This document shows positions 1-64,000 of a stretch of 64,000 nucleotides of DNA, piece after piece. Numbering within the stretch: position 1 is the first letter of the stretch; each line of letters begins with the position of its first letter. The DNA comes from Candidatus Microgenomates bacterium (GTDB lineage: Bacteria > Patescibacteriota > Microgenomatia > Daviesbacterales > UBA10151). Location: the NCBI GenBank assembly GCA_016182045.1, contig JACOYE010000008.1:64502-128501 (forward strand). Reading direction: 5' to 3'. The notes below the pieces were generated by a model. That model was not told the origin of the DNA. It did not search any database and saw only the letters and a list, made by a program, of their open reading frames with translations. The translations under genes and the position numbers were made by a program.

Positions 1-106
1 GATCTAATGGTTATTCCTGGATTATTAAACACGGGCTTATCTACTCCATTTTTAAGGATATCTTTTAAAAGATCTAAATATTGGTATTCTTCATGTTTAG
101 GCCTAC

Positions 107-700
107 TCATACTTGCCTTTCTGCCTTTTTAGGTGAAACTCTCCCTTCCTGGTGTTGCCCTCTATATTTAACAGTTTTTCCCTCTATTTTATGAAAGATT
201 ATATTACAAATTCTTGCTCCCAGTTGTAGCTTGACAGGAAATGGGGATAAATTTGTCAGTCCCATTGTTAAAGCCCCTTTATAGCCCGGATCTGTCTTAG
301 AATTTAAAAGTAATAATCCTGATCTAAAAAGAGAGGTTCTGGTGTGGACTAAGGGCATCAAATCAGAAGGTGTATTTATTTCTTCCACAGTTTGGACTAA
401 ATAATATTCCCCCGGCTTGATTGCTATTTCCTGTATCTTTCCTTCCACAAATTCGGCCACCATTTTTGTTTCCACTCCCTTCCTATTCCCTAACACCTGT
501 CCACTGTCCACTTCTATAAAGGCTCCGCCTCTTATAATCTTATGCACTGATCCGAGTCTTAAATCTACTCCCACTCCTTCCGGATTTTCAAGCTCCCTTT
601 GACCTAAATTTCTAATTAAGCCATGCTTTTTTATTCTTTTGTGGACCTCATTAACTCCAAGTACACTCATAATATTGCAAGGGAGCGAAGTCACAATCAT
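107..700 (-). CDS. dCTP deaminase / dUTPase-family protein (paralog 1)
   Basis: 197 aa; beta-clip dUTPase/dCTP-deaminase-like motifs (…TDPGYKGALTMGLTN…), size typical of Dcd; tandem to a second Dcd-like gene. Confidence 0.55.
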   Translation of the reverse strand: MIVTSLPCNIMSVLGVNEVHKRIKKHGLIRNLGQRELENPEGVGVDLRLGSVHKIIRGGAFIEVDSGQVLGNRKGVETKMVAEFVEGKIQEIAIKPGEYYLVQTVEEINTPSDLMPLVHTRTSLFRSGLLLLNSKTDPGYKGALTMGLTNLSPFPVKLQLGARICNIIFHKIEGKTVKYRGQHQEGRVSPKKAERQV

Positions 701-710
701 AAAAGCAATT

Positions 711-748
711 TGAAACTTTTGTGTGCAGTCCTAATTCACAAAAGTTTC
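711..748. other. 12-bp perfect inverted repeat hairpin (GAAACTTTTGTG…CACAAAAGTTTC) between the two dcd-like genes
   Basis: read directly in sequence; 15-nt loop; sits in the 5' leader of the 107-700 gene and the 3' flank of the 828-1487 gene. Confidence 0.4.
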
Positions 749-827
749 ACATAATGAGACTAGAGAAAGAGTTCATGTTTCAGAATACTCTAGTCGAATG
801 GTGCTTTTTGATGTGACGAGCGACCCA

Positions 828-1487
828 TTATTTGTGACCATGACGAGCCGTAGCACCAGCCCGTTTTCCCATTAAATTTGAAACCTTAGGCATATCTGAT
901 CCGCCATACCTATTATTAGGACTCCTTTTGTAAGACCTCTCCACAGGAACTGCTAATTTTTCAAAAGAAAATGCACATATTGGGCTTCCCTCATAAATAA
1001 CCAGCTTCTTCCCCTTTAAGAAAGTCCCAAATTCCAAAACCGGATGTCCATCCCAACCAGGATCAAAACGGGCAGCAGTTGAGTGTACCACCACCCCCAG
1101 ACGCGCCAAAGATGATTTTCCGTGCAGATGGCCCACCACATCATTTGGCAGAGTTAATCTTTCTTTAGTTGTAGCTATTACAAAATCATGCTCAGTTAAT
1201 ATAAATGGCTGGCCAGGTTTTAATTCCACCAACCTCATCATTGATTCCATATCTTCTTTGGTGGCAAAACGAGTATCAATGGTATTTAAACCCTCATCGG
1301 TAAAAACCCGTAGCTTATTTCCCAAATGAAAATCAATTGTTACCTCATCAATCGCTTCTTCCCAATCTTTTGGAAGCGGGTCAATTTTAATAATCCCTTT
1401 TTTAATACACTCCTTAATAGCCCAATCAGGCAGGGTTCCCAAGATTTGATTGGCAGATAAATTCTTAGAAGCTTTGCTGGGTGGCAT
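828..1487 (-). CDS. dcd: dCTP deaminase (Dcd family, paralog 2)
   Basis: 219 aa; canonical Dcd motifs (…DFHLGN…, …DPGWDGHPVLEF…); C-terminal basic tail. Confidence 0.7.
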   Translation of the reverse strand: MPPSKASKNLSANQILGTLPDWAIKECIKKGIIKIDPLPKDWEEAIDEVTIDFHLGNKLRVFTDEGLNTIDTRFATKEDMESMMRLVELKPGQPFILTEHDFVIATTKERLTLPNDVVGHLHGKSSLARLGVVVHSTAARFDPGWDGHPVLEFGTFLKGKKLVIYEGSPICAFSFEKLAVPVERSYKRSPNNRYGGSDMPKVSNLMGKRAGATARHGHK

Positions 1488-1502
1488 ATCGGCTAGTTTA
1501 TA

Positions 1503-2750
1503 TTAAAGTCCGGAAAAATCCAAGGTGGCAAAATAGTCATCTACGGTTTCTGCCCTTCTGATTTGCCCTAAAGAACCATCTGCTTTCAATAACAGTTCTG
1601 CTGATCTGAGTTTTCCATTGTAGTTGAACCCCATGGCATAACCGTGGGCACCTGTATCATGTATCACAATAATATCCCCTATCTCTATTTTGGGTAGCTT
1701 TCTGTCTATGGCAAACTTATCATTATTCTCACATAAAGACCCCACCACATCATAAATATGATTTTGAGGATAATTTTCTTTCCCCAAAACAGTTTGATAA
1801 TGGTATGCTCCGTATAAAGCCGGACGCATCAAATTTGCCATGCAAGCATCCACCCCCACATAATCTTTATAAATATGTTTCTGGTGAAGGACTGTGGTTA
1901 CCAAATAGCCATATGGCCCAGTCACCATTCTTCCGCATTCAAAAACTATCCCCAAAGGATCCAAAGCATTTTTAACAATCATCTCTTCATAGAGTTTTTT
2001 AATCTTCTGGGAAACGTAACTTAAGTTCATAGGCTCTTGTTCTAGTTTATAGGGAATTCCTATTCCTCCCCCCAAATTAACAAATTCTAACTTTATTTCA
2101 ACTTCTTGGGAAATTTCTATGACCAGTTCAAATAACATTTTGGCTGTTTCAATTATTTGTTCTGGATTAAGTTCGTTTGAGACCACCATAGTATGTAATC
2201 CAAATCTTTTTGCACCTTTCTCTTTTAGGATTTTATATGCCTTAAATAATTGTTCTTTAGTCATACCATACTTAGCTTCGGCTGGATTACCAATAAACCT
2301 ATTCCCCTCTCTAGTTGGTCCTGGATTATATCTACAACATATCAACTTAGGTAATCCTGTAGCACTTTCCAAAAACTCAATATGAGAAATATCATCCAAA
2401 TTAATAATGGCTCCAAGTTTCTTGGCATACTGGTACTCTTTTGCCGGAGTCTCGTTAGAAGTAAACATAATTTCCTCCCCTTTAAGTCCTACTTTCTCTG
2501 CCAAAATTAGCTCCGGCAAAGAGCTACAATCAGTCCCCATACTCTCTTTCTTTAAAATCTTTAAAATATGGGGGTTTGGATTGGCTTTAACAGCAAAATA
2601 ATTTTTAAACCCGTCTATCCAGGAGAAGGCTTGGTAGAATTTTCTGGCATTTTCCCGAATTGCCTTTTCATCATAAATATGAAAAGGAGTAGGATAAATT
2701 TTAATAATTTCTTCTATCTGTTTCTTGGTAAACGGCAGACTCTTTTTCAT
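1503..2750 (-). CDS. lysA: diaminopimelate decarboxylase
   Basis: 415 aa; PLP fold-III decarboxylase motifs (FAVKANPNPHIL, GGGIGIPY), 3' end of a lysine operon. Confidence 0.9.
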   Translation of the reverse strand: MKKSLPFTKKQIEEIIKIYPTPFHIYDEKAIRENARKFYQAFSWIDGFKNYFAVKANPNPHILKILKKESMGTDCSSLPELILAEKVGLKGEEIMFTSNETPAKEYQYAKKLGAIINLDDISHIEFLESATGLPKLICCRYNPGPTREGNRFIGNPAEAKYGMTKEQLFKAYKILKEKGAKRFGLHTMVVSNELNPEQIIETAKMLFELVIEISQEVEIKLEFVNLGGGIGIPYKLEQEPMNLSYVSQKIKKLYEEMIVKNALDPLGIVFECGRMVTGPYGYLVTTVLHQKHIYKDYVGVDACMANLMRPALYGAYHYQTVLGKENYPQNHIYDVVGSLCENNDKFAIDRKLPKIEIGDIIVIHDTGAHGYAMGFNYNGKLRSAELLLKADGSLGQIRRAETVDDYFATLDFSGL

Positions 2751-3943
2751 GGTTTTAAATTTTTCTTTATGCTGTTTAGTGCCTTCTTAATATTTTCTCT
2801 GTGTCCAAAAGCGCTAAGTCTTAAATACCCCTCACCATTTTGACCAAATCCAGAACCGGGAGTTCCCACCACATGGGCTTGGTGCAAAAGCTTATCAAAA
2901 AAGCCCCAGGAGGTGAAACCATGTGGAATTTTGAGCCAAAGATAGGGAGCATTTTCTCCTCCAAAAACCTCAAATCCCATCTTGATCAAAGAAGTCCTAA
3001 TGATCCTTGCATTTCCCATATAATAATCAATTACTTTTTGGCATTCTCTTTGTCCATTTTTAGATAAAACTGTCAGTCCCCCTTCTTGAGCAATATTGGA
3101 AGCACCATTAAACATGGTGGTTTGTCTTCTATTCCACAAAGCATTGACTTCACCCTTCTTTGTACCATCTAAAACTAAATCCGTTGGCACCACTGTCCAA
3201 CCTAATCTTACTCCGGTAAATCCCGCCCACTTGGAAAAGCTATTAATCTCAATGGCGCAACTTTGACTACCAGCAATCTGATAAATACTTTTTGGCAAAC
3301 TTTTATCATAAATATATTCACAATACGCAGCATCAAAAATAATCACCGCCTTAAATTTGTTGGCATAATCTACAAAAGCTTTAAGTTGGGCCCTCCTCAT
3401 TACAGCTCCGGTGGGATTATTAGGACTGCAAAGATAAACTAGATCTACTTTTGTCTTGGGAGGAGAAGGAATAAAACCATTGCCTTGGGTACAGGGCATA
3501 TAGACAATCTTTTTTTTGTCTGCCAGGATATTGCTATCCACATAAACAGGATAAACCGGATCTGCCACAGCTACCACACTATCAGCAGCAAAAATAGATT
3601 GGATGTTGGCTGAATCCGGTTTTGCTCCATCACTGATAAAAATTTCCAATGGTTCAATATCCACTGCTAACTTTTTATACCGATCAGAAAGAGCCTCTCG
3701 AAGTCTCATATCGCCCTGTTCATCGCCATATCCTGTGTAAGTTTTAACATCAGCCAATTTTTTTACTCCATGTAACAAACCTTTGATAATGGTCGGGGGA
3801 AGAGGTTGAGTAGTATTACCAATCCCCAGTCTTAAAATTTCCACTCCCGGATTTTCTTCACTAAATACCTTGGTCCTCTTGGCTATTTCGGAAAACAGGT
3901 AATTTCCTGCCAATTTTTTAAAATTTTTATTTATAGTTGCCAC
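2747..3943 (-). CDS. dapL: LL-diaminopimelate aminotransferase
   Basis: 398 aa; class I aminotransferase fold, N-terminal NYLFSEIAKR typical of DapL; 4-bp overlap with lysA. Confidence 0.8.
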   Translation of the reverse strand: MATINKNFKKLAGNYLFSEIAKRTKVFSEENPGVEILRLGIGNTTQPLPPTIIKGLLHGVKKLADVKTYTGYGDEQGDMRLREALSDRYKKLAVDIEPLEIFISDGAKPDSANIQSIFAADSVVAVADPVYPVYVDSNILADKKKIVYMPCTQGNGFIPSPPKTKVDLVYLCSPNNPTGAVMRRAQLKAFVDYANKFKAVIIFDAAYCEYIYDKSLPKSIYQIAGSQSCAIEINSFSKWAGFTGVRLGWTVVPTDLVLDGTKKGEVNALWNRRQTTMFNGASNIAQEGGLTVLSKNGQRECQKVIDYYMGNARIIRTSLIKMGFEVFGGENAPYLWLKIPHGFTSWGFFDKLLHQAHVVGTPGSGFGQNGEGYLRLSAFGHRENIKKALNSIKKNLKP

Positions 3944-5010
3944 TAGACATATCCTTTTGCTTTCAAAAGTTCTGCTGTTAAAATTGCTCCACCTGCAGCC
4001 CCTCTAATGGTATTGTGTGAAAGCCCGACAAACTTAAATCCTTCCTCACTCTGCCTTAATCTGCCTGCAGCAATCCCCATACCATTACCTAAATTCCTAT
4101 CAAGCCTTGTTTGTGGTCTATCGTCTTCCTCAAAGTAGGTAATAAACGGGTTTGGAGCAGATGGCAAATTCAATTCATTTAAAGGATTGAACTTTTTCCA
4201 TTCTCTGATAATTTGTTTTTTGCTAATTTTTTTCTTAAAAGACACCGAAACTGATGCCATATGCCCATCCTCAAGCGGCACTCTGATACAAGTAGCGCTA
4301 ATACTTGGCCCGGCCAGTTCAACCTTGCCATCTACCAGTTTCCCCCAAATTTTTAAAGGTTCTTTCTCGCTTTTTTCTTCTTCACCACCAATAAAGGGAA
4401 TAATATTTTCTTCCATCTGGGGCCAACCTTTTAATGTTTTCCCGGCTCCTGATACTGCCTGTAAAGTAGTGACCACCACCTTTTTAATACCATACTTTAA
4501 TAAAGGACTCAGTATTGGTACATATGATTGGATAGAACAATTTGGTTTGACTACTATTAGTCCTTTTTCCCAACCACGGTTTTTCTTCTGTTTTAAGATT
4601 AACTTCAAGTGTTTCGGGTTTATCTCCGGCATAATCATCGGTACATCTTCAGTCCAGCGGTGGGCTGAGTTATTGGAAACCACCACCACATCCAAATCAG
4701 CAAACCTTTCCTCAATACTTCTGATTCTCTCTTTGTCCATATCCAAAGCTGAAAATACCAATCTTGTCTGGTTGGCAATTTTATGCAAATCTTTTTCCAC
4801 CGCTAATACCACCATTTTTTCCGCAGAATCAGGAATAGTCTCACTCATCACCCATCTATTTCTTACCGCATCCCCATATTGTTTACCTGCCGATTGGGGT
4901 GAAGCTGCCACTACCACTACTTCAAACCAGGGATGATAATTTAGCAGGGTGATGAATCTTTGACCAACCATTCCGGTGGCGCCTAATATGCCGACTGGTA
5001 TTTTTTTCAT
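3943..5010 (-). CDS. asd: aspartate-semialdehyde dehydrogenase
   Basis: 355 aa; N-terminal GATGMVGQ Rossmann motif, Asd-family length and context. Confidence 0.9.
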   Translation of the reverse strand: MKKIPVGILGATGMVGQRFITLLNYHPWFEVVVVAASPQSAGKQYGDAVRNRWVMSETIPDSAEKMVVLAVEKDLHKIANQTRLVFSALDMDKERIRSIEERFADLDVVVVSNNSAHRWTEDVPMIMPEINPKHLKLILKQKKNRGWEKGLIVVKPNCSIQSYVPILSPLLKYGIKKVVVTTLQAVSGAGKTLKGWPQMEENIIPFIGGEEEKSEKEPLKIWGKLVDGKVELAGPSISATCIRVPLEDGHMASVSVSFKKKISKKQIIREWKKFNPLNELNLPSAPNPFITYFEEDDRPQTRLDRNLGNGMGIAAGRLRQSEEGFKFVGLSHNTIRGAAGGAILTAELLKAKGYV

Positions 5011-5894
5011 ATCAGCTGGTGGGATTTTAGAACTGCTTTTAAACTATCCTTATTTTTCTCTTCCATACCTACTAAAGGCAATCTGAAAACTTCCTTGATT
5101 TTTCCCATTAAAGCCAATGCGGTTTTAACCGGGATGGGATTTGATTCAATAAAGTTGATATTCATCAAATCCAACCATTGATAATGCAATTTTTTGGCTT
5201 TCACAAAATCTCCGTTCAGCACAGCTGCCGTCAAATCAGACATGGCCTTTGGAACTTCGTTTGAAGCAACAGAAATAACTCCCACCCCTCCAACTGCCAT
5301 CAAAGGCAAGGTAAAAGCATCATCCCCTGACAAAACTGAAAAAGATGAAGATACACCTTTAATAATCTCCATCATCTGGGTAATATTACCTGAGGCCTCT
5401 TTCACCCCCACCACTTGTGGTACCTCGTTAGAAATTTTAATGGTGGTGGCAGCTAACACATTAGAACCGGTCCTGCCCGGCACATTATATAAAATGATTG
5501 GCAAATCCGTAGCCTTGGCTATAACTTTAAAGTGAGCCAAAAGGCCTAAAGGGGTAGGTTTATTATAGTATGGAGTAACATGCAAAAGGGCATCTGCCCC
5601 AGCTTGCTTGGCAATTTGGGAATAACCAATGGCCTTTTGCGTATCATTACTGCCAGCTCCGGCAATAACCGGCACTCTACCGTTTACTTCTTTGACCACT
5701 GTTTCCACCACCAATCTGTATTCATCCTGATCCAAAGTGACCGCTTCCCCGGTTGTCCCACAAGGCACTATCCCATCAATATGGCCCTTAATTTGCAACC
5801 GCACCAAATCCCTTAAGCTTTCCACATCAACTTTGCCATCTTCAAGAAATGGTGTCACCAGTGCTGTAATTGCTCCCTTAAATTTTTTACTCAA
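5007..5894 (-). CDS. dapA: 4-hydroxy-tetrahydrodipicolinate synthase
   Basis: 295 aa; DapA/NAL family (…GIVPCGTTGE…); overlaps asd by 4 bp. Confidence 0.9.
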   Translation of the reverse strand: MSKKFKGAITALVTPFLEDGKVDVESLRDLVRLQIKGHIDGIVPCGTTGEAVTLDQDEYRLVVETVVKEVNGRVPVIAGAGSNDTQKAIGYSQIAKQAGADALLHVTPYYNKPTPLGLLAHFKVIAKATDLPIILYNVPGRTGSNVLAATTIKISNEVPQVVGVKEASGNITQMMEIIKGVSSSFSVLSGDDAFTLPLMAVGGVGVISVASNEVPKAMSDLTAAVLNGDFVKAKKLHYQWLDLMNINFIESNPIPVKTALALMGKIKEVFRLPLVGMEEKNKDSLKAVLKSHQLI

Positions 5895-5897
5895 ATC

Positions 5898-6635
5898 TTA
5901 TTCACCCCCCTTAGTAAATACTTCATCAAAATTATAAAAACCTTTTTTGTCTTTGATGAACTCGGCTGCCAGAATCGCCCCTTGAGCAAAACCTCCTCTT
6001 CCGTGAGCTTGATGAGACAAGGTTATGGAATCAGCTGGACTGTCAAAAACTACTTGGTGGAAACCCGGATTTCTGCCTCCCCTGATTGAGGCAAAATGCA
6101 ACTCATCTTTCTCTATTTGCCTGTTGAGCTTTTCCGTTTGCAATCTCTCTTTGGCAGGGAAGGTGCCTAAAATCTCCTTGGCCAATCTTAAGGCTGTTCC
6201 TGAAGGGCTGTCTTTTTTGCCGGTGTGATGAACCTCAAAACCGTATACATCATAGCCGCCAAATTTGGCAAATAATTTAGAAGCGAAAGCTATTATCTTA
6301 AAAAATATATTGGCCCCAACTGAAAAATTCTGGGCATAAATTAAGCCAATTTTTTTAGCCTTGACTATTTTTTTAACCTGATCTATTTGATCATACCAAC
6401 CGGTTGTCCCAACCACCATATTTTTCCCCAAAGAGGCTACCTTTTTGATATTTTCCAAAACAACCTGAGGGTGGGTAAAATCTATCACCACATCAGCGCT
6501 TTTTATCCCCACCTCATCCCATTGGCCATTTGTTTGTTTAAGGCTTATGGAAACCACCTGATGTTTCCCATCATCACGAGTTAAACGTTCTACTTCTTTT
6601 CCCATGTTTCCGAAACCAATTAAAGCAATCTTCAT
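5898..6635 (-). CDS. dapB: 4-hydroxy-tetrahydrodipicolinate reductase
   Basis: 245 aa; MKIALIGFGNMG N-terminal NAD(P) site, DapB length. Confidence 0.85.
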   Translation of the reverse strand: MKIALIGFGNMGKEVERLTRDDGKHQVVSISLKQTNGQWDEVGIKSADVVIDFTHPQVVLENIKKVASLGKNMVVGTTGWYDQIDQVKKIVKAKKIGLIYAQNFSVGANIFFKIIAFASKLFAKFGGYDVYGFEVHHTGKKDSPSGTALRLAKEILGTFPAKERLQTEKLNRQIEKDELHFASIRGGRNPGFHQVVFDSPADSITLSHQAHGRGGFAQGAILAAEFIKDKKGFYNFDEVFTKGGE

Positions 6636-7982
6636 TTATTTTGAGGCAATTGTACCACTTTGTAGCAAATTTTGATGTAAATATTTGACAGCTTTCTTAA
6701 CTTGATCTGATTTTATAACAATGCTGATATTAATATTGGTGGCCCCCAAAGAAACCATTTTCGGCACGATTCGCCGGCTGGCTAAAATATCAAAAATATT
6801 TTTAATATTGCCTGAAGAATCTGTAATTTCTTCACCAATTAAAGAAACCATCCCGAAGTTTTCACCAACAGAAACATTGGCAAATTCAGAAAGTTGTTGC
6901 ACTGCTTTCTCCAAATTATTTCTGTTATCTAAAGTCACCGATACACTGACCTCGGATACTGAAACTAAATCTACAGAGATATTATATTTGGAAAAGGTTT
7001 GAAAAATTCTTGCCAAAAAACCTTTTTGCAAAAGCATCTCGGTAGAATAAATATTCACCAGGGTAATTTTTTTCTTAAAAGATATGGCTTTAATCTGTCT
7101 GCTAATTTTGTGGTTTGTGGTAATTAAAGTGCCTGACCGGTTGGGGTTGAAGGTGTTTAAAATTCTGACAGGAATGGCTGCTTTTATAGCAGGCGCTATA
7201 CATCTGGGATGTAAAATTTTTGCACCAAATGCTGCAAGCTCTGCTGCCTCTTTAAAAGATACCACCTGCAATGGTCTGGCATTTTTGACAATCCTGGGAT
7301 CGACAGTAAATATCCCGTCAACATCGGTCCAGATTTGAATTTCATCTACAGCCAGGCAAAAGCCAATAATTGCTGCTGAATAATCCGATCCACCTCTTCC
7401 CAAAGTGGTAACCTGGCCTTTTTTGGTGGTACCGATAAACCCCGTCACAACGGGCACTATGCCTTTTTTGACCAGGGGCATTAATATCTTTTTTATTTTT
7501 TTTCTGGTCGGCTCCAAAATAAACTCGGCAGAGCCAAAATTATCGTTTGTAACAATTAAATCTGTGGCAATTACTTGGGAAACATTTATTCCGTGGCTTT
7601 CTAGGGCATTTGCCAAAATAGCGGAGGACATAATTTCTCCAAATGATAATAATTTGTCCAATTTCTTTTTGTCCTCTGTTAAATCAAGTTTTGAAATCTC
7701 GGCAATTTTTTCATCAATAAATTCCTCCATAGTCTTTTGTCTGTTTTTATCTTTAAAAACCCTCTTTATTAGATTTTTATGTATCTCTCGTAATCTTTTC
7801 AACTCCGCCACTAATTTGGATTTAGAAAGTGAAGGTAGGGATAAAAGAAGATCTGTCACCCCGCTTAATGCCGAAACCACCAAAATGGGGTCCTTTTCTT
7901 TTTGATCTTTTACAATTTGACAAATTGTTAAGATCCTTTTCTTTGAGCTAACAGATGTGCCGCCAAATTTGGCAACTATCAT
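6636..7982 (-). CDS. lysC: aspartate kinase
   Basis: 448 aa; KFGGTSV amino-acid-kinase start, C-terminal ACT domains; first gene of lysC-dapB-dapA-asd-dapL-lysA. Confidence 0.9.
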   Translation of the reverse strand: MIVAKFGGTSVSSKKRILTICQIVKDQKEKDPILVVSALSGVTDLLLSLPSLSKSKLVAELKRLREIHKNLIKRVFKDKNRQKTMEEFIDEKIAEISKLDLTEDKKKLDKLLSFGEIMSSAILANALESHGINVSQVIATDLIVTNDNFGSAEFILEPTRKKIKKILMPLVKKGIVPVVTGFIGTTKKGQVTTLGRGGSDYSAAIIGFCLAVDEIQIWTDVDGIFTVDPRIVKNARPLQVVSFKEAAELAAFGAKILHPRCIAPAIKAAIPVRILNTFNPNRSGTLITTNHKISRQIKAISFKKKITLVNIYSTEMLLQKGFLARIFQTFSKYNISVDLVSVSEVSVSVTLDNRNNLEKAVQQLSEFANVSVGENFGMVSLIGEEITDSSGNIKNIFDILASRRIVPKMVSLGATNINISIVIKSDQVKKAVKYLHQNLLQSGTIASK

Positions 7983-7992
7983 ATGAAGCAGA

Positions 7993-8652
7993 TTATACCA
8001 AAGTTATAGGATATAAGCGATTTATTATTTCATTATGAATATCTTGAGGGGTTCTCATTCCTCCATTCCTCATACAATCTATCACCTGCCAATTTTCTTC
8101 TATTTCAGAAAGCTCAAAATAAATTTTGGCTGCTTTTTGTTCATGTTCCAAGCTTTTTTCGTGAATATCCACTTTATGATCTTTTAAAGCATTTTCTTGG
8201 CCCACTTTTGGATCCACTTTTAAAAGAATAGTCAAATCCGGTTTTGGCATACCATTAGTCTGATATTCCAGCTGATCTATCCATTCCATAAACTTCTCCC
8301 TTTTCTCCTCATTCATATTTGCTCCCAAGTGGGCTTTGGATGAGGCAATATATCTGTTGGCTATCACTAACTTACCTTCCTTTAGCCAACCAAAAATTGA
8401 ATCCCTAATAGTTTTTCTGTCAGAAGCATAAAGTTTTGCCATCTCGTATGGATCAATATCACTAATTTCTCCAAACTTTCCGGAAAGATAATCAGCAATC
8501 CTATCAGCATATTCATTTTTTCCATATTGAGGAAAACTGATTACCTCAAAGGGAATATTTTTTGAAAACAAATATTTCTTCAAAAGCTCAATTTGGGTAG
8601 TTTTCCCGGATCCATCAATTCCATCTATGACAAGTAATTCTCCTTTGCTCAT
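7993..8652 (-). CDS. tmk: thymidylate kinase
   Basis: 219 aa; P-loop IDGIDGSGKTTQ. Confidence 0.9.
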   Translation of the reverse strand: MSKGELLVIDGIDGSGKTTQIELLKKYLFSKNIPFEVISFPQYGKNEYADRIADYLSGKFGEISDIDPYEMAKLYASDRKTIRDSIFGWLKEGKLVIANRYIASSKAHLGANMNEEKREKFMEWIDQLEYQTNGMPKPDLTILLKVDPKVGQENALKDHKVDIHEKSLEHEQKAAKIYFELSEIEENWQVIDCMRNGGMRTPQDIHNEIINRLYPITLV

Positions 8653-10340
8653 TATTTAATTTTGCTTATCGCTTCCAGAAATGCAAGAAATAATGGATGG
8701 GGTTTTAGGGGTCTGGATTTATATTCCGGATGACCTTGTGTTCCCAGATAAAATGGATGTGCCTTTTGGGGAAGTTCAATAATTTCTGCCAGATTTTCTG
8801 CAACAGATCTGGCTGCAATAATCATTCCTCCCTTTTCAAAGTCTTGCGAAAAGTTGTTGTTAAACTCATATCTGTGTCTGTGTCTTTCAGAAGTCAACCC
8901 TTCAGCATTTTTTAGCTGCCCATACTTTTTATAAATCTCATATGCCTTTGTTCCCTTCGCAACCTGCGCATCCCAGGAACCTAACCTCATGGTTCCCCCA
9001 TAGGCCCTTTTGGCCATAAACTTTTTCTGTTTTGGCATTAAGGTTATTACCGGATGTTTAGTTTTCTTATCATTTTCCGTGGTATTGGCATCTCTCCACC
9101 CTATTACATCCCTGGCAAATCCAATAACTGCAAGCTGCATTCCATAACAAAGACCCAAATAGGGAATCTTTCTGTCTCTGGCGAAAGAAGCAGCAGCTAT
9201 CATCCCCTCCGCTCCTCGCTCACCCCAGCCTATTGGTACAATCAAACCGTCTGGGTTCCCAATAACTTCTTTTACACCTTCGATTCCTTCTTTCTTGTCC
9301 GCCATAGCTTTAGCGACGGCGGATTCTACCTTCTCCGCATCTACCCATTTTGTTTTAACGCCTATACCAATTTCCCAGCTGGCATGATCGATGGCATCAA
9401 AAAGGGCGGCATAAGAATCCCTAAGCTGATAATCTCCTGTGCCAAAATATTTACCAACTATGGCAATTTCTACTTCCTTTTCTTTTTTGGCCTTTATTTT
9501 CTCAACCAATTTTTCCCAAGGCTCTACATTGGGTTTTCTTACCTTTAACCCCAGTTTTTGAAGAATTCTTTGTTCAAGATTCTGCTTGTGCAAAACAAGA
9601 GGTATTTCATATACAGTTGGGAGGTCGGGATTGGAAATAATATCCTCTGGCATCATATTGCAAAAAAGGGCAAATCTTTCTCTTCTTCTTTGATCCAGAT
9701 ATTTTTCCGATCTGGCAATCACAAAATCTGGCTGAATTCCCAAAGAATTTAAGGTTCTAACAGAAAGTTGAGTTGGTTTGGTTTTAGGTTCTCCAAGGTG
9801 CGGAGGAGTTGGTACATAAGAAACATGGATGTGTAAAACATCACCCCTCTTTTGTAAAGTCATGATTCTGGATGCTTCGTAATAGAGAACGTTTTGATAT
9901 TCCCCTGCTGTTCCACCCAGCTCAATAATGACTATATCAGCTGATCTTTTTCTGCCCACATTATTAATGCGATCAATAATCTCGTTAGTGATATAGGGAA
10001 TTGCCTCAACATCTTCACCGTCATATTCAAACCTTCTTTCCCGATCTATTACCTCTCTGTATATTTGCCCCATGGTAACGAAGTTGTCTTTGCCCATATC
10101 TTCATCCAAAAATTTCTCATAAGATCCGATATCCATATCAGCCTCTGTCCCATCCTCGCAAAGAAAGGGGTCGCCATGTTCTATTGGATTAATTGTACCT
10201 GCATCTAAATTTAGATAATTTTCAAACTTGATAGGAGCAATTTTATATCCTGCGGATTTTAAAAGGAAAGCAATAGAGGCAGCTGTTGTACCTTTACCAA
10301 TACCCGAAATAACACCACCACTTACAAAAATGTATTTCAT
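8652..10340 (-). CDS. pyrG: CTP synthase
   Basis: 562 aa; synthetase N-domain (GGVISGIGKG) plus class I glutamine amidotransferase C-domain (GLCYGMQ). Confidence 0.95.
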   Translation of the reverse strand: MKYIFVSGGVISGIGKGTTAASIAFLLKSAGYKIAPIKFENYLNLDAGTINPIEHGDPFLCEDGTEADMDIGSYEKFLDEDMGKDNFVTMGQIYREVIDRERRFEYDGEDVEAIPYITNEIIDRINNVGRKRSADIVIIELGGTAGEYQNVLYYEASRIMTLQKRGDVLHIHVSYVPTPPHLGEPKTKPTQLSVRTLNSLGIQPDFVIARSEKYLDQRRRERFALFCNMMPEDIISNPDLPTVYEIPLVLHKQNLEQRILQKLGLKVRKPNVEPWEKLVEKIKAKKEKEVEIAIVGKYFGTGDYQLRDSYAALFDAIDHASWEIGIGVKTKWVDAEKVESAVAKAMADKKEGIEGVKEVIGNPDGLIVPIGWGERGAEGMIAAASFARDRKIPYLGLCYGMQLAVIGFARDVIGWRDANTTENDKKTKHPVITLMPKQKKFMAKRAYGGTMRLGSWDAQVAKGTKAYEIYKKYGQLKNAEGLTSERHRHRYEFNNNFSQDFEKGGMIIAARSVAENLAEIIELPQKAHPFYLGTQGHPEYKSRPLKPHPLFLAFLEAISKIK

Positions 10341-10430
10341 CTTGTTCGAAAATTGAGCAGAGGGGGATTTTCAGAGGCCCTTATTATAATAACAAATTTG
10401 ATTACAAGATTTCAAGTGGCAATTAAGTTA

Positions 10431-10512
10431 CGTCATTGCGAGGAGTCTTCGACGAAGCAATCTCTTCTTTTGGACTAGATTGCTTCGCCCCTTCGGGGCT
10501 GGCAATGACGGA
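10431..10512. repeat. GC-rich nested-hairpin element (outer stem CGTCATTGC/GCAATGACG, inner 10-bp stem CGAAGCAATC/GATTGCTTCG, CCCCTTCGGGG tetraloop hairpin)
   Basis: read directly; shares GAGTC..TCGAAG and GGCTGGC(G)AA motifs with GC-rich inserts in topA, def, fmt and the rplK-rplA spacer. Confidence 0.5.
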
Positions 10513-10513
10513 T

Positions 10514-10927
10514 TCAGCCTTGTCTGCCAACTTCAAGATGTAACTGCTTTTTCTTTTCTTCAAAGATAATGCGGTACCTGGGAAAAAAAGCTTCTCTACC
10601 TAAAAGGTTGAAGGAAACAAGATACTCCCTTGAAAAGACAATCGGGCAGAGAAAATTTATTCCAGCAATCTCAATCTCTACTTCATGAAGATAACCTTTG
10701 ATCCTACCACCTACACCACCTAGATACATTTCCTTACCTTTCTCTATAACAAGTCCTAAAGAATCTGCAACCTCTGCACGAAAAACGGAAATTGTTGCTC
10801 CGGAATCAACCAGGGCATAAAATTCTTTTTTCTTACCAGTAAACGCTAAGGCCAATGGAATAATTGGGAATGTATTTCCTAAAGAATCAGATTCATATGG
10901 AAATACGGGTGATACTATTTTGTGCAT
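10514..10927 (-). CDS. retropepsin-like (clan AA) aspartic protease
   Basis: 137 aa; ALVDSGAT catalytic Asp-Ser/Thr-Gly motif; size of bacterial/archaeal single-domain retropepsins. Confidence 0.7.
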   Translation of the reverse strand: MHKIVSPVFPYESDSLGNTFPIIPLALAFTGKKKEFYALVDSGATISVFRAEVADSLGLVIEKGKEMYLGGVGGRIKGYLHEVEIEIAGINFLCPIVFSREYLVSFNLLGREAFFPRYRIIFEEKKKQLHLEVGRQG

Positions 10928-11148
10928 GTGAACACTAGTACATATGGACCTTCATCTTTACGAGGAACTCTAAAGGCAGCTGGCACGGTTCCAGAGGGTC
11001 TTTTATCAGTTACAGGTCTGGTGATGAGAGGTTCAATATCTTTTATTGTATCACCAACCGCTATCACTCTATCCTTAAGTGGATCAATAACCACCCATTT
11101 CCCGGCAAATTTACCCATCTGTTTTGTTGAAACATTTATCTTTTTCAT
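10915..11148 (-). CDS. small DUF5678-like protein (GKWVVI…VIAVGDT motif)
   Basis: 77 aa from the ATG just after topA (longer ORF-track start overlaps topA); overlaps the retropepsin gene by 13 nt. Confidence 0.45.
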   Translation of the reverse strand: MKKINVSTKQMGKFAGKWVVIDPLKDRVIAVGDTIKDIEPLITRPVTDKRPSGTVPAAFRVPRKDEGPYVLVFTCTK

Positions 11149-11153
11149 AACAA

Positions 11154-13205
11154 CTATATCATACTTCCTGCTTTTGGTTTTGTCCAGGAGGCAAACTTGC
11201 AACCTGGCCAGTTTTTACAGCCGTAAAAAGTTTTCCCCCGTCTGGTATGTCTGATAATAATATCTCCACCATCGTCCGGACACTTTGCATCAATTTTTTC
11301 CTCCAAAGCCTCGGTATGCCTGCATTTGGGAAAGGTGGAGCAGGCCAAAAATTTGCCAAACTTCCCTATTCTTATAACTAACTCATTTCCACACTGAGGA
11401 CACTTTTTACCGGCAAGCTCAGGTACCAGTTTCATTTTTTCCGCCTCTTTAAATGTTAGTTCCAATTTTTTCTCAAAAGGCTGATAAAATTGTCTAATAG
11501 TTGGCTGCCACTCCCTTTCTCCTTTGGCTATCTCATCAAGATCATCTTCCATTTTGGCAGTAAATGAATAATCAACAATATCCGGAAAATATTCCACTAT
11601 AAAATCATTAACAGTAAAGCCTAATTCTGTTGGGACAAATTTTCTCTCTATTCTTTCCACATAATATCTTTCTTGAATAGTGGAAATAATTGGTGCATAA
11701 GTAGAGGGTCTGCCAATCCCTAATTCTTCTAACTTTTTGATAAGTGATGCTTCATTGTAACGGGGCGGCGGTTCAGTAAAATGCTGATTGGGCAAAAGTT
11801 GAATCAGGTTGAGAGGTTCATTTTCTGAGACTTTTGGTAATAATTTTTGCCCTGTATCTTTCTCTTCATCTTCCAACTTTTCTTTACCATAAAGTTTTAA
11901 CCAACCTTCAGATTTAATCACTGATCCAGTAGCTCTTAAAAGATAAGCATCAGCTGAAACATCAACGGTGGTTTGGTCTAAAATGGCCTCAGCCATCTGA
12001 CATGCCACAAACCTTTTCCAAATCAGATCATAAAGTCTAGCATGATCTTTATTCATACTTGATATTTGTCTGATGGCTTGAGACTGACGTCTGACATCTG
12101 TCACTCTGATCGCCTCATGTGCCTCCTGGACATTTTTAGATTTTGATTTATAGATTCTAGGCTTTAGGGGAAGATATGATTTACCCAAAAAATCTGCAAT
12201 ATATTTGCGGACAGAAGATATGGCTGAGGCAGAAATATTAACCGAATCGGTTCGCATATAACTTATCAGTCCATGTTCATAAAGGTTTTGAGCTATCATC
12301 ATGGTTTTTTTGGCTGAAAATCCCAGTTTATTGGAAGCAGCTTGTTGCAAAGTGGAAGTAATAAAAGGAGGGTAAGGGTAACGTCTGACTTCCTTTTGTG
12401 TAACTTTGGAAACCAAATACTCAGCCTTTTCCAAGTTTTCAACATGTTCGTCTGCCTCTTCTTTGTTCTTTATCTCCAGTTTCTTACTGTTTTGCTCAAT
12501 TAACATGGCGATGAAACTGTTACCTGTACCTCCTCGAGTCTGAGCGACCGATTCGGTCTGAGACTCACGGTCGAAGACCTCGGAGTCGAAGACCTGTACC
12601 CTATCACCTGTTAACTCTGCTTCTATACTCCAATACTCCACCGGTCTAAAGATTTTTATTTCCCGTTCTCTTTCCACAATTAATCTGAGTGCCACTGACT
12701 GAACCCGTCCGGCAGACAAACCTTTCTTAATTTTTTGCCAAAGTAAAGGAGATAATTTATAACCCACTAATCTATCCAGAATTCTTCTGGCAACCTGTGC
12801 ATCTACTAGTTTGAGATTTATTCCTCTAGGATTCTTAAATGCTTCTTTTATTGCTTCTTCAGTTATTTCATGAAAGACAACCCTATTGACGGAATTTCGA
12901 ATTTGCGAACTCTTTAGGAGTTCGCTTATGTGCCAGGCTATTGCCTCACCTTCCCGATCCGGATCTGTGGCCAGCCACAAAGTGTCAGCGCTTTCTGCCA
13001 CCTTTTTCAACTCATTGACAACCTTTCTCTTATCTCGTGGTATCACGTACTGAGGTTCAAAATTATGTTCCACATCCACTCCAAATTCAGACTTTGGCAG
13101 ATCTCTCACATGACCCATTGAGGCCTCAATTTGATATTTGTCACCTAAAAACTTCTGCAGAGTGCGAGCCTTTGTTGGTGATTCCACTATTACCAGATTA
13201 TTCAT
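11154..13205 (-). CDS. topA: DNA topoisomerase I
   Basis: 683 aa; TOPRIM N-terminus (VIVESPTKARTL), catalytic core, C-terminal Zn-ribbon repeats (CPQCG…, CPDDGG…). Confidence 0.95.
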   Translation of the reverse strand: MNNLVIVESPTKARTLQKFLGDKYQIEASMGHVRDLPKSEFGVDVEHNFEPQYVIPRDKRKVVNELKKVAESADTLWLATDPDREGEAIAWHISELLKSSQIRNSVNRVVFHEITEEAIKEAFKNPRGINLKLVDAQVARRILDRLVGYKLSPLLWQKIKKGLSAGRVQSVALRLIVEREREIKIFRPVEYWSIEAELTGDRVQVFDSEVFDRESQTESVAQTRGGTGNSFIAMLIEQNSKKLEIKNKEEADEHVENLEKAEYLVSKVTQKEVRRYPYPPFITSTLQQAASNKLGFSAKKTMMIAQNLYEHGLISYMRTDSVNISASAISSVRKYIADFLGKSYLPLKPRIYKSKSKNVQEAHEAIRVTDVRRQSQAIRQISSMNKDHARLYDLIWKRFVACQMAEAILDQTTVDVSADAYLLRATGSVIKSEGWLKLYGKEKLEDEEKDTGQKLLPKVSENEPLNLIQLLPNQHFTEPPPRYNEASLIKKLEELGIGRPSTYAPIISTIQERYYVERIERKFVPTELGFTVNDFIVEYFPDIVDYSFTAKMEDDLDEIAKGEREWQPTIRQFYQPFEKKLELTFKEAEKMKLVPELAGKKCPQCGNELVIRIGKFGKFLACSTFPKCRHTEALEEKIDAKCPDDGGDIIIRHTRRGKTFYGCKNWPGCKFASWTKPKAGSMI
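12531..12591. repeat. GC-rich in-frame insert inside topA (coding …FDSEVFDRESQTESVAQTRGG…) flanked by 9-bp direct repeat ACCTGTACC
   Basis: sharp local GC rise; contains CTGAGCGACCGA and GGAGTCGAAG, both also present in the rplK-rplA spacer. Confidence 0.45.
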
Positions 13206-13288
13206 TGTTACTATTGTTACATTGTTACATTGTTAAAAACAATTCAACAATTTAGCAATGAAACAATTTTACTGGTGTTGTCAAGATC
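13206..13288 (-). promoter_or_regulatory. topA leader/promoter region with ATTGTTAC x4 and inverted AACAAT/AATTGTT repeats; TTGACA on minus strand at 13276-13271
   Basis: read directly from sequence. Confidence 0.35.
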
Positions 13289-13543
13289 TTACTCAAAATC
13301 ACTATCCAAAACTTGAGGATTAACTTTCTCCAACTCTGCCTCCAAATCAGTAGCGGAATCAAACTGAAAAGTTTTGGGGGCGTTGGGGGTGGGGATGGGT
13401 GTTGGAGCTTTAGAAACAGTAGCAGATGATTGACTGGCAGGGCTAACTAAATTAGCTTTCCACCCCAGGGGTGCAAACCTAAATAATAAAAATCCCAAAA
13501 CTATAAAAACTATAATAATTATAGTTATTATTTTTTTATTCAT
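13289..13543 (-). CDS. hypothetical membrane-anchored small protein
   Basis: 84 aa; N-terminal TM helix, Pro/Thr-rich linker. Confidence 0.35.
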   Translation of the reverse strand: MNKKIITIIIIVFIVLGFLLFRFAPLGWKANLVSPASQSSATVSKAPTPIPTPNAPKTFQFDSATDLEAELEKVNPQVLDSDFE

Positions 13544-13561
13544 AATTCATAATTCTTAATT

Positions 13562-13924
13562 CTATATTGCCTTTCCCACCTCATTTTTAGCCCTTAATAC
13601 TTTCCCCTTTAAAGTAATCAGACTGGATTTAAGACTACCAACAGAGGAAAATTTTTGGGCCCGATGAAAGGCAATTGCCTCGGCAGCATAAGTTATCCAA
13701 TAATCAGCAGTTTCTATGGGTGTATCCACATTCCCAAAAGCCACTCTGGTTTCCAAAATCCCTTTTCTATTTCTTACCTCCTCCATAATAGCCGCCATTC
13801 TTACCACATCTTCCTCAAACCTGTCACAAACTTTTTGATTAACACCATCAAGGCTAGTAAAGGCAGACGCTTTAATAGGATATAAAAACAAAACAATAAT
13901 TAGAATAAAAATCCACTTTCTCAT
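13562..13924 (-). CDS. hypothetical secreted protein
   Basis: 120 aa; signal peptide (…YPIKASA|F). Confidence 0.4.
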   Translation of the reverse strand: MRKWIFILIIVLFLYPIKASAFTSLDGVNQKVCDRFEEDVVRMAAIMEEVRNRKGILETRVAFGNVDTPIETADYWITYAAEAIAFHRAQKFSSVGSLKSSLITLKGKVLRAKNEVGKAI

Positions 13925-13988
13925 AGATATCTATCTTATACTATTATCAAACTTTGGATAAACAAAATTTATTAATCGATAGTATAAT

Positions 13989-14012
13989 GTCTACCCCATA
14001 CTTTGAACGATC
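13989..14012. promoter_or_regulatory. perfect 24-bp palindrome AACTTTGAACGATCGTTCAAAGTT upstream of the Clp-like gene
   Basis: read directly; ACGATCGT core also occurs in the flanks of the PaaX-like gene at 18742-19245. Confidence 0.4.
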
Positions 14013-14067
14013 GTTCAAAGTTTGTCCAAAATTCAGCTTGATAATTTCATTGAAAAAAAGCTGAAAC

Positions 14068-16578
14068 TCACGAAAGGATACTTATATCCACTCTAAAAGA
14101 TTGTCCTTTTAGAAGTTTATTTTCCAAAATTAGTCTGGAAAGTTTGGCTTCTAAGGTATCTTGGATTAAACGGCGCAAAGGCCTTGCTCCCAATACTGGA
14201 TCAAAGCCACGTTTTGCTAACTCTGAAATCAGATTACCCTCAAATTCCACCAAATATCCTTTTTCTTTAAGTTGCGCTTGCAACTCACTAAGTTTTAAAG
14301 TAACAATCTTTTGTAAATCTTCCTGAGATAGTGGCTTAAACAAAACTACATCATCAAAACGGTTGATTAGCTCTGGTTTGAAGATTTGTAACAGCTCATC
14401 ATTAACTTGTTTATCAAGCTGCTCCAGCGTTTGTCTCGCCTCCAACCCTTTAGCAATAGTGATGGAGGCAGCATTTGAAGTAGCAATGATGATGGTATTG
14501 GTAAAATCAACTGTCCTGCCTGCTCCATCAGTTAATCTGCCATCCTCCAAAACTTGTAAAAATAAGGTCAAGATTTTTGGATCTGCTTTTTCAAACTCAT
14601 CCAATAAAAGTAGTGCATATGGTCTGCTTCTGACAGCTTCGGTTAACTGCCCTCCCTCTCCTGAGGAACCAATTAGCCTGACTACTGATTCTGGATTTTG
14701 ATATTCAGACATATCAAATCTTAAAAAAGCCCCAGATGTTTTAAAATAAACTTGGGCTAAAGTCCTTGCCAATTCTGTTTTACCAACTCCGGTTGGACCC
14801 ACAAATAAAAATGACCCAATTGGCCTTGCCTCCTCCCTAAGTCCTGTGACAGATCTTCTTAAAGAATCTGAAACTAGCTTAACTGCCTGCTCTTGATTAA
14901 CCATCCTTTCATGAATTCTTTCTTCCAATTTTAAAAGTTTGTCTTTGTCAACCTTTCCCAAATCCATTAAGGGAATCTGGGTTCTTGAGGAAACAACTTC
15001 TCTGACAACCTCACTGGTTACCCACCCACTAATGGGTCTTGTTTGAGCTTCTTTTAAAACCGAAATTGCAGAATCAGGTAAAACTCTATCATGGATTATT
15101 TTAGAGGAAAGCTCCAAGGCTGCCTTGATTGCCAGAAAGCTTACTTTAATTTTTTCTCTTCTCTCAAAAGCTACGCTTCTTATTTGCAAAATATTTAATG
15201 TGTCCTCCCTCGTAGCAGGCGGAAGCTCTATTTTTCTAAAAATTCTTGCGAAACTGCCATTTCTTTCTAAAACTTTTGCATAATTTTCAGGCTCTGTGGT
15301 ACCAATAAACTGAAAGGTGTCTGATTCCAAGAATGGTTGCATCAAAGAATAAAGATTGAGCTCCTTACCCACCTCCCCCATTCCCAGCTCATGAATTTCC
15401 TCTATCACAATAATGACATTTTGGGCAAATTCTACCTCTTCAAAAATTGTTTTTATTCTTTCTGCCAGTAGTCCCTGAGTTGTCATACCTGATAAAAGTT
15501 TTGTTAAATCCAAAAGCACCAATCTTTTGGTTGCCACACTAGACGGAGCATCCCCCAAAACTATCTGTTTTGCCAAATGGCGGATTAAAGCAGATTTGCC
15601 TGCACCAGGCAGAGCAACCACTATGACATTTTTCCCTGTTTTTTGGGACAAAATATTGACAATCTCCTCCACCACACCGTTAGATCTTATAAAGGTAAAA
15701 TCTTTGAATTCTCCTTTGGCTGCTTTTTTGGTTAAATCCTCTCCCACGGAATCCAACACCGGAGTAGGTACGCCCAGCCACCCCCTATTTACACCTTTTA
15801 GGTGACGCACCACAAAATCATCATCCCAAAGCCAAACTTTTCTCCAAACTTCTCTTTTCTTCTCCAAAAAATTTAAAGCCTCCTCAATATCGGAAAACTT
15901 TAAATCAAGTTTAAGTAACATTGAGTCAATGTTGGGAATTTGTTTTAATGCTGCCACAAAAAAATGTCTTGGGGTAATATATTGAGCCCCGGTTTTTTTA
16001 GCCAGTTCAAAAGCCAAAAACCCCACTTTTTCTAAATCCGCTATTTCCCATTCCGGAAAATTTGTCACCTCAAGCTCTAAAGTGGACAAAAGATTCCCAA
16101 CCTCAGGATCAGTCAGTAGCTTTTTAAAACTTAAGTCTTGCCTTTTTACTTTTGATGCTAGCCAAAGATTATCTTTATTTACCTGCCAGACCTTTTTGTG
16201 AGGATTTAGGCTGATATGAAGACCAAATAAACCAGTTCCTGATAAAAATAAAATCCAGCTAATAAGATGCGGTTTATCTAATAAAGCAAGCAGTGGCAAC
16301 AAAAACCAATATAAGGCAATTAAAAAAACGAGGATGGAGGCAAGGGCAAAAGCAAAAAGACCAATCAAGATTCTACCTATTCTGAAAAGGAAACTTAAAG
16401 TTCGTCCCACAATTGTGGCATCATGGAAAAGAGGCACAAATAAAAGTTTGATCATTAAACCTACCGCCAAATCCTCCTCCAAAAACAAAATCAAATTTTT
16501 CCATGTTCTTATAAAGGTATTTGAAGCCTCTATGTACCAAAATTGTATTAGGTGAGCGGGTAAAGTCAGATATTTCAT
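14068..16578 (-). CDS. membrane-anchored Clp/Hsp100-family double-AAA+ ATPase
   Basis: 836 aa; about 130-aa N-terminal multi-TM region, Clp_N-like repeat, AAA-1 (GAGKSA Walker A) and AAA-2 (GPTGVGKT Walker A, LLLLDEFEKA Walker B, sensor region). Confidence 0.8.
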   Translation of the reverse strand: MKYLTLPAHLIQFWYIEASNTFIRTWKNLILFLEEDLAVGLMIKLLFVPLFHDATIVGRTLSFLFRIGRILIGLFAFALASILVFLIALYWFLLPLLALLDKPHLISWILFLSGTGLFGLHISLNPHKKVWQVNKDNLWLASKVKRQDLSFKKLLTDPEVGNLLSTLELEVTNFPEWEIADLEKVGFLAFELAKKTGAQYITPRHFFVAALKQIPNIDSMLLKLDLKFSDIEEALNFLEKKREVWRKVWLWDDDFVVRHLKGVNRGWLGVPTPVLDSVGEDLTKKAAKGEFKDFTFIRSNGVVEEIVNILSQKTGKNVIVVALPGAGKSALIRHLAKQIVLGDAPSSVATKRLVLLDLTKLLSGMTTQGLLAERIKTIFEEVEFAQNVIIVIEEIHELGMGEVGKELNLYSLMQPFLESDTFQFIGTTEPENYAKVLERNGSFARIFRKIELPPATREDTLNILQIRSVAFERREKIKVSFLAIKAALELSSKIIHDRVLPDSAISVLKEAQTRPISGWVTSEVVREVVSSRTQIPLMDLGKVDKDKLLKLEERIHERMVNQEQAVKLVSDSLRRSVTGLREEARPIGSFLFVGPTGVGKTELARTLAQVYFKTSGAFLRFDMSEYQNPESVVRLIGSSGEGGQLTEAVRSRPYALLLLDEFEKADPKILTLFLQVLEDGRLTDGAGRTVDFTNTIIIATSNAASITIAKGLEARQTLEQLDKQVNDELLQIFKPELINRFDDVVLFKPLSQEDLQKIVTLKLSELQAQLKEKGYLVEFEGNLISELAKRGFDPVLGARPLRRLIQDTLEAKLSRLILENKLLKGQSFRVDISILS

Positions 16579-16742
16579 TTGGCTCTTATCAAATTACCAT
16601 CAACTTCAATCTCACTTTTTGGCTCCTTTTGATGAATTTATATTTGAGGACAAAGTAAGGAAGGCTACAATTAAGTACAACTGCTAAAGATATGAACAGT
16701 ATGACAATTTTATTCATTACCTTAAATATTACCAAATTTTTC

Positions 16743-17828
16743 CTATCTACTACAGTAATTGCCCCCACCCATACTTATAATCACTCCGGCGATCTCCATC
16801 TTAAGCAAGATGGCCGAGATTTTGGCAGAAGAGAAATTTAACATTCTGCCAATTTCATCAATATGTCTGGTTTCATTTTTTAATGCTTCCAGTACTTTCT
16901 TCTCTTCTTCAGATAACTCCTCCTCAGTTTGAACTCTGAACTTTGCACTTTGAACTTGATTTATCCCCAACTCATCAAGGACTTCTGTGGGCTCAAAAAC
17001 CGCTCTTGCTCCTTCTTTGATTAAATCTATTGGGCCTTTAGATAGGCTGGAAGTAACTGGGCCTGGGACAGCAAAGACATCACGGCCTTGCTCTAAAGCT
17101 AGTCTGGCGGTGATTAAGGAACCGGAATCCTCTGCTGCCTCGGTTACCAATACTGCTAAAGATAATCCGGAAATAATCCTATTTCTTGAGGGAAAATTTC
17201 CCGGCATTGATGGGTAATCTGGAGGAAATTCAGAAATAAGGGCACCCTGACTACTGATTATTCTTTCTGCCAATTGACTGTTTTCCGGAGGAAAAATTTT
17301 ATTTAATCCTCCACCTAAAACAGCAATTGTTCGCCCCCCTTCCTCAAGGGCTTTCTGGTGAGACTTTGTATCAACTCCTCTGGCCAAACCTGAAACAATG
17401 GTTAACCCTGCGCCAATAAGCTCTTTAACAAACTGCTCAGTGACAACCTTACCATATCCGGTCATTTTTCTTGTTCCCACCACTGCTATGGCTTTTTCAT
17501 CCTCAGGCAAAACTTCACCTTTATAATATAGAACAATCGGTGGATCATAGATTTGTTTTAAAAGCTTCGGATACTCTTCATCATAAATGGTCATCCATTT
17601 GATACCCGATCTTTGGATCAATCCTGCATAACTTTCTGGCTCCAGTTTCTTACGAGTTTCCACTAAAAGTTCTGTGGTGTTTTTTGGGATACCAATTTCC
17701 AAAAGCTCTCTCGGGTTTACCTCCCAAGCCAATTTTGGATCTTTAAAATAATCTATGATGGCTTTAAGTCTAATCGGCCCCAAACCATCTATGGAATGTA
17801 GCGCTAAAAGATAAGAAATATTATTCAT
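16743..17828 (-). CDS. dprA: DNA processing protein DprA
   Basis: 361 aa; Rossmann-like DprA core, C-terminal wH domain. Confidence 0.85.
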   Translation of the reverse strand: MNNISYLLALHSIDGLGPIRLKAIIDYFKDPKLAWEVNPRELLEIGIPKNTTELLVETRKKLEPESYAGLIQRSGIKWMTIYDEEYPKLLKQIYDPPIVLYYKGEVLPEDEKAIAVVGTRKMTGYGKVVTEQFVKELIGAGLTIVSGLARGVDTKSHQKALEEGGRTIAVLGGGLNKIFPPENSQLAERIISSQGALISEFPPDYPSMPGNFPSRNRIISGLSLAVLVTEAAEDSGSLITARLALEQGRDVFAVPGPVTSSLSKGPIDLIKEGARAVFEPTEVLDELGINQVQSAKFRVQTEEELSEEEKKVLEALKNETRHIDEIGRMLNFSSAKISAILLKMEIAGVIISMGGGNYCSR

Positions 17829-18736
17829 TTTATGTTTTTTAGATGTTCTCTTGCTATAAAAAATGATGTTATCAAAACTATGATACCACCAACTATTTGG
17901 GTGGAGTTTAGACTTTCTCTAAATAAAAAATATGCAAAAGGTGCACCAACTAAAGGCCCTAGGCTTCTTAAGGCAGACACAATCCAACCTTTAACAGTTT
18001 TTAAAGATACAAACCATAAAGTTAAGCTGAATATAAAAAATATTATGGTGGCTAAAATTAGATAAATCCATCCTAAAGCTTGAGACCAAACAGTGGGGTT
18101 TGAGAAGATGATGGCAAAAGGCAAAATCACCATTCCGCCACTCAGAAGCATTAAACTATTAGTTTGAGTTGCTCCTAAATTTTTGGCGAGTTTGGTGGCA
18201 GGAAAATATGATAGAGCAAAAAACATCATTGCCATGATAATAAACAGGTCCCCTAGCTGAGTCCTTCCTAAACTTCCCAACTTACCTCCCGTTGAAAGCA
18301 GAATAGCACCGAAAATATGCAAACTAAGCAATGCTAAATGTTTTGGTCTTACTTTCTCTCTTGCAAAAACCCAATACCAAAAAAGCACAAAATATGGTTC
18401 GGCTTTGGTAAAAAAGATGGCCTTAATTGAGTCTGTTAAGCTTAACCCTATGGAGAATGATAATTGCCCTAAAATTTGTCGGGAAATTATCAGAAAGATC
18501 AAGTCTTTATGATGTTTTTTTATTTGCTGAAGACTTAGTTTGGTTCCTCTTATGAATAGGGTGGTTAGCAGGATTGCTGCTGCCAAAAGTGGGCCAAAAC
18601 TTGCTGTGATAAATGGATTTAAAAGTTTGACCGCCCCGCCTCCGAAAACAGTGGCAATGCTTGAGGCAAAAGGTGAAAGTACAGCAAAGATTAATCCCCA
18701 ATGATGTGGTTTCATTTTGTTTCCGATCGTAAACAT
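17825..18736 (-). CDS. DMT/EamA-family membrane transporter
   Basis: 303 aa; about 10 predicted TM helices, duplicated EamA-like halves. Confidence 0.65.
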   Translation of the reverse strand: MFTIGNKMKPHHWGLIFAVLSPFASSIATVFGGGAVKLLNPFITASFGPLLAAAILLTTLFIRGTKLSLQQIKKHHKDLIFLIISRQILGQLSFSIGLSLTDSIKAIFFTKAEPYFVLFWYWVFAREKVRPKHLALLSLHIFGAILLSTGGKLGSLGRTQLGDLFIIMAMMFFALSYFPATKLAKNLGATQTNSLMLLSGGMVILPFAIIFSNPTVWSQALGWIYLILATIIFFIFSLTLWFVSLKTVKGWIVSALRSLGPLVGAPFAYFLFRESLNSTQIVGGIIVLITSFFIAREHLKNIK

Positions 18737-18741
18737 TTTGA

Positions 18742-19245
18742 TTAGAAATCCATATTATCTGATTCAATCACCATTACCCAGTCTTTTATCCCTAGTTTTT
18801 TTATAAAATCCCTGAGGGCTTGGGTACAGTTTTTCTTAGTTATCCAAACACTTTTTTGTAGCTGTTTAAAACCTAACCATTTTAGTTTATACCTTAATAG
18901 ATCGCGCGCTACTCTTCTTTTCTCCGGAACATCCCATATCACTATTCTCCATTTTCCATCCCACGGCTCATCAATTAATTTCATTTTTGTCCAAAGAGCC
19001 TTATCTCTTCCTGAATCTGTTAATCTAACAACCAATTCCTTATCATCAATTAGCTCAACAAATCCATTCTCTCTCAACCTTTTAAGAGCAAGTGCAAGGG
19101 TTGATTTCTTAAGTGGTCTGTCCCACCAACCGTAATAGGCGTAAAGATGCGGCTTATATGCAAAATGTTCAAATCTAATATACCCATCAACAGACTTCTC
19201 TAGAGTCAGAAGAACGAAATTAGTAAGGCTTTTTTTAGTAAACAT
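18742..19245 (-). CDS. PaaX-family-like transcriptional regulator (short form)
   Basis: 167 aa; N-terminal wHTH, C-terminal WDGKWRIVIWDVPEKRR…LGF…LQKSVW matching the PaaX C-terminal signature; paralog of 28111-28614. Confidence 0.6.
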   Translation of the reverse strand: MFTKKSLTNFVLLTLEKSVDGYIRFEHFAYKPHLYAYYGWWDRPLKKSTLALALKRLRENGFVELIDDKELVVRLTDSGRDKALWTKMKLIDEPWDGKWRIVIWDVPEKRRVARDLLRYKLKWLGFKQLQKSVWITKKNCTQALRDFIKKLGIKDWVMVIESDNMDF

Positions 19246-19289
19246 GTAATCATAGTATTCACGATCGTAAATAGTTTGTCAATATAATG

Positions 19290-21164
19290 TTATTCCCCTA
19301 AACTCCTTCCAGAATCTGTAGCCTGAGGATAGATATCCTTAATTAAATTATTTTTATCCTCGGAAAGATACCATCTTAAAGCTTCTTTTACTATTGGCGC
19401 TGCAACAGATGATCCTTCTCCTCCTCCCTCTATTAAAACCGTCATGACAATTTTGGGATCATCGACCGGAGCAAAAGAGGTGTACCAAGCATGAGTTCTA
19501 TCTTTAGGATCACCATATTCTGCAGTTCCTGTTTTACCGGCTGTTTCTATTGGGAAAGTAAAAAAGGGCCAGGCCGTTCCCCCTGATTTTGCAGCTTCTT
19601 TTAAACCTTCTTTAATGACAGACACATCACTCTTGGGGACAATACCCTTAAGCAGTATCTGGGGTTTAAACTCTTTTAAAACTTTTCCTCCGCTTTCTAC
19701 CCTTTTTAAAAGCTGCGGCTTAAAAAGTGAACCATCAGCCGAAACAAAGGATGTTACACCTAATATTTGTAAGGGGGTTGTCAGAATAAATCCCTGACCG
19801 ATACTAAGATGCAAGGTATCTCCGGGATACCAGGGTAGATTAAGTGCTTTTTGTTTCCAAGCTTCATCCGGCACTAAGCCGGTCTCCTCACCCGGCAAAT
19901 CTATCCCCATTGTTTGCCCCAGTAATAATTTCTTAGACCAATCAATCAAACCTTGCTCACCTATGGTCTGACCGACTCTATAAAAGTAGGTATCATTGGA
20001 ACGTTTCAAAGCTTTAATCAAATTAACTAACCCTTCAGTTTTACCATACTGATTAAAGTACCAATTGGAAAATCTGAAAGTTCCCAGATAAATTACCCCG
20101 CTGTCTTCAAAAACTGTTTGGGGGGTAATCTTACCGGAGGATAAAGCAGCCAAGGCAGAAACTATCTTAAAAGTAGATCCGGGAGGATATGTCCCTGCTA
20201 TGGCTCTATTTAAAATTGGAGAATTAGGATGAGAAAAAATTCTATTTATTTCTCCCTCATCTATTCCCCTGGTAAATAAATTAGGATCAAAGGTGGGAAA
20301 AGATAGCAATGCCAAAATCTGACCACTGGCTGGTTCCATAGCCACAACAGCCCCACAACAGCTATTAACCTTAATCAGTGTTTCCAGGGTTTTTTGGTAG
20401 ACTTTATCTTGCAGATCGGCATCAATCGCCAGATAAATATTTTGTCCTGAAATAGGGGGTGTCTTGCGAAGGGTTCTAATTTTCACCCCTTTAGAATCTA
20501 CCTCTATAATTTCTCCTCCATCTGCACCTCTTAGCAAACTTTCATATTGAGCTTCTATGCCGGAGAGACCTATTCTGTCTCCCATCCTATATCCTTTAAA
20601 CTGTCCACTTTTCAGTTGATCTTGAGAGATTTCTCCCACGTATCCTAAAATATGAGCTGTTTTCTCCCCCATCGGATAATTTCTGACACTGTCTATCTCC
20701 AGACTTTGAGCTCTGGGATCATCGTTAACCTCAAACTCCAAGGCCTCCTCTCTGGAAATGAGCTTAGCCCTCTGAGTAGTCTCATCAAATAATCTAAAGG
20801 CCGGCGAATTGGCAGCCAATATTTTTCCATTGCGATCAAAAATGACTCCTCTAGGTGCATGAATTACTTTCACCCCAATCCTGTTACCATCAGCCAGTTC
20901 CCGGTTATCTTTACCTTTGACTATTTGTAAATGGAAAAGGCGCATTAAAATAATGGCAAAAATTACCAAACATACACTCAGTATTAAGATCGTTCTAAAA
21001 GGGGAAGACACAAGCTTTGTCTGTTTAAATTCACTCCCAAAATTAGGCAGCAGGTAATCTGTCCAATTACTATCTTCATTTTTATTTTTTACCTTTTTGC
21101 TGGGGAAGCTAACTTTGGCTAGTTCATCCCGGAAAGCATAACCTAACGATTTTTTTCGGACCAT
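19290..21164 (-). CDS. mrdA: penicillin-binding protein 2 (class B PBP transpeptidase)
   Basis: 624 aa; N-terminal TM, dimerisation domain, STFK/SxN/KTGT transpeptidase motifs; downstream of mreC-mreD. Confidence 0.85.
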   Translation of the reverse strand: MVRKKSLGYAFRDELAKVSFPSKKVKNKNEDSNWTDYLLPNFGSEFKQTKLVSSPFRTILILSVCLVIFAIILMRLFHLQIVKGKDNRELADGNRIGVKVIHAPRGVIFDRNGKILAANSPAFRLFDETTQRAKLISREEALEFEVNDDPRAQSLEIDSVRNYPMGEKTAHILGYVGEISQDQLKSGQFKGYRMGDRIGLSGIEAQYESLLRGADGGEIIEVDSKGVKIRTLRKTPPISGQNIYLAIDADLQDKVYQKTLETLIKVNSCCGAVVAMEPASGQILALLSFPTFDPNLFTRGIDEGEINRIFSHPNSPILNRAIAGTYPPGSTFKIVSALAALSSGKITPQTVFEDSGVIYLGTFRFSNWYFNQYGKTEGLVNLIKALKRSNDTYFYRVGQTIGEQGLIDWSKKLLLGQTMGIDLPGEETGLVPDEAWKQKALNLPWYPGDTLHLSIGQGFILTTPLQILGVTSFVSADGSLFKPQLLKRVESGGKVLKEFKPQILLKGIVPKSDVSVIKEGLKEAAKSGGTAWPFFTFPIETAGKTGTAEYGDPKDRTHAWYTSFAPVDDPKIVMTVLIEGGGEGSSVAAPIVKEALRWYLSEDKNNLIKDIYPQATDSGRSLGE

Positions 21165-21168
21165 ATAA

Positions 21169-21615
21169 TTAAACCTTAAGCTTTATATCCTTTCTGGCAA
21201 CAAATCTTTCTTCCCATATTCTGACCAAATATAAAATGGGTAAAGAAAGCAGACTTTCCAGCAAAACTTGTGGCATCAATTCAAAAGAGTGCTGAGTAAT
21301 TAACCAAACTGTTGCCTTATTTAAAGAAAGCAAAATAAAGCTTATCGGCACTATTGTCAAATAATTTGTGGCAAAGGGCGATCTTGATAAACCTTGAGTT
21401 ATTTGAACAATTAATAAATAAACTACACTTTGAAGACCCAAAGGATCAAGATTGAGGTGAGAAATAAATAACCCGAATGTAAACGCCAAATAAAGATTTG
21501 ATTTTTCGGCTTTGATATAGGCGCGGCAAATTAGAATTATTAAAACCAGATTAATGGGCAATATGGTTGATTGCAAAAAAGAGGCTAATATTAAGATGGC
21601 GATTAGGGTCTTCAT
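21169..21615 (-). CDS. mreD: rod shape-determining protein MreD
   Basis: 148 aa polytopic membrane protein between mreC and PBP2. Confidence 0.55.
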   Translation of the reverse strand: MKTLIAILILASFLQSTILPINLVLIILICRAYIKAEKSNLYLAFTFGLFISHLNLDPLGLQSVVYLLIVQITQGLSRSPFATNYLTIVPISFILLSLNKATVWLITQHSFELMPQVLLESLLSLPILYLVRIWEERFVARKDIKLKV

Positions 21616-21621
21616 GCTATT

Positions 21622-22410
21622 CTATTCGATAATCACAAATACCAATTCTAAATCTCTTATATCAAAAACCGCCCCAACTTTAGCTTGTTTAAAAACCTCA
21701 TTTTCTCGTTCCAAAACCTCTGTCACGCTACCCAAAATTAGTCCTCTTGGTAAATACCCCTCCGTCCCTTCTGTATAGACTAAATCACCCACTTTGATAT
21801 TTTCCTCATGCAAGATTTTATCCAATAAAAGTTCCAATCCAAACTGGCCTACCAGTATCCCTTTTGCCCTGCCTTCCAACCCTTGGGAAAAAGCTGCCAC
21901 TTTAGAGTCGGGATCAGCCAGAAGTTGGATACTGGCACCATTTTGTGAAACTTGAAAGATCCTACCAATATAGTTATCTTTAAAAACAACCGCCTGACCA
22001 ATCTTTATCCCGGAAGATAAACCCTTGTCAATTTTTAAATACCTTCCCAAACCGATTGGCCGGGCCGGCAATAAATTATAAGTTTTGGGGTCTATGACCT
22101 GCTGCTGTGACAGTAATGCCTCTATTTCTGCCAATTTTTTTCTTAAAGTGGCATTCTCGGAAATTAACTGTCCAATCTGTTCTTTTAAAGCTGAGTTTTG
22201 CTGGGCGGCAAACCTGGCGGAAAAGATAAAGTAAAATTGTTTACCTACCAGCTGGCTATTTCTATAAAGACCAAATGAGATGGGATTAGTAATATAAAAG
22301 GTCACTGCTTTAGGCCAGTTTAAAAATTGCCAGCCATCTAAAGCCAAAATTAATAAACTTAGAAGCGTAAGAGTCAGAAATGCTTGTAAATTAGGAAGAA
22401 TTTTACTCAT
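21622..22410 (-). CDS. mreC: rod shape-determining protein MreC
   Basis: 262 aa; N-terminal TM, coiled coil, beta-rich C-domain. Confidence 0.75.
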   Translation of the reverse strand: MSKILPNLQAFLTLTLLSLLILALDGWQFLNWPKAVTFYITNPISFGLYRNSQLVGKQFYFIFSARFAAQQNSALKEQIGQLISENATLRKKLAEIEALLSQQQVIDPKTYNLLPARPIGLGRYLKIDKGLSSGIKIGQAVVFKDNYIGRIFQVSQNGASIQLLADPDSKVAAFSQGLEGRAKGILVGQFGLELLLDKILHEENIKVGDLVYTEGTEGYLPRGLILGSVTEVLERENEVFKQAKVGAVFDIRDLELVFVIIE

Positions 22411-22475
22411 TATTAGGCTAATTTATACCACACTATTGAAATAATTTCCCCCACAAGTTATATTCTATTAAACTT

Positions 22476-23231
22476 ATGTCCAACACCTTTTTAGACAAAT
22501 TAACTCTCAAATGGAAAGACGGTAAATTTGTCTGTGTGGGATTGGACTCGGCTGATCTGAAACTTAATAAATCTGTTATTGATCAAACTTTTGATTTAGT
22601 TTGCGCTTATAAACCTAACTCTGCATTTTATGAGGCAGCCGGTGCAAAGGGTTGGGAATCCCTTAAACAAACCATTAATTATGTTCATCAAAAAGATTCC
22701 TCTATCCCTGTAATTTTGGATGCTAAAAGAGGCGATATTGGTAATACTAATGAGGAATATACGAAAGCCGCATTTGATGGTCTGGGAGTTGATGCTGTAA
22801 CTGTTCATCCATATCTTGGCAAAGAATCCTTGGAGCCTTTCTTGAAAAGATCGGACCGCGGGGTTTTGGTGCTGGTTAAAACATCCAATCCCGGTGCAGG
22901 TGAATTTCAGGATCTTAAGATTGAGGGAAAACCATTATATCAAGTTGTGGCTGAGCATGTTAAGAGTTGGAATACTAATAATAATGTAGGGGTAGTTGTA
23001 GGCGCAACTTATCCTGAAGAGCTAAAAAAGGCCAGGGAAATTGTTGGGGATATGCCAATCTTAATTCCCGGAATAGGCGCGCAAGGTGGAGAGGTTAATA
23101 TGCTTAAAAATGGATTGGACAGCAATAGGGCAGGAATTATTGTTTCATCCTCCAGGGCAATAATCCTTGCAGATAACCCAAGGGGTGCTACGCTTAAACT
23201 GCACCAGCAAATTCAGGAGGCGCTAAAATGA
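22476..23231 (+). CDS. pyrF: orotidine 5'-phosphate decarboxylase
   Basis: 251 aa; DAKRGDIGNT active-site motif. Confidence 0.9.
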   Translation: MSNTFLDKLTLKWKDGKFVCVGLDSADLKLNKSVIDQTFDLVCAYKPNSAFYEAAGAKGWESLKQTINYVHQKDSSIPVILDAKRGDIGNTNEEYTKAAFDGLGVDAVTVHPYLGKESLEPFLKRSDRGVLVLVKTSNPGAGEFQDLKIEGKPLYQVVAEHVKSWNTNNNVGVVVGATYPEELKKAREIVGDMPILIPGIGAQGGEVNMLKNGLDSNRAGIIVSSSRAIILADNPRGATLKLHQQIQEALK

Positions 23232-23872
23232 ATACTTCAGAACAGGTTGCCAAAATTCTTCTTGAGTTAAATGCAATTACCCTACGTCCCCAAAAACCAT
23301 TTAGATATGCTTCAGGTATTTTAAGTCCTGTTTATACTGACTGTAGGGTATTAATGGCTTATCCTGATAAAAGGAGACAGATTACGGATTTATATATAGA
23401 TACTATCCAAAAATCCAAAGTGCAATTTGAGGTGGTGGCGGGGACTGCCACAGCCGGCATACCCCACGCCGCCTGGATTGCTGATAAGTTAAATTTACCC
23501 ATGGTATATGTCAGGGGGAAAGCTAAAGACCACGGTAAGGAAAATTTAATGGAGGGAATCATCAAGTTTGGACAAAAAGCCATTGTGATTGAGGATTTGG
23601 TGTCCACAGGTGAAAGCGCCATTAATAGTGTTAATGCTATAAGAGCAGCTGGAGGAGAAATTTCCCATGTTTTTTCCATCATCACATATGGGATGAAAAT
23701 TGCTGAGCAAAATTTTAAGAATAATGGTCTAAAATTAGTCTCTTTAACTAATTTTGGGGATGTGGTAAAAATTGCTCAAAAGATGAACTATATAAATAAG
23801 GAAGAAATGGCCACTGTTTTGCAGTGGACCAAAGATCCACCTTCCTGGGGTAAACGCATGGGATTTGAATGA
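23228..23872 (+). CDS. pyrE: orotate phosphoribosyltransferase
   Basis: 214 aa; PRPP-binding motif (IVIEDLVSTGES); 4-bp overlap with pyrF. Confidence 0.9.
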   Translation: MNTSEQVAKILLELNAITLRPQKPFRYASGILSPVYTDCRVLMAYPDKRRQITDLYIDTIQKSKVQFEVVAGTATAGIPHAAWIADKLNLPMVYVRGKAKDHGKENLMEGIIKFGQKAIVIEDLVSTGESAINSVNAIRAAGGEISHVFSIITYGMKIAEQNFKNNGLKLVSLTNFGDVVKIAQKMNYINKEEMATVLQWTKDPPSWGKRMGFE

Positions 23873-24105
23873 TTAAGGTTTTTAGAAAACTAAATCTTGA
23901 TAAAGATGAGCTAGGAGCACTATCTAAATTCATGGTTGATGTAGCAAAGGGTATTTTAGGTGCTCCTCTTATTATTTATCTGGTTTCTGGTTTTTCACTA
24001 CTTGTTTTATTGATCATATTTTTGATAGACTTAGCAGTAGTCACTTTATTTTTAATTGGAGCATTGCAGATCCATCGAGTAGCTAAAAGGAGGTCACATG
24101 GATGA
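23869..24105 (+). CDS. hypothetical small membrane protein
   Basis: 78 aa, two TM helices; a further ~49-aa TM ORF follows at ~24102-24248. Confidence 0.3.
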   Translation: MIKVFRKLNLDKDELGALSKFMVDVAKGILGAPLIIYLVSGFSLLVLLIIFLIDLAVVTLFLIGALQIHRVAKRRSHG

Positions 24106-24254
24106 AAAAACTTTAGGAGCAATAATGATTGCTGTTGTATATCCTCTCATGATTTTGTCAGTTGCCTGGGGATTTATTTTACTTCTTCAATGGTCTGAAA
24201 AATCTAGACGTTCTTCAAAAAGAGTTGAGCACAGAATAAGAAAATAATACCCAT

Positions 24255-25337
24255 CTATAGCTTAGCTTTTATTTCCTGAGCCAAATTTGGATTCCACATA
24301 GCGCCTGTTGCTGATTGGACTATATCTGCTCCCGCTCTTCTATATTCAAAATAATCCTCAGGTGTCATCACCCCTCCTACTCCCACAATGGCAAAATCAC
24401 TGTTCAATTTTTCTCTGATTATTTTCAACCTTTTTACCATATCCAACCCTGCCCACTTAATCCCTGCCCCACAAATACCAGCAGATAATCTCCCTGGACC
24501 GGGTAAGGCTTGTTCTCCCCTTTCATTAACCACTGGACTGGGAATAGTGTTGATGGCAGAAATACCATCAACGTACTGAGCTATTCTTTTTATAATATCT
24601 TCTAATAAATCCTGTTGAGCGGAGGAAAAGTAACCCATTTTTGCCAAAAGTTTAGTATCTCCCAATACTTTTCTGACCTTTTTACAAATGCTCTCCACTG
24701 CCTCTTTTGAATAACACAAAATACCTTCTGAGGCCACATTTGGACAAGATAAATTAACCTCAATTACTTTTACTCCAGTCTCTTTGGCTAATTTTGCTGC
24801 AAGAGCAAAATCATCATAATAATCTTCAGCACTAAATCCCTCTTTAATGGTTCCCACAACAGAGGCTATTAAAAGCTGTCCCTTGCCTTCGGCTTCAACT
24901 GCCTTTTTCATATCTTCTTGCCAAATACTAGCATCTGGTGAAGGATTACCAAAAGAGTTGGTAATACTAATCTTTAATAAACTATCTGGAGCCTTTAAGC
25001 TTGCCTTAAGAGGCTTTTTAGTTTTTTCCAAAGTTAAATCACCCTCAGTTTCCACAAATAAAACATTAGGCCAATCATTTACCGGAAATTTAACAGACCT
25101 TCTGGTTTTATAATGAATCACATCAAAACATTTTTCAAAAGCAGCCTTACAAAATTTGGAATTTAAAAGAGGGCCTGAAGGAATTCCAAAAGGGGTATGT
25201 ATTTTAAAACCTAAAAAATCATACTGAGGTTCACCAACTTCCCTTAAATCTTTTCCGTCTGCAAAAGATCCATATGGCCCCTGATCATAATTCTCTTCAT
25301 AGCTCTTTGTTGGATCGTAAAAAGGCGTCTTTAACAT
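24255..25337 (-). CDS. pyrD: dihydroorotate dehydrogenase
   Basis: 360 aa; TIM-barrel DHOD motifs (…NLSCPNV…, GGV/GI FMN site). Confidence 0.85.
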   Translation of the reverse strand: MLKTPFYDPTKSYEENYDQGPYGSFADGKDLREVGEPQYDFLGFKIHTPFGIPSGPLLNSKFCKAAFEKCFDVIHYKTRRSVKFPVNDWPNVLFVETEGDLTLEKTKKPLKASLKAPDSLLKISITNSFGNPSPDASIWQEDMKKAVEAEGKGQLLIASVVGTIKEGFSAEDYYDDFALAAKLAKETGVKVIEVNLSCPNVASEGILCYSKEAVESICKKVRKVLGDTKLLAKMGYFSSAQQDLLEDIIKRIAQYVDGISAINTIPSPVVNERGEQALPGPGRLSAGICGAGIKWAGLDMVKRLKIIREKLNSDFAIVGVGGVMTPEDYFEYRRAGADIVQSATGAMWNPNLAQEIKAKL

Positions 25338-25972
25338 CAGGAGTATTTTAGCACTTTTAATAATTCTTCTAAATCATCAATTACAAAATCAGGATTGCTC
25401 TTGGCAATATTTTTTCCACCAAAACCATAAGTTACCCCCACGGTTTTAACACCTGCATTTTTACCCATTTCTATATCTGCTGTAGCGTCACCCACCATCA
25501 AGGCATTGTCAGGTTTAATATTTAATTTCTTTAAAGCTATAATCACTCCTTCAGGATGAGGTTTAGGATTTGAGACTTGATCACCGGTAACAATAACATC
25601 AAATAAATCCTCATTCATCCCTGAGGCCTTTAAGGTCTTTGAGGTATTTTTCATTCTACTGGTGACAACACCAATTTTAAAACCTAAATTTTTTAATTTT
25701 CTTATGACAGAAATAATAGAGGGGAAACTTTTTATCAAATGAAAACGTTCTTCCTGAAAACTGATATGTGTATCAACTAAACTCTTGTGGTCACCTTTTG
25801 GTGCTATAGTTTGATAAATCACTTCCAACCCATGTCCAATCAATGGAGCCAATGCTTCTCTTTTTACAACTTCGAGTTTGTGAAAGGACAAGGCATATTC
25901 ATAAGCCTGATATATAAATTCAGCCGTATCAACCAAAGTTCCGTCTAGATCAAAAAGGACAGCCTTTTTCAT
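25337..25972 (-). CDS. HAD-superfamily hydrolase (phosphatase-like)
   Basis: 211 aa; DLDGTLVD motif I, typical HAD IA organisation. Confidence 0.8.
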   Translation of the reverse strand: MKKAVLFDLDGTLVDTAEFIYQAYEYALSFHKLEVVKREALAPLIGHGLEVIYQTIAPKGDHKSLVDTHISFQEERFHLIKSFPSIISVIRKLKNLGFKIGVVTSRMKNTSKTLKASGMNEDLFDVIVTGDQVSNPKPHPEGVIIALKKLNIKPDNALMVGDATADIEMGKNAGVKTVGVTYGFGGKNIAKSNPDFVIDDLEELLKVLKYS

Positions 25973-26257
25973 TTTTTAGTATGCATCTTTAACCATTTTG
26001 TTTTAAGAATTCATATAAAACAGCCAGAGCAGTTCTTTTATTACCATCTAAGAACGGATGGTTTAATATCATAGAATGAAAAAGTCCTTAATAATCTTCT
26101 GCTGGTAGAAAATTGCTTGCTCTGCGGTTACATATTTTACCTTATTCATCTTTTGGCAAGCTCCTTAAGAACCGGCCTATACTCTTTGATAAATTCCTCG
26201 ACAGAAACAACAAACTCAGGAGTGATACCGGAGGATTTTTCACCGCCTTTCTTTTAT

Positions 26258-26322
26258 GTTATAATCGTTTACGATTACATCGTTCACTTCTTGTAACGTG
26301 AACGTTATAACATAATTATAAT
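26258..26322. ncRNA. structured AT-rich element, copy A (outer stem GTTATAA/TTATAAC enclosing two hairpins; followed by TATAAT)
   Basis: shares the conserved blocks GTTATAATCG / CGATTACATCG / TTCTTGTAACG / GTTATAAC with copy B at 59278-59343; stems differ in sequence but stay complementary. Confidence 0.45.
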
Positions 26323-26335
26323 ACATTTAGAGACT

Positions 26336-27397
26336 TCACCTCAACCCTCCTGTTACCTTAACTTTAGAAAGAAGATCCAAATTCTCCAATACCTCCCCAC
26401 AGCCTCTGACCACAGTTGTGAGCGGATCATCCGCCAAATAAACCGGGATCTTTGTTTCCTCTGCCACCTTTTTATCCAAACCCCCAAGGAGTGCTCCCCC
26501 CCCTGCTAAAAATATTCCCCTCTCCACTATATCTGTTAACAACTCAGGAGGAGTTTCTTCTAAAACTTCTTGGATAACTTGGACAATTTGTGTAACTGTG
26601 GGAGTTAAAGCTTCTCTTATTTCATTAGCCGATACTTTGATGGATTTAGGCAAGCCCGATGCCAAATCACGGCCACGGATAACTGTGGCCATATCATCTT
26701 TACCGTTTAAAGGATAAGCAGAACCAATTTCTATCTTGACCTCCTCGGCAGTTTTTTCCCCAATTAACATGCCATAGCGGGTCCTCATATAATTTACGAT
26801 ATCCTCATCTAACTCATCCCCGGCCACCCTTAAGGATCTATTGATTACCATTCCACCCAAGGAAATGACAGCTATCTCACAAGTGCCTCCTCCGATATCT
26901 ACAATCATCACTCCTTCCGGATCTTCAACCGGAAGGTTGGCTCCTATGGCTGCGGCCATCGGTTCTTCAATCAAAAAAGCCTGCCTGGCACCGGCCACCA
27001 AACAAGCATCCTGAACAGCTCTTCTTTCTACTTCTGTCACCCCTGAGGGAATTCCCACCACCACCCGAGGCTTGGGGATTTTTGGCATGAAGAATCCCCC
27101 TGAGGGTGTTTGATGAACTTTATGGATAAAATAACGGAGCATAGCCTCAGTTGTATCAAAATCGGAAATGACCCCATCTCTTAAAGGTCTGACAGTCTCA
27201 ATGGCAGCTGGGGTTCTTCCCAGCATTCTTTTGGCCTCCCCTCCTATGGCCAGGATCTGTCTGGTTTTTTTATGGAGGGCCACCACAGTCGGTTCTCTGA
27301 TGATAATCCCCTTGCCTTTAACTAAAACTAGGGTATTAACTGTGCCTAAATCTATTCCTATATCATGTGTGAAATATTTCCAAAAGGGGCCTAACAT
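26336..27397 (-). CDS. mreB: rod shape-determining protein MreB
   Basis: 353 aa; actin-fold ATPase motifs (GIDLGT, DIGGGT). Confidence 0.95.
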   Translation of the reverse strand: MLGPFWKYFTHDIGIDLGTVNTLVLVKGKGIIIREPTVVALHKKTRQILAIGGEAKRMLGRTPAAIETVRPLRDGVISDFDTTEAMLRYFIHKVHQTPSGGFFMPKIPKPRVVVGIPSGVTEVERRAVQDACLVAGARQAFLIEEPMAAAIGANLPVEDPEGVMIVDIGGGTCEIAVISLGGMVINRSLRVAGDELDEDIVNYMRTRYGMLIGEKTAEEVKIEIGSAYPLNGKDDMATVIRGRDLASGLPKSIKVSANEIREALTPTVTQIVQVIQEVLEETPPELLTDIVERGIFLAGGGALLGGLDKKVAEETKIPVYLADDPLTTVVRGCGEVLENLDLLSKVKVTGGLR

Positions 27398-27498
27398 GAG
27401 GGAAGTTTAACATAAGAACTTGTCTATCCACAATAACTTACATAGATTTTTAAGATAGTAGGTGATAAAATTTCCTAAGTTTATTTTACAACTATATA

Positions 27499-28077
27499 AT
27501 GAGTAGCCCAGAGAGAAAGGTCATACAGGTAACAAAATTTCTTGCTCAAGAAACTGGCGACATTAGGGGCAAGTTAACCTGCTATCCCACTTCAATAGTC
27601 AATGCTGCTATTGCATTAGAAGTGGTGACTACTGAAGAAGCTCGGATAGCCCACACGGAAATTATTAACCAATTAATAACTATTCCAGACCTTTGGAATG
27701 GTCCAGTGCAAATAATCCGAGCACAGGATACAAGAATTGCAGATATAATTGAAAACTATTTACCGATTAGACTAGGTGTTGATGATTCAGAAATTGGGCG
27801 TTTGATGAACGTCCCAAGAACATATACTCAAATCTATCAGAACCTTCTTGAAAGAAGACAAGCGCATGTAATAATAGTTCCCGATAGGGCTCATGCTTAT
27901 GCAGTTATCGGGGCTAGACAAGAAGGCTTAGCATATATTGACCCGTTTGATCCCTATACAATTCATGTCGGTTCTGAGGAGTGGTTTAAGAAAAATTTTC
28001 AACCAGACAACGATGGATGTTTTGGTACCACTCCTGTCCGGCAACGAGTTAGGGTATTAGGTGTTTATGAGACATGA
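27499..28077 (+). CDS. hypothetical protein (possible papain-like Cys/His fold)
   Basis: 192 aa; ordered Cys (…LTCYPTS…), His (…RAHAYAV…), Asp (…YIDPFDP…) spacing; no confident family. Confidence 0.4.
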   Translation: MSSPERKVIQVTKFLAQETGDIRGKLTCYPTSIVNAAIALEVVTTEEARIAHTEIINQLITIPDLWNGPVQIIRAQDTRIADIIENYLPIRLGVDDSEIGRLMNVPRTYTQIYQNLLERRQAHVIIVPDRAHAYAVIGARQEGLAYIDPFDPYTIHVGSEEWFKKNFQPDNDGCFGTTPVRQRVRVLGVYET

Positions 28078-28080
28078 GGA

Positions 28081-28109
28081 TACATTTTTACGACGGCCGT
28101 CAAATAATG
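28081..28109. repeat. 29-bp direct repeat TACATTTTTACGACGGCCGTCAAATAATG (left copy)
   Basis: identical copy at 28617-28645; the two copies exactly bracket the PaaX-like gene. Confidence 0.7.
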
Positions 28110-28110
28110 A

Positions 28111-28614
28111 CTAGCGTCCGACATTATCTGATTCTAAAACAATTACCCAATCCTCTATTCCCACACTTTTTATAAATTCCCTTAAAACTTTTGTACAGTT
28201 TTTCTTAGTTGCCCAAACACTTTGTTGCCAATGAATAAAACCCCACTTCTTGAGGCTATCCCTCAATAAATTTCTTGCCTGTCTTCTTTTCTCAGGAACA
28301 TCAAATATGACTAGTCTCCACTTTCCATCCCACTTCTCATCTGACAGCTTAATACTTTCCCAAATAGCCTTTTGTCTTCCGTGATCTGTCAGCCGATATG
28401 CCAATTTTTCATCGCTGACAAAATCAATCATTCCTCTTTCCCTTAATCTTTTAACAGCCTGAGCAAGTGAGGCTTTTTTTAATGGTCTATCCCAACCAGC
28501 ACCCCATGCATAGGAGTATGAATGGTGGATTAAATCATCATATCTTACATATCCATCTATAGATTTTTCTAATGTAAGAAGAATAAACTTGGCGATACTA
28601 TTTTTTGTCCCCAT
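28111..28614 (-). CDS. PaaX-family-like transcriptional regulator (short form), paralog 2
   Basis: 167 aa; same architecture as 18742-19245 (…WDGKWRLVIFDVPEKRRQARNLLRDSLKKWGF…QQSVWA…). Confidence 0.6.
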   Translation of the reverse strand: MGTKNSIAKFILLTLEKSIDGYVRYDDLIHHSYSYAWGAGWDRPLKKASLAQAVKRLRERGMIDFVSDEKLAYRLTDHGRQKAIWESIKLSDEKWDGKWRLVIFDVPEKRRQARNLLRDSLKKWGFIHWQQSVWATKKNCTKVLREFIKSVGIEDWVIVLESDNVGR

Positions 28615-28616
28615 AA

Positions 28617-28645
28617 TACATTTTTACGACGGCCGTCAAATAATG
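28617..28645. repeat. 29-bp direct repeat (right copy)
   Basis: exact match to 28081-28109. Confidence 0.7.
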
Positions 28646-28693
28646 TCAACTTGTTTATAAATATAATGTTTGCTAGGATAATCTAAACATATT

Positions 28694-30733
28694 ATGCTTG
28701 ATAAGACTATTACATATTCCTTTTATCTCTTATTTTTCCTAACTCCTCTTTTTTGGACTTCCTTAAATTACGAACTGTTTGAGTATAATAAGATGTTTCT
28801 TACTTATGGATTAACTGTAATCATTGTCGGGGCATGGATTCTAAAAACGATAAACGATAAACGATTAACTTTTAAGCGCACTCCCTTGGATATTCCTCTT
28901 CTACTTTTTTTGGGAGCTAACATTTTTTCCACCATTCTTTCTATTGATACTCACATATCAATTTGGGGCTATTACTCAAGACAAAACGGCGGTCTTTTAT
29001 CTTTGATTGCTTATCTTCTACTCTACTGGGCATTTGTTTCAAATATGGATCTTAAAAAATCTTTGAATCTTTTAAAAGCAGCTTTCTTATCTGGTTTTAT
29101 TATTTCTCTATATGGCATTTTGGAACACTTCGGGGTGTCTCCTTCTTGTGTAATTCTAAGAGGTGAGTTTAATGCCTCATGTTGGGTGCAAGATGTCCAG
29201 GCCAGAGTGTTTGCTACCTTGGGCCAACCAAACTGGATGGCTGCCTATTTGGCCATGCTTATTTTTCCTGCCCTTTATTTCCTCCTCACATCCAAAAGCC
29301 GCATACTACATACTACATACTACATACTACTGATTATTATGTACCTGGCTTTTACCTTCACCTATTCCAGAGGACCAACATTAGGATTAATTGGTGGATT
29401 AGTGGTTTTTATTGGCCTTTATTTTATTCAGAATACTCGGAAAACTCAGAAAGACAGCGAATCAGTGTATCAGAGAATCCGATTATCTGAATTTCTGATT
29501 TCTCAGATATTCCGAGTCCTTCTGAGTTTTCTGGCAATTAACCTCCTTTTTGGGTCTGCCTTAACCAACTTCAGGTTAGTTTCCAAATTTGCCGCACCTG
29601 CCAGACCCGCTATCGCCCTTCCCGCCACAAACACTACTCAGCTTGAAACAGGAGGAACAGAATCCGGCCAGATCCGTTTTATAGTCTGGCAAGGAGCTCT
29701 AGAGATTTTCAAACACTACCCATTATTTGGTTCAGGAGTAGAAACCTTTGCCTATTCTTATTACCAATTCAGACCTGCCGAACACAATCTTACCTCAGAA
29801 TGGGACTTTCTCTATAACAAAGCGCATAACGAATACCTTAATTATTTGGCAACAACCGGAATCTTAGGTCTTAGCGCTTATAGTATAATCATTATAACTT
29901 TTATAATCTTTATACTAAAAAAGTTCAAAAAAGGGAATCTGCTGATTTTAAGCCTCCTTGCTAGCTACATTAGCTATCTAATCTACAACTTCTTCCTCTT
30001 TTCAGTAGTCACGATCGCCATCTTTTTCTATCTTTTCCCAGCCATTGCTTTCGTGGCCATAGACTCCACAAAGCCACTGAAATTTTCTCGACTTCTCACT
30101 TCTCACTTCTCACTTCTCACTTCCTACCTCTATCGTCGTACCTTCTATACCAAAATCGCCAAAGCTTTAGTCATTCTTTCTACCATCTACCTTCTATTTT
30201 CCATCTTCCAGCTCTGGTATGCCGATACCCGTTTTGCCAAGGGACAGAGAGCCTCGGAATTAGGCAATCCAGGACGAGCTTATAATTTACTGACCGAGGC
30301 TTTACAATTAAATGGTAATGAACCATTTTACAGAAGCGAACTTTCCTTTGCTGCAGCAGCTTCGGCTATAGCTCTTGAGGATTCCGAGGCCACCCTATCC
30401 GCAGCCCTAAAAGATGAGGCAATCAGAGAAATAGAGCTGGTCCTTAAAAATAGTCCCCAAAATGTCTCTTTTTGGCGGACAGCCATCAGAACCTATTTTG
30501 AGTTATCAGGCTTGGATAAAAATTACACTGATAAAACTCTTCAGGCTTTAGATCAGACAATCAAGCTGGCCCCAACTGATCCAAAACTATACTACAACAA
30601 GGCTTTAATACTCCAAACAATCAACAAAACTCAAGAAGCCATTAAGTCTTTGGAGAAAGCAATTGAGCTAAAACCGAACTATCAGGAAGCCATCCAGCAG
30701 CTTGAGGAAGCAACTTCATCAGCAAAACCATGA
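28694..30733 (+). CDS. O-antigen ligase/polymerase (Wzy)-like polytopic membrane protein with C-terminal TPR repeats
   Basis: 679 aa; ~12 TM helices with a large periplasmic loop, C-terminal TPR-like helices; contains three internal repeat/IR segments. Confidence 0.65.
   Translation: MLDKTITYSFYLLFFLTPLFWTSLNYELFEYNKMFLTYGLTVIIVGAWILKTINDKRLTFKRTPLDIPLLLFLGANIFSTILSIDTHISIWGYYSRQNGGLLSLIAYLLLYWAFVSNMDLKKSLNLLKAAFLSGFIISLYGILEHFGVSPSCVILRGEFNASCWVQDVQARVFATLGQPNWMAAYLAMLIFPALYFLLTSKSRILHTTYYILLIIMYLAFTFTYSRGPTLGLIGGLVVFIGLYFIQNTRKTQKDSESVYQRIRLSEFLISQIFRVLLSFLAINLLFGSALTNFRLVSKFAAPARPAIALPATNTTQLETGGTESGQIRFIVWQGALEIFKHYPLFGSGVETFAYSYYQFRPAEHNLTSEWDFLYNKAHNEYLNYLATTGILGLSAYSIIIITFIIFILKKFKKGNLLILSLLASYISYLIYNFFLFSVVTIAIFFYLFPAIAFVAIDSTKPLKFSRLLTSHFSLLTSYLYRRTFYTKIAKALVILSTIYLLFSIFQLWYADTRFAKGQRASELGNPGRAYNLLTEALQLNGNEPFYRSELSFAAAASAIALEDSEATLSAALKDEAIREIELVLKNSPQNVSFWRTAIRTYFELSGLDKNYTDKTLQALDQTIKLAPTDPKLYYNKALILQTINKTQEAIKSLEKAIELKPNYQEAIQQLEEATSSAKP
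29303..29330. repeat. (ATACTAC)x4 perfect heptanucleotide tandem repeat inside the Wzy-like CDS
   Basis: read directly; unit length is not a multiple of 3. Confidence 0.85.
29437..29534. repeat. ~100-bp imperfect inverted-repeat (MITE-like) element inside the Wzy-like CDS
   Basis: termini CGGAAAACTCAGAAAG / CCTTCTGAGTTTTCTGG (14/16 complementary), internal TCAGA/TCTGA palindromes; encodes the hydrophilic stretch …NTRKTQKDSESVYQRIRLSEF…. Confidence 0.4.
30084..30127. repeat. (TTCTCAC)n heptanucleotide tandem repeat (4 perfect + degenerate units) inside the Wzy-like CDS
   Basis: read directly; the same repeat occurs inside fmt at 31863-31897. Confidence 0.85.
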
Positions 30734-30993
30734 AAAAGCTTGGTAGAATCATTGCCGAATCCAGATTTAAGAATAGGCCTAAAAATATCGCCTATGAATT
30801 CCAGCAATATGGAGTATACCTTGCAGAATCATTAAATGATACCAAACATTATTCTTTATACATCAAACTGGCCAAAGAAGTGGATAGAAAAATTTTGGAA
30901 GAAGCGCTAAATTTTACAAAGGAGTATTATGGTGCCAAATCCAAAGCTAAAGTATTTATGTGGAGATTGACGCAATTAAGGAAAACTGGCTAA
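30730..30993 (+). CDS. hypothetical protein
   Basis: 87 aa ORF overlapping the Wzy-like stop and the def 5' region; no recognisable family. Confidence 0.3.
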   Translation: MKKLGRIIAESRFKNRPKNIAYEFQQYGVYLAESLNDTKHYSLYIKLAKEVDRKILEEALNFTKEYYGAKSKAKVFMWRLTQLRKTG

Positions 30994-31013
30994 ATTTCTG
31001 TTACAATTCCCTC

Positions 31014-31580
31014 ATGCTTCAAGTAATTAAAGCGCCTGATTCAAGGCTGCGGGTCAAGACAACGGCTGTCAAAAAGATTACTCCTGCTTTAATTAATACC
31101 CTGAAAGAGATGATTAAACTGACCAAAACTTTTAAAGAGCCAGAAGGGGTAGGTTTGGCCTCCACTCAGATAGGTTTGGATGAGAGCTTTTTTGTGGCTC
31201 GCCTCGATGAGTCGGCCCGCCTAGACGCGAGGCTGGCGAAGCGGGCCAAAGATGGTCAAAGATTTATGATGGTGATTAATCCCAAAGTTATATCTATGGG
31301 CAAGCGCAGCAAAAAATACTTTGAAGGTTGTCTGTCCACCCCCAATATTTGGGGTGAGGTCAAAAGAGCTACCCAACTTAAGGTTTCTTATCAGGATGAA
31401 AATGGAAAGATGATCACTAAATCCTTAAAAGGTGTACCTGCCTGGATATTTCAACATGAGATTGACCATCTAAATGGCATTCTTTTCCAGGATAGAGTTT
31501 TGGAGCAAAAGGGTAAGTTTTATAAGTTTACTGGTAAAGATAAAACCGGCACAGATATGTTTGAGGAGGTGACAATTTGA
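31014..31580 (+). CDS. def: peptide deformylase
   Basis: GVGLASTQIG, EGCLS, HEIDHLNG motifs; start placed at MLQVIKAPD (ORF track extends to 30960); carries a GC-rich in-frame insert. Confidence 0.85.
   Translation: MLQVIKAPDSRLRVKTTAVKKITPALINTLKEMIKLTKTFKEPEGVGLASTQIGLDESFFVARLDESARLDARLAKRAKDGQRFMMVINPKVISMGKRSKKYFEGCLSTPNIWGEVKRATQLKVSYQDENGKMITKSLKGVPAWIFQHEIDHLNGILFQDRVLEQKGKFYKFTGKDKTGTDMFEEVTI
31196..31250. repeat. GC-rich palindromic in-frame insert in def (GGCCCGC…GCGGGCC; coding …ARLDESARLDARLAKRA…)
   Basis: read directly; local GC far above the AT-rich surroundings; lies between the conserved Def blocks. Confidence 0.45.
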
Positions 31581-32521
31581 GTATAATTTCCAAACTCAAT
31601 ATGAAAACATTACAACAACCACAAGTTTGGCCCAAGCTTTATGAAACTATTCTGATTAAGGAGGAGATTAAAAAATATTTACATAAGATGCCAAGACACA
31701 ACATAGAAATTGTTTTTTGGGGCTCTGATCCATGGTCTGTCTATGTTCTGAAAGCCTTAGAGGATAATTTTGATGTCAAGGCTATAGTTACTGCTTCGGA
31801 TTCATCTGTAGCAAATTATTTTAAAGGTCCAATCCTAACTCCTGAAAAGCTAGACCATGACTTTCTCACTTCTCACTTCTCATTTCTCACTTCTGATCTA
31901 TTTATAGTTGCCTCCTATGGCAAAATAATTCCACAATCCATCTTAAACATTCCAAAATTCGCAAGTTTAAATGTCCATCCATCACTACTCCCCAAATACA
32001 GAGGTTCATCTCCGGTACCGGCCACCATTCTTATGGGAGACAAAATTACAGGAGTAACCATTATTAAGATGGATGCTAAAGTGGATCATGGGCCGATTGT
32101 TTCTACAAAAGAAATTAGCTTAACAGGACAGGAAAATTCCCTATTTTTGATCAATAAATTATTTCAACTCGGAGCAGATCTGTTAGTAAAAATAATACCG
32201 GATTATATGACAGGCAAAATAAAATTAATGCCCCAAAATCACCTAAAAGCCACATATTGTGAAAGGCTAACCAGAAACAGTGGTTATTTTAAAATTGATA
32301 ATCCTCCATCACCTGAGAAACTGGATAGAATGATCCGGGCATATTATCCCTGGCCGGGAGTTTGGACCCGCTTTCGCCCTTCGGGCTCCAGCGGGCAAGC
32401 CAAAATAGTAAAATTCCTACCAGGTGGGCTACTTCAAATGGAGGGTAAAAAAGCTATATCTTACCAAGACTTCCTCAACGGCTACCCAGATTTTCCGATC
32501 AAAGAGCTTCTCAAAGTATGA
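31577..32521 (+). CDS. fmt: methionyl-tRNA formyltransferase
   Basis: formyltransferase N-domain (NVHPSLLPKYRG) and C-domain; a later start at MPRHNIEIVFWG (31688) is possible; 4-bp overlap with def. Confidence 0.85.
   Translation: MSIISKLNMKTLQQPQVWPKLYETILIKEEIKKYLHKMPRHNIEIVFWGSDPWSVYVLKALEDNFDVKAIVTASDSSVANYFKGPILTPEKLDHDFLTSHFSFLTSDLFIVASYGKIIPQSILNIPKFASLNVHPSLLPKYRGSSPVPATILMGDKITGVTIIKMDAKVDHGPIVSTKEISLTGQENSLFLINKLFQLGADLLVKIIPDYMTGKIKLMPQNHLKATYCERLTRNSGYFKIDNPPSPEKLDRMIRAYYPWPGVWTRFRPSGSSGQAKIVKFLPGGLLQMEGKKAISYQDFLNGYPDFPIKELLKV
31863..31897. repeat. (TTCTCAC)n heptanucleotide tandem repeat inside fmt
   Basis: read directly; encodes …LTSHFSFLTS…, as the Wzy-like copy encodes …LTSHFSLLTS…. 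Confidence 0.85.
32351..32400. repeat. GC-rich palindromic in-frame insert in fmt (CCCGCTTTCGCCCTTCGGGCTCCAGCGGG; coding …RFRPSGSSGQA…)
   Basis: read directly; TTCGCCCTTCGGGC core resembles the 10431-10512 element. Confidence 0.45.
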
Positions 32522-32994
32522 AATTCTTCCAGATAAGCTTCGACGTCTGAAATCACAGAGCTTTGTCTTGCTGCATCCATATCAAAACCTGATCTTAGGA
32601 ATCCTGCCCTGCAAATACGTTTAGCTGCATCATATAGTGGAGAAAAAATTGCATTTGCTAAAGGCAAAGAATTAATTCCACTCCTCCTCACATAATCTAC
32701 ATATCTATGATTGTAGGTGGGGTCCAAATAAAACTCTAAAGCTTCATAATCTCTCCGTGCTGCTCCAATATGATTTGCGGCAGTCATTTCTAAGAAAACT
32801 CCAAGCACATCTCGTGTGGTACCCCTGATAAGATGTTTATTCGACAAGCTTTCTATAATATCTCTATTAATGGATCTGGCAACCCGTCTGGCTTGATATC
32901 CTACCATCAAAGATCGTATTCTTTCATTTGATTTAATCAAAAATACTTCAATAGACTCAGGTATTATCATTTTAGTAAAGAAATCAAACAGCAA
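32482..32994 (-). CDS. hypothetical protein
   Basis: 170 aa, Arg-rich helical, no confident family assignment. Confidence 0.4.
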   Translation of the reverse strand: MLFDFFTKMIIPESIEVFLIKSNERIRSLMVGYQARRVARSINRDIIESLSNKHLIRGTTRDVLGVFLEMTAANHIGAARRDYEALEFYLDPTYNHRYVDYVRRSGINSLPLANAIFSPLYDAAKRICRAGFLRSGFDMDAARQSSVISDVEAYLEEFHTLRSSLIGKSG

Positions 32995-33217
32995 TACTTG
33001 TTGGAATCACGTTAGGAGTTATTAAGGGTTTCTTTACTATCCTTAAACATTTAGTACAGTATTTTTTACCCAAAAAGGTGTGCAAATTTACTTTTTGGAC
33101 TCTTTTGTGAATTGGGGCACGCAAAGCCCAAACTCCCCCCGCTCCTGAGGAACCTTTCTTATGTCTGGAGAAAGCCACTATTTTTTTACCTTTTCCGCAT
33201 CTTGAACAGATTAACAT
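32984..33217 (-). CDS. rpmB: 50S ribosomal protein L28
   Basis: 77 aa; C..C…NLH…C.KC Zn-ribbon L28 pattern; carries a GC-rich in-frame insert encoding GSSGAGGVWALRAP (33114-33151). Confidence 0.55.
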   Translation of the reverse strand: MLICSRCGKGKKIVAFSRHKKGSSGAGGVWALRAPIHKRVQKVNLHTFLGKKYCTKCLRIVKKPLITPNVIPTSIAV

Positions 33218-33235
33218 ATGTGATAATATAACATA

Positions 33236-33874
33236 ATGAACCCGGAATTTCTAGCCATATCTATTGTAATCCTGCTTTTTTCAGTTATTGTCCATGAGGT
33301 GATGCATGGACTGATGGCCAAAAGATTTGGAGATCATACGGCAGAACAGGCTGGTAGACTGACCTTAAATCCTATTCCCCATATTGATCCAGTGGGAACC
33401 ATTCTACTACCGGCACTGCTAATCTTATCTGGCTCCCCCATTCTTTTTGGCTGGGCCAAACCAGTTCCTGTCAACCCTTTAAATTTTTCCAACCTCAGAC
33501 GAGGAGAGCTTTTTGTTTCTGCAGCCGGAATTTTGGCCAATTTTGGCCTGGCCATCTTTGCTGCCGCAATCTTCCATATCCTAAATGCCTTACCTCAAAC
33601 TTTTCCATTTTTGTTAGGGGCTCTTCTTCGTTTTGCAGTGACAATTAATTTAGTTTTGGGAGTATTTAATCTATTCCCCATTCCTCCTTTGGATGGATCA
33701 AAAGTACTGCTTTCCCAGCTTCCTTATAATCTGGCAAAACAATATCAAAAAATAGAGCCTTACGGAATTTTGATTTTGTTAGTTCTACTGATGGTCCCCT
33801 TTGGCAGCTCATCATTATTACAAACAATTTTGCGATTTTTTGTGGGAATTTTAAGTAAGCTTTTGGGATTTTAA
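33236..33874 (+). CDS. site-2 protease-family (M50) zinc metallopeptidase
   Basis: 212 aa; HEVMHG in TM1 and NLFPIPPLDG motif. Confidence 0.75.
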   Translation: MNPEFLAISIVILLFSVIVHEVMHGLMAKRFGDHTAEQAGRLTLNPIPHIDPVGTILLPALLILSGSPILFGWAKPVPVNPLNFSNLRRGELFVSAAGILANFGLAIFAAAIFHILNALPQTFPFLLGALLRFAVTINLVLGVFNLFPIPPLDGSKVLLSQLPYNLAKQYQKIEPYGILILLVLLMVPFGSSSLLQTILRFFVGILSKLLGF

Positions 33875-34242
33875 GATTCTAAAGAGGATTTAAGCTCAAC
33901 TTTGCCAAAAAATTTCAGTTTCAGAAGTTTTTGATCGTTTGTCAGAAAAATATCGCATTCTGCTTCAGTTGCAGAATGGAGCTGAATATTATCTTCAAAA
34001 TCAGATGTGGGTCCACCTAAAGCCTTAACGGTCAATTCAGTATCAAAAGAAACCAATTTAAAAAATCTATCTATATCAGCCAGACGTTCATCCGGGATTT
34101 TGTACTTATAGAGATAGGTAAGAATATGCACTGATAAGGGTGAGAGGTACAAATCATGAATGCGCAGCTTCTTACTATCAATGGATTTACGTTTCTCCAC
34201 CAAGTCTATGAAGATATTAGCATCAAGAAAGATCTTTGCCAT
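33871..34242 (-). CDS. vapC: PIN-domain toxin VapC
   Basis: 123 aa; FLDANIFID…LTND acidic residues. Confidence 0.8.
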   Translation of the reverse strand: MAKIFLDANIFIDLVEKRKSIDSKKLRIHDLYLSPLSVHILTYLYKYKIPDERLADIDRFFKLVSFDTELTVKALGGPTSDFEDNIQLHSATEAECDIFLTNDQKLLKLKFFGKVELKSSLES

Positions 34243-34486
34243 ATTTTTCCATCATGTGCTTTCTGTAGACTCTTTCACGATCCTTTCTAGATATTATTTT
34301 TTTAGGCTTGATATTGTCTAAGAACTTCTCAAATGCGTCTGGATCAAATGGTTTTGGTTCATATGTAGGTAGAATTTCTCCAATCACCTTAGAGCGATGG
34401 ATCAAACGCAGGGTACCCCCTTCTTTAAGGGTATGAACAACCTTACTTGATTTTGTTCTAAGTTCAGTGGTAGTGATATATTGCAT
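34223..34486 (-). CDS. type II antitoxin (Phd/YefM-like), partner of VapC
   Basis: 87 aa; overlaps vapC start by 20 nt; N-terminal ITTTELRTKSSKV pattern. Confidence 0.65.
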   Translation of the reverse strand: MQYITTTELRTKSSKVVHTLKEGGTLRLIHRSKVIGEILPTYEPKPFDPDAFEKFLDNIKPKKIISRKDRERVYRKHMMEKYGKDLS

Positions 34487-34601
34487 ACCTTTTAAATGTA
34501 CACTTGAATATACATTTTGTCAATACTTGTTTGTAGGGACCACATTGTAGGAACCACAAAGTTAACACATTACTAAGGAAGTTAAGTAAGTTTTTAGGCT
34601 T

Positions 34602-36119
34602 TTAAATTGGATAGGCTTCAATTTCTGGATGGCTTAGAACATACTCAATCATCGCTCCGATAACCCAACTGTTAATACGAACATCAGATATTCGTTTATC
34701 TCTATGAGTACGAATCAGCCATTCGTGAATCTGCTTTGGAGTAGTAAAACCAAGGCCAGCTGCTTCCTTAATCCTATTCCTTATTAAAAGAACCTCAGAC
34801 TTAAACTTTACTTCCACTGTTTGTCTGGCTATTTGTCTTTCAAATAGTAAATTAACTTGACTCTTAATACCTTCCTGTTCAAGTAGTTGCTCTAGTTTAT
34901 ATCCAAGTTTCTCTCCCAATTTAACTACTCCCTTTACACCTATGCCACGTATGTCAGCTAAATCTTTTATTGAAAAATTTAATAGCTCAACCAGTGTTGT
35001 TTCTTCTGGAAGCAAACCCTTAATAAGAAAGGGTATCTTTTGATTCAGCTCTCTTTGTATAGAATTGTAAACACGAGTAGAAAGTCCAAGCTCAGATAGC
35101 CGTATGCTCCCTAACAATTCCATATGTTCAGGACTCAGTATAATTTCTGATATCAGATTGTTAAGCTTTGGCCGAGATTCCCACTCATCAAGCAACCTCT
35201 GTCTTTCCAACCCTTTTTGCTGCTCCTCTTTTTTCCTTCTCCTTTCTTCCTCCTCTTGTTGCCTGTAATATTTATCGGCCATCTTTTTAAGTTCATTACC
35301 CAATTCACCACGGGCTTTTTGGGATAGAGTAACATCTTGAAGGTTAACCTTAACCAAATCATCTAAAGAGTGTATGGATATGTTTGCTACTTCCTCTTTT
35401 GTTGTGTCGGAAAGATCAAGATTTCTAACAGACAAATAAGGAAATTTGGGGAGATCTTTCATAAAGACTGCTCCAAGAAACTCCCGTCCCAAATTTTCCT
35501 CAGGTAAACTAAGGTAACCAGTTAAATCTTCCCAATGGGAACGGGATCGAAGATGCCACAAGGCTTTGGCTTCAATTACACGAATCCCTTCTCTTCCAAT
35601 CTTGCGCCCCATATGCTCAGGACTACCAATTTCTTTAAGTGTTCTTCTGATGCCATCATCAAGCCCAAGACGAAGTCTTAATACTCTTTGTTCTCTTTCA
35701 GGTAATGTGGCGACCTTCTCCCCAACCGCACCGACAATTTCACCCTCACTCTCTGGAGGAACTGGATACTGTTGTTCGCCGAAAGCAGCTTCCAAAACTC
35801 GTGCATGCGGAGTCAGCCTCTGTCCTTCAAGATACTCCTTAAGTCTTTCTCTAACCCGAAACTTATTGGCAAATGAGGAAAGTTGATCATCAGGAAGAGA
35901 CAGAATCTCATAAACTATAGTTATATTTCTACCTTGTAATTCGGATAGTAAAGCTTTATTTGCTGGCCATAAGGTTTCTAGGAGCTTACTAAATGTTGTT
36001 TTTGGCCTCAAACGTCCTCCCAAACCAGAAATCTCAGAGATAAGAGTAAAGCCGATACTATCCTTTGGAACCATCTCTATAATGGGTATCCACTGCAGTT
36101 TTTGTTCTACTAAATTCAT
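34602..36119 (-). CDS. hypothetical multi-domain protein: sigma-70 region-4-like HTH + Glu/Arg/Lys coiled coil + repeated helix-hairpin-helix (RNAP alpha-CTD-like) modules
   Basis: 505 aa; …TLPEREQRVLRLRLGLDDGIRRTLKEIGSPEHMGRKIGREGIRVIEAKAL… resembles sigma region 4; HhH-like …LSTRVYNSIQ…, …IKDLADIRGIG…. Confidence 0.45.
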   Translation of the reverse strand: MNLVEQKLQWIPIIEMVPKDSIGFTLISEISGLGGRLRPKTTFSKLLETLWPANKALLSELQGRNITIVYEILSLPDDQLSSFANKFRVRERLKEYLEGQRLTPHARVLEAAFGEQQYPVPPESEGEIVGAVGEKVATLPEREQRVLRLRLGLDDGIRRTLKEIGSPEHMGRKIGREGIRVIEAKALWHLRSRSHWEDLTGYLSLPEENLGREFLGAVFMKDLPKFPYLSVRNLDLSDTTKEEVANISIHSLDDLVKVNLQDVTLSQKARGELGNELKKMADKYYRQQEEEERRRKKEEQQKGLERQRLLDEWESRPKLNNLISEIILSPEHMELLGSIRLSELGLSTRVYNSIQRELNQKIPFLIKGLLPEETTLVELLNFSIKDLADIRGIGVKGVVKLGEKLGYKLEQLLEQEGIKSQVNLLFERQIARQTVEVKFKSEVLLIRNRIKEAAGLGFTTPKQIHEWLIRTHRDKRISDVRINSWVIGAMIEYVLSHPEIEAYPI

Positions 36120-36164
36120 ACTTACCCTATAGTTTACTGAACTTTGTTCCTGAAGTCAAGGACA

Positions 36165-37346
36165 TTAAGGTTTTAGAAAATGTTTTTGGCGGACTACAAA
36201 AATTAAGGTCACAAAAAGAATTAAAGCAGAGAAAGTAAACGGAGAATGATATCCAAAGGTGGAAAAAATCCATCCACCCAAAAGGGGGCCTAAAATCCTG
36301 CCCATGCTCTCAAAAGCAGATGAGACCCCCATGGTAGTTCCCTGCCCTTCTTTAGTTTCCTTGGAAATTAAAGAGCCAATGGTTGGTCTTGATAATCCAG
36401 AACCTAAAGCAAAACCAACCATCAAAAAGCCCATGGCAAGTGCTATTTTAGAAAAAGGCATCAAAAGCAGTGTCACAGCCATAATGGCAATTCCCAAAAT
36501 CACTGTCTTATGCTCACCTATGATACCAGCCACCCTATAAACAAGCATGCTTTGCACAAAAGCTGACATCAAACCCATGCCGCTAAAAAATATGCTAATG
36601 GTGGTGGTGTTTATCCCTAAAAATTCATATCCAAAAAGGGGCACTGCCACCTCATTATTAGACAAAGCAAAGGACCAAAGAAAGATTAAAATAAAAAGAG
36701 AGCTTAATTCTCCTTTTAGACCCTGATACATCTTATTGAAATTTAAAAAGCCCTCTTTGATGATCAACTTTTCCCTCTTTTCAGTCAGCGATTCAGGCAA
36801 TAAAAACTGAACAGACATGAAATTGACGGCAGCCATCAAGCTTGCGGCAAAGAATGGGAAAGAAATAGTGATATTTGATAAGAATCCTCCAATTGCCGGA
36901 CCAAAAATAAATCCCAGGGCCAAAGATGCCCCTAAATTACCCATGCCCTTAATTCTTTCTTCTTTAGTGGTTACATCCGCCACATAAGCTTGAGCAACAG
37001 ACAGTGATGCCCCGGAAAAGACCCCTTGTAAAAATCTGGAGACAAAAAGCCACAAAAGATTTTGGGCAAAACCAAAGACCAAAAATGTTACACTCAAACC
37101 TGCCAGAGAAGTCAAAATGACCGGTTTTCTGCCAAATCTATCGGAAAGCCTGCCCCAAATGGGAGAAAATAAAAATTGACCAATGGCAAAAGAGGCTGCC
37201 AAAAAGCCGATGGTGCTTTCCGAGGCATTAAAGTGCTTGGCATAAAAAGGTAAAAGCGGAAAAACCATGCCAAACCCCACAATATTTATAAAAATAGTTA
37301 AATAAATAAAAAATAATGGAGGTCTATCCTTGAAATATCTGAGCAT
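36165..37346 (-). CDS. MFS transporter
   Basis: 393 aa; 12 TM helices, GRLSDRFGRK loop motif. Confidence 0.8.
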   Translation of the reverse strand: MLRYFKDRPPLFFIYLTIFINIVGFGMVFPLLPFYAKHFNASESTIGFLAASFAIGQFLFSPIWGRLSDRFGRKPVILTSLAGLSVTFLVFGFAQNLLWLFVSRFLQGVFSGASLSVAQAYVADVTTKEERIKGMGNLGASLALGFIFGPAIGGFLSNITISFPFFAASLMAAVNFMSVQFLLPESLTEKREKLIIKEGFLNFNKMYQGLKGELSSLFILIFLWSFALSNNEVAVPLFGYEFLGINTTTISIFFSGMGLMSAFVQSMLVYRVAGIIGEHKTVILGIAIMAVTLLLMPFSKIALAMGFLMVGFALGSGLSRPTIGSLISKETKEGQGTTMGVSSAFESMGRILGPLLGGWIFSTFGYHSPFTFSALILFVTLIFVVRQKHFLKP

Positions 37347-37402
37347 AATTTTGAAATTTAGTTTGGTTTGGTATAAACTATTATATTACCAACTTAATTA
37401 CT

Positions 37403-38938
37403 ATGCCTGAATCATTATCTGTAACTCCAGAAGACCCTCCTCCCTTATCATCCGAGCTTAGATTGGCCCTAGAGATTTCTGAAGATGAATCCAACAATGA
37501 GATAATTCATAAAGCAATTGTCCGTCAGATAGTTAAAAGTGATCTTCTTACTACACTTCTATCTATTGCTGATGATCTTGAGATTGATCAATTATCACCT
37601 GAACACATTCCTCCCTCAATTTATAAAGCCATGCAAGATACCTCTTTGGAGATCCCTAAAAGGAGTGAGGAGGAGTTTAGTTTCCCATCCTCTTCAGAAC
37701 AAGATTTGGAAATTGCCCAATACAGTACCTATAGTGCAGAGTCTTTTAAAAGGCAGGCAGAAGAAACTAAAAACCTTTTAGAAAAAGAAAGATATCAAAT
37801 TATGGCAGCTGAGGCAAGGCTTATACCCACAATCTTCGTAGATGGCATGGTACGTGAGACATTAGACAAAGGGGGTAATGAGGGTTGGGATGGTAACAAA
37901 ATAAAAGTAAAAGAGGATGGATTACCGCTTTCTCAACTTAGAAGGCAATATTTTACCGGCACAATAGACAACTTGAGTGATTATGATGCTTTTAAAAAGG
38001 CTGTGGAAGGATCTTCTTTATCACCAATGGCAGAATTAATGCTTGATTTATATAAAAAGCTCAAAGCATTCGGAATAGACTCATTTCAGGATTTTTTCAA
38101 CATGATGGGACAGGATAAAGTATCAGTAAAGACACGCTCAGAGTGGGCTGTGAGTTTTTTCCAGGAAGATAACAATCAGGAAATACTTGAGGAGAAAATA
38201 AAGGAATTGGTAAAAGAGGGAGGTATTCCCGAAGTTCATCAGCAAACCTTTGCCGCTTTTGCCTTGGCAGCAAGATTACTTGATGAGGAAGATGGAAGAG
38301 AAATTTTGGAACCTAAGGAAATGCTTAAAAGGATCGCAGAAAAAGAAGGGATTAAATATGATGATGAAGATGTTCGATTTTTAGGAAATCAGCCAGTAGC
38401 CATCCCCTCAACAGCCCTATTAGCTCTAATAGATGCAGAAGGAAAAAGTGCGGTAGGCGCAACACTTTTACTACCTGAGGGTATGATATCAAGACATGTT
38501 ACCCACGAAGTTGCACATATTATACACGGATTGTTCATTAGAAAAATATCTCCTTTACTGGCTGCAAAGCTACCATCCCAGGCAGCTGAACGGATTGCCA
38601 CCTATTTAGAGTATAAATATGGTGGAGGGTTCACCCGTTATGCCCGATTGTCCGCTTCAAGATATGTTCTCTTAACTGAAGCCCAACTTGCTCATATTGA
38701 TGAGCTGGATGCGGCTTGTGAATCTGAAAATTTAGAAGAAATAGAGAGGATACTAAGGGACTCTCTGAAGACACCAACAGAGAACATGGAAAAAACCTTT
38801 GGAGAAACAGTTGCAGGCGAAACTTATGGTTATCCATTTGGCATTTTAGGCCTGTATGCTCATGCCAGTAGCCTGGTAGAGGGTGATCTGTTAAAACCAT
38901 TAACGCAGATTATAAAAGAAGCAATAACAATCACTTAA
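37403..38938 (+). CDS. hypothetical acidic protein with an HExxH motif (possible zincin-like domain)
   Basis: 511 aa; …VTHEVAHIIHG… at residues ~355-365; otherwise unrecognised. Confidence 0.45.
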   Translation: MPESLSVTPEDPPPLSSELRLALEISEDESNNEIIHKAIVRQIVKSDLLTTLLSIADDLEIDQLSPEHIPPSIYKAMQDTSLEIPKRSEEEFSFPSSSEQDLEIAQYSTYSAESFKRQAEETKNLLEKERYQIMAAEARLIPTIFVDGMVRETLDKGGNEGWDGNKIKVKEDGLPLSQLRRQYFTGTIDNLSDYDAFKKAVEGSSLSPMAELMLDLYKKLKAFGIDSFQDFFNMMGQDKVSVKTRSEWAVSFFQEDNNQEILEEKIKELVKEGGIPEVHQQTFAAFALAARLLDEEDGREILEPKEMLKRIAEKEGIKYDDEDVRFLGNQPVAIPSTALLALIDAEGKSAVGATLLLPEGMISRHVTHEVAHIIHGLFIRKISPLLAAKLPSQAAERIATYLEYKYGGGFTRYARLSASRYVLLTEAQLAHIDELDAACESENLEEIERILRDSLKTPTENMEKTFGETVAGETYGYPFGILGLYAHASSLVEGDLLKPLTQIIKEAITIT

Positions 38939-38950
38939 TTTTTGGTGCAC

Positions 38951-38982
38951 TTGACAAACCCATTAGTTAGTACTAATATAAA
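38951..38982 (+). promoter_or_regulatory. sigma70-like promoter (TTGACA …17-18 nt… TAATAT) ahead of a ~360-nt non-coding stretch and tRNA-Thr
   Basis: read directly. Confidence 0.35.
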
Positions 38983-39357
38983 ATTATCCTAAAGGACATT
39001 TAAAGTAGATGGCCTAAAGGATGACTGCCCAAAAGGCATCCCTACCTTGCACGTTAATAGCCGAAGATATTTTTCCTCCACTGTTTGTTAAGTCTTGGGT
39101 TGATCCGAAGTTGGCATCCTTGTACCGTCTGGTACAGGATCCCACAGGATTCCCACTTTTTTCCCAGGGGGAAAAACTTCTGCCAACGGCTAGCGTAGGG
39201 AGTTATTATAATTTTTTGGACAAATTCTAAAAACTGGTGACTGCAAATTATAGACAGGTTGCAGATTTGTCCAATTACTTCAATCTCGTTCCCGGTTTTT
39301 TTGTGATAGAATTTATTTACAAAGTTATACAGCAATTTTCAAGAGGATTCTTCCTTT

Positions 39358-39430
39358 GCCGACGTAGCTCAGCGGTTAGAGCACTTGTTTTGTAAACAAG
39401 GAGTCGTGGGTTCGATTCCCACCGTCGGCT
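39358..39430 (+). tRNA. tRNA-Thr (anticodon UGU)
   Basis: cloverleaf folded by hand: acceptor GCCGACG/CGTCGGC, D-arm GCTC/GAGC, anticodon loop TTTGTAA, T-arm GTGGG-TTCGATT-CCCAC; no encoded CCA. Confidence 0.9.
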
Positions 39431-39467
39431 CAGAATTTAAAATCTCGAGTTCGGTTCTGATTCAGAA

Positions 39468-41390
39468 TTACTCTTCTTCTTGCTCCATACCTTTAAGTGT
39501 GAAACCTACTGCATTATTAATCTTATGCTTTCTTGTTGATAATCTACGCCGATTTAATTGACCAAGCAAATTATAGCATATTTTTGCAGTATGATTTCTA
39601 ATTAACTCTACTGCCTTTAAGGGATCCTCTTCAGAACCACCTTGAGGTTCTGGAATTACTGCATCTATTAAGTTGAGTTCTAACTGATCTTTTGCGGTGA
39701 TACGCATGCTTTCCATAGTCATCACTAATTTATCCAGACTAGGATTAGCTTCATTATATAAAATAGTAGTGGCAGAATTTGGTTCAGCCACGCTGGCCCA
39801 TGAATTCTCAGTCATAGCTAAATAATCAGCGATAGGCGTTGTTGCCAATCCGCCACCGCTACCCAAAGCACCTATGACATAAGCTATTGTTGGAGGCTGA
39901 TAAGAATTTGTTTTTAGAATTGTGTCGGATATTTTTCTTGATTGATCATCAATTTCAGCATCAAGAGTAGGCTTTGCCCCTAAGGTATCAGTTAAAAAGA
40001 GAGCCGGTATTCCCCTTCTTTCCCCTAGATCTAGCATTCTTTGAACATAAAGATAATCAGGTGGAGCTGGACTGGCGGGAATTTTCACAATTCTTCCATC
40101 ACTCATGCGTTGATAAGATGGTTGGTTACCTATTACCAGAAAAGGTTGTTCTCCAAGCTTGGCTAAGGCCGCTATAATAGCTGGATAATGTATGACATCA
40201 TTCTCCACCTCCACGCTATATAGAGGAACAACATCTGTGAAACCGTTTGTTAAAATGTACTCTGTGTCCGGTCTTCTTGGATCCGATTTAGTGATCATAT
40301 ATCTATCATATAAACTTTTATTATCTTTTCGCTGCTCTAATCTTACTTCACCATCAATATATCCATCACTTTGATCATCAAACACTGGAGTAAAAAAGCC
40401 CTTCTTATCAAAAGGATAACGCCCTCTTCTGGGGGATTTTATTGGAGGTAAATCTAATAGACTTTGTCTTACCTTTCCACCCCTAGATTTTTCTATATTA
40501 GCATCCATTTTTAAAAACCTCTCCAGCCATTGAATGAGCGCCTCTTTATCTTCAATAATCATATCAATTGTCCTATTCCTAAATCCTGCTTCTGCGCTTT
40601 GTGCTCCTTCTGGAACTGGCTCATAGGTATAGCTTTCAATTACTCTTGGACCTGTAAAACCAAAATTAGTTCCTCTTACGGCAACTGCCACATCTGCCCT
40701 AGGAATTACGCTGGCTGATAAACCTCCCCAAACTTGATGCAATAAAACAGCAATGAAGGGCCTTTTGGCTTCTTGCTTAAACTTTTCCAGTGAATGTACA
40801 GTCCTGGTCATCTGTAAAAGAGCGGGTATGTTTTCTTGTTGCCTTGCGCCTCCAGAAGAGAAGATACCAACTAACGGTTGTTTCTTTCTGCCTGCCAATT
40901 CAGCTGCCAGTTTTATCTTTTCTCCTACTACCGCTCCAAAAGAACCTGCAAAAAAGTTCCAATGGGTTGCAACTTCTATGAACCGATTTCTTCCTAGGTT
41001 TCCCTCACCATAAGAAGCTGCCTCAGTGTGACCTTTTTCTTCCTCTTTTTTAAGCTTCCCTTCATAAGTTTCTATCTCCCCGTTTGCCAGTTTCCGTATT
41101 ACTCCAATGACATCTTTCACTATTTGAATATGCCCATTTCTCTCTCGAAAACCTGTTCTTGCTTTAAAATCAGCAAGCAAATTCCCAGGATCAATTTTTG
41201 GTCTATCTTTTAGGATGGAATCATAAGGATTTAATTGTCCGTTAGTTGTTTCAAATTCTGGTACTGGTAGAGGTACATGAGGTTTTCGGCCATTGCTAAG
41301 AATCTTAATTGCTCCTCTAGGAAGATAGCCTGCATTATCTATTAAAGCTTGCTCATAGGAAATAACTTCTTTACCTTCGGATTGACTCAT
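39468..41390 (-). CDS. acyl-CoA/acetyl-CoA carboxylase carboxyltransferase (fused beta- and alpha-type domains)
   Basis: 640 aa; two crotonase-fold CT domains (…SSGGARQQE…GFTGPRVIE… and …GALGSGGGLA…); no biotin carboxylase or BCCP nearby. Confidence 0.65.
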   Translation of the reverse strand: MSQSEGKEVISYEQALIDNAGYLPRGAIKILSNGRKPHVPLPVPEFETTNGQLNPYDSILKDRPKIDPGNLLADFKARTGFRERNGHIQIVKDVIGVIRKLANGEIETYEGKLKKEEEKGHTEAASYGEGNLGRNRFIEVATHWNFFAGSFGAVVGEKIKLAAELAGRKKQPLVGIFSSGGARQQENIPALLQMTRTVHSLEKFKQEAKRPFIAVLLHQVWGGLSASVIPRADVAVAVRGTNFGFTGPRVIESYTYEPVPEGAQSAEAGFRNRTIDMIIEDKEALIQWLERFLKMDANIEKSRGGKVRQSLLDLPPIKSPRRGRYPFDKKGFFTPVFDDQSDGYIDGEVRLEQRKDNKSLYDRYMITKSDPRRPDTEYILTNGFTDVVPLYSVEVENDVIHYPAIIAALAKLGEQPFLVIGNQPSYQRMSDGRIVKIPASPAPPDYLYVQRMLDLGERRGIPALFLTDTLGAKPTLDAEIDDQSRKISDTILKTNSYQPPTIAYVIGALGSGGGLATTPIADYLAMTENSWASVAEPNSATTILYNEANPSLDKLVMTMESMRITAKDQLELNLIDAVIPEPQGGSEEDPLKAVELIRNHTAKICYNLLGQLNRRRLSTRKHKINNAVGFTLKGMEQEEE

Positions 41391-41580
41391 CGCCTTCAGA
41401 CTATACCTTAATTACTAAGTTTAGTCAATTATTGGCTTACACAGGGTTCATCACATGACACATATCCGAAGGTATTAAAAAAACATTTATTAGCAGAGAC
41501 AAAAGACCCAGAATTAAAGGAGGGTTTAAATAACATTATCAATAAACTACCCTCCCAAAATACCGAATATTGGACAATTT

Positions 41581-41910
41581 TTATTCTTTCCTTAAATATT
41601 TCGGTACTGGTAAGCCTACATGGGCTAAGTTTGCCACAATATTACCCACCAAGGTGGCAGCAATAAGAACAAATGATGCCGGCACTATAAATGCCAAATC
41701 TGGCTGAGCCACTCCAACCAGCTCAACTACGGCAAATACGAATACATAAGGTAATACTGCATCATGTAGGTAGTGGGCCACCTTTGACAACCTAAAGGTA
41801 TTTTTGGCCAATGATACTCCCACCCCAACTAACCAGTCAGCCATCACTAAAAGCACTATAAAGCGCATAAAATCAGTTTGAAAAAGAGGCAACGGATCCA
41901 AATCTCTCAC
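41581..41910 (-). CDS. holin-like small membrane protein (phage holin / toxin-secretion holin family-like)
   Basis: 109 aa; 3 TM helices, …DWLVGVGVSLAKNTFRLSKV… resembles holin signature. Confidence 0.5.
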   Translation of the reverse strand: MRDLDPLPLFQTDFMRFIVLLVMADWLVGVGVSLAKNTFRLSKVAHYLHDAVLPYVFVFAVVELVGVAQPDLAFIVPASFVLIAATLVGNIVANLAHVGLPVPKYLRKE

Positions 41911-42000
41911 CCCCTTTCTTTAATAGTTAACTTAAGCATTACATGTAAATTAGGAGGTTGTCAAATATCTCGCTCTTAAGTCCCACCGAAACTATACTTG

Positions 42001-42447
42001 TTATTTGCTCATCCTAAAATACGGGCTGGGGTCAATAAATCCCAAATAGCCATTGTATAAATCGGGCTTTTTTAATTTAATGCCAAAATGGAGGTGTTCA
42101 CCAAAAGCAGCACCTGTCTTCCCTGAGAGCCCAACCACTTCCCCAATCTTGACCTTATCACCAACACTTACTTTGGATGATTGAAGATGAGCATAAATAC
42201 TGATACCCCAGGGGTGTTGGAGAGTAACAGATATCCCCCACTCCCCACTGTCAGAGGACTGGATGACTTTTCCTCGATCAGATGATAAAACTTCAGTTCC
42301 CTCTGACAGTCCATAATCTATCCCATGATGACCTTTGATACCCCATTGGGCAAATTTCTTTTTGATTTCTTTATTATCCGATTGATCCCCAAAGGGAAAA
42401 GTAACCGGAAAAAAACCATTAAAAGGCAGTCTAAGTTTAAGTTTCAT
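42001..42447 (-). CDS. M23-family metallopeptidase (LytM/lysostaphin-like)
   Basis: 148 aa; HHGIDY…, …YAHL…, …GEHLHF… zinc-ligand motifs. Confidence 0.8.
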   Translation of the reverse strand: MKLKLRLPFNGFFPVTFPFGDQSDNKEIKKKFAQWGIKGHHGIDYGLSEGTEVLSSDRGKVIQSSDSGEWGISVTLQHPWGISIYAHLQSSKVSVGDKVKIGEVVGLSGKTGAAFGEHLHFGIKLKKPDLYNGYLGFIDPSPYFRMSK

Positions 42448-42491
42448 TTTGTCTCAATATAGCATACTTTAAAGTATGCTAAAATCTTTGT

Positions 42492-42507
42492 AGCGCCGAC
42501 GTAGCTT
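42492..42507 (+). other. 16-bp duplicate of the 5' end of tRNA-Thr (AGCGCCGACGTAGCTT)
   Basis: exact direct repeat of 42553-42568; the upstream copy does not continue as a tRNA. Confidence 0.4.
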
Positions 42508-42558
42508 TAGATAGTTATTACACGAAGTGGAACTATCGCAAGATACGTCAAGCGAAGC

Positions 42559-42633
42559 GCCGACGTAGCTTAGTGGCAAAGCACTTCATTGGTAATGAAG
42601 AGAGCGCGGGTTCGATCCCCGCCGTCGGCTCCA
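42559..42633 (+). tRNA. tRNA-Thr (anticodon GGU), CCA encoded
   Basis: acceptor GCCGACG/CGTCGGC, anticodon loop TTGGTAA, T-arm GCGGG-TTCGATC-CCCGC, 3' TCCA. Confidence 0.9.
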
Positions 42634-42652
42634 TTGTGATATATTTGAATTA

Positions 42653-42856
42653 ATGCTAAAAACTTTTAGGAAAAAGCACAAATATCTATATTATCTTTTG
42701 CTGGGAATAGCGCTGGTTTTGTTTTGGAGAGGTTTTTGGGGACTGATGGATTTATATCTTTTTCCCCAAAATCAGTTCTTAAGTTATCTTCTTTCCATAG
42801 CAGGAGCCCTAATGGTGTTATTTTTCACCCACTCCTGGACTAACTTAAAAGAATAG
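42653..42856 (+). CDS. hypothetical small membrane protein
   Basis: 67 aa, two TM helices, between tRNA-Thr and rpmG. Confidence 0.3.
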   Translation: MLKTFRKKHKYLYYLLLGIALVLFWRGFWGLMDLYLFPQNQFLSYLLSIAGALMVLFFTHSWTNLKE

Positions 42857-42871
42857 GATATACTTCCCCCT

Positions 42872-43045
42872 ATGGCTAAAAAAGGTAAAAGACAATTATT
42901 TATTTTACAGTGTTCTGTTTGTAAAAACAGGAATTATACCAGTTCGAAAAACCCCACAAACAGTAAAGATCGGCTTATATTGAACAAATTTTGTAAACAC
43001 TGCCGCCGACAAACCGAACATACTGAAGTTAAAATTGGAAAGTAG
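42872..43045 (+). CDS. rpmG: 50S ribosomal protein L33 (Zn-ribbon type)
   Basis: 57 aa, below the ORF-track size cut-off; MAKKGKR…CSVCKNRNY…KFCKHCRRQTEH…. Confidence 0.8.
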   Translation: MAKKGKRQLFILQCSVCKNRNYTSSKNPTNSKDRLILNKFCKHCRRQTEHTEVKIGK

Positions 43046-43174
43046 TTACGTTTTTGCGAAGGTCCTTATTTTTTGCTGCGTTTTTCCTTTTTCCAAAGAG
43101 TGGGGGCAACAACTATAGAGATGGCCAGTAGTATGATTGCTAAAATTAGATAGAAAGATTGTAATTCACTCATA

Positions 43175-43396
43175 TTATTTCCTTATCAGAATCATGCTCA
43201 GTAATAAGAATGCTGCTGTTAGTACTAATCCTAATGTTAGGTCAAATACATTAAACTTGTCAACTCTGAATATGTTTGGTATTACTAATGACGCTACAGA
43301 AACCAAAGATAAATTAGATAAAAACTCAGATAGCCTATCTAATTGTTTATCATTCAGCTCAGGAATAATATCCATCTTTGTTATATAATACATCAT
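43175..43396 (-). CDS. hypothetical small membrane protein (doubtful)
   Basis: 73 aa ORF; 3' end runs into tRNA-Trp; a ~35-aa TM ORF also lies at ~43076-43183 (-). Confidence 0.2.
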   Translation of the reverse strand: MMYYITKMDIIPELNDKQLDRLSEFLSNLSLVSVASLVIPNIFRVDKFNVFDLTLGLVLTAAFLLLSMILIRK

Positions 43397-43463
43397 ACAA
43401 AGGGGTGTAGCTCAGTTGGTAGAGCACTGGTCTCCAAAACCAGCGGTCGGAGGTTCGACTCCT
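43391..43463 (+). tRNA. tRNA-Trp (anticodon CCA)
   Basis: acceptor AGGGGTG/CGCCCCT (one G-U), anticodon loop CTCCAAA, T-arm GGAGG-TTCGACT-CCTCC, discriminator G. Confidence 0.9.
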
Positions 43464-43482
43464 CCCGCCCCTGCTTTTAAAT

Positions 43483-45483
43483 TTATAGTTTGTTTAATCT
43501 GTATATATCTTTTCTATATCGTACATCTAATATTTCAAATGTTCTGCTACCATTATCAGAATCCAATTCTCTAAGTAAAACTCTTGCTCCTTTTGGTACG
43601 GTACAACCAATTACGAGTTTAAATCTTGGTGTACCATCGTGGCTAGGAGTTCTTAAAGGTCCCCATTTTGCACCAGTTCCCTTTTCGTTATACTCTCTTA
43701 TAGCATTCCCAATTATCTCTTTATCAACGCTTGACACATGTCTTAACAAATCATCTAATTTTTCATCTTCCGGTATAACAATTTGATGTTTGATACCTGG
43801 ACGCTCAGATAACTGAGCAAAAGATAAGTTGATAAAAGAAGTTGGGGATGCCTGTTGTCTTTGCTCAGACCTAACTTCCTTTCTCAATCCATAGATGGAA
43901 TCAACAAATCTTTCTCTTTTTATTGGTTGACTTGGTTGAACAACTACTGTTGAACCTGATTTTGTGGAAATTCCATATTCCTCTTCTACTTGCTGGCGCA
44001 ATACCCAAAGAATATTCATTGTCTTCACCATTAACTCATCCTGAAACATCTTAACTTCCTCCTCATCCTCAATTTTCGGGTCATCTAAAATGTTCCATTC
44101 GATGGTATTATTTGATGTGTCTACGATGAGTGCGACTTCTGCTTCCTCTCCTGTGTCGCTTTCATAATTTAATATGCAGGCAAATCTTTTAGGATTATAC
44201 TGATCAAAACCCACTATTAAACTCTGAGGGGGATATAAATTACCCCAATTAATTTTTTCTGGATCAATTTCATAATCTCTTTGAAATGCCACCTTTGGCA
44301 ACTTTGCCAGAATGGCCCAAAATTGACTTGTTGAGGGAATCACCTCCTTAAATCTATCAGGCATGGGAGTAGTATCCAAAAAAGTAGGCATATCATCTTT
44401 AGTTACTATTTTAAATTGGGAAGCTTCCTGAGCATATTCCATTATTGAATCTATCAAAAGTTGGTAAAAAGTATCTTCCTTTCCTTCTTTTATCATTTTT
44501 TGAGATCGACGATATATATCAAAGATAGAATCGTATCTATTCAAGCCCATGATCTGCAAAGTTAGTATTCGGATAGTCTTATTATCTAATCGTAGTTTCT
44601 CTTCAAAATAAGTTTTTAGTTCAAAATATCCAGGAGAATTAGGATTAAATAGTATGGACTTAACTGCTTTCTTTATCTCAATCACCTTATCACAAAGTAA
44701 TTTCGACATCTTAGCTGCTTCTCTTAGAAGTGGCGGTAGTTGAGGTGAAATATCAACAAATTCTAGGCCATCTGTTGTTGACATAGAACCGATTGTATTT
44801 GGTAAAACCCCAATTGCTTGCTTAGTCATGTTGGGAAAGGCAGCCTTTGGGTAGGATTGGTTTTGTTGGAAAATTTCATCTGAAGCTTGCTGGTAAGAAC
44901 CGGGATTAACATCACCATCAACTAAAGCTGCTTTAAGTAGAAAGTCTAAATAAGGTATTGGTGAAGTTCTCTTGCTGTGGAAATTAACAAAGTCTCTTAG
45001 AGAAATTCCATTTATCTCGATTGTGTTGACTATAAAGTTCCCAAAAGACATTAATGGAGCCAGTACATTAAATTTTTCTTCAAATTGATTTCTTTTAGAT
45101 AATCTTTGTAATTCCTGAACTACTGTTTCGTTGACCAGTCCTGCTCCTGCCACTAAACCGTGGGTAGTTTGAACCATTCCCACGGTTAGTCCCACACCAC
45201 CAAATCTATTAAATTCAGATGCCAATTGTGTACATAAAGTGTTGAGTTCATCCAATTTTTGGGTTAAATTCCAGAATCTTTTTTCATCTTGATCGCTTAA
45301 AAAAAATGGTCGGAAATAAGCAGTTTTTACAGCATCAACAAATGACTCATATTCTCTGTTGCGTTCCCCCTCATCATATAAAGGTGGGGTTGTAGGACGT
45401 TTTGCTAACTCATCCAAGCCCGTTATGATGTTTGTCTTGTCTTGCTCCTTCATAAGTCCATATTTTAACATACCTGAAGTCAA
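43483..45483 (-). CDS. large hypothetical protein with a C-terminal RelE/ParE-like toxin-fold domain
   Basis: 666 aa; last ~90 aa (…PRFKLVIGCTVPKGARVLLRELDSDNGSRTFEILDVRYRKDIYRL) match RelE/ParE (…YRLRVGDYR…ILRVGHRKDIY); N-terminal ~570 aa unrecognised. Confidence 0.6.
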   Translation of the reverse strand: MTSGMLKYGLMKEQDKTNIITGLDELAKRPTTPPLYDEGERNREYESFVDAVKTAYFRPFFLSDQDEKRFWNLTQKLDELNTLCTQLASEFNRFGGVGLTVGMVQTTHGLVAGAGLVNETVVQELQRLSKRNQFEEKFNVLAPLMSFGNFIVNTIEINGISLRDFVNFHSKRTSPIPYLDFLLKAALVDGDVNPGSYQQASDEIFQQNQSYPKAAFPNMTKQAIGVLPNTIGSMSTTDGLEFVDISPQLPPLLREAAKMSKLLCDKVIEIKKAVKSILFNPNSPGYFELKTYFEEKLRLDNKTIRILTLQIMGLNRYDSIFDIYRRSQKMIKEGKEDTFYQLLIDSIMEYAQEASQFKIVTKDDMPTFLDTTPMPDRFKEVIPSTSQFWAILAKLPKVAFQRDYEIDPEKINWGNLYPPQSLIVGFDQYNPKRFACILNYESDTGEEAEVALIVDTSNNTIEWNILDDPKIEDEEEVKMFQDELMVKTMNILWVLRQQVEEEYGISTKSGSTVVVQPSQPIKRERFVDSIYGLRKEVRSEQRQQASPTSFINLSFAQLSERPGIKHQIVIPEDEKLDDLLRHVSSVDKEIIGNAIREYNEKGTGAKWGPLRTPSHDGTPRFKLVIGCTVPKGARVLLRELDSDNGSRTFEILDVRYRKDIYRLNKL

Positions 45484-45667
45484 TAATCAAACCTATAGTG
45501 ATTTGGGGTAGAAGCGACTAGCTAACTAAATCTTGATTTTCCCTATAATAACTTCCAACATAGTTTATCAGGGCGTGCATAAATAACATAGCTGACGAAC
45601 TCAAGAAAATAATTAAGCAAAGAAGCTGTAGGTGGAGCGATAGCCAAAGCAATGGGAGAAATAATTT

Positions 45668-46066
45668 TTACCAGACTACATTCAAACCGTAATCTTTGTA
45701 GTCAGTAAAATCCTGGTCTTGAGTGAGTAAATAGTAATCTTTACTGATAGCTTGCCAGGCCAGCATACAATCAAATGGGTCTTTGTCTCCAAATTTAGGC
45801 AGTTTATAAAAAGAAGCTGCTATTTCTGCATCCAACTTTAAGATCTCAAAACCGCTATCCTTGGCAACGAACGGCAGTTTATCCGGCAATATACCTATCA
45901 AATCGAGTTTTCCAAGTGAATATTTAAGAGAGATTTCCCAAAAAGTTATGGCGCTGACCATTTTTGTTAACTGCGGATCAGACAAAATATCTCTGACTTT
46001 TTTGGTAATTTTTTTGGAAGAAAATAAAACGTACAAAAATGTATGTGTGTCAACAAGATAATTCAC
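45668..46066 (-). CDS. vapC: PIN-domain toxin VapC (second copy)
   Basis: 132 aa; LVDTHTFLY…TQDQDF acidic residues. Confidence 0.8.
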   Translation of the reverse strand: MNYLVDTHTFLYVLFSSKKITKKVRDILSDPQLTKMVSAITFWEISLKYSLGKLDLIGILPDKLPFVAKDSGFEILKLDAEIAASFYKLPKFGDKDPFDCMLAWQAISKDYYLLTQDQDFTDYKDYGLNVVW

Positions 46067-46299
46067 GATTTTAAAAAATCCTCATCTGTCAATTTAAAAC
46101 TACTGTGTATTTTAAAAGAAGCTTTACCTTCTAACAATCCTATTTTAAACTTTGTTTGCTTAAGATTCTGATATGGCACTAGTGCAGCTACCTTTTTTTT
46201 GTTTTTGCCATAGGTGATACCAATACTCTCGCCTTTGAGCACTTTCATCAACACTTCAGAGAATTTTGATTTAAACTGTCCTACAGTCATTTGATACAT
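46063..46299 (-). CDS. type II antitoxin (Phd/YefM-like), partner of the second VapC
   Basis: start placed at MYQMTV (ORF-track start 46338 lies inside the operator palindrome); 4-bp overlap with vapC. Confidence 0.6.
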   Translation of the reverse strand: MYQMTVGQFKSKFSEVLMKVLKGESIGITYGKNKKKVAALVPYQNLKQTKFKIGLLEGKASFKIHSSFKLTDEDFLKS

Positions 46300-46322
46300 A
46301 TTAGATACAATTAAACAACTTT

Positions 46323-46339
46323 CTTGACAACTTGTCAAG
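46323..46339. promoter_or_regulatory. perfect palindrome CTTGACAACTTGTCAAG (operator/-35 of the antitoxin promoter; TTTAAT -10 at 46315-46310 on the minus strand)
   Basis: read directly; promoter geometry gives a leaderless antitoxin transcript. Confidence 0.5.
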
Positions 46340-46420
46340 TTATTTTTTCCAGGTTTAAGTCCTGGCGCCCATGCTTGACAGAACTTGACAGAAAGAGAAT
46401 AAACATATTAAATAATTGGC

Positions 46421-47017
46421 GTGAGAAAAGAGCTAATATTAATAGGTCTAGTTCTAGTCAGTATAGTTGTAGTTTCTGCCATTGGCATCTTTCTTTCAAG
46501 AAGAACAAATCCAACTCCCTCTCCCACCCCAAATTCAGGATTAACACTTACCAACCAATTTTTACCCGAGGTCAATACTCAAACCAACTATCCTACTGAG
46601 GTAGGTCCTGATTGGGAAACATACGAAAATACTAAATACGGTTATTCCATCAAATATCCGCCTTTTTGGGCCACCATAATTAATGTCACTCCCACATCTG
46701 GCAAGGAAACTTTGGAAACAGCCACCAGTTTGGATATTTTTGATTCCGCTGCTCAAAAAAGCTATCCGGATGGAGTGATGACCATCCAATACTTATCCAC
46801 TGCGCCCTCCTCGCCTGCCTCCTTTTCCCGATCAGAAATCACTTTAAACGGCCTCAAGGTACAAAAATTTGCGGGTACTGAAGATAACCTTCATATAGAA
46901 ATATATCTTATTCCTTCCGGTGATGACGTTATTGAAATAGAATTCAGATATCTTCCAGAAGATGCTATTGTCCAAACCTTTACCGCCATGCTACAAACCT
47001 TCCAACCAACCAAATAA
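46421..47017 (+). CDS. hypothetical secreted/membrane-anchored protein
   Basis: 198 aa; N-terminal TM anchor, Pro/Thr-rich linker. Confidence 0.45.
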   Translation: MRKELILIGLVLVSIVVVSAIGIFLSRRTNPTPSPTPNSGLTLTNQFLPEVNTQTNYPTEVGPDWETYENTKYGYSIKYPPFWATIINVTPTSGKETLETATSLDIFDSAAQKSYPDGVMTIQYLSTAPSSPASFSRSEITLNGLKVQKFAGTEDNLHIEIYLIPSGDDVIEIEFRYLPEDAIVQTFTAMLQTFQPTK

Positions 47018-47019
47018 TA

Positions 47020-47745
47020 TTAAAAATTAACTCTGATTCTGGCAGATTGAATTTGAATCTCCACCCCCTCTGTGCTTTTAATCTGTAGGGTATATGTCTT
47101 TTTGCCGGAGGGCAAGGTAAAATTGTAGGTGGTCTGCCAACCAAAAGCATCTGAGGTGGTGGAAACTTCCCCCTTGATAGCGCTGGTGTCTGTCACATTA
47201 AATAACCTGGCGTAGGCAGTACCTGACTTTTGGGTCAGTCTAAAATTGACTTCCAGCTGCATGTTGGCATACCCCGGGTATTCAGCTGGATCAATAGTGA
47301 CCAGATAATTAGCATTGCTTGTCCAATCTCTATCTCCACCTCCACCCCCCGAGCCTAAAGGAATATAAGCTGTGGCAGACTTTGAGCTGGTTGATTGGGT
47401 AGTAGTTTCCCCTTTTTCTAAATTTGACACTCTCACTTTAAGCTCTGTGACTACCGCTTCAACTCCTTTTAGTCTTTGATCAAGATTTTGACTTAGGGGG
47501 GCAGCTTTCAGATCGTTAACCTCAGAAACTAAATCGGTGACAGTTTTTTCCAGAGCCTTAACATTATCCTCCACCGAAGCCTCAGGCAAAGTTTTCGGCA
47601 CTTCAATAGGTTCGTCGAAAACTTCCTTAGTAGTTTGGGAAGAAGCAGGAGAAACCACATTGGAACTGGAGACAAAGAATCTAAAATAAATTAGCCCTCC
47701 AGCCAAAACCAAAACCACCAAAAGGGGGAGCAGGATTTTTAACAT
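47020..47745 (-). CDS. hypothetical secreted/membrane-anchored protein (coiled coil + beta-rich C-domain)
   Basis: 241 aa; N-terminal TM anchor; convergent with the previous gene. Confidence 0.45.
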   Translation of the reverse strand: MLKILLPLLVVLVLAGGLIYFRFFVSSSNVVSPASSQTTKEVFDEPIEVPKTLPEASVEDNVKALEKTVTDLVSEVNDLKAAPLSQNLDQRLKGVEAVVTELKVRVSNLEKGETTTQSTSSKSATAYIPLGSGGGGGDRDWTSNANYLVTIDPAEYPGYANMQLEVNFRLTQKSGTAYARLFNVTDTSAIKGEVSTTSDAFGWQTTYNFTLPSGKKTYTLQIKSTEGVEIQIQSARIRVNF

Positions 47746-47842
47746 AATCTAACAATAACAACTTTAAAACAATCTTTCAAATGAAGAAGTAGCTTAGCTG
47801 TCTCTCTTTACACATCCCCAAACTCTAGGTTAAGATAAAATT

Positions 47843-49135
47843 ATGCCCCTGAAGCCAGAACCAAAACATGATCATGGAATTTTAAAATTCCCTCAAGGTT
47901 TCCTATGGGGAGCAGCCACCTCTGCCCACCAGGTGGAGGGTAATAATGTCCATAATGACTGGTGGGCATGGGAGCAGGGCAAGCCCTTTGACTTACGCTC
48001 AGGGCAAGCCTGCGATCAGTATCATCTCTATGAACAGGATTTTGATCTGGCCAAATCCTTAAATCACAATGCTCACCGCTTATCCATTGAATGGTCAAGG
48101 ATAGAACCTCATGAAGGTCAGTTCAATGAGAAGGAAATTGAACACTACAAAAAGGTCTTAAAAGCCTTAAAGCAGCGCGGTTTCACGGTGATGCTGACCC
48201 TTTGGCACTTTACCCTACCAAAGTGGGTGGCAGATGAGGGAGGCTGGGAAAACGGCCAAACTGTTAAGTATTTTGAGAGATTTGTGCGCAAAATTGTACC
48301 GGAGATTGCAGACTATGTTGACTTATGGGTGACCATCAATGAACCGGGTGTTTATATTTATGAAACTTATATAGCCAGGCAGTGGCCTAATGCCAAAAGG
48401 AGTCTTTGGGGACAAATCAAATCCTTTCTTAATTTGGCTTCGGCCCACAAAAAGGTGTACAATTTTTTGCATCAAAGTTTCCCGGCGGGCAAACCAGTCG
48501 GTATGGCCAACAATATCCTATCTTTTGAACCTTATCACAAACACTCCATCATAGAACAACTGGCTGTTTCCTTAAATGATATCTTTATCAATCATTTATT
48601 CTATTTCTTAACAGGCAAGACTCATGATTTTTTGGGAATAAATTACTACTTTCACGTCCGTTTTAAACACAGAATGCTACTGCCTCAAGCCGTAAACACC
48701 ACGGCTCAAACTCATGACATTTCCGATTTAGGCTGGGAGGTTTTTCCGGAAGGTATTTTTGATGTTTTAACCGATCTGTCTGATGATCTGCCCATTTATA
48801 TTACAGAGTGTGGCATAGCTTCCACCAATGATGATAGAAGAAATAGGTTTTTAATCACCTATTTGCAGGAAGTGGCCAGAGCCATCAAAGTGGGGGTAAA
48901 TGTGAGAGGCTTTTTCTATTGGTCTTTGATTGATAATTTTGAATGGCAGATGGGATTTGAACCCAGATTCGGCCTTGTTGAAGTAGATTATCAAACACAG
49001 CAAAGAATCATCCGTCCTTCTGCCAAAGTTTATGCTGAGATTATTGCCAGAGGGGGCATCCCTCATAATTTGATGCGGTTTATCGGACACACAGTTACAG
49101 CTAAAGAAGTTCTGGCCAGAAAATCCCATCCATGA
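47843..49135 (+). CDS. GH1-family beta-glucosidase
   Basis: 430 aa; FLWGAATSAHQVEG N-terminal signature, TINEPGV acid/base, YITECG nucleophile region. Confidence 0.85.
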   Translation: MPLKPEPKHDHGILKFPQGFLWGAATSAHQVEGNNVHNDWWAWEQGKPFDLRSGQACDQYHLYEQDFDLAKSLNHNAHRLSIEWSRIEPHEGQFNEKEIEHYKKVLKALKQRGFTVMLTLWHFTLPKWVADEGGWENGQTVKYFERFVRKIVPEIADYVDLWVTINEPGVYIYETYIARQWPNAKRSLWGQIKSFLNLASAHKKVYNFLHQSFPAGKPVGMANNILSFEPYHKHSIIEQLAVSLNDIFINHLFYFLTGKTHDFLGINYYFHVRFKHRMLLPQAVNTTAQTHDISDLGWEVFPEGIFDVLTDLSDDLPIYITECGIASTNDDRRNRFLITYLQEVARAIKVGVNVRGFFYWSLIDNFEWQMGFEPRFGLVEVDYQTQQRIIRPSAKVYAEIIARGGIPHNLMRFIGHTVTAKEVLARKSHP

Positions 49136-50973
49136 ATCATATCCCTTTTACCATTCTTGCATACTTTTTAAACAGTGTCTCAGTCACCATTAACAAACTG
49201 ATCTTGGTTAAATCCCTGATCGATCCCCTAATTTATATCTTCTACATCAGTTTAGTCTCTCTTTTGGCCATACTGATCCTGCCTTTTACCAAAATACCCT
49301 CTCCTTTAGTGTTTATCTTATCATCCCAGTCAACTTTGCTTTGGACTGGGGGAGCATATTTTATGTTCAAGGCCTTAAGGTCGGGTCAAGTCCAAAGAGT
49401 CATCCCGGCAATTGGTACCCTCACCCCTTTAATTTTACTGATGATGACCTCCTTCACGGAAAAACTGTCCCTTAATCAAATTTGGGCAGTGGGATTTTTA
49501 ATTGCCGGACTTATCTTTTTAACCATGGGCGACTGGAAGGGCAAACTCACTCTTTGGGAAATTGCTTTTGAGGTAATCTCCTCATTCCTTTTTGCCATCT
49601 CATATATCCTTCTTCGCCAAGCTTATCTTCTGGAGAATTTCCTGACAGTTTTGGTGTGGTCCAGACTGATCTTGGTGCCTCTGGGGTTGGTCATCTTGTT
49701 AACTCCCCTCTTAAGAAGAAAAATTTTTCAGTCGGGCTCTCATCCTCTGTCTCTGGCCGGCAAGATGGGGCTTATTTTTATTGTTGGACAAATCTTCGGT
49801 GGCGCCTCAGAACTACTTTTAACTTTCTCTATCTCTCTTGCTAATCCTGCCTTGGTCAACTCCCTTCAGGGCACCCAGTACATCTTTCTACTTATCTTTG
49901 TTTTGGTTTTATCCAAAAAATTTCCCGATGTATTTAAAAAAGAACGTGCCCTTTTCTTTTTGGCCAAGCTGGTCGGTATCGTTTTAATAGTATCCGGTCT
50001 TTATATCTTGGCTTTTTCTCCTACCAGCGGCACCGCAAAGGTTGACCAATTACCCAAATGGGGCTTAAGCTTTTCTCCCAGATATGCTAAGTCTCTGGGA
50101 CTTGATCCTGAGATCGTCTATCTTAATGTGCTTAATGAGCTGAAGGTGAAAAGATTAAGGCTGCCTGTTTATTGGGATGAAGTGGAAATTTACCCGGATC
50201 AGTTTAACTTCTCCGCTTTAGACTTTTACCTTAATGAGGCTTTAAAGAAAAAGGTGGAGATAATCTTGGTGGTGGGATATAAACAGCCCAGATGGCCGGA
50301 ATGCTACCCACCTTCCTGGGTCAATAGTTTAACCGGTTCGGAAAAGAAGATGAGAGTTCTGAAACTTTTAAAGGGGGAAATTTTATATTTCAAACAATTT
50401 ACCAATATCACTACCTGGCAGGTGGAGAATGAGCCTCTTTTTAACTGGGGCATTTGTGACCCTGAGCTTAGGGATGGGCAATTCCTCAAACAGGAAATTG
50501 ATTTGGTTAAAGCTCTCGACCAAAGACCCATTTTAATAACAGATGCCGGGGAGTTATCTTTGTGGATCGATCCCATCAAATTGTCCGATCTTTTCGGCAC
50601 CACACTTTACAGGCAGGTTTGGTCCCCCTACTTTGGGCAGCTAACTTATCCCTTACCGCCGATCTTTTATACCTTAAAGGATAATTTGGTTCGCATCTTC
50701 TCCGCAAATAAAGACAGCACGACCATCATCTCCGAACTTCAGGCAGAACCCTGGTTGGCCCGGGGTGTCACCATCACCGAGGTCAGTGCAGCAAAGCTTA
50801 ATAAACAGCTGCCTATCAACAAACTTAAAGGCAATTTTGAATATGCCAAAGAGACCAATTTTCCTCAAATTTATTTGTGGGGAGCGGAATGGTGGTATTA
50901 TATGGAGAAACAAGGCTATCCCCAGTACCTGGAATATGCCAAGACAATTTTTAGTAATGATTCACAAAATTAG
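49132..50973 (+). CDS. fusion protein: DMT/EamA-like 10-TM domain + C-terminal TIM-barrel glycoside hydrolase (GH5-like)
   Basis: 613 aa; C-domain …VYWDEVE…, …WQVENEP… (GH5-type NEP acid/base), …ITDAGE…. Confidence 0.55.
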   Translation: MNHIPFTILAYFLNSVSVTINKLILVKSLIDPLIYIFYISLVSLLAILILPFTKIPSPLVFILSSQSTLLWTGGAYFMFKALRSGQVQRVIPAIGTLTPLILLMMTSFTEKLSLNQIWAVGFLIAGLIFLTMGDWKGKLTLWEIAFEVISSFLFAISYILLRQAYLLENFLTVLVWSRLILVPLGLVILLTPLLRRKIFQSGSHPLSLAGKMGLIFIVGQIFGGASELLLTFSISLANPALVNSLQGTQYIFLLIFVLVLSKKFPDVFKKERALFFLAKLVGIVLIVSGLYILAFSPTSGTAKVDQLPKWGLSFSPRYAKSLGLDPEIVYLNVLNELKVKRLRLPVYWDEVEIYPDQFNFSALDFYLNEALKKKVEIILVVGYKQPRWPECYPPSWVNSLTGSEKKMRVLKLLKGEILYFKQFTNITTWQVENEPLFNWGICDPELRDGQFLKQEIDLVKALDQRPILITDAGELSLWIDPIKLSDLFGTTLYRQVWSPYFGQLTYPLPPIFYTLKDNLVRIFSANKDSTTIISELQAEPWLARGVTITEVSAAKLNKQLPINKLKGNFEYAKETNFPQIYLWGAEWWYYMEKQGYPQYLEYAKTIFSNDSQN

Positions 50974-51128
50974 TTCCATTTAGTTAATCTGACATTATTT
51001 GATATTATTTGATACTAAAAGAGATACTTTATACGCACATAAGAATTATTTAAAATAAGCTTGCTGATTCAGTTCGCTATTCTTGCCCGGATCAAAGTCA
51101 AATCTTTTGTTTAACCAAAGAGTCAATC

Positions 51129-53390
51129 ATGGCAAGGAAAAGAGCAGGCACAACCAGTTTAACACCTTATCCTCTCAAGGTTGTCCTTCTTTTGATTCAA
51201 TTTATCCTGGTTAAGATTGGTTCCATACCCCTAAATATTGTTAAGTCTTTTATTAACATTATTAATATCTTTATAAAATCACTTCTTAATTTGAAATTAT
51301 CTCGCCACCGTGGCCGGCCCAGAACTACTCCCTTTATTCCCTTTTATTTAAGAAGGCTGAATAAAAATATTTGGGCCAAAATCCCATTGAAAATTAAAGC
51401 CTCTTTTGCCTTTATCATTTTGGTAACCTTAGTCTTTTTATACACCTCATTCATCTTAACTGCAGCATACCAGCTTCCCTCTCCTGACAGGTTGATCACT
51501 CCCCAGCAACCACTCACCACCGAGTTTTATGATCGAAGTGGAAAATTGCTTTACCGTCTTTATGAAGGCAGAAACCGCTACTTAGTCAAACTGGAAGATT
51601 TACCTGTCTTTCTTATTCAAGCCACCATTGCCATTGAGGACAAAAACTTTTACCGCCATCCCGGGTTTGATCCATTGGCCATAGCCAGAGCAGTCTATTA
51701 TAATGTCGCCCAAGGCTACCAAGAAGGAGCATCGACCATCACCCAACAACTGATCAAAAATAGCCTGCTGACGCCCGAAAAGACTATTTCCAGAAAAATT
51801 AAAGAGATCATATTGGCTTTTTGGGCGGAAAGGATCTATTCCAAAAATCAAATTCTTCAGATGTATTTTAATGAAGCTCCGTACGGTGGGCCTGCCTGGG
51901 GCATTGAAGCTGCCTCGCAAACTTATTTTGGTAAAGGGGCCAAAGATCTAGATCTTTCGGAAAGTGCTTTTTTGGCAGGACTACCTGCCTCCCCCACCCA
52001 GTTTTCCCCTTATGGTACAAACCCAACTCTTTCAAAAATCAGGCAGGAACAGGTTCTACAAAGAATGCTGGAAGAAGGATATATAACCCAAACCCAAAAA
52101 GAGCAGGCTTTAAGTCAGCCTTTGGCCTTAAGGCCGCCTGTTAACAATATCCAGGCTCCTCACTTTGTATTTTATGTACGAGATTTATTGGCTCAAAAAT
52201 ATGGACTGAGGGTAATATCTCAAGGGGGACTTAAAATCCAAACCAGCCTGGATTTGTCCTTACAACAAGAGGTGGAAAAAATTGTCTCTTCCGAAATTGA
52301 CAAATTATCTGCTTTAAATGTCAAAAATGGGGCTGCCATGGTTTTGGATGCCAAAACAGGCCAGATTTTGGCTATGATGGGATCAAGAGATTACCGTTAT
52401 CCCGGATTTGGCAACTTTAATGTTACCTTGGCCATCAGACAGCCAGGCTCATCTATCAAACCTATCACCTACGCTACTGCATTTAAAAAGGGATTCTCGC
52501 CCGGAAATACCATCTTAGATACCCCAGCTGTTTTTAAGGATCAATGGGGTAATTCTTATGCACCTGTAAATTATGATGGCAGATTCAGAGGCCCTGTCTC
52601 TATCCGTCAAGCTTTGGCCAGCTCATTTAATGTGCCGGCTGTCAAAATGCTTGCCACAATTGGCCTGGATAGCATGATTCAAACAGCCAAAGATTTGGGG
52701 ATTACCACTTTTGATGATTCTTCTCGCTTTGGTCTATCCTTAACTTTGGGTGGAGGGGATGTCAGGATGATTGATATGATGGGGGTTTATGCCACCCTTT
52801 CTCAACTGGGAGTTTACAAAAAACCTACTCCAATTATTAAAGTTACAGATTCTTCCGGCAATATCTTGGAGGAGTACAAAGATGAGGGCAAACAAGTTCT
52901 AGAAGAAGGTGTTGTCTATCTTATTACCAATATCTTGTCCGATGATCGGGCCCGCAGTTTAGCTTTCGGATCCAATTCCCTTCTTAATTTAGGACCAAAC
53001 GTGGCTGTTAAAACCGGTACTTCTGATAAGAAAAGGGATAATTTGACTTTTGGATACACAACTGATTTTGTGGTTGGGGTTTGGGTTGGTAATCCTGATA
53101 ACTCCCCCATGAATCCCCAACTGACCTCTGGTATTACCGGTGCTGCTCCGATTTGGAATAAGATTGCCAAAATAATGCTTTCCAAAATTCCGAGTAAAGC
53201 ATTTACTCGACCGGAGGGAATTATTGAAATTTCGGTTGATGGCAGAAAAGATTTGGCTATTGCCGGAAATATTCCCAAAGGTTTGGTTAGGGTCAAACCT
53301 GAAGGTGACAAACTGATCTTCTCGGACTCTTTCTCCTCTTATGCCACTTCCTCAGCCCAAGCTGCCATAAAAAATGGACTTACCAATTAA
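51129..53390 (+). CDS. class A penicillin-binding protein (bifunctional GT51 transglycosylase / transpeptidase)
   Basis: 753 aa; GT51 motifs (IAIEDKNFYRHPG, …TITQQL…), transpeptidase SSIKP / SFN / KTGT. Confidence 0.85.
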   Translation: MARKRAGTTSLTPYPLKVVLLLIQFILVKIGSIPLNIVKSFINIINIFIKSLLNLKLSRHRGRPRTTPFIPFYLRRLNKNIWAKIPLKIKASFAFIILVTLVFLYTSFILTAAYQLPSPDRLITPQQPLTTEFYDRSGKLLYRLYEGRNRYLVKLEDLPVFLIQATIAIEDKNFYRHPGFDPLAIARAVYYNVAQGYQEGASTITQQLIKNSLLTPEKTISRKIKEIILAFWAERIYSKNQILQMYFNEAPYGGPAWGIEAASQTYFGKGAKDLDLSESAFLAGLPASPTQFSPYGTNPTLSKIRQEQVLQRMLEEGYITQTQKEQALSQPLALRPPVNNIQAPHFVFYVRDLLAQKYGLRVISQGGLKIQTSLDLSLQQEVEKIVSSEIDKLSALNVKNGAAMVLDAKTGQILAMMGSRDYRYPGFGNFNVTLAIRQPGSSIKPITYATAFKKGFSPGNTILDTPAVFKDQWGNSYAPVNYDGRFRGPVSIRQALASSFNVPAVKMLATIGLDSMIQTAKDLGITTFDDSSRFGLSLTLGGGDVRMIDMMGVYATLSQLGVYKKPTPIIKVTDSSGNILEEYKDEGKQVLEEGVVYLITNILSDDRARSLAFGSNSLLNLGPNVAVKTGTSDKKRDNLTFGYTTDFVVGVWVGNPDNSPMNPQLTSGITGAAPIWNKIAKIMLSKIPSKAFTRPEGIIEISVDGRKDLAIAGNIPKGLVRVKPEGDKLIFSDSFSSYATSSAQAAIKNGLTN

Positions 53391-53415
53391 GATATGATAT
53401 AAAGATTCGACTCTT

Positions 53416-54567
53416 ATGATGAGTCGCATTGAAGCAAAAGGGGGATCTTCCTCCTTGATTAGGTCAATTCAAGCAGGTCTTGGAAGAGGACTTAATTTGA
53501 TAGGTGCCTGGAAAGGATCTCTTTTGAATTCGGAGATTGCTCATACGGTTCTACTCCCCTCTCAACCAAATATTTCAAAATATATACAACAAGTGGAAGC
53601 AGAAGAGGTTATCCTCAATCAGGGAAGTATTGAAATTATAGAAAGATTGGTTGGGCATCCTTTAGATCGAGGGCGGTACCGACAATTGAAACAACTTTTG
53701 GGTGGTAAAAAATCCAACTATCAAAGGATGGAAAAAGACGCTGTTGTTGAAGTCAGACTAATAGATGGTGTGGATATTGCCCGCATTCCCTCTCTTTTCC
53801 CTTTTCCTGAAGAGTTACCCAAAGTAGTAGCTATTACCAGCTTTGACTATTTACTGTCCGATGTTTATCTACATCATTCATTCTCAACTGTAACTTTGGG
53901 AGGTGAACCATTATCTTTATGGGATGATGAGGGTAAAGCATATCCACCTGATGATCTTTTAAAAGATTCTATTGAAGCACTCTATCCAGGAGATTCTATA
54001 AAATTTTCCAACGGTGATGGCTTAACTATGACCACAACAATACTGCCAATACAAGAAGGCAAGCCTATGCCACAATTTGTTTTGGCAGTTGAAAAAAATA
54101 GGGCAGCAAATTTCCAAGCTACAATTGCTGAAGCAAGAAGGAGAGATCTTGCAATCTTATGGAAGGTAAAAGAAGCACATTTGGGGCTGATGGAAGCGCT
54201 ATTTTGGCGAGACCTGAACGATCCGACAAAGCGGGTTTTCATTCAAGATAGAAGCGGCAATCAAACCACCTTTGATAATAAGGAGCTAGGACGATTCCGG
54301 TTTGCCCGCGAAATTGTGCATGGAACATTTGATAGCGTGATTGAATATACCAGAGGAGACCTCGAAGAAGAGTGGCAAAAGGATATGCAGGCTATTAAAA
54401 CGAATGATCCTTTTCCCCGCCACTTTAGACTGCTCACTGTTGGGATTGGTGATAATTATGAAACAGGAAGATCCCTTGCGAAGTACGCTTTGGCTAAAGT
54501 TGAAGGTAAATACATCATCCAGTGTCCACCAGTGGCAGTGACATTTTCTTATAACCAAACTAGATAG
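53416..54567 (+). CDS. hypothetical protein
   Basis: 383 aa; no recognisable family. Confidence 0.45.
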   Translation: MMSRIEAKGGSSSLIRSIQAGLGRGLNLIGAWKGSLLNSEIAHTVLLPSQPNISKYIQQVEAEEVILNQGSIEIIERLVGHPLDRGRYRQLKQLLGGKKSNYQRMEKDAVVEVRLIDGVDIARIPSLFPFPEELPKVVAITSFDYLLSDVYLHHSFSTVTLGGEPLSLWDDEGKAYPPDDLLKDSIEALYPGDSIKFSNGDGLTMTTTILPIQEGKPMPQFVLAVEKNRAANFQATIAEARRRDLAILWKVKEAHLGLMEALFWRDLNDPTKRVFIQDRSGNQTTFDNKELGRFRFAREIVHGTFDSVIEYTRGDLEEEWQKDMQAIKTNDPFPRHFRLLTVGIGDNYETGRSLAKYALAKVEGKYIIQCPPVAVTFSYNQTR

Positions 54568-54583
54568 CTATTTCGGGTCCTCT

Positions 54584-54612
54584 TGACAATCTAATTGGCA
54601 TCTATTACCATT
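54584..54612 (+). promoter_or_regulatory. sigma70-like promoter (TTGACA-17-TACCAT) placing the TSS at the ATG of the next ORF (leaderless)
   Basis: read directly. Confidence 0.35.
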
Positions 54613-54618
54613 GGGAAA

Positions 54619-54921
54619 ATGTCAAATCCAGAAACAGGGTTTCAAGATGGTGATGATGGTGATTTAAATTTTGCAGAAGCTCTTGAACGATATCTCTCCC
54701 TTCCAGGTGATGAACCTCCAAAAGATCCTAGTGAGCCCGGTCCAACAAGGGTGGAGAAATTACCTGCCGGAAATTTTAAAACAAATCCAGATCGATTTTC
54801 TGTACGCCCGGGTGGTGATATCACCAGAAGGAAAATAACAGGAGGCCCTAGTAGAATAAGACCAGGTATACCTCATCGCCTAAGGCGAGATAGAGGCAGG
54901 CAAAATTCTTTTGATTATTAG
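54619..54921 (+). CDS. hypothetical Pro/Gly/Arg-rich protein
   Basis: ATG-initiated form of ORF 54595-54921; GC-rich; no family. Confidence 0.35.
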   Translation: MSNPETGFQDGDDGDLNFAEALERYLSLPGDEPPKDPSEPGPTRVEKLPAGNFKTNPDRFSVRPGGDITRRKITGGPSRIRPGIPHRLRRDRGRQNSFDY

Positions 54922-54933
54922 AATTGGAACATT

Positions 54934-55335
54934 TTAATTTAACACCACCCAGCCTCTTAAATCCTTTTTGGGGATTTTTACAGGTGAGGTAATAAAGCGG
55001 GAAGATTCTCCGATAAAGATTAAGGTACCGTAGCGGGAGTCCGCCTTTTTCTTCCAGTAGGTTTCATCTACAGCCAGTCTCTTTCCATATTTTCCCCTGA
55101 TTTCCCTAATATCCCCTAAATCCAGCCCATCATAAAAGATCACTTTTTTTACTCTAAATTGGCCAATTATATCTCCTCCTGAAGGTTTTATATAAACCAG
55201 ATCTCTGGCAGAAATTTGTCCGAAAGGAGGATCACGTCTTTTAGAAAATCTACTTTCTATAGTCTTTTTACCGGAAAGTATTAAACTCCCCCCTTCCCCC
55301 TTAAAAATAGCCAGATGTTTCCCCATTTGGGGCAA
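54934..55335 (-). CDS. ASCH (PUA-like) domain protein
   Basis: 133 aa; …HLAIFKGEGGSLILSGKKTIESRFSK… matches the ASCH N-terminal pattern. Confidence 0.45.
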   Translation of the reverse strand: MPQMGKHLAIFKGEGGSLILSGKKTIESRFSKRRDPPFGQISARDLVYIKPSGGDIIGQFRVKKVIFYDGLDLGDIREIRGKYGKRLAVDETYWKKKADSRYGTLIFIGESSRFITSPVKIPKKDLRGWVVLN

Positions 55336-55387
55336 TTATAGCATTAAGTAATGACTTGTAAATCTATCTAATCTACTATAGAATCTG

Positions 55388-55909
55388 TTGCAAATGGCAG
55401 AGACTCCATGGAGAAATACTTCGCTTCTTTCTAGGGAAAGAGAGGTCGCAATGAATCCTTCGGATAACCATCATCCAACTCCCCTGCTTGACCATACTCA
55501 ACCACTTACCTTTACTCCTGAGGATGCCTTATATCTGGGGCAGTTGCTTCTCGTTGATAGATTCGGGGAGAAAGAGTGGCAACTAAAACAACTAAAAATA
55601 AATTTATCTGAGTTGGAGCGAATGAAAATTAGAGCTTTGGTGGAAAGACCAGGGGATATTAATATTGACGCTTATTTTGATCCTGAAGGATATTTTAACT
55701 CGCAATGGAAAGGTAGAATACCCGATTTATTAACCCGCTTTGCCGCATTTAATGCTGATGAGCGTCAAGTTTTTTTGGAAAATAATCAAAATGCCCAATT
55801 GATGCTGGGACCTTTATCTCATCTTTCTTTAGGAGAACTGCGATTTTGGCACCAGATCTCGCATAATGATCTTGAATTGGATAGACGTACTAATGAATCT
55901 TCACGCTAA
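55388..55909 (+). CDS. hypothetical protein
   Basis: 173 aa; no family. Confidence 0.4.
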   Translation: MQMAETPWRNTSLLSREREVAMNPSDNHHPTPLLDHTQPLTFTPEDALYLGQLLLVDRFGEKEWQLKQLKINLSELERMKIRALVERPGDINIDAYFDPEGYFNSQWKGRIPDLLTRFAAFNADERQVFLENNQNAQLMLGPLSHLSLGELRFWHQISHNDLELDRRTNESSR

Positions 55910-55945
55910 ATCCAAAGTTGTTTTAAACCCTATCCCTACCCTATT

Positions 55946-56392
55946 TTATTTGGAAGTATCAACAGAACCATTTTCTGTATGTCCATTAGATGAAAACTGT
56001 CCATTCTTATTAAAGACAATGTGCTCCATTTGTCTCATGAGCTGTTTTGCCATAGGATATACAGGGAGATAAACATCGTTTAGTATAACACCTGTCCAGC
56101 ATCCTACCCGTTCAATTATGTCCTTAAATTCTTCTTCTTTAATCTTATCCTGCTCAGTAATATCACCGCCAGCAGCTACACGATCCCACCCTTTTGCTAA
56201 AGCAATTACGTTCTCAAGTACTTCTTCTCTCCGATGTGGCTTAGATCCATTTTGATATGGCCATTCGTTATATGACTCTTCTGAACTTTGTTTCTCTAAT
56301 TCTATGCTGGCCAAAGACCGATTAATACCTTCTTTATTCTCTGTACGCATAGTACCCATATGAGCACCTATCTTTACTATAGGATAATACAA
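55946..56392 (-). CDS. hypothetical protein
   Basis: 148 aa; no family. Confidence 0.4.
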   Translation of the reverse strand: MYYPIVKIGAHMGTMRTENKEGINRSLASIELEKQSSEESYNEWPYQNGSKPHRREEVLENVIALAKGWDRVAAGGDITEQDKIKEEEFKDIIERVGCWTGVILNDVYLPVYPMAKQLMRQMEHIVFNKNGQFSSNGHTENGSVDTSK

Positions 56393-56489
56393 TTATACTC
56401 CCTCTTGTCAAGAAATGCAAATTTAGTAGGTTTTTATATGATGTAATACGAATTTTGAGACCTTTTAAAAAGCCCAAAATGGAGGATAT

Positions 56490-56780
56490 TTGTTGTATAC
56501 TATAAGTATGACTGAGTTAGCGAAATTTTATCCATCAGAACAAAACTTGGGGAAGAATTGCAGTTTTTGGGATTTGAAAGGAAGATTTGCCGGTTGCAAC
56601 TTTCCTAGAGTAGAAATGCAGGGAAGAACCAGTTGCGAGAGGATGATTGATGATGTGTGTTTATTACTAAAAGACGGTCGCAGACCCTCCAGTTTAACTG
56701 AGGAGCAAATCAGAGAATTAAAGTTGAGAATACCTAAGTTTGATGAAAAACACTATATTCCCCCTGGGGATATTTCCTGA
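56490..56780 (+). CDS. hypothetical Cys-containing small protein
   Basis: 96 aa; C…GC…C…C spacing could bind metal. Confidence 0.35.
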   Translation: MLYTISMTELAKFYPSEQNLGKNCSFWDLKGRFAGCNFPRVEMQGRTSCERMIDDVCLLLKDGRRPSSLTEEQIRELKLRIPKFDEKHYIPPGDIS

Positions 56781-56808
56781 ATCCACTGATATTTAGTATA
56801 ATTTATGA

Positions 56809-57264
56809 ATGGAAAGTTCTGAAGTACCAAGTAAAGGAATTAAAGGACTGGAAAAAGTTAAAAGAGGGCTTTCAGAGCTGGGAAACTATTTTAAGGAAAC
56901 ATTCGGTGTAGGTCCTGATAAAGTACCTGCTGAAAAAATTGATCAAGCAGCAGTGGCCAAAGTAATTCTTTATGACACCTTGGCAGAGGGTATGCGTTTG
57001 GGAGATCATTCCCAAATCCCCTTCTCTTTAACTACCCTGCTTGACAACATGGGCCATGTAGTCATGTCCCCAACAGATAATCCCAGAGAGAAATTTCCAG
57101 ATGAATATTTGGCAGTTAGAAGGCAGCTTGATATATTGGTGGGGGACAACATTTTAGTAATTGTTCCTCTTAAGGAACCTGACTCTAATGGAGAAAGACT
57201 TTATTATCAAGTTGTTAACAAAGATGCCTTAAAGAAGATTGCTTCAAAACAATCTCAAAAGTGA
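56809..57264 (+). CDS. hypothetical protein
   Basis: 151 aa; no family. Confidence 0.4.
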   Translation: MESSEVPSKGIKGLEKVKRGLSELGNYFKETFGVGPDKVPAEKIDQAAVAKVILYDTLAEGMRLGDHSQIPFSLTTLLDNMGHVVMSPTDNPREKFPDEYLAVRRQLDILVGDNILVIVPLKEPDSNGERLYYQVVNKDALKKIASKQSQK

Positions 57265-57290
57265 GGGCGGTAACCTTAGTTCTCGACTGC

Positions 57291-57318
57291 TTGACAAAAC
57301 TATAGTATGTGATACTAT
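57291..57318 (+). promoter_or_regulatory. sigma70-like promoter (TTGACA-16-TACTAT) ~12 nt upstream of the FabD-like ATG
   Basis: read directly. Confidence 0.4.
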
Positions 57319-57330
57319 GGTAGCCTCATT

Positions 57331-58335
57331 ATGGTAGAAACAGCAACACTAAAAAGACCTGCCTCATCAACTGCTGAGTCTTTGGAAATACCAGCTGCCA
57401 TTCTTTTCCCAGGACAAGGACTTCCACCAAAAGAGATTTGTTCCTACTATCAATTATTAACTGAACTAAATCCTGCCTTAACCACAAGGTATCTATCTTT
57501 GGCCCAGCAAGCACTGGAAAAAATCTCAGGTTCCCCCAGTTTTAACATTGAGACAGCTTTAAAAGATGCATCTTCACCTGATTTTAGAAAAACCTCCTTT
57601 GTCCAACCGGTAGTGTATTCTTTAAGTGTGCTCGCTTATGAAATAATGCGACCCAGATTAAGAGAGAGGAATATTATTCCCGATGTTATGGCCGGACACA
57701 GCCTTGGTGAATATTCTGCCATGACCGCGGCAGGTGTTTTTCCCTTCGAGGAAGGAATTGAAATTGTCACCTATAGAGGTAAGGTTATGCAAGAAGCTTG
57801 TGATGAGAATGAAAGTAGTCTAACCAGCATCAGCGGTCTAAATTTAGAAACGGTTCGAGATGAGATTTGCTTCCAAACTGGGGCAGAAATAGCTTTAGTT
57901 AATGCTCCTGATTTAATAGTGGTTGGTTCCCGTCCTGATCAAATTCCAAAAATTAAGGCAGTGGCTGATCAAATAGCAGGACAAAGTGTGAGGGTTGTAA
58001 CACTTGAGACAGCGGGAGCCTTCCATACACCTTTTATGATACCAGCGGCCGTAAATCTGGCAAGATTTTTAGCAAATTATGAATTTACCGATCCGCAATA
58101 CCGATTCGTCAATAATTATACAGGAGGTTTAGTAGAAAGCGGTGTAACTTTACGTGATCATTCATCAGAGAGTATGACCAGGCCAGTTTGGTGGGCTAAA
58201 TCTTTACAAACTATGAAAGAGTTAGGGAGTAAGACCTTTTTAGAATCAGGCCCAGGTGTGTCACTGAAACAAATAAATAAGAGAAATGGTATTGGAGAGG
58301 ATCAAACCAAAAACATAGTTGATATTTCCCCATAA
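57331..58335 (+). CDS. fabD: malonyl-CoA:ACP transacylase-like acyltransferase
   Basis: 334 aa; ILFPGQG and GHSLGEYSA motifs. Confidence 0.75.
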   Translation: MVETATLKRPASSTAESLEIPAAILFPGQGLPPKEICSYYQLLTELNPALTTRYLSLAQQALEKISGSPSFNIETALKDASSPDFRKTSFVQPVVYSLSVLAYEIMRPRLRERNIIPDVMAGHSLGEYSAMTAAGVFPFEEGIEIVTYRGKVMQEACDENESSLTSISGLNLETVRDEICFQTGAEIALVNAPDLIVVGSRPDQIPKIKAVADQIAGQSVRVVTLETAGAFHTPFMIPAAVNLARFLANYEFTDPQYRFVNNYTGGLVESGVTLRDHSSESMTRPVWWAKSLQTMKELGSKTFLESGPGVSLKQINKRNGIGEDQTKNIVDISP

Positions 58336-58357
58336 CTTTTGTTATACTTGACAAAGT

Positions 58358-58381
58358 GGGTCGAATAATCGACCCTTTTTT
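58358..58381 (+). terminator. Rho-independent terminator-like hairpin GGGTCGA-ATAA-TCGACCC + TTTTTT
   Basis: read directly; 22 nt after the FabD-like stop, 6 nt before secE. Confidence 0.5.
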
Positions 58382-58386
58382 AATAA

Positions 58387-58581
58387 ATGCCCAACATTAT
58401 TTCATTTTTTAAAGAAGTTAGGGAAGAGTTAAATAAGGTGGCCTGGCCCACCAGGGAACAAACTGTCCGCTATACCATTTTGGTGGTTTTAGTAGCAGTT
58501 GTGGTGGGATTATTCTTAGGAGGCCTGGATTATATCCTAACTGCTCTCACCTCTTTTATATTAGGAAAATATGGACGATAA
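58387..58581 (+). CDS. secE: preprotein translocase subunit SecE
   Basis: 64 aa; amphipathic N-term (KEVREELNKVAWPTREQ) + single TM; immediately upstream of nusG. Confidence 0.75.
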   Translation: MPNIISFFKEVREELNKVAWPTREQTVRYTILVVLVAVVVGLFLGGLDYILTALTSFILGKYGR

Positions 58582-59275
58582 GAATCAGAACAACTCAGAA
58601 AACTCAGATAAATCAGAAGATCAGATTGTCACTGAGTCAGAAAGCCAGAACGAGCAAGTATCTGACACTCTGGTTTCCTCTGATACCTCTGATTCTTCTG
58701 GCACACCGAGTCCTTCTGAGTCTTCCGAAAAACCAACCAAACCTGACAATCCCAATGCCAAATGGTATGTAGTCCATACCTATTCCGGGCATGAAAATAA
58801 AGTGGCAGCCACCTTAAAGCAAAGAATTGAATCGGAACATTTGGAAAATAAAATTTTTGAAGTATTAGTACCCATGCAGGATAAAATTGAGATCAAATCC
58901 GGTAAAAAGATGACTGTCAAGGAAAAAATCTTTCCCGGTTATATTCTGGTAAAAATGCTCCTGGATGATCAATCCTGGCTGGCGGTCAGAACTACCCAGG
59001 GAGTGACTGCCTTTGTGGGCATGGGTAATAAACCCACTCCTATTTCCGATCAGGAAGTGCAAACCATAGTTAAGTTTACTCAAGAGGAAGCCCCAACTTT
59101 CAAACAAGTGTTTGCTACCGATGATACTGTTAAAATAATAGACGGTCCGTTTGCCGAGTTTATCGGAAAAGTGGATTCTGTAGATCAGGAAAAAGGAAAG
59201 GTCAGGGTTCTGGTCTCCATATTTGGTCGCGAGACACCAGTGGAATTAGATTTTTTGCAAGTGCAGAAAATATAA
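58571..59275 (+). CDS. nusG: transcription termination/antitermination factor NusG (with ~60-aa acidic Ser/Asp-rich N-terminal extension)
   Basis: NGN domain (KWYVVHTYSGHENKV) and KOW domain (…GKVDSVDQEKGKVRVLVSIFGR…). Confidence 0.9.
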   Translation: MDDKNQNNSENSDKSEDQIVTESESQNEQVSDTLVSSDTSDSSGTPSPSESSEKPTKPDNPNAKWYVVHTYSGHENKVAATLKQRIESEHLENKIFEVLVPMQDKIEIKSGKKMTVKEKIFPGYILVKMLLDDQSWLAVRTTQGVTAFVGMGNKPTPISDQEVQTIVKFTQEEAPTFKQVFATDDTVKIIDGPFAEFIGKVDSVDQEKGKVRVLVSIFGRETPVELDFLQVQKI

Positions 59276-59277
59276 CC

Positions 59278-59343
59278 GTTATAATCGCTCTGCGATTACA
59301 TCGCGACGCTTCTTGTAACGCGTTGCGTTATAACAATTATAAT
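59278..59343 (+). ncRNA. structured AT-rich element, copy B (same architecture as 26258-26322), directly upstream of rplK
   Basis: conserved blocks as in copy A; stem sequences CGCGACGC/GCGTTGCG (one G-U, favouring + strand RNA) replace CGTTCAC/GTGAACG of copy A. Confidence 0.45.
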
Positions 59344-59356
59344 AATTATACTAAAA

Positions 59357-59785
59357 ATGGCAGGAAAAAAAGTAAAAACTTACATTAAATTAAACATCCC
59401 GGCAGGCTCAGCTACTGCTGCTCCTCCTGTGGGACCTGCCCTGGGTCAGCATGGTTTACCTATCATGGAGTTTGTCAAGGCCTTTAATGAGAGAACAGCC
59501 GACAAACAGGGTAATATTTTGCCGGTGGTGATCACGGTTTATGAAGATAGGACCTTTTCATTTATCACCAAAGAACCACCTGTTGCGGAAATGGTTAAAA
59601 AAACTTTAGGATTGGAAAAAGGCTCAGGCAGGGCCCTAAAAGAACCTGTGGGTGAACTTACAAAAGAGCAGGTAAAAGCTATAGCTGAAGCTAAAATGCC
59701 GGATTTGAATACCAAAGATATTGAAGCTGCCACAAAAATTGTGGAAGGTACAGCCAAAAGTATGGGGGTAAAGGTGACTCCGTAG
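59357..59785 (+). CDS. rplK: 50S ribosomal protein L11
   Basis: 142 aa; [11 protein letters not shown] signature. Confidence 0.95.
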
Positions 59786-59818
59786 GAGTCATCCTGAGCG
59801 ACCGAAGGGAGTCGAAGG
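59776..59818. repeat. GC-rich hairpin-containing spacer between rplK and rplA (GACTCC-GTAG-GGAGTC; CTGAGCGACCGA; GGAGTCGAAG)
   Basis: shares two 10-12-mers with the topA in-frame insert. Confidence 0.45.
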
Positions 59819-59822
59819 ATTT

Positions 59823-60692
59823 ATGGGTAAAACTAAAATTAAGGTTATTGATGCATCTCAGCCTGAGGTTGAGAAAAAGAAAGCCTCTAAAAAGGCAGAA
59901 AAACAGACGATAGAAGATAGAAAATCGAAGGTAGTGGTAGAAGATAGAGAATCGAAGATAGAAGAAAAAGAAAAAGTCCATCCTCAGCCTTCTACTATCA
60001 AAAAACCATCTTCTACCATCCATCATCCATCGTCAAAAAAAGTTAGATCCAAGAAATACCAGCAAGTTATAAAAGACCTGGACAGGACTAAATCCTATAC
60101 CCTCCCCGAGGCAGTTGACATGGTCAAAAAATTAAGCTACGCTAAATTTAATGCCACCTTAGAGGCTCATATAAACACCGCGCAAACGGGTCTACGTGGT
60201 CTGGTCTCCCTGCCCTATGCATCCGGGAAGAAATTACGCATCTTAGCCTTCGGTAAAGGCGCTGAACAATCGGGCGCAGATTTAGTTGGGACTGATGAGA
60301 TAATTGAAAGAATTAGTCAGGGAAAGGTGGATTTTGACTTAATTATAACCACTCCTGAGTGGATGCCCAAGTTGGCCAAAGTGGCCAAAATTTTAGGACC
60401 CAAGGGCTTGATGCCCAATCCCAAAAACGGCACTATCACTCCGCCAGCTGGCGGATCAGCTGACGGATTAAAGAAGGCAATTGAAGGATTTCAGGCCGGA
60501 AAAACCGAGTACAAAACCGAGTCTAAAGCTCCTGTTGTCCACCTTGCCCTGGGAAAATTAAGCCAGCCCACTGATGAACTTTCTCAAAATATCCAGACTC
60601 TTCTTCAAACTATTGGCAAAACCAGAATTAAAAAAGTCTCCCTTGCCCCCACCATGGGCCCATCTGTTAAGCTTGATCTTACAACCATCTAA
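59823..60692 (+). CDS. rplA: 50S ribosomal protein L1 (with ~55-aa Lys/Glu-rich N-terminal extension containing a short tandem repeat)
   Basis: 289 aa; L1 core from …KKYQQVIKDLDRTKSYTLPEAV…; repeat GAAGATAGARAATCGAAG x2 at 59921-59975. Confidence 0.9.
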   Translation: MGKTKIKVIDASQPEVEKKKASKKAEKQTIEDRKSKVVVEDRESKIEEKEKVHPQPSTIKKPSSTIHHPSSKKVRSKKYQQVIKDLDRTKSYTLPEAVDMVKKLSYAKFNATLEAHINTAQTGLRGLVSLPYASGKKLRILAFGKGAEQSGADLVGTDEIIERISQGKVDFDLIITTPEWMPKLAKVAKILGPKGLMPNPKNGTITPPAGGSADGLKKAIEGFQAGKTEYKTESKAPVVHLALGKLSQPTDELSQNIQTLLQTIGKTRIKKVSLAPTMGPSVKLDLTTI

Positions 60693-60756
60693 GATTTCCC
60701 TTCTCAATTTCGGGTCATTGACAAACTAGCTTATAATCTGATAGTCTTTCCGCAAC

Positions 60757-61206
60757 ATGCCATTTGTAGAATTAGCATTAGCCTTAGCACCAGAATATGG
60801 TGCTGCCTACATGAACGAAAGAAAGTCTTCAAGTGCTGAAACTGCCAAAAGCCATCATCGATTTGTAAGCAAAGTTAGAGAACATACGGGAGAGTTGCTT
60901 ATAGCAGCAGGCTTTGTAGCTGCTGCCGCTTTTGGCTTGGGTTCAATTAAAAATGCTGAAGCAGGGGGTAAAATTAACCCAAACGCTACTGAATACGATG
61001 AAACGTGTGCTGTATTTGAGCAAATATATCCTGGAAATGTTGTGGTAAATAATGGTGGTTTTTATGACCAATTATTCGTTTTCTACGAGGATGGTAAGAA
61101 TCAAGGTCGTCTTTGGGCATCTCCAGATTTTAACACAAGACGCTTTCAGAATTTAATAATTTTGCTGGGTGTTACTGAAGAAGATTGTGGTGGAGTTCAA
61201 CTGTAA
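60757..61206 (+). CDS. hypothetical protein
   Basis: 149 aa; sits between rplA and the subtilase where rplJ would be expected. Confidence 0.4.
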   Translation: MPFVELALALAPEYGAAYMNERKSSSAETAKSHHRFVSKVREHTGELLIAAGFVAAAAFGLGSIKNAEAGGKINPNATEYDETCAVFEQIYPGNVVVNNGGFYDQLFVFYEDGKNQGRLWASPDFNTRRFQNLIILLGVTEEDCGGVQL

Positions 61207-61320
61207 CGCGTATGATTTCCTAATTTGATGCAGCTTTCAGAACGCTTCTAAAAAGTACTCTCAATATCCATAAGCTTTTGGCCTCTACACATTTGACAAA
61301 TTCGGTCAGTATTATGAATA

Positions 61321-63225
61321 ATGGATATAGGCATTTTTATGAAATCGGGTTTTTCTTCAGTAATACTTATCTTTCTTTCATCCTTAGGGATTTTGGCCTA
61401 TATCCTACTTTCTTCTTCAGCCTCTTTTAAAGAGGAACTTTTTGGCACCCTTTATCCCAAGCCTTCCTCCAAAGCAATAGGAAAAGCCGAATCTGTTGCA
61501 GATGAGGTGATTGTCAAGTTTAAAGAAGGCACGGATGAGGGCAAAAAAGACAATATCAGAAGAAAACATAATCTTTCCAAAGTGGGAATCATCCCCAAAA
61601 TTGAGGTGGAAAGACTAAAAGTTGCCCCTCCGCTGAAAGAGGCCACAATTGAGCAGCTCAAAAATGATCCCAATGTTCTATTTGCTGAGCCAAATTATCT
61701 TGTTTATCCGGCAGTACTCAAAGGACCAGCCAAGATAGAACCTAATGATCCAAATCTGGCAACTCAGTGGGGAATGTTTAAAATCAGGGCAGCAGATACT
61801 GATACAGAAAATCCCGGCGCCTGGTCTGTGACTAAAGGAAGCAGATCAGTAAAAATTGCCATTTTGGATACAGGCATTGATGAGCGCCATGAGGATTTAA
61901 AAAGGCATGTTGTCTCAAGTGTCAATTTTGCAGATAGTCCCACCACAGATGATATCTGCGGTCACGGTACTGCTGTGGCCGGAGTGGCAGGGGCCTTAAC
62001 TGACAATAGAAGAGGTATCGCCTCTGTGGGATATGACACTTCTTTAATGAATGTGAAGGTACTGGGAGATGGTGATGGAGAAGGTCGCTGTTTGGCTGAC
62101 ACCGCCAGAGTTGCCAATGGTATTGTCTCAGCAGTTGATAATGGCGCCAAGGTGATTAATATGAGCTTGTCTCATCCAGTGGAATCTGCTCTTGAGGAAG
62201 TTGCCATTGATTATGCCTTCAGTCAGGGAGCTGTGTTGATTGCTGCGGCAGGAAATGAGAATACAAGCGATCCAACCTATCCTGCTTTCTACGATAATGT
62301 CATTTCTGTGGCTGCCACAGATTCAAATGACCAAAAAGCAGGATTCTCAAATTATGGCACATCGGTCGATGTGGCAGCCCCGGGCAGCAATATTTACTCA
62401 ACCAAAAAAGGTAACAGTTATGATTACTTCTCCGGCACATCAATTGCCGCACCTTCTGTTTCAGGACTGGCTGCCTTAATTTGGGCCAAGGGAGATTGTG
62501 TCACAAATACCTGTGTCATAAATCAAATTCAGTCAACCTCAGACCCAATAGCAGGCACAGGCAGTTTATGGGTTTGGGGTAGGGTTAACGCATATAGGGC
62601 TGTCACCCAAACCCCTCCTATTATCAAACCTTCCCCTCCACCAATTCAGCCAGCTGACACTGCTTCAGATACCTTTACCAGAGCCAATAATCCCGAATCT
62701 TTGGGTACTACCGAGGTTGGAGGAAAAACATGGACTACGCTTTCCGGCAGATGGGGTATTGATAACAATCAAGCCTACACCTCTGATTCCTGCCAAGACA
62801 TTATCCCCGGTTATTCTGTAGTGGACTGGGGTAAATCAGACGGGATTCTCCAGGTCAAATTGACCACTAACCCCCAAGGCACCAGAATTCCCTTTAGGCT
62901 TTCGGATACTGACAATTTGTATTATGTTTTAACAGAACCCAGATTCCCCGGTGATGTACCAGCTTACGGTCTTTGGAAAAAGGTTAAACCCCAAGGTCAA
63001 CCTTTTGCCCTGGAAACTTTTTTGACCAGATCATCGGGGATCACACCAGCTGATGGCGACATCATCAAATTACAACTTAACGGTTCAAGCATTAAGGTTT
63101 ATGCTAATGGCAATTTAATAATAGATGTTTCTGACAACGCTCTTTCCGGCACTAAATACGGTCTTGGTTACTTTGCCTGTGGCAGTCCGGTCTCTCATTT
63201 TGATGATTTCCTAATCACTCCATAA
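61321..63225 (+). CDS. subtilisin-like serine protease (S8) with N-terminal anchor, I9-like propeptide and C-terminal beta-rich domain
   Basis: 634 aa; catalytic triad motifs DTGID, HGTAVAG, GTSIAAPSVSG. Confidence 0.85.
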   Translation: MDIGIFMKSGFSSVILIFLSSLGILAYILLSSSASFKEELFGTLYPKPSSKAIGKAESVADEVIVKFKEGTDEGKKDNIRRKHNLSKVGIIPKIEVERLKVAPPLKEATIEQLKNDPNVLFAEPNYLVYPAVLKGPAKIEPNDPNLATQWGMFKIRAADTDTENPGAWSVTKGSRSVKIAILDTGIDERHEDLKRHVVSSVNFADSPTTDDICGHGTAVAGVAGALTDNRRGIASVGYDTSLMNVKVLGDGDGEGRCLADTARVANGIVSAVDNGAKVINMSLSHPVESALEEVAIDYAFSQGAVLIAAAGNENTSDPTYPAFYDNVISVAATDSNDQKAGFSNYGTSVDVAAPGSNIYSTKKGNSYDYFSGTSIAAPSVSGLAALIWAKGDCVTNTCVINQIQSTSDPIAGTGSLWVWGRVNAYRAVTQTPPIIKPSPPPIQPADTASDTFTRANNPESLGTTEVGGKTWTTLSGRWGIDNNQAYTSDSCQDIIPGYSVVDWGKSDGILQVKLTTNPQGTRIPFRLSDTDNLYYVLTEPRFPGDVPAYGLWKKVKPQGQPFALETFLTRSSGITPADGDIIKLQLNGSSIKVYANGNLIIDVSDNALSGTKYGLGYFACGSPVSHFDDFLITP

Positions 63226-63275
63226 TAAATAATCGGCCAGTTGACAAGGTTAAATATTTGTGTGAACAATAAATT

Positions 63276-63731
63276 ATGAGCAAAAAACAAGGGGGTTTTT
63301 CTACAATAGGTTGGATGCTTATTGCAATAGCTGGTCTTTTGGCCTTTGTTTTACTTTCCTCAACAGCTCCCCTCAACAACTTACTGTTTAGTAAACTTTA
63401 CCCTAAACCTGCCTCTGAGGCAGCTCCTCCACAAAAAAGTTTTTCTGCCACTCTTACTTTAGATCCCAATCCTGCGGAATGTTGTGGTACCTTTGTTTCT
63501 TCAACTGGTTCTGGATATTACCCCTCAGCTGATGCCTACATAAATATCCTCACTCCTAAATCAACCTATGTTTATACCAGATTTACCAGTTCTTCTGGCA
63601 CCCTTTCTTTTACATTTAATACTGCAGAGCCTGGTACCTACTCTGTTAAGGTTTATCAGAAAAAACCAAAAGGCGGTAAGCTTGTCCAGATGTCTGAAAC
63701 TCCTTTGGATGTAGTTCAGCTATCACCATAA
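63276..63731 (+). CDS. hypothetical secreted protein sharing the subtilase N-terminal motif
   Basis: 151 aa; N-terminus …QGGFSTIGWMLIAIAGLLAFVLLSSTAPLNNLLFSKLYPKPASEA… parallels subtilase …KSGFSSVILIFLSSLGILAYILLSSSASFKEELFGTLYPKPSSKA…. Confidence 0.45.
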   Translation: MSKKQGGFSTIGWMLIAIAGLLAFVLLSSTAPLNNLLFSKLYPKPASEAAPPQKSFSATLTLDPNPAECCGTFVSSTGSGYYPSADAYINILTPKSTYVYTRFTSSSGTLSFTFNTAEPGTYSVKVYQKKPKGGKLVQMSETPLDVVQLSP

Positions 63732-63745
63732 TAATATGCCAAAGG

Positions 63746-63876
63746 TTTTTGATAACCAAACGAGACTTGGTGATGATTCTACAGTACTTGCCACTTTAGG
63801 CAAAACCAGAATCAAGAAGATCAGACTTACCCCTACCATAGGCCCCTCAGTTAAGGTGGATCTGGGAAGTATTTGA
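63746..63876 (+). pseudogene. duplicated 3'-end fragment of rplA (encodes …LGKTRIKKIRLTPTIGPSVKVDLGSI*)
   Basis: close match to the genuine rplA C-terminus …IGKTRIKKVSLAPTMGPSVKLDLTTI* (60600-60692), including a 14-nt identical run GGCAAAACCAGAAT. Confidence 0.6.
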
Positions 63877-63940
63877 ATTTCGTAAAACAATGAGTAGTTT
63901 TTTAGAAAAATGGATATTGGGTAGAAACATAAGTTGGGCT

Positions 63941-63966
63941 CTTGACAGAATATCTTATAAAATGTT
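63941..63966 (+). promoter_or_regulatory. TTGACA…TATAAAAT promoter-like motif heading the region where rplJ would resume
   Basis: read directly; similar cTTGACAa motifs precede many genes in this window. Confidence 0.3.
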
Positions 63967-64000
63967 ACAAGAAGATCATGTCCGTAATAGAAATTGATTT

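Follow-up and report, generated by a model that had tools for sequence, protein, structure and literature searches.

A displaced rplA tail beside a three-gene insertion in Candidatus Daviesbacteria, most likely acquired by recombination with a related bacterium's DNA

Recombination hot spots are variable islets between conserved core genes, and at such places many unrelated small cargos occupy one core-gene junction in different genomes. Integrative elements that use gene 3′ ends, such as tRNA/tmRNA islands and the streptococcal ICEs and IMEs, target highly conserved gene ends, ribosomal ones included; the gene stays intact, a direct repeat flanks the cargo and relatives show empty sites. Streptococcal ICEs target the 3′ ends of rplL, rpsI and rpmG, where the direct repeats measure 12-54 bp, and guaA and lysS are also among the ICE/IME targets, while rplA is not among the target genes listed (PMC4701971). 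A third arrangement is found in the orphan 3′ ends of rhs/CDI loci and in the T6SS effector-immunity arrays of Vibrio cholerae (PMC5361080). There, incoming DNA next to a conserved upstream anchor brings a new gene end together with new downstream genes, and the old gene end is pushed distal and kept as an orphan fragment; no integrase is present, and the join positions vary among events. Homology-facilitated illegitimate recombination with displacement of old gene ends has been proposed for the T6SS and rhs loci (PMC5361080), and the same paper cites de Vries & Wackernagel 2002, Prudhomme 2002 and Meier & Wackernagel 2003 for recombination of this kind.

Here we describe a locus that shares features with all three systems. 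It lies near the end of a 64,000-nt stretch of DNA (the window, meaning the whole stretch that was analysed) from an uncultured member of Candidatus Daviesbacteria (Microgenomates, CPR). Unlike 3′-end integrative elements, it has no integrase or mobility genes, its repeats are 68% identical instead of sharing an exact 12-54 bp core, its boundaries vary among independent events, and its cargo, only 3 kb long, comprises three ordinary host-style genes. It differs from the rhs/CDI/T6SS arrays in lying in an uncultured CPR lineage, in that we infer the one-sided crossover rather than observe it, and in involving the end of a housekeeping ribosomal protein gene and not a variable toxin tip; the replaced tail therefore carries no new function, and the scar is a mere by-product. 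The comparison with hot spots is limited by the scar itself, since two-sided homologous exchange leaves no duplicated gene end, whereas the scar in the window needs a one-sided or site-specific event. We conclude that the insertion most likely arose by recombination with DNA of a related bacterium, rather than by a mobile element with its own integrase.

An intact rplA and a second rplA tail

The left part of the locus is a conserved ribosomal and secretion gene block that ends in an intact rplA, and the right part holds a second, partial rplA end:

58387-58581, + strand: secE (Pfam SecE)
58571-59275, + strand: nusG (Pfam NusG and KOW)
59357-59785, + strand: rplK (Pfam Ribosomal_L11)
58387-59785, + strand: secE-nusG-rplK as a whole, the conserved block 5′ of rplA and proposed homologous anchor
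59823-60692, + strand: intact rplA (ribosomal protein L1, 289 aa; Pfam Ribosomal_L1, E 3e-32)
60594-60692, + strand: resident rplA tail (last 32 codons plus stop), which aligns codon for codon with the remnant
63737-63777: 41-nt stretch between cargo and remnant, aligned by neither the L1 protein profile nor the nucleotide tail profile
63778-63876, + strand: displaced rplA tail remnant, 32 codons plus stop, in frame and free of indels
63799-63812, + strand: 14-nt run identical to the resident tail, within the conserved GKTRI codons
63942-64000, + strand: TTGACA promoter box (63942-63947) and ATG at 63978, 36 nt apart

The L1 protein carries a Lys/Glu-rich N-terminal extension and ends in ...IGKTRIKKVSLAPTMGPSVKLDLTTI*, with its last nucleotide at 60692, the end that the original prediction had assigned to the genuine gene. 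Its closest relatives are rplA genes of Candidatus Daviesbacteria, at 74-78% amino acid identity over the best tblastn segment, and scans of genomes and metagenomes gave no rplA match above 78%. Identity of nusG, rplK and rplA, which lie immediately left of the cargo, is 70-88% at the amino acid level among Daviesbacteria loci, and the secE-nusG-rplK block has the same 70-88% range in related loci. A Pfam scan of the 10 genes upstream found no integrase.

The remnant, whose reading ends in ...STVLATLGKTRIKKIRLTPTIGPSVKVDLGSI*, was located in three ways. A protein profile built from 81 related L1 proteins matches it at nodes 259-290 of L1, over 63778-63873 with the stop codon at 63874-63876 (hmmsearch, E 1.9e-13); a nucleotide profile made from the final 150 nt of rplA matches 63785-63874 (nhmmer, E 1e-16); and a repeat search returns a 71-nt direct repeat of 77% identity between 60609-60679 and 63793-63863. 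The nhmmer value rules out chance similarity of the two tails. The diverged in-frame copy proposed for 63784-63876 was thus confirmed, together with its identity of about 70% over 90 nt (70% over the last 90 nt), with a start that moves to about 63778. A longer remnant of 46 codons reaching back to 63736 is not supported, as 63736-63777 is not detectably L1-like by either the protein or the nucleotide profiles. If the far end of the insertion was joined illegitimately, the join is expected within 63737-63777.

Beyond the remnant, the 36-nt spacing between TTGACA and ATG fits the pattern seen across the window, and the ATG at 63978 (MSVIEID...) probably opens the next gene, which runs out of the window. 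The flank at 63877-64000 has no similarity to any related locus, and homologues of LPG_synthase_TM, of the dockerin protein, of rplJ and of rplL are found nowhere in the 64-kb window.

We found that the two tails differ in the manner of functional genes. Their last 96 nt share 65 positions (68%) and differ at 31, with 17 of these 31 differences at third codon positions (P 0.002). Only 11 amino acid changes result (P 5e-5), and only three residues are never seen in 82 L1 relatives, a value matched in none of 20,000 simulations. Under random drift to equal divergence, the expected means are 18 amino acid changes and 12 family-atypical residues, and 48% of trials acquire a stop codon. Therefore, the tails look like the ends of two functional rplA alleles, not like a gene end and its drifting duplicate, a pattern that supports a replacement end and a displaced end. 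The remnant is 70% identical to the resident tail over the last 90 nt and up to 72% identical to the tails of other species. In a nearest-neighbour comparison of the tails and the gene body, all relatives are about equally distant, an uninformative pattern that is also seen for one related locus described below (L023; L numbers are our handles for individual loci and contigs).

These comparisons bear on a purely local origin, in which the rplA tail would have been copied within the genome, the distal copy would have drifted and the cargo genes would have been inserted one by one between the copies. Each cargo gene is indeed a self-contained unit of promoter and ORF, the last of them is found as a single cassette elsewhere in a relative, and three 3′ boundaries share a short motif, GATTTCC(TAAT), a weak sign in the same direction. 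However, the strong third-position bias and the conservative, family-typical residues are unlike random drift, and the distance of the remnant to the resident tail is as great as its distance to other species' tails. We regard local duplication as highly improbable.

The 14-nt identical run, GGCAAAACCAGAAT, occurs at 60615-60628 and at 63799-63812. It had been proposed as the core of an attachment site, and the run itself exists; when the 31 differences are placed at random, 8% of the trials give a run this long (P 0.08), and it is therefore not beyond chance for homologues this diverged. Another tail motif, CCCACCATGGGCCCATC, is missing from many relatives even when 3 mismatches are allowed, and is therefore no universal recombination site. 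The resident tail also holds a 10-bp palindrome, ATGGGCCCAT, at 60654-60663.

Three host-style genes between the tails

The DNA between rplA and the remnant consists of the following:

60693-63736, + strand: inserted cargo block, about 3.0 kb with three genes under separate promoters
60757-61206, + strand: hyp149, 149 aa with one hydrophobic segment; TTGACA at 60718
61321-63225, + strand: S8 subtilase, 634 aa; TTGACA at 61293
63252-63736, + strand: sec151 cassette, promoter plus ORF 63276-63731 (151 aa)

The three ORFs have the sizes first reported for them, and each has, as had been claimed, its own TTGACA box, which lies 28-39 nt upstream of the ATG. This layout, TTGACA-N(19-79, mostly 26-46)-ATG, is that of native genes across the window. 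The cargo has no reverse-strand ORF above 73 aa. A Pfam scan of the three ORFs, which returned S8 with its prodomain and a weak PPC match, found no genes for recombination or mobility, in agreement with the integrase-free cargo of the original prediction.

The hyp149 product is an orphan, with no Pfam match and no database match other than itself (HYT18_02250). The 634-aa product scores above the curated cut-off for Peptidase_S8 (PF00082, E 1.3e-44) and also matches a fervidolysin-type prodomain (PF22148, E 4.5e-12). It is laid out as a hydrophobic N-terminal leader, the prodomain, the catalytic domain and a C-terminal domain of about 200 aa, this last part being outside the coverage of the homologues found. 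The Asp, His and Ser motifs are present (ILDTGID, CGHGTAVAG and SGTSIAAP), and among more than 3000 homologues the best foreign one is 53% identical across 65% of the protein. The sec151 product is predicted to be secreted or anchored, has a weak Pfam match to a PPC-like domain and shares its leader with the S8 protein. It has a paralogue of 81% identity elsewhere in the MAG, and the whole cassette, over exactly 63252-63736, is 75% identical in nucleotides to a stretch of L110 at a different genomic place. The cargo most likely encodes proteins that are secreted or displayed at the surface, an active-looking S8 protease and a small protein with the same leader, and so most likely adds extracellular proteolysis to the cell; such a secreted subtilase with companion proteins is biologically ordinary. 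Homologues of hyp149, the S8 protein or sec151 are not found downstream of rplA in any of 106 related loci, so that a search for the 149-aa protein and the subtilase beside rplA elsewhere returned nothing. The sole cargo-gene match in these loci is a distant S8 gene about 9 kb upstream in L100.

Integron gene cassettes were considered for these promoter-bearing units. Such cassettes would each have an attC-type imperfect inverted repeat at the 3′ end, with an IntI integrase in the vicinity. Typical integron cassettes, unlike these, do not carry their own promoters. We rejected this assignment on account of the promoters, the absence of inverted-repeat structure at the cassette ends and the absence of an integrase.

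The left junction of the insertion is identical in three independent Logan assemblies (L107-L109), and the Logan contigs recovered cover only 59791-63453. The right junction spans a stretch of about 300 nt that, judged by protein identity, is seemingly near-identical to the sec151 paralogue elsewhere in the MAG. A misassembly would lie here: the contig would switch between the sec151 paralogues in their near-identical 3′ two-thirds, in which case the remnant and its flank would truly follow the other paralogue. That paralogue (P0123, HYT18_03980) is almost identical in protein from about residue 50 onward, the independent contig L107 equals the window exactly from 59791 and ends at 63453, where the repeat begins, and no independent contig was found across 63453-63900. 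However, each paralogue was assembled with its own flanks, on contigs of 160 kb and 56 kb, and the layout of rplA, cargo and remnant recurs in four other assemblies from other samples. Moreover, an rplA-tail fragment right after a sec151 cassette needs the same kind of explanation even if misjoined. We consider an artefact improbable.

The rplA 3′ junction in related loci

The gene that normally follows rplA in Daviesbacteria is a convergent LPG_synthase_TM gene, and not rplJ, which had been expected. Among the 54 unique related loci with LPG_synthase_TM as the next conserved gene after rplA, 30 are empty sites, in which it abuts rplA or overlaps it by up to 17 nt, and 21 carry unrelated inserts of 0.4-5.5 kb. 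Empty sites of the kind first proposed thus exist, at an rplA-LPG_synthase_TM and not an rplA-rplJ junction. The inserts of different genomes contain toxin-antitoxin pairs, large secreted proteins, an IS200-like transposase, a phosphatase and an AAA ATPase, and most of them have no scar. A scan of 20 proteins from 10 other inserts brought up no integrase or other site-specific recombinase; it did include the IS200-like Y1 transposase, in L026. In the Daviesbacteria lineage, the place where secE-nusG-rplK-rplA meets its neighbour tail to tail is a hot spot of variable genes.

Three further independent events left rplA-tail remnants distal to cargo, namely L023/L081, L041/L066 and L020. The remnants of the four events start at codon -137 (L023/L081), -32 (the window), -22/-20 (L041/L066) and -17 (L020). 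They are shorter than 100 nt in three of the four, and the starts in L020 and L041/L066 lie within about 5 codons of each other.

In L023, a full rplA is followed by a 760-aa gene, a 170-aa gene, a C-terminal fragment of LPG_synthase_TM, an rplA fragment spanning aa 151 to the stop, and atpC. Since rplA faces atpC in its relatives L015 and L016, the rplA fragment of L023 is in its native context and the cargo came with a piece of the donor's chromosomal neighbour gene; this fragment points to chromosomal donor DNA, not a dedicated element. The two rplA copies of L023 differ at 112 of 384 nt, with 71 of the differences at third positions. A partial copy in its native context is seen in L020 as well as in L023: the L020 remnant overlaps a convergent 188-aa gene, as the intact rplA does in L006. 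In L020 the rplA gene is truncated, with no replacement tail supplied. Between L041 and L066, the shared toxin-antitoxin pair and the remnant are 83-85% identical in nucleotides whereas rplA is only 72% identical, a contrast consistent with rplA allele replacement.

Because CPR bacteria are uncultured and their tiny genomes show few mobile elements that can be recognised as such, the ways in which they gain accessory genes are poorly documented. The scars described here are physical footprints of gene gain beside a universally conserved operon, four times independently at the same gene end in one family, and a displaced rplA tail can serve in MAGs as a practical marker of DNA gained recently. 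The scars suggest that genes for secreted proteins reach CPR bacteria by way of recombination anchored in conserved genes, and not through integrase-bearing elements.

How the cargo may have entered

The explanation that we favour, and to which we give an even chance of being right, is one-sided homologous recombination anchored in nusG-rplK-rplA with an illegitimate join at the far end. A related bacterium's DNA in which rplA was already followed by hyp149, the S8 subtilase and sec151 would have entered the cell, probably by DNA uptake, and would have recombined with the recipient chromosome through homology in the nusG-rplK-rplA block. The non-homologous far end of the donor DNA would then have been joined illegitimately at a point in the recipient's rplA some 32 codons short of the stop, as in homology-facilitated illegitimate recombination. 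Between the crossover and this join, the donor allele with its intact end would take the place of the recipient's rplA, and the three donor downstream genes would be carried in with it. The recipient's last 32 codons would stay behind as a non-functional remnant beside the original downstream flank.

Neither a donor nor a close relative was found (best rplA match 78% amino acid identity); the crossover, a mosaic stretch in the anchor and any microhomology at the join would thus be expectations of the model for the window and not observations. The resident tail is presumably the donor's, the homologous crossover was presumably one-sided, and uptake is the presumed entry route; natural competence has been demonstrated in CPR Saccharibacteria (PMC10633639). 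The favoured model needs a donor with the cargo already beside rplA, and thus moves the origin of the arrangement one step back. Against it, the remnants, three of the four under 100 nt and two with starts within about 5 codons of each other, are more clustered than joins placed at random along an 870-nt gene would be, which hints that one site is preferred.

The original prediction had read the locus as the footprint of an element integrating into a gene 3′ end. Its replacement end and its displaced end distal to the cargo hold, given the allele-like tails and the empty sites. Its integrase and attachment-site part is not supported, in view of the lack of a recombinase, the varying boundaries, the chromosomal fragment in L023 and the host-style cargo promoters. 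Site-specific integration would have a circular element, with an attP mimicking the rplA tail, cross over in GGCAAAACCAGAAT by means of a tyrosine or serine integrase that was later lost or acted in trans. The order of intact gene, cargo and displaced end is the product expected from elements that target gene 3′ ends, and an identical run is present. Furthermore, the rplA tail has been struck repeatedly, and the two independent remnant starts a few codons apart adjoin a polypyrimidine tract and the palindrome ATGGGCCCAT. However, integrase, excisionase and transfer genes are absent from the cargo, the other inserts offer only the Y1 transposase, and the 14-nt run is not significant. Remnant boundaries that range from -137 to -17 codons, a neighbour-gene fragment in the L023 cargo and a truncated L020 rplA do not agree with such an element either, and two IMG/VR scans returned no viral contig with the rplA tail pattern or an rplA relative. 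We therefore consider site-specific integration unlikely.

The clustering could also reflect an unrecognised cassette process that needs no integrase gene in cis and prefers the rplA tail as its target in Daviesbacteria, perhaps in further CPR bacteria too, although we see only a slim chance for it. A chromosomal recombinase or repair pathway, for example, might act on the polypyrimidine tract and the ATGGGCCCAT palindrome, and the units inserted would be individual genes with their own promoters, for instance sec151 or the 352-aa gene of L005, L020 and L080. If true, this process would account for the three of four scars that lie within the last 32 codons and for the truncated rplA of L020.

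Two rplA tails in the window

In the window, the 3' end of rplA is followed by three open reading frames and by a second copy of the rplA tail.

Layout of the rplA locus (window coordinates)
58387-60692, + strand: secE, nusG, rplK and rplA, with rplA ending at 60692
60757-61206, + strand: hyp149, a 149-aa ORF 3' of rplA
61321-63225, + strand: S8 protease, 634 aa (Pfam Peptidase_S8, E 1e-44, with a fervidolysin-type prodomain)
63276-63731, + strand: sec151, 151 aa (weak PPC-like Pfam match)
63736-63876, + strand: short ORF ending in ...LGKTRIKKIRLTPTIGPSVKVDLGSI and a stop, its 3' part being the second rplA tail
Distal to this tail, up to the window end at 64000, + strand: host-type promoter box at 63942 and ATG at 63978, read from the sequence

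The original prediction described a cargo of a 149-aa ORF, a 634-aa subtilase and a 151-aa ORF, with a second rplA tail beyond it. All three ORFs were found as stated, and the second tail was confirmed by two profiles. Positions 63778-63873 correspond to the last 32 positions of an L1 protein profile built from 81 related proteins (E 1.9e-13), and a nucleotide profile of the 3'-terminal 150 nt of rplA matched 63785-63874 (E 1e-16), its sole extra match across the 64-kb window. The insertion scar is real. The displaced tail (hereafter the remnant) and the tail of the intact gene (the resident tail) are identical at 65 of 96 nt. A remnant of 46 codons, spanning the whole short ORF, was rejected, as the detectable L1-like part comprises 32 codons. 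A 14-nt identical run, previously proposed as a core, is indeed common to both tails (60615-60628 and 63799-63812), but its length is within expectation for homologues so diverged (P 0.08).

Third codon positions hold 17 of the 31 differences between the tails (P 0.002), and there are only 11 amino-acid changes (P 5e-5). The remnant carries no indel and keeps the position of the stop codon. Only three of its 32 residues occur in none of 82 related L1 proteins; when an equal divergence was simulated by random mutation, the mean was 12 such residues, and 0 of 20,000 trials were as low as the remnant. Moreover, the remnant matches the resident tail at 70% over the last 90 nt, and tails of other species match it just as well (up to 72%). 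Because the differences are non-random, indels are absent and the remnant is no nearer the resident tail, comparison of the sequences indicates that the two tails are the ends of different rplA alleles, each evolved under selection. The claim of an incoming replacement end and a displaced older one is thereby upheld, and the same differences and distances led us to reject a local copy that had drifted.

The 3' two-thirds of sec151, which the right junction of the insertion spans, are near-identical to HYT18_03980, a sec151 paralogue in the same MAG. Overall the two proteins share 81% aa identity, and past about residue 50 they hardly differ (protein comparison; window 63432-63731). HYT18_03980 lies on a 56-kb contig, and the window region (locus tags HYT18_02250 to HYT18_02260) on one of 160 kb. 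From 59791 onward an independent Logan contig, L107, is identical to the window, but it breaks off at 63453, at the start of the sec151 repeat, so that the right junction is supported by one assembly. Both the end of L107 and the near-identity to the paralogue would fit an assembly misjoin within the sec151 repeat, an explanation that we regard as very improbable.

Other features of rplA were noted. The conserved TMGP motif of the L1 tail is encoded by a perfect 10-bp palindrome, ATGGGCCCAT (60654-60663). In two related loci, L041 and L066, both tail copies carry this palindrome unaltered, but family-wide nucleotide conservation is absent. At its N terminus, the protein has an extension of about 75 aa (59823-60050), rich in Lys/Glu and with internal repeats (EDRKSKVVVEDRESKIEEKEK); in relatives an extension is also present but differs in length and sequence. 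The match to the Pfam L1 domain begins at residue 102.

Insertions and displaced tails in related genomes

Searches with rplA of genome and metagenome collections yielded 106 loci, mostly from Candidatus Daviesbacteria where record titles were informative; none had an rplA product closer than 78% aa identity. The conserved order in this lineage is rplA, a convergent LPG_synthase_TM-family gene (the membrane gene), a dockerin-domain protein gene, variable DNA, and then rplJ and rplL. Thus, the membrane gene, and not rplJ as had been assumed, comes next after rplA. We counted inserts over the 54 unique loci in which the first conserved gene past rplA is the membrane gene. Empty sites, which the original prediction had suggested seeking in relatives, were found in 30 of the 54, with the membrane gene either directly adjoining rplA or overlapping its end tail to tail (overlaps, e.g., at L007 10808-10828 and L003 10670-10678). 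The overlap, estimated from alignment ends, is 17 nt in 18 of the 30 loci. Given such an overlap, no DNA can be inserted between the two genes without damaging or duplicating a gene end.

Inserts of 0.4-5.5 kb were present in 21 of the 54 loci. Their contents are mutually unrelated and include toxin-antitoxin pairs, very large secreted proteins, an AAA ATPase, a low-molecular-weight phosphatase, an IS200-like transposase and a 23S-IVS-family protein, with no integrase among the insert proteins scanned. No homologue of any of the three window cargo genes was found 3' of rplA in the 106 loci, including the subtilase and the 149-aa protein, for whose co-occurrence beside rplA elsewhere a search had been suggested.

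A tail profile detected extra rplA tails in four other assemblies, representing three more independent events. L041 and L066 share the order rplA, differing proximal genes, a common Phd/YefM and PIN pair, a 20-22-codon remnant and the membrane gene. Their toxin-antitoxin pair and remnant (L041 12688-13470; L066 7752-8612) are 83-85% identical at the nucleotide level, whereas their rplA genes are only 72% identical, which suggests that rplA alleles were replaced. The L041 PIN gene has an internal deletion (110 aa vs 139 aa).

At locus L020 (585-1801), from a Daviesbacteria MAG, a 352-aa gene, also found 3' of intact rplA in L005 and L080, lies within the rplA tail. The last 17 rplA codons are displaced beyond it and overlap a convergent 188-aa gene, exactly like intact rplA in L006. 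The truncated rplA reads ...LLQTLGKKYRYIIP up to its stop, and 17 nt of tail are lost. The truncation may be a genuine disruption or may have arisen artificially from mixed strains; the L1 protein is predicted to lack its conserved C-terminal 24 residues.

In the third event, at L023 (= L081), a complete rplA is followed by genes for a 760-aa protein and a HAD hydrolase, then by the C-terminal 80 codons of the membrane gene (minus strand), rplA codons 151 to stop in an intact reading frame, and atpC. Between the two rplA copies there are 112 differences in 384 nt, of which 71 fall on third positions. Because rplA also faces atpC in the relatives L015 and L016, the fragment lies in its native context, and the cargo brought with it a piece of a donor chromosomal neighbour.

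Origin of the insertion

An intact gene, cargo and a displaced end have two possible origins, site-specific integration or one-sided homologous recombination. In the latter, foreign chromosomal DNA with homology on one side only would recombine at rplA, bringing in a new end and displacing the old one. For T6SS effector loci and rhs loci, homology-facilitated illegitimate recombination of this kind has been proposed to account for the displacement of gene ends (PMC5361080), and natural competence has been demonstrated in a CPR lineage, Saccharibacteria (PMC10633639).

No recombinase was found in the window cargo or the scanned inserts, and the remnant boundaries of the four events are scattered, at -137, -32 (window), about -21 and -17 codons. 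Together with the non-significant core, the donor gene fragment in L023, the absence of a received substitute tail in L020, the host promoter layout, the sec151 paralogue in the same MAG and a sec151 copy at a different place in a relative (L110), these observations favour one-sided recombination. We give homology-facilitated illegitimate recombination an even chance of being the origin of the window insertion.

Site-specific integration of an element carrying a substitute gene end is compatible with the ends of ribosomal protein genes being known element targets (PMC4701971), with three of the four scars lying in the last 32 codons of rplA, and with two of them beginning within a few codons of each other. 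However, the missing recombinase, the insignificant 14-nt run, boundaries that differ between events and the L023 donor fragment make it unlikely, and the earlier reading of an att core and integrative element was not sustained. The event behind the scar is of a known kind, in which genes are acquired at a hot spot next to a conserved operon and the former gene end is displaced. The principle is already known; what is new, as an instance, is that such scars recur at the tail of rplA within a CPR family.

Cargo proteins, promoters and repeats

In the S8 protein, a hydrophobic leader at the N terminus is accompanied by a prodomain, and the Asp/His/Ser motifs can be read. The best homologue of this protein among those listed shows 53% identity over 65% of the protein, and its C-terminal domain of about 200 aa is covered by none of the 120 homologues listed. 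S8 and sec151 share an N-terminal leader of about 50 aa (41% aa identity; window 61339-61480 and 63276-63440), consisting of G-F-S, a hydrophobic stretch and then LLSS.A...LF..LYPKP.S.A. P0002, an S8 homologue, and two sec151 homologues, P0123 (HYT18_03980) and P0124, carry the same leader, which may be a lineage-specific signal for secretion, anchoring or processing. hyp149 is an orphan. The most likely contribution of the cargo is a set of secreted or surface proteins, one of them a protease.

The sec151 cassette (63252-63736) is 75% identical in nucleotides to L110 1175-1658, from the promoter to 5 nt past the stop. In L110, from a related organism, the copy is flanked on its two sides by homologues of two window genes (49132-50973 and 54934-55335); as a single gene, sec151 has different positions in related genomes.

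Twelve gene starts in the window, including the three of the cargo, have TTGACA at 19-79 nt (mostly 26-46 nt) 5' of the ATG, so each cargo gene has, as predicted, its own promoter, in a layout that matches the host. Because TTGACA sits so near the start codons, a native promoter layout with very short or absent 5' leaders is implied. The box usually reads TTGACAA (e.g., at 58348, 57291, 46092, 28649 and 19282), and -10-like boxes are often nearer to it than the canonical 17-nt spacing.

An exact 13-mer, ATGATTTCCTAAT, occurs just past the hyp149 stop (61212-61224) and at the end of the S8 ORF (63203-63215), and GATTTCC also directly follows the rplA stop (60693-60699). These repeats may be a trace of stepwise insertion beside rplA or may be due to chance, the estimated expectation of such 13-mer pairs being about 0.09 in 3.5 kb.
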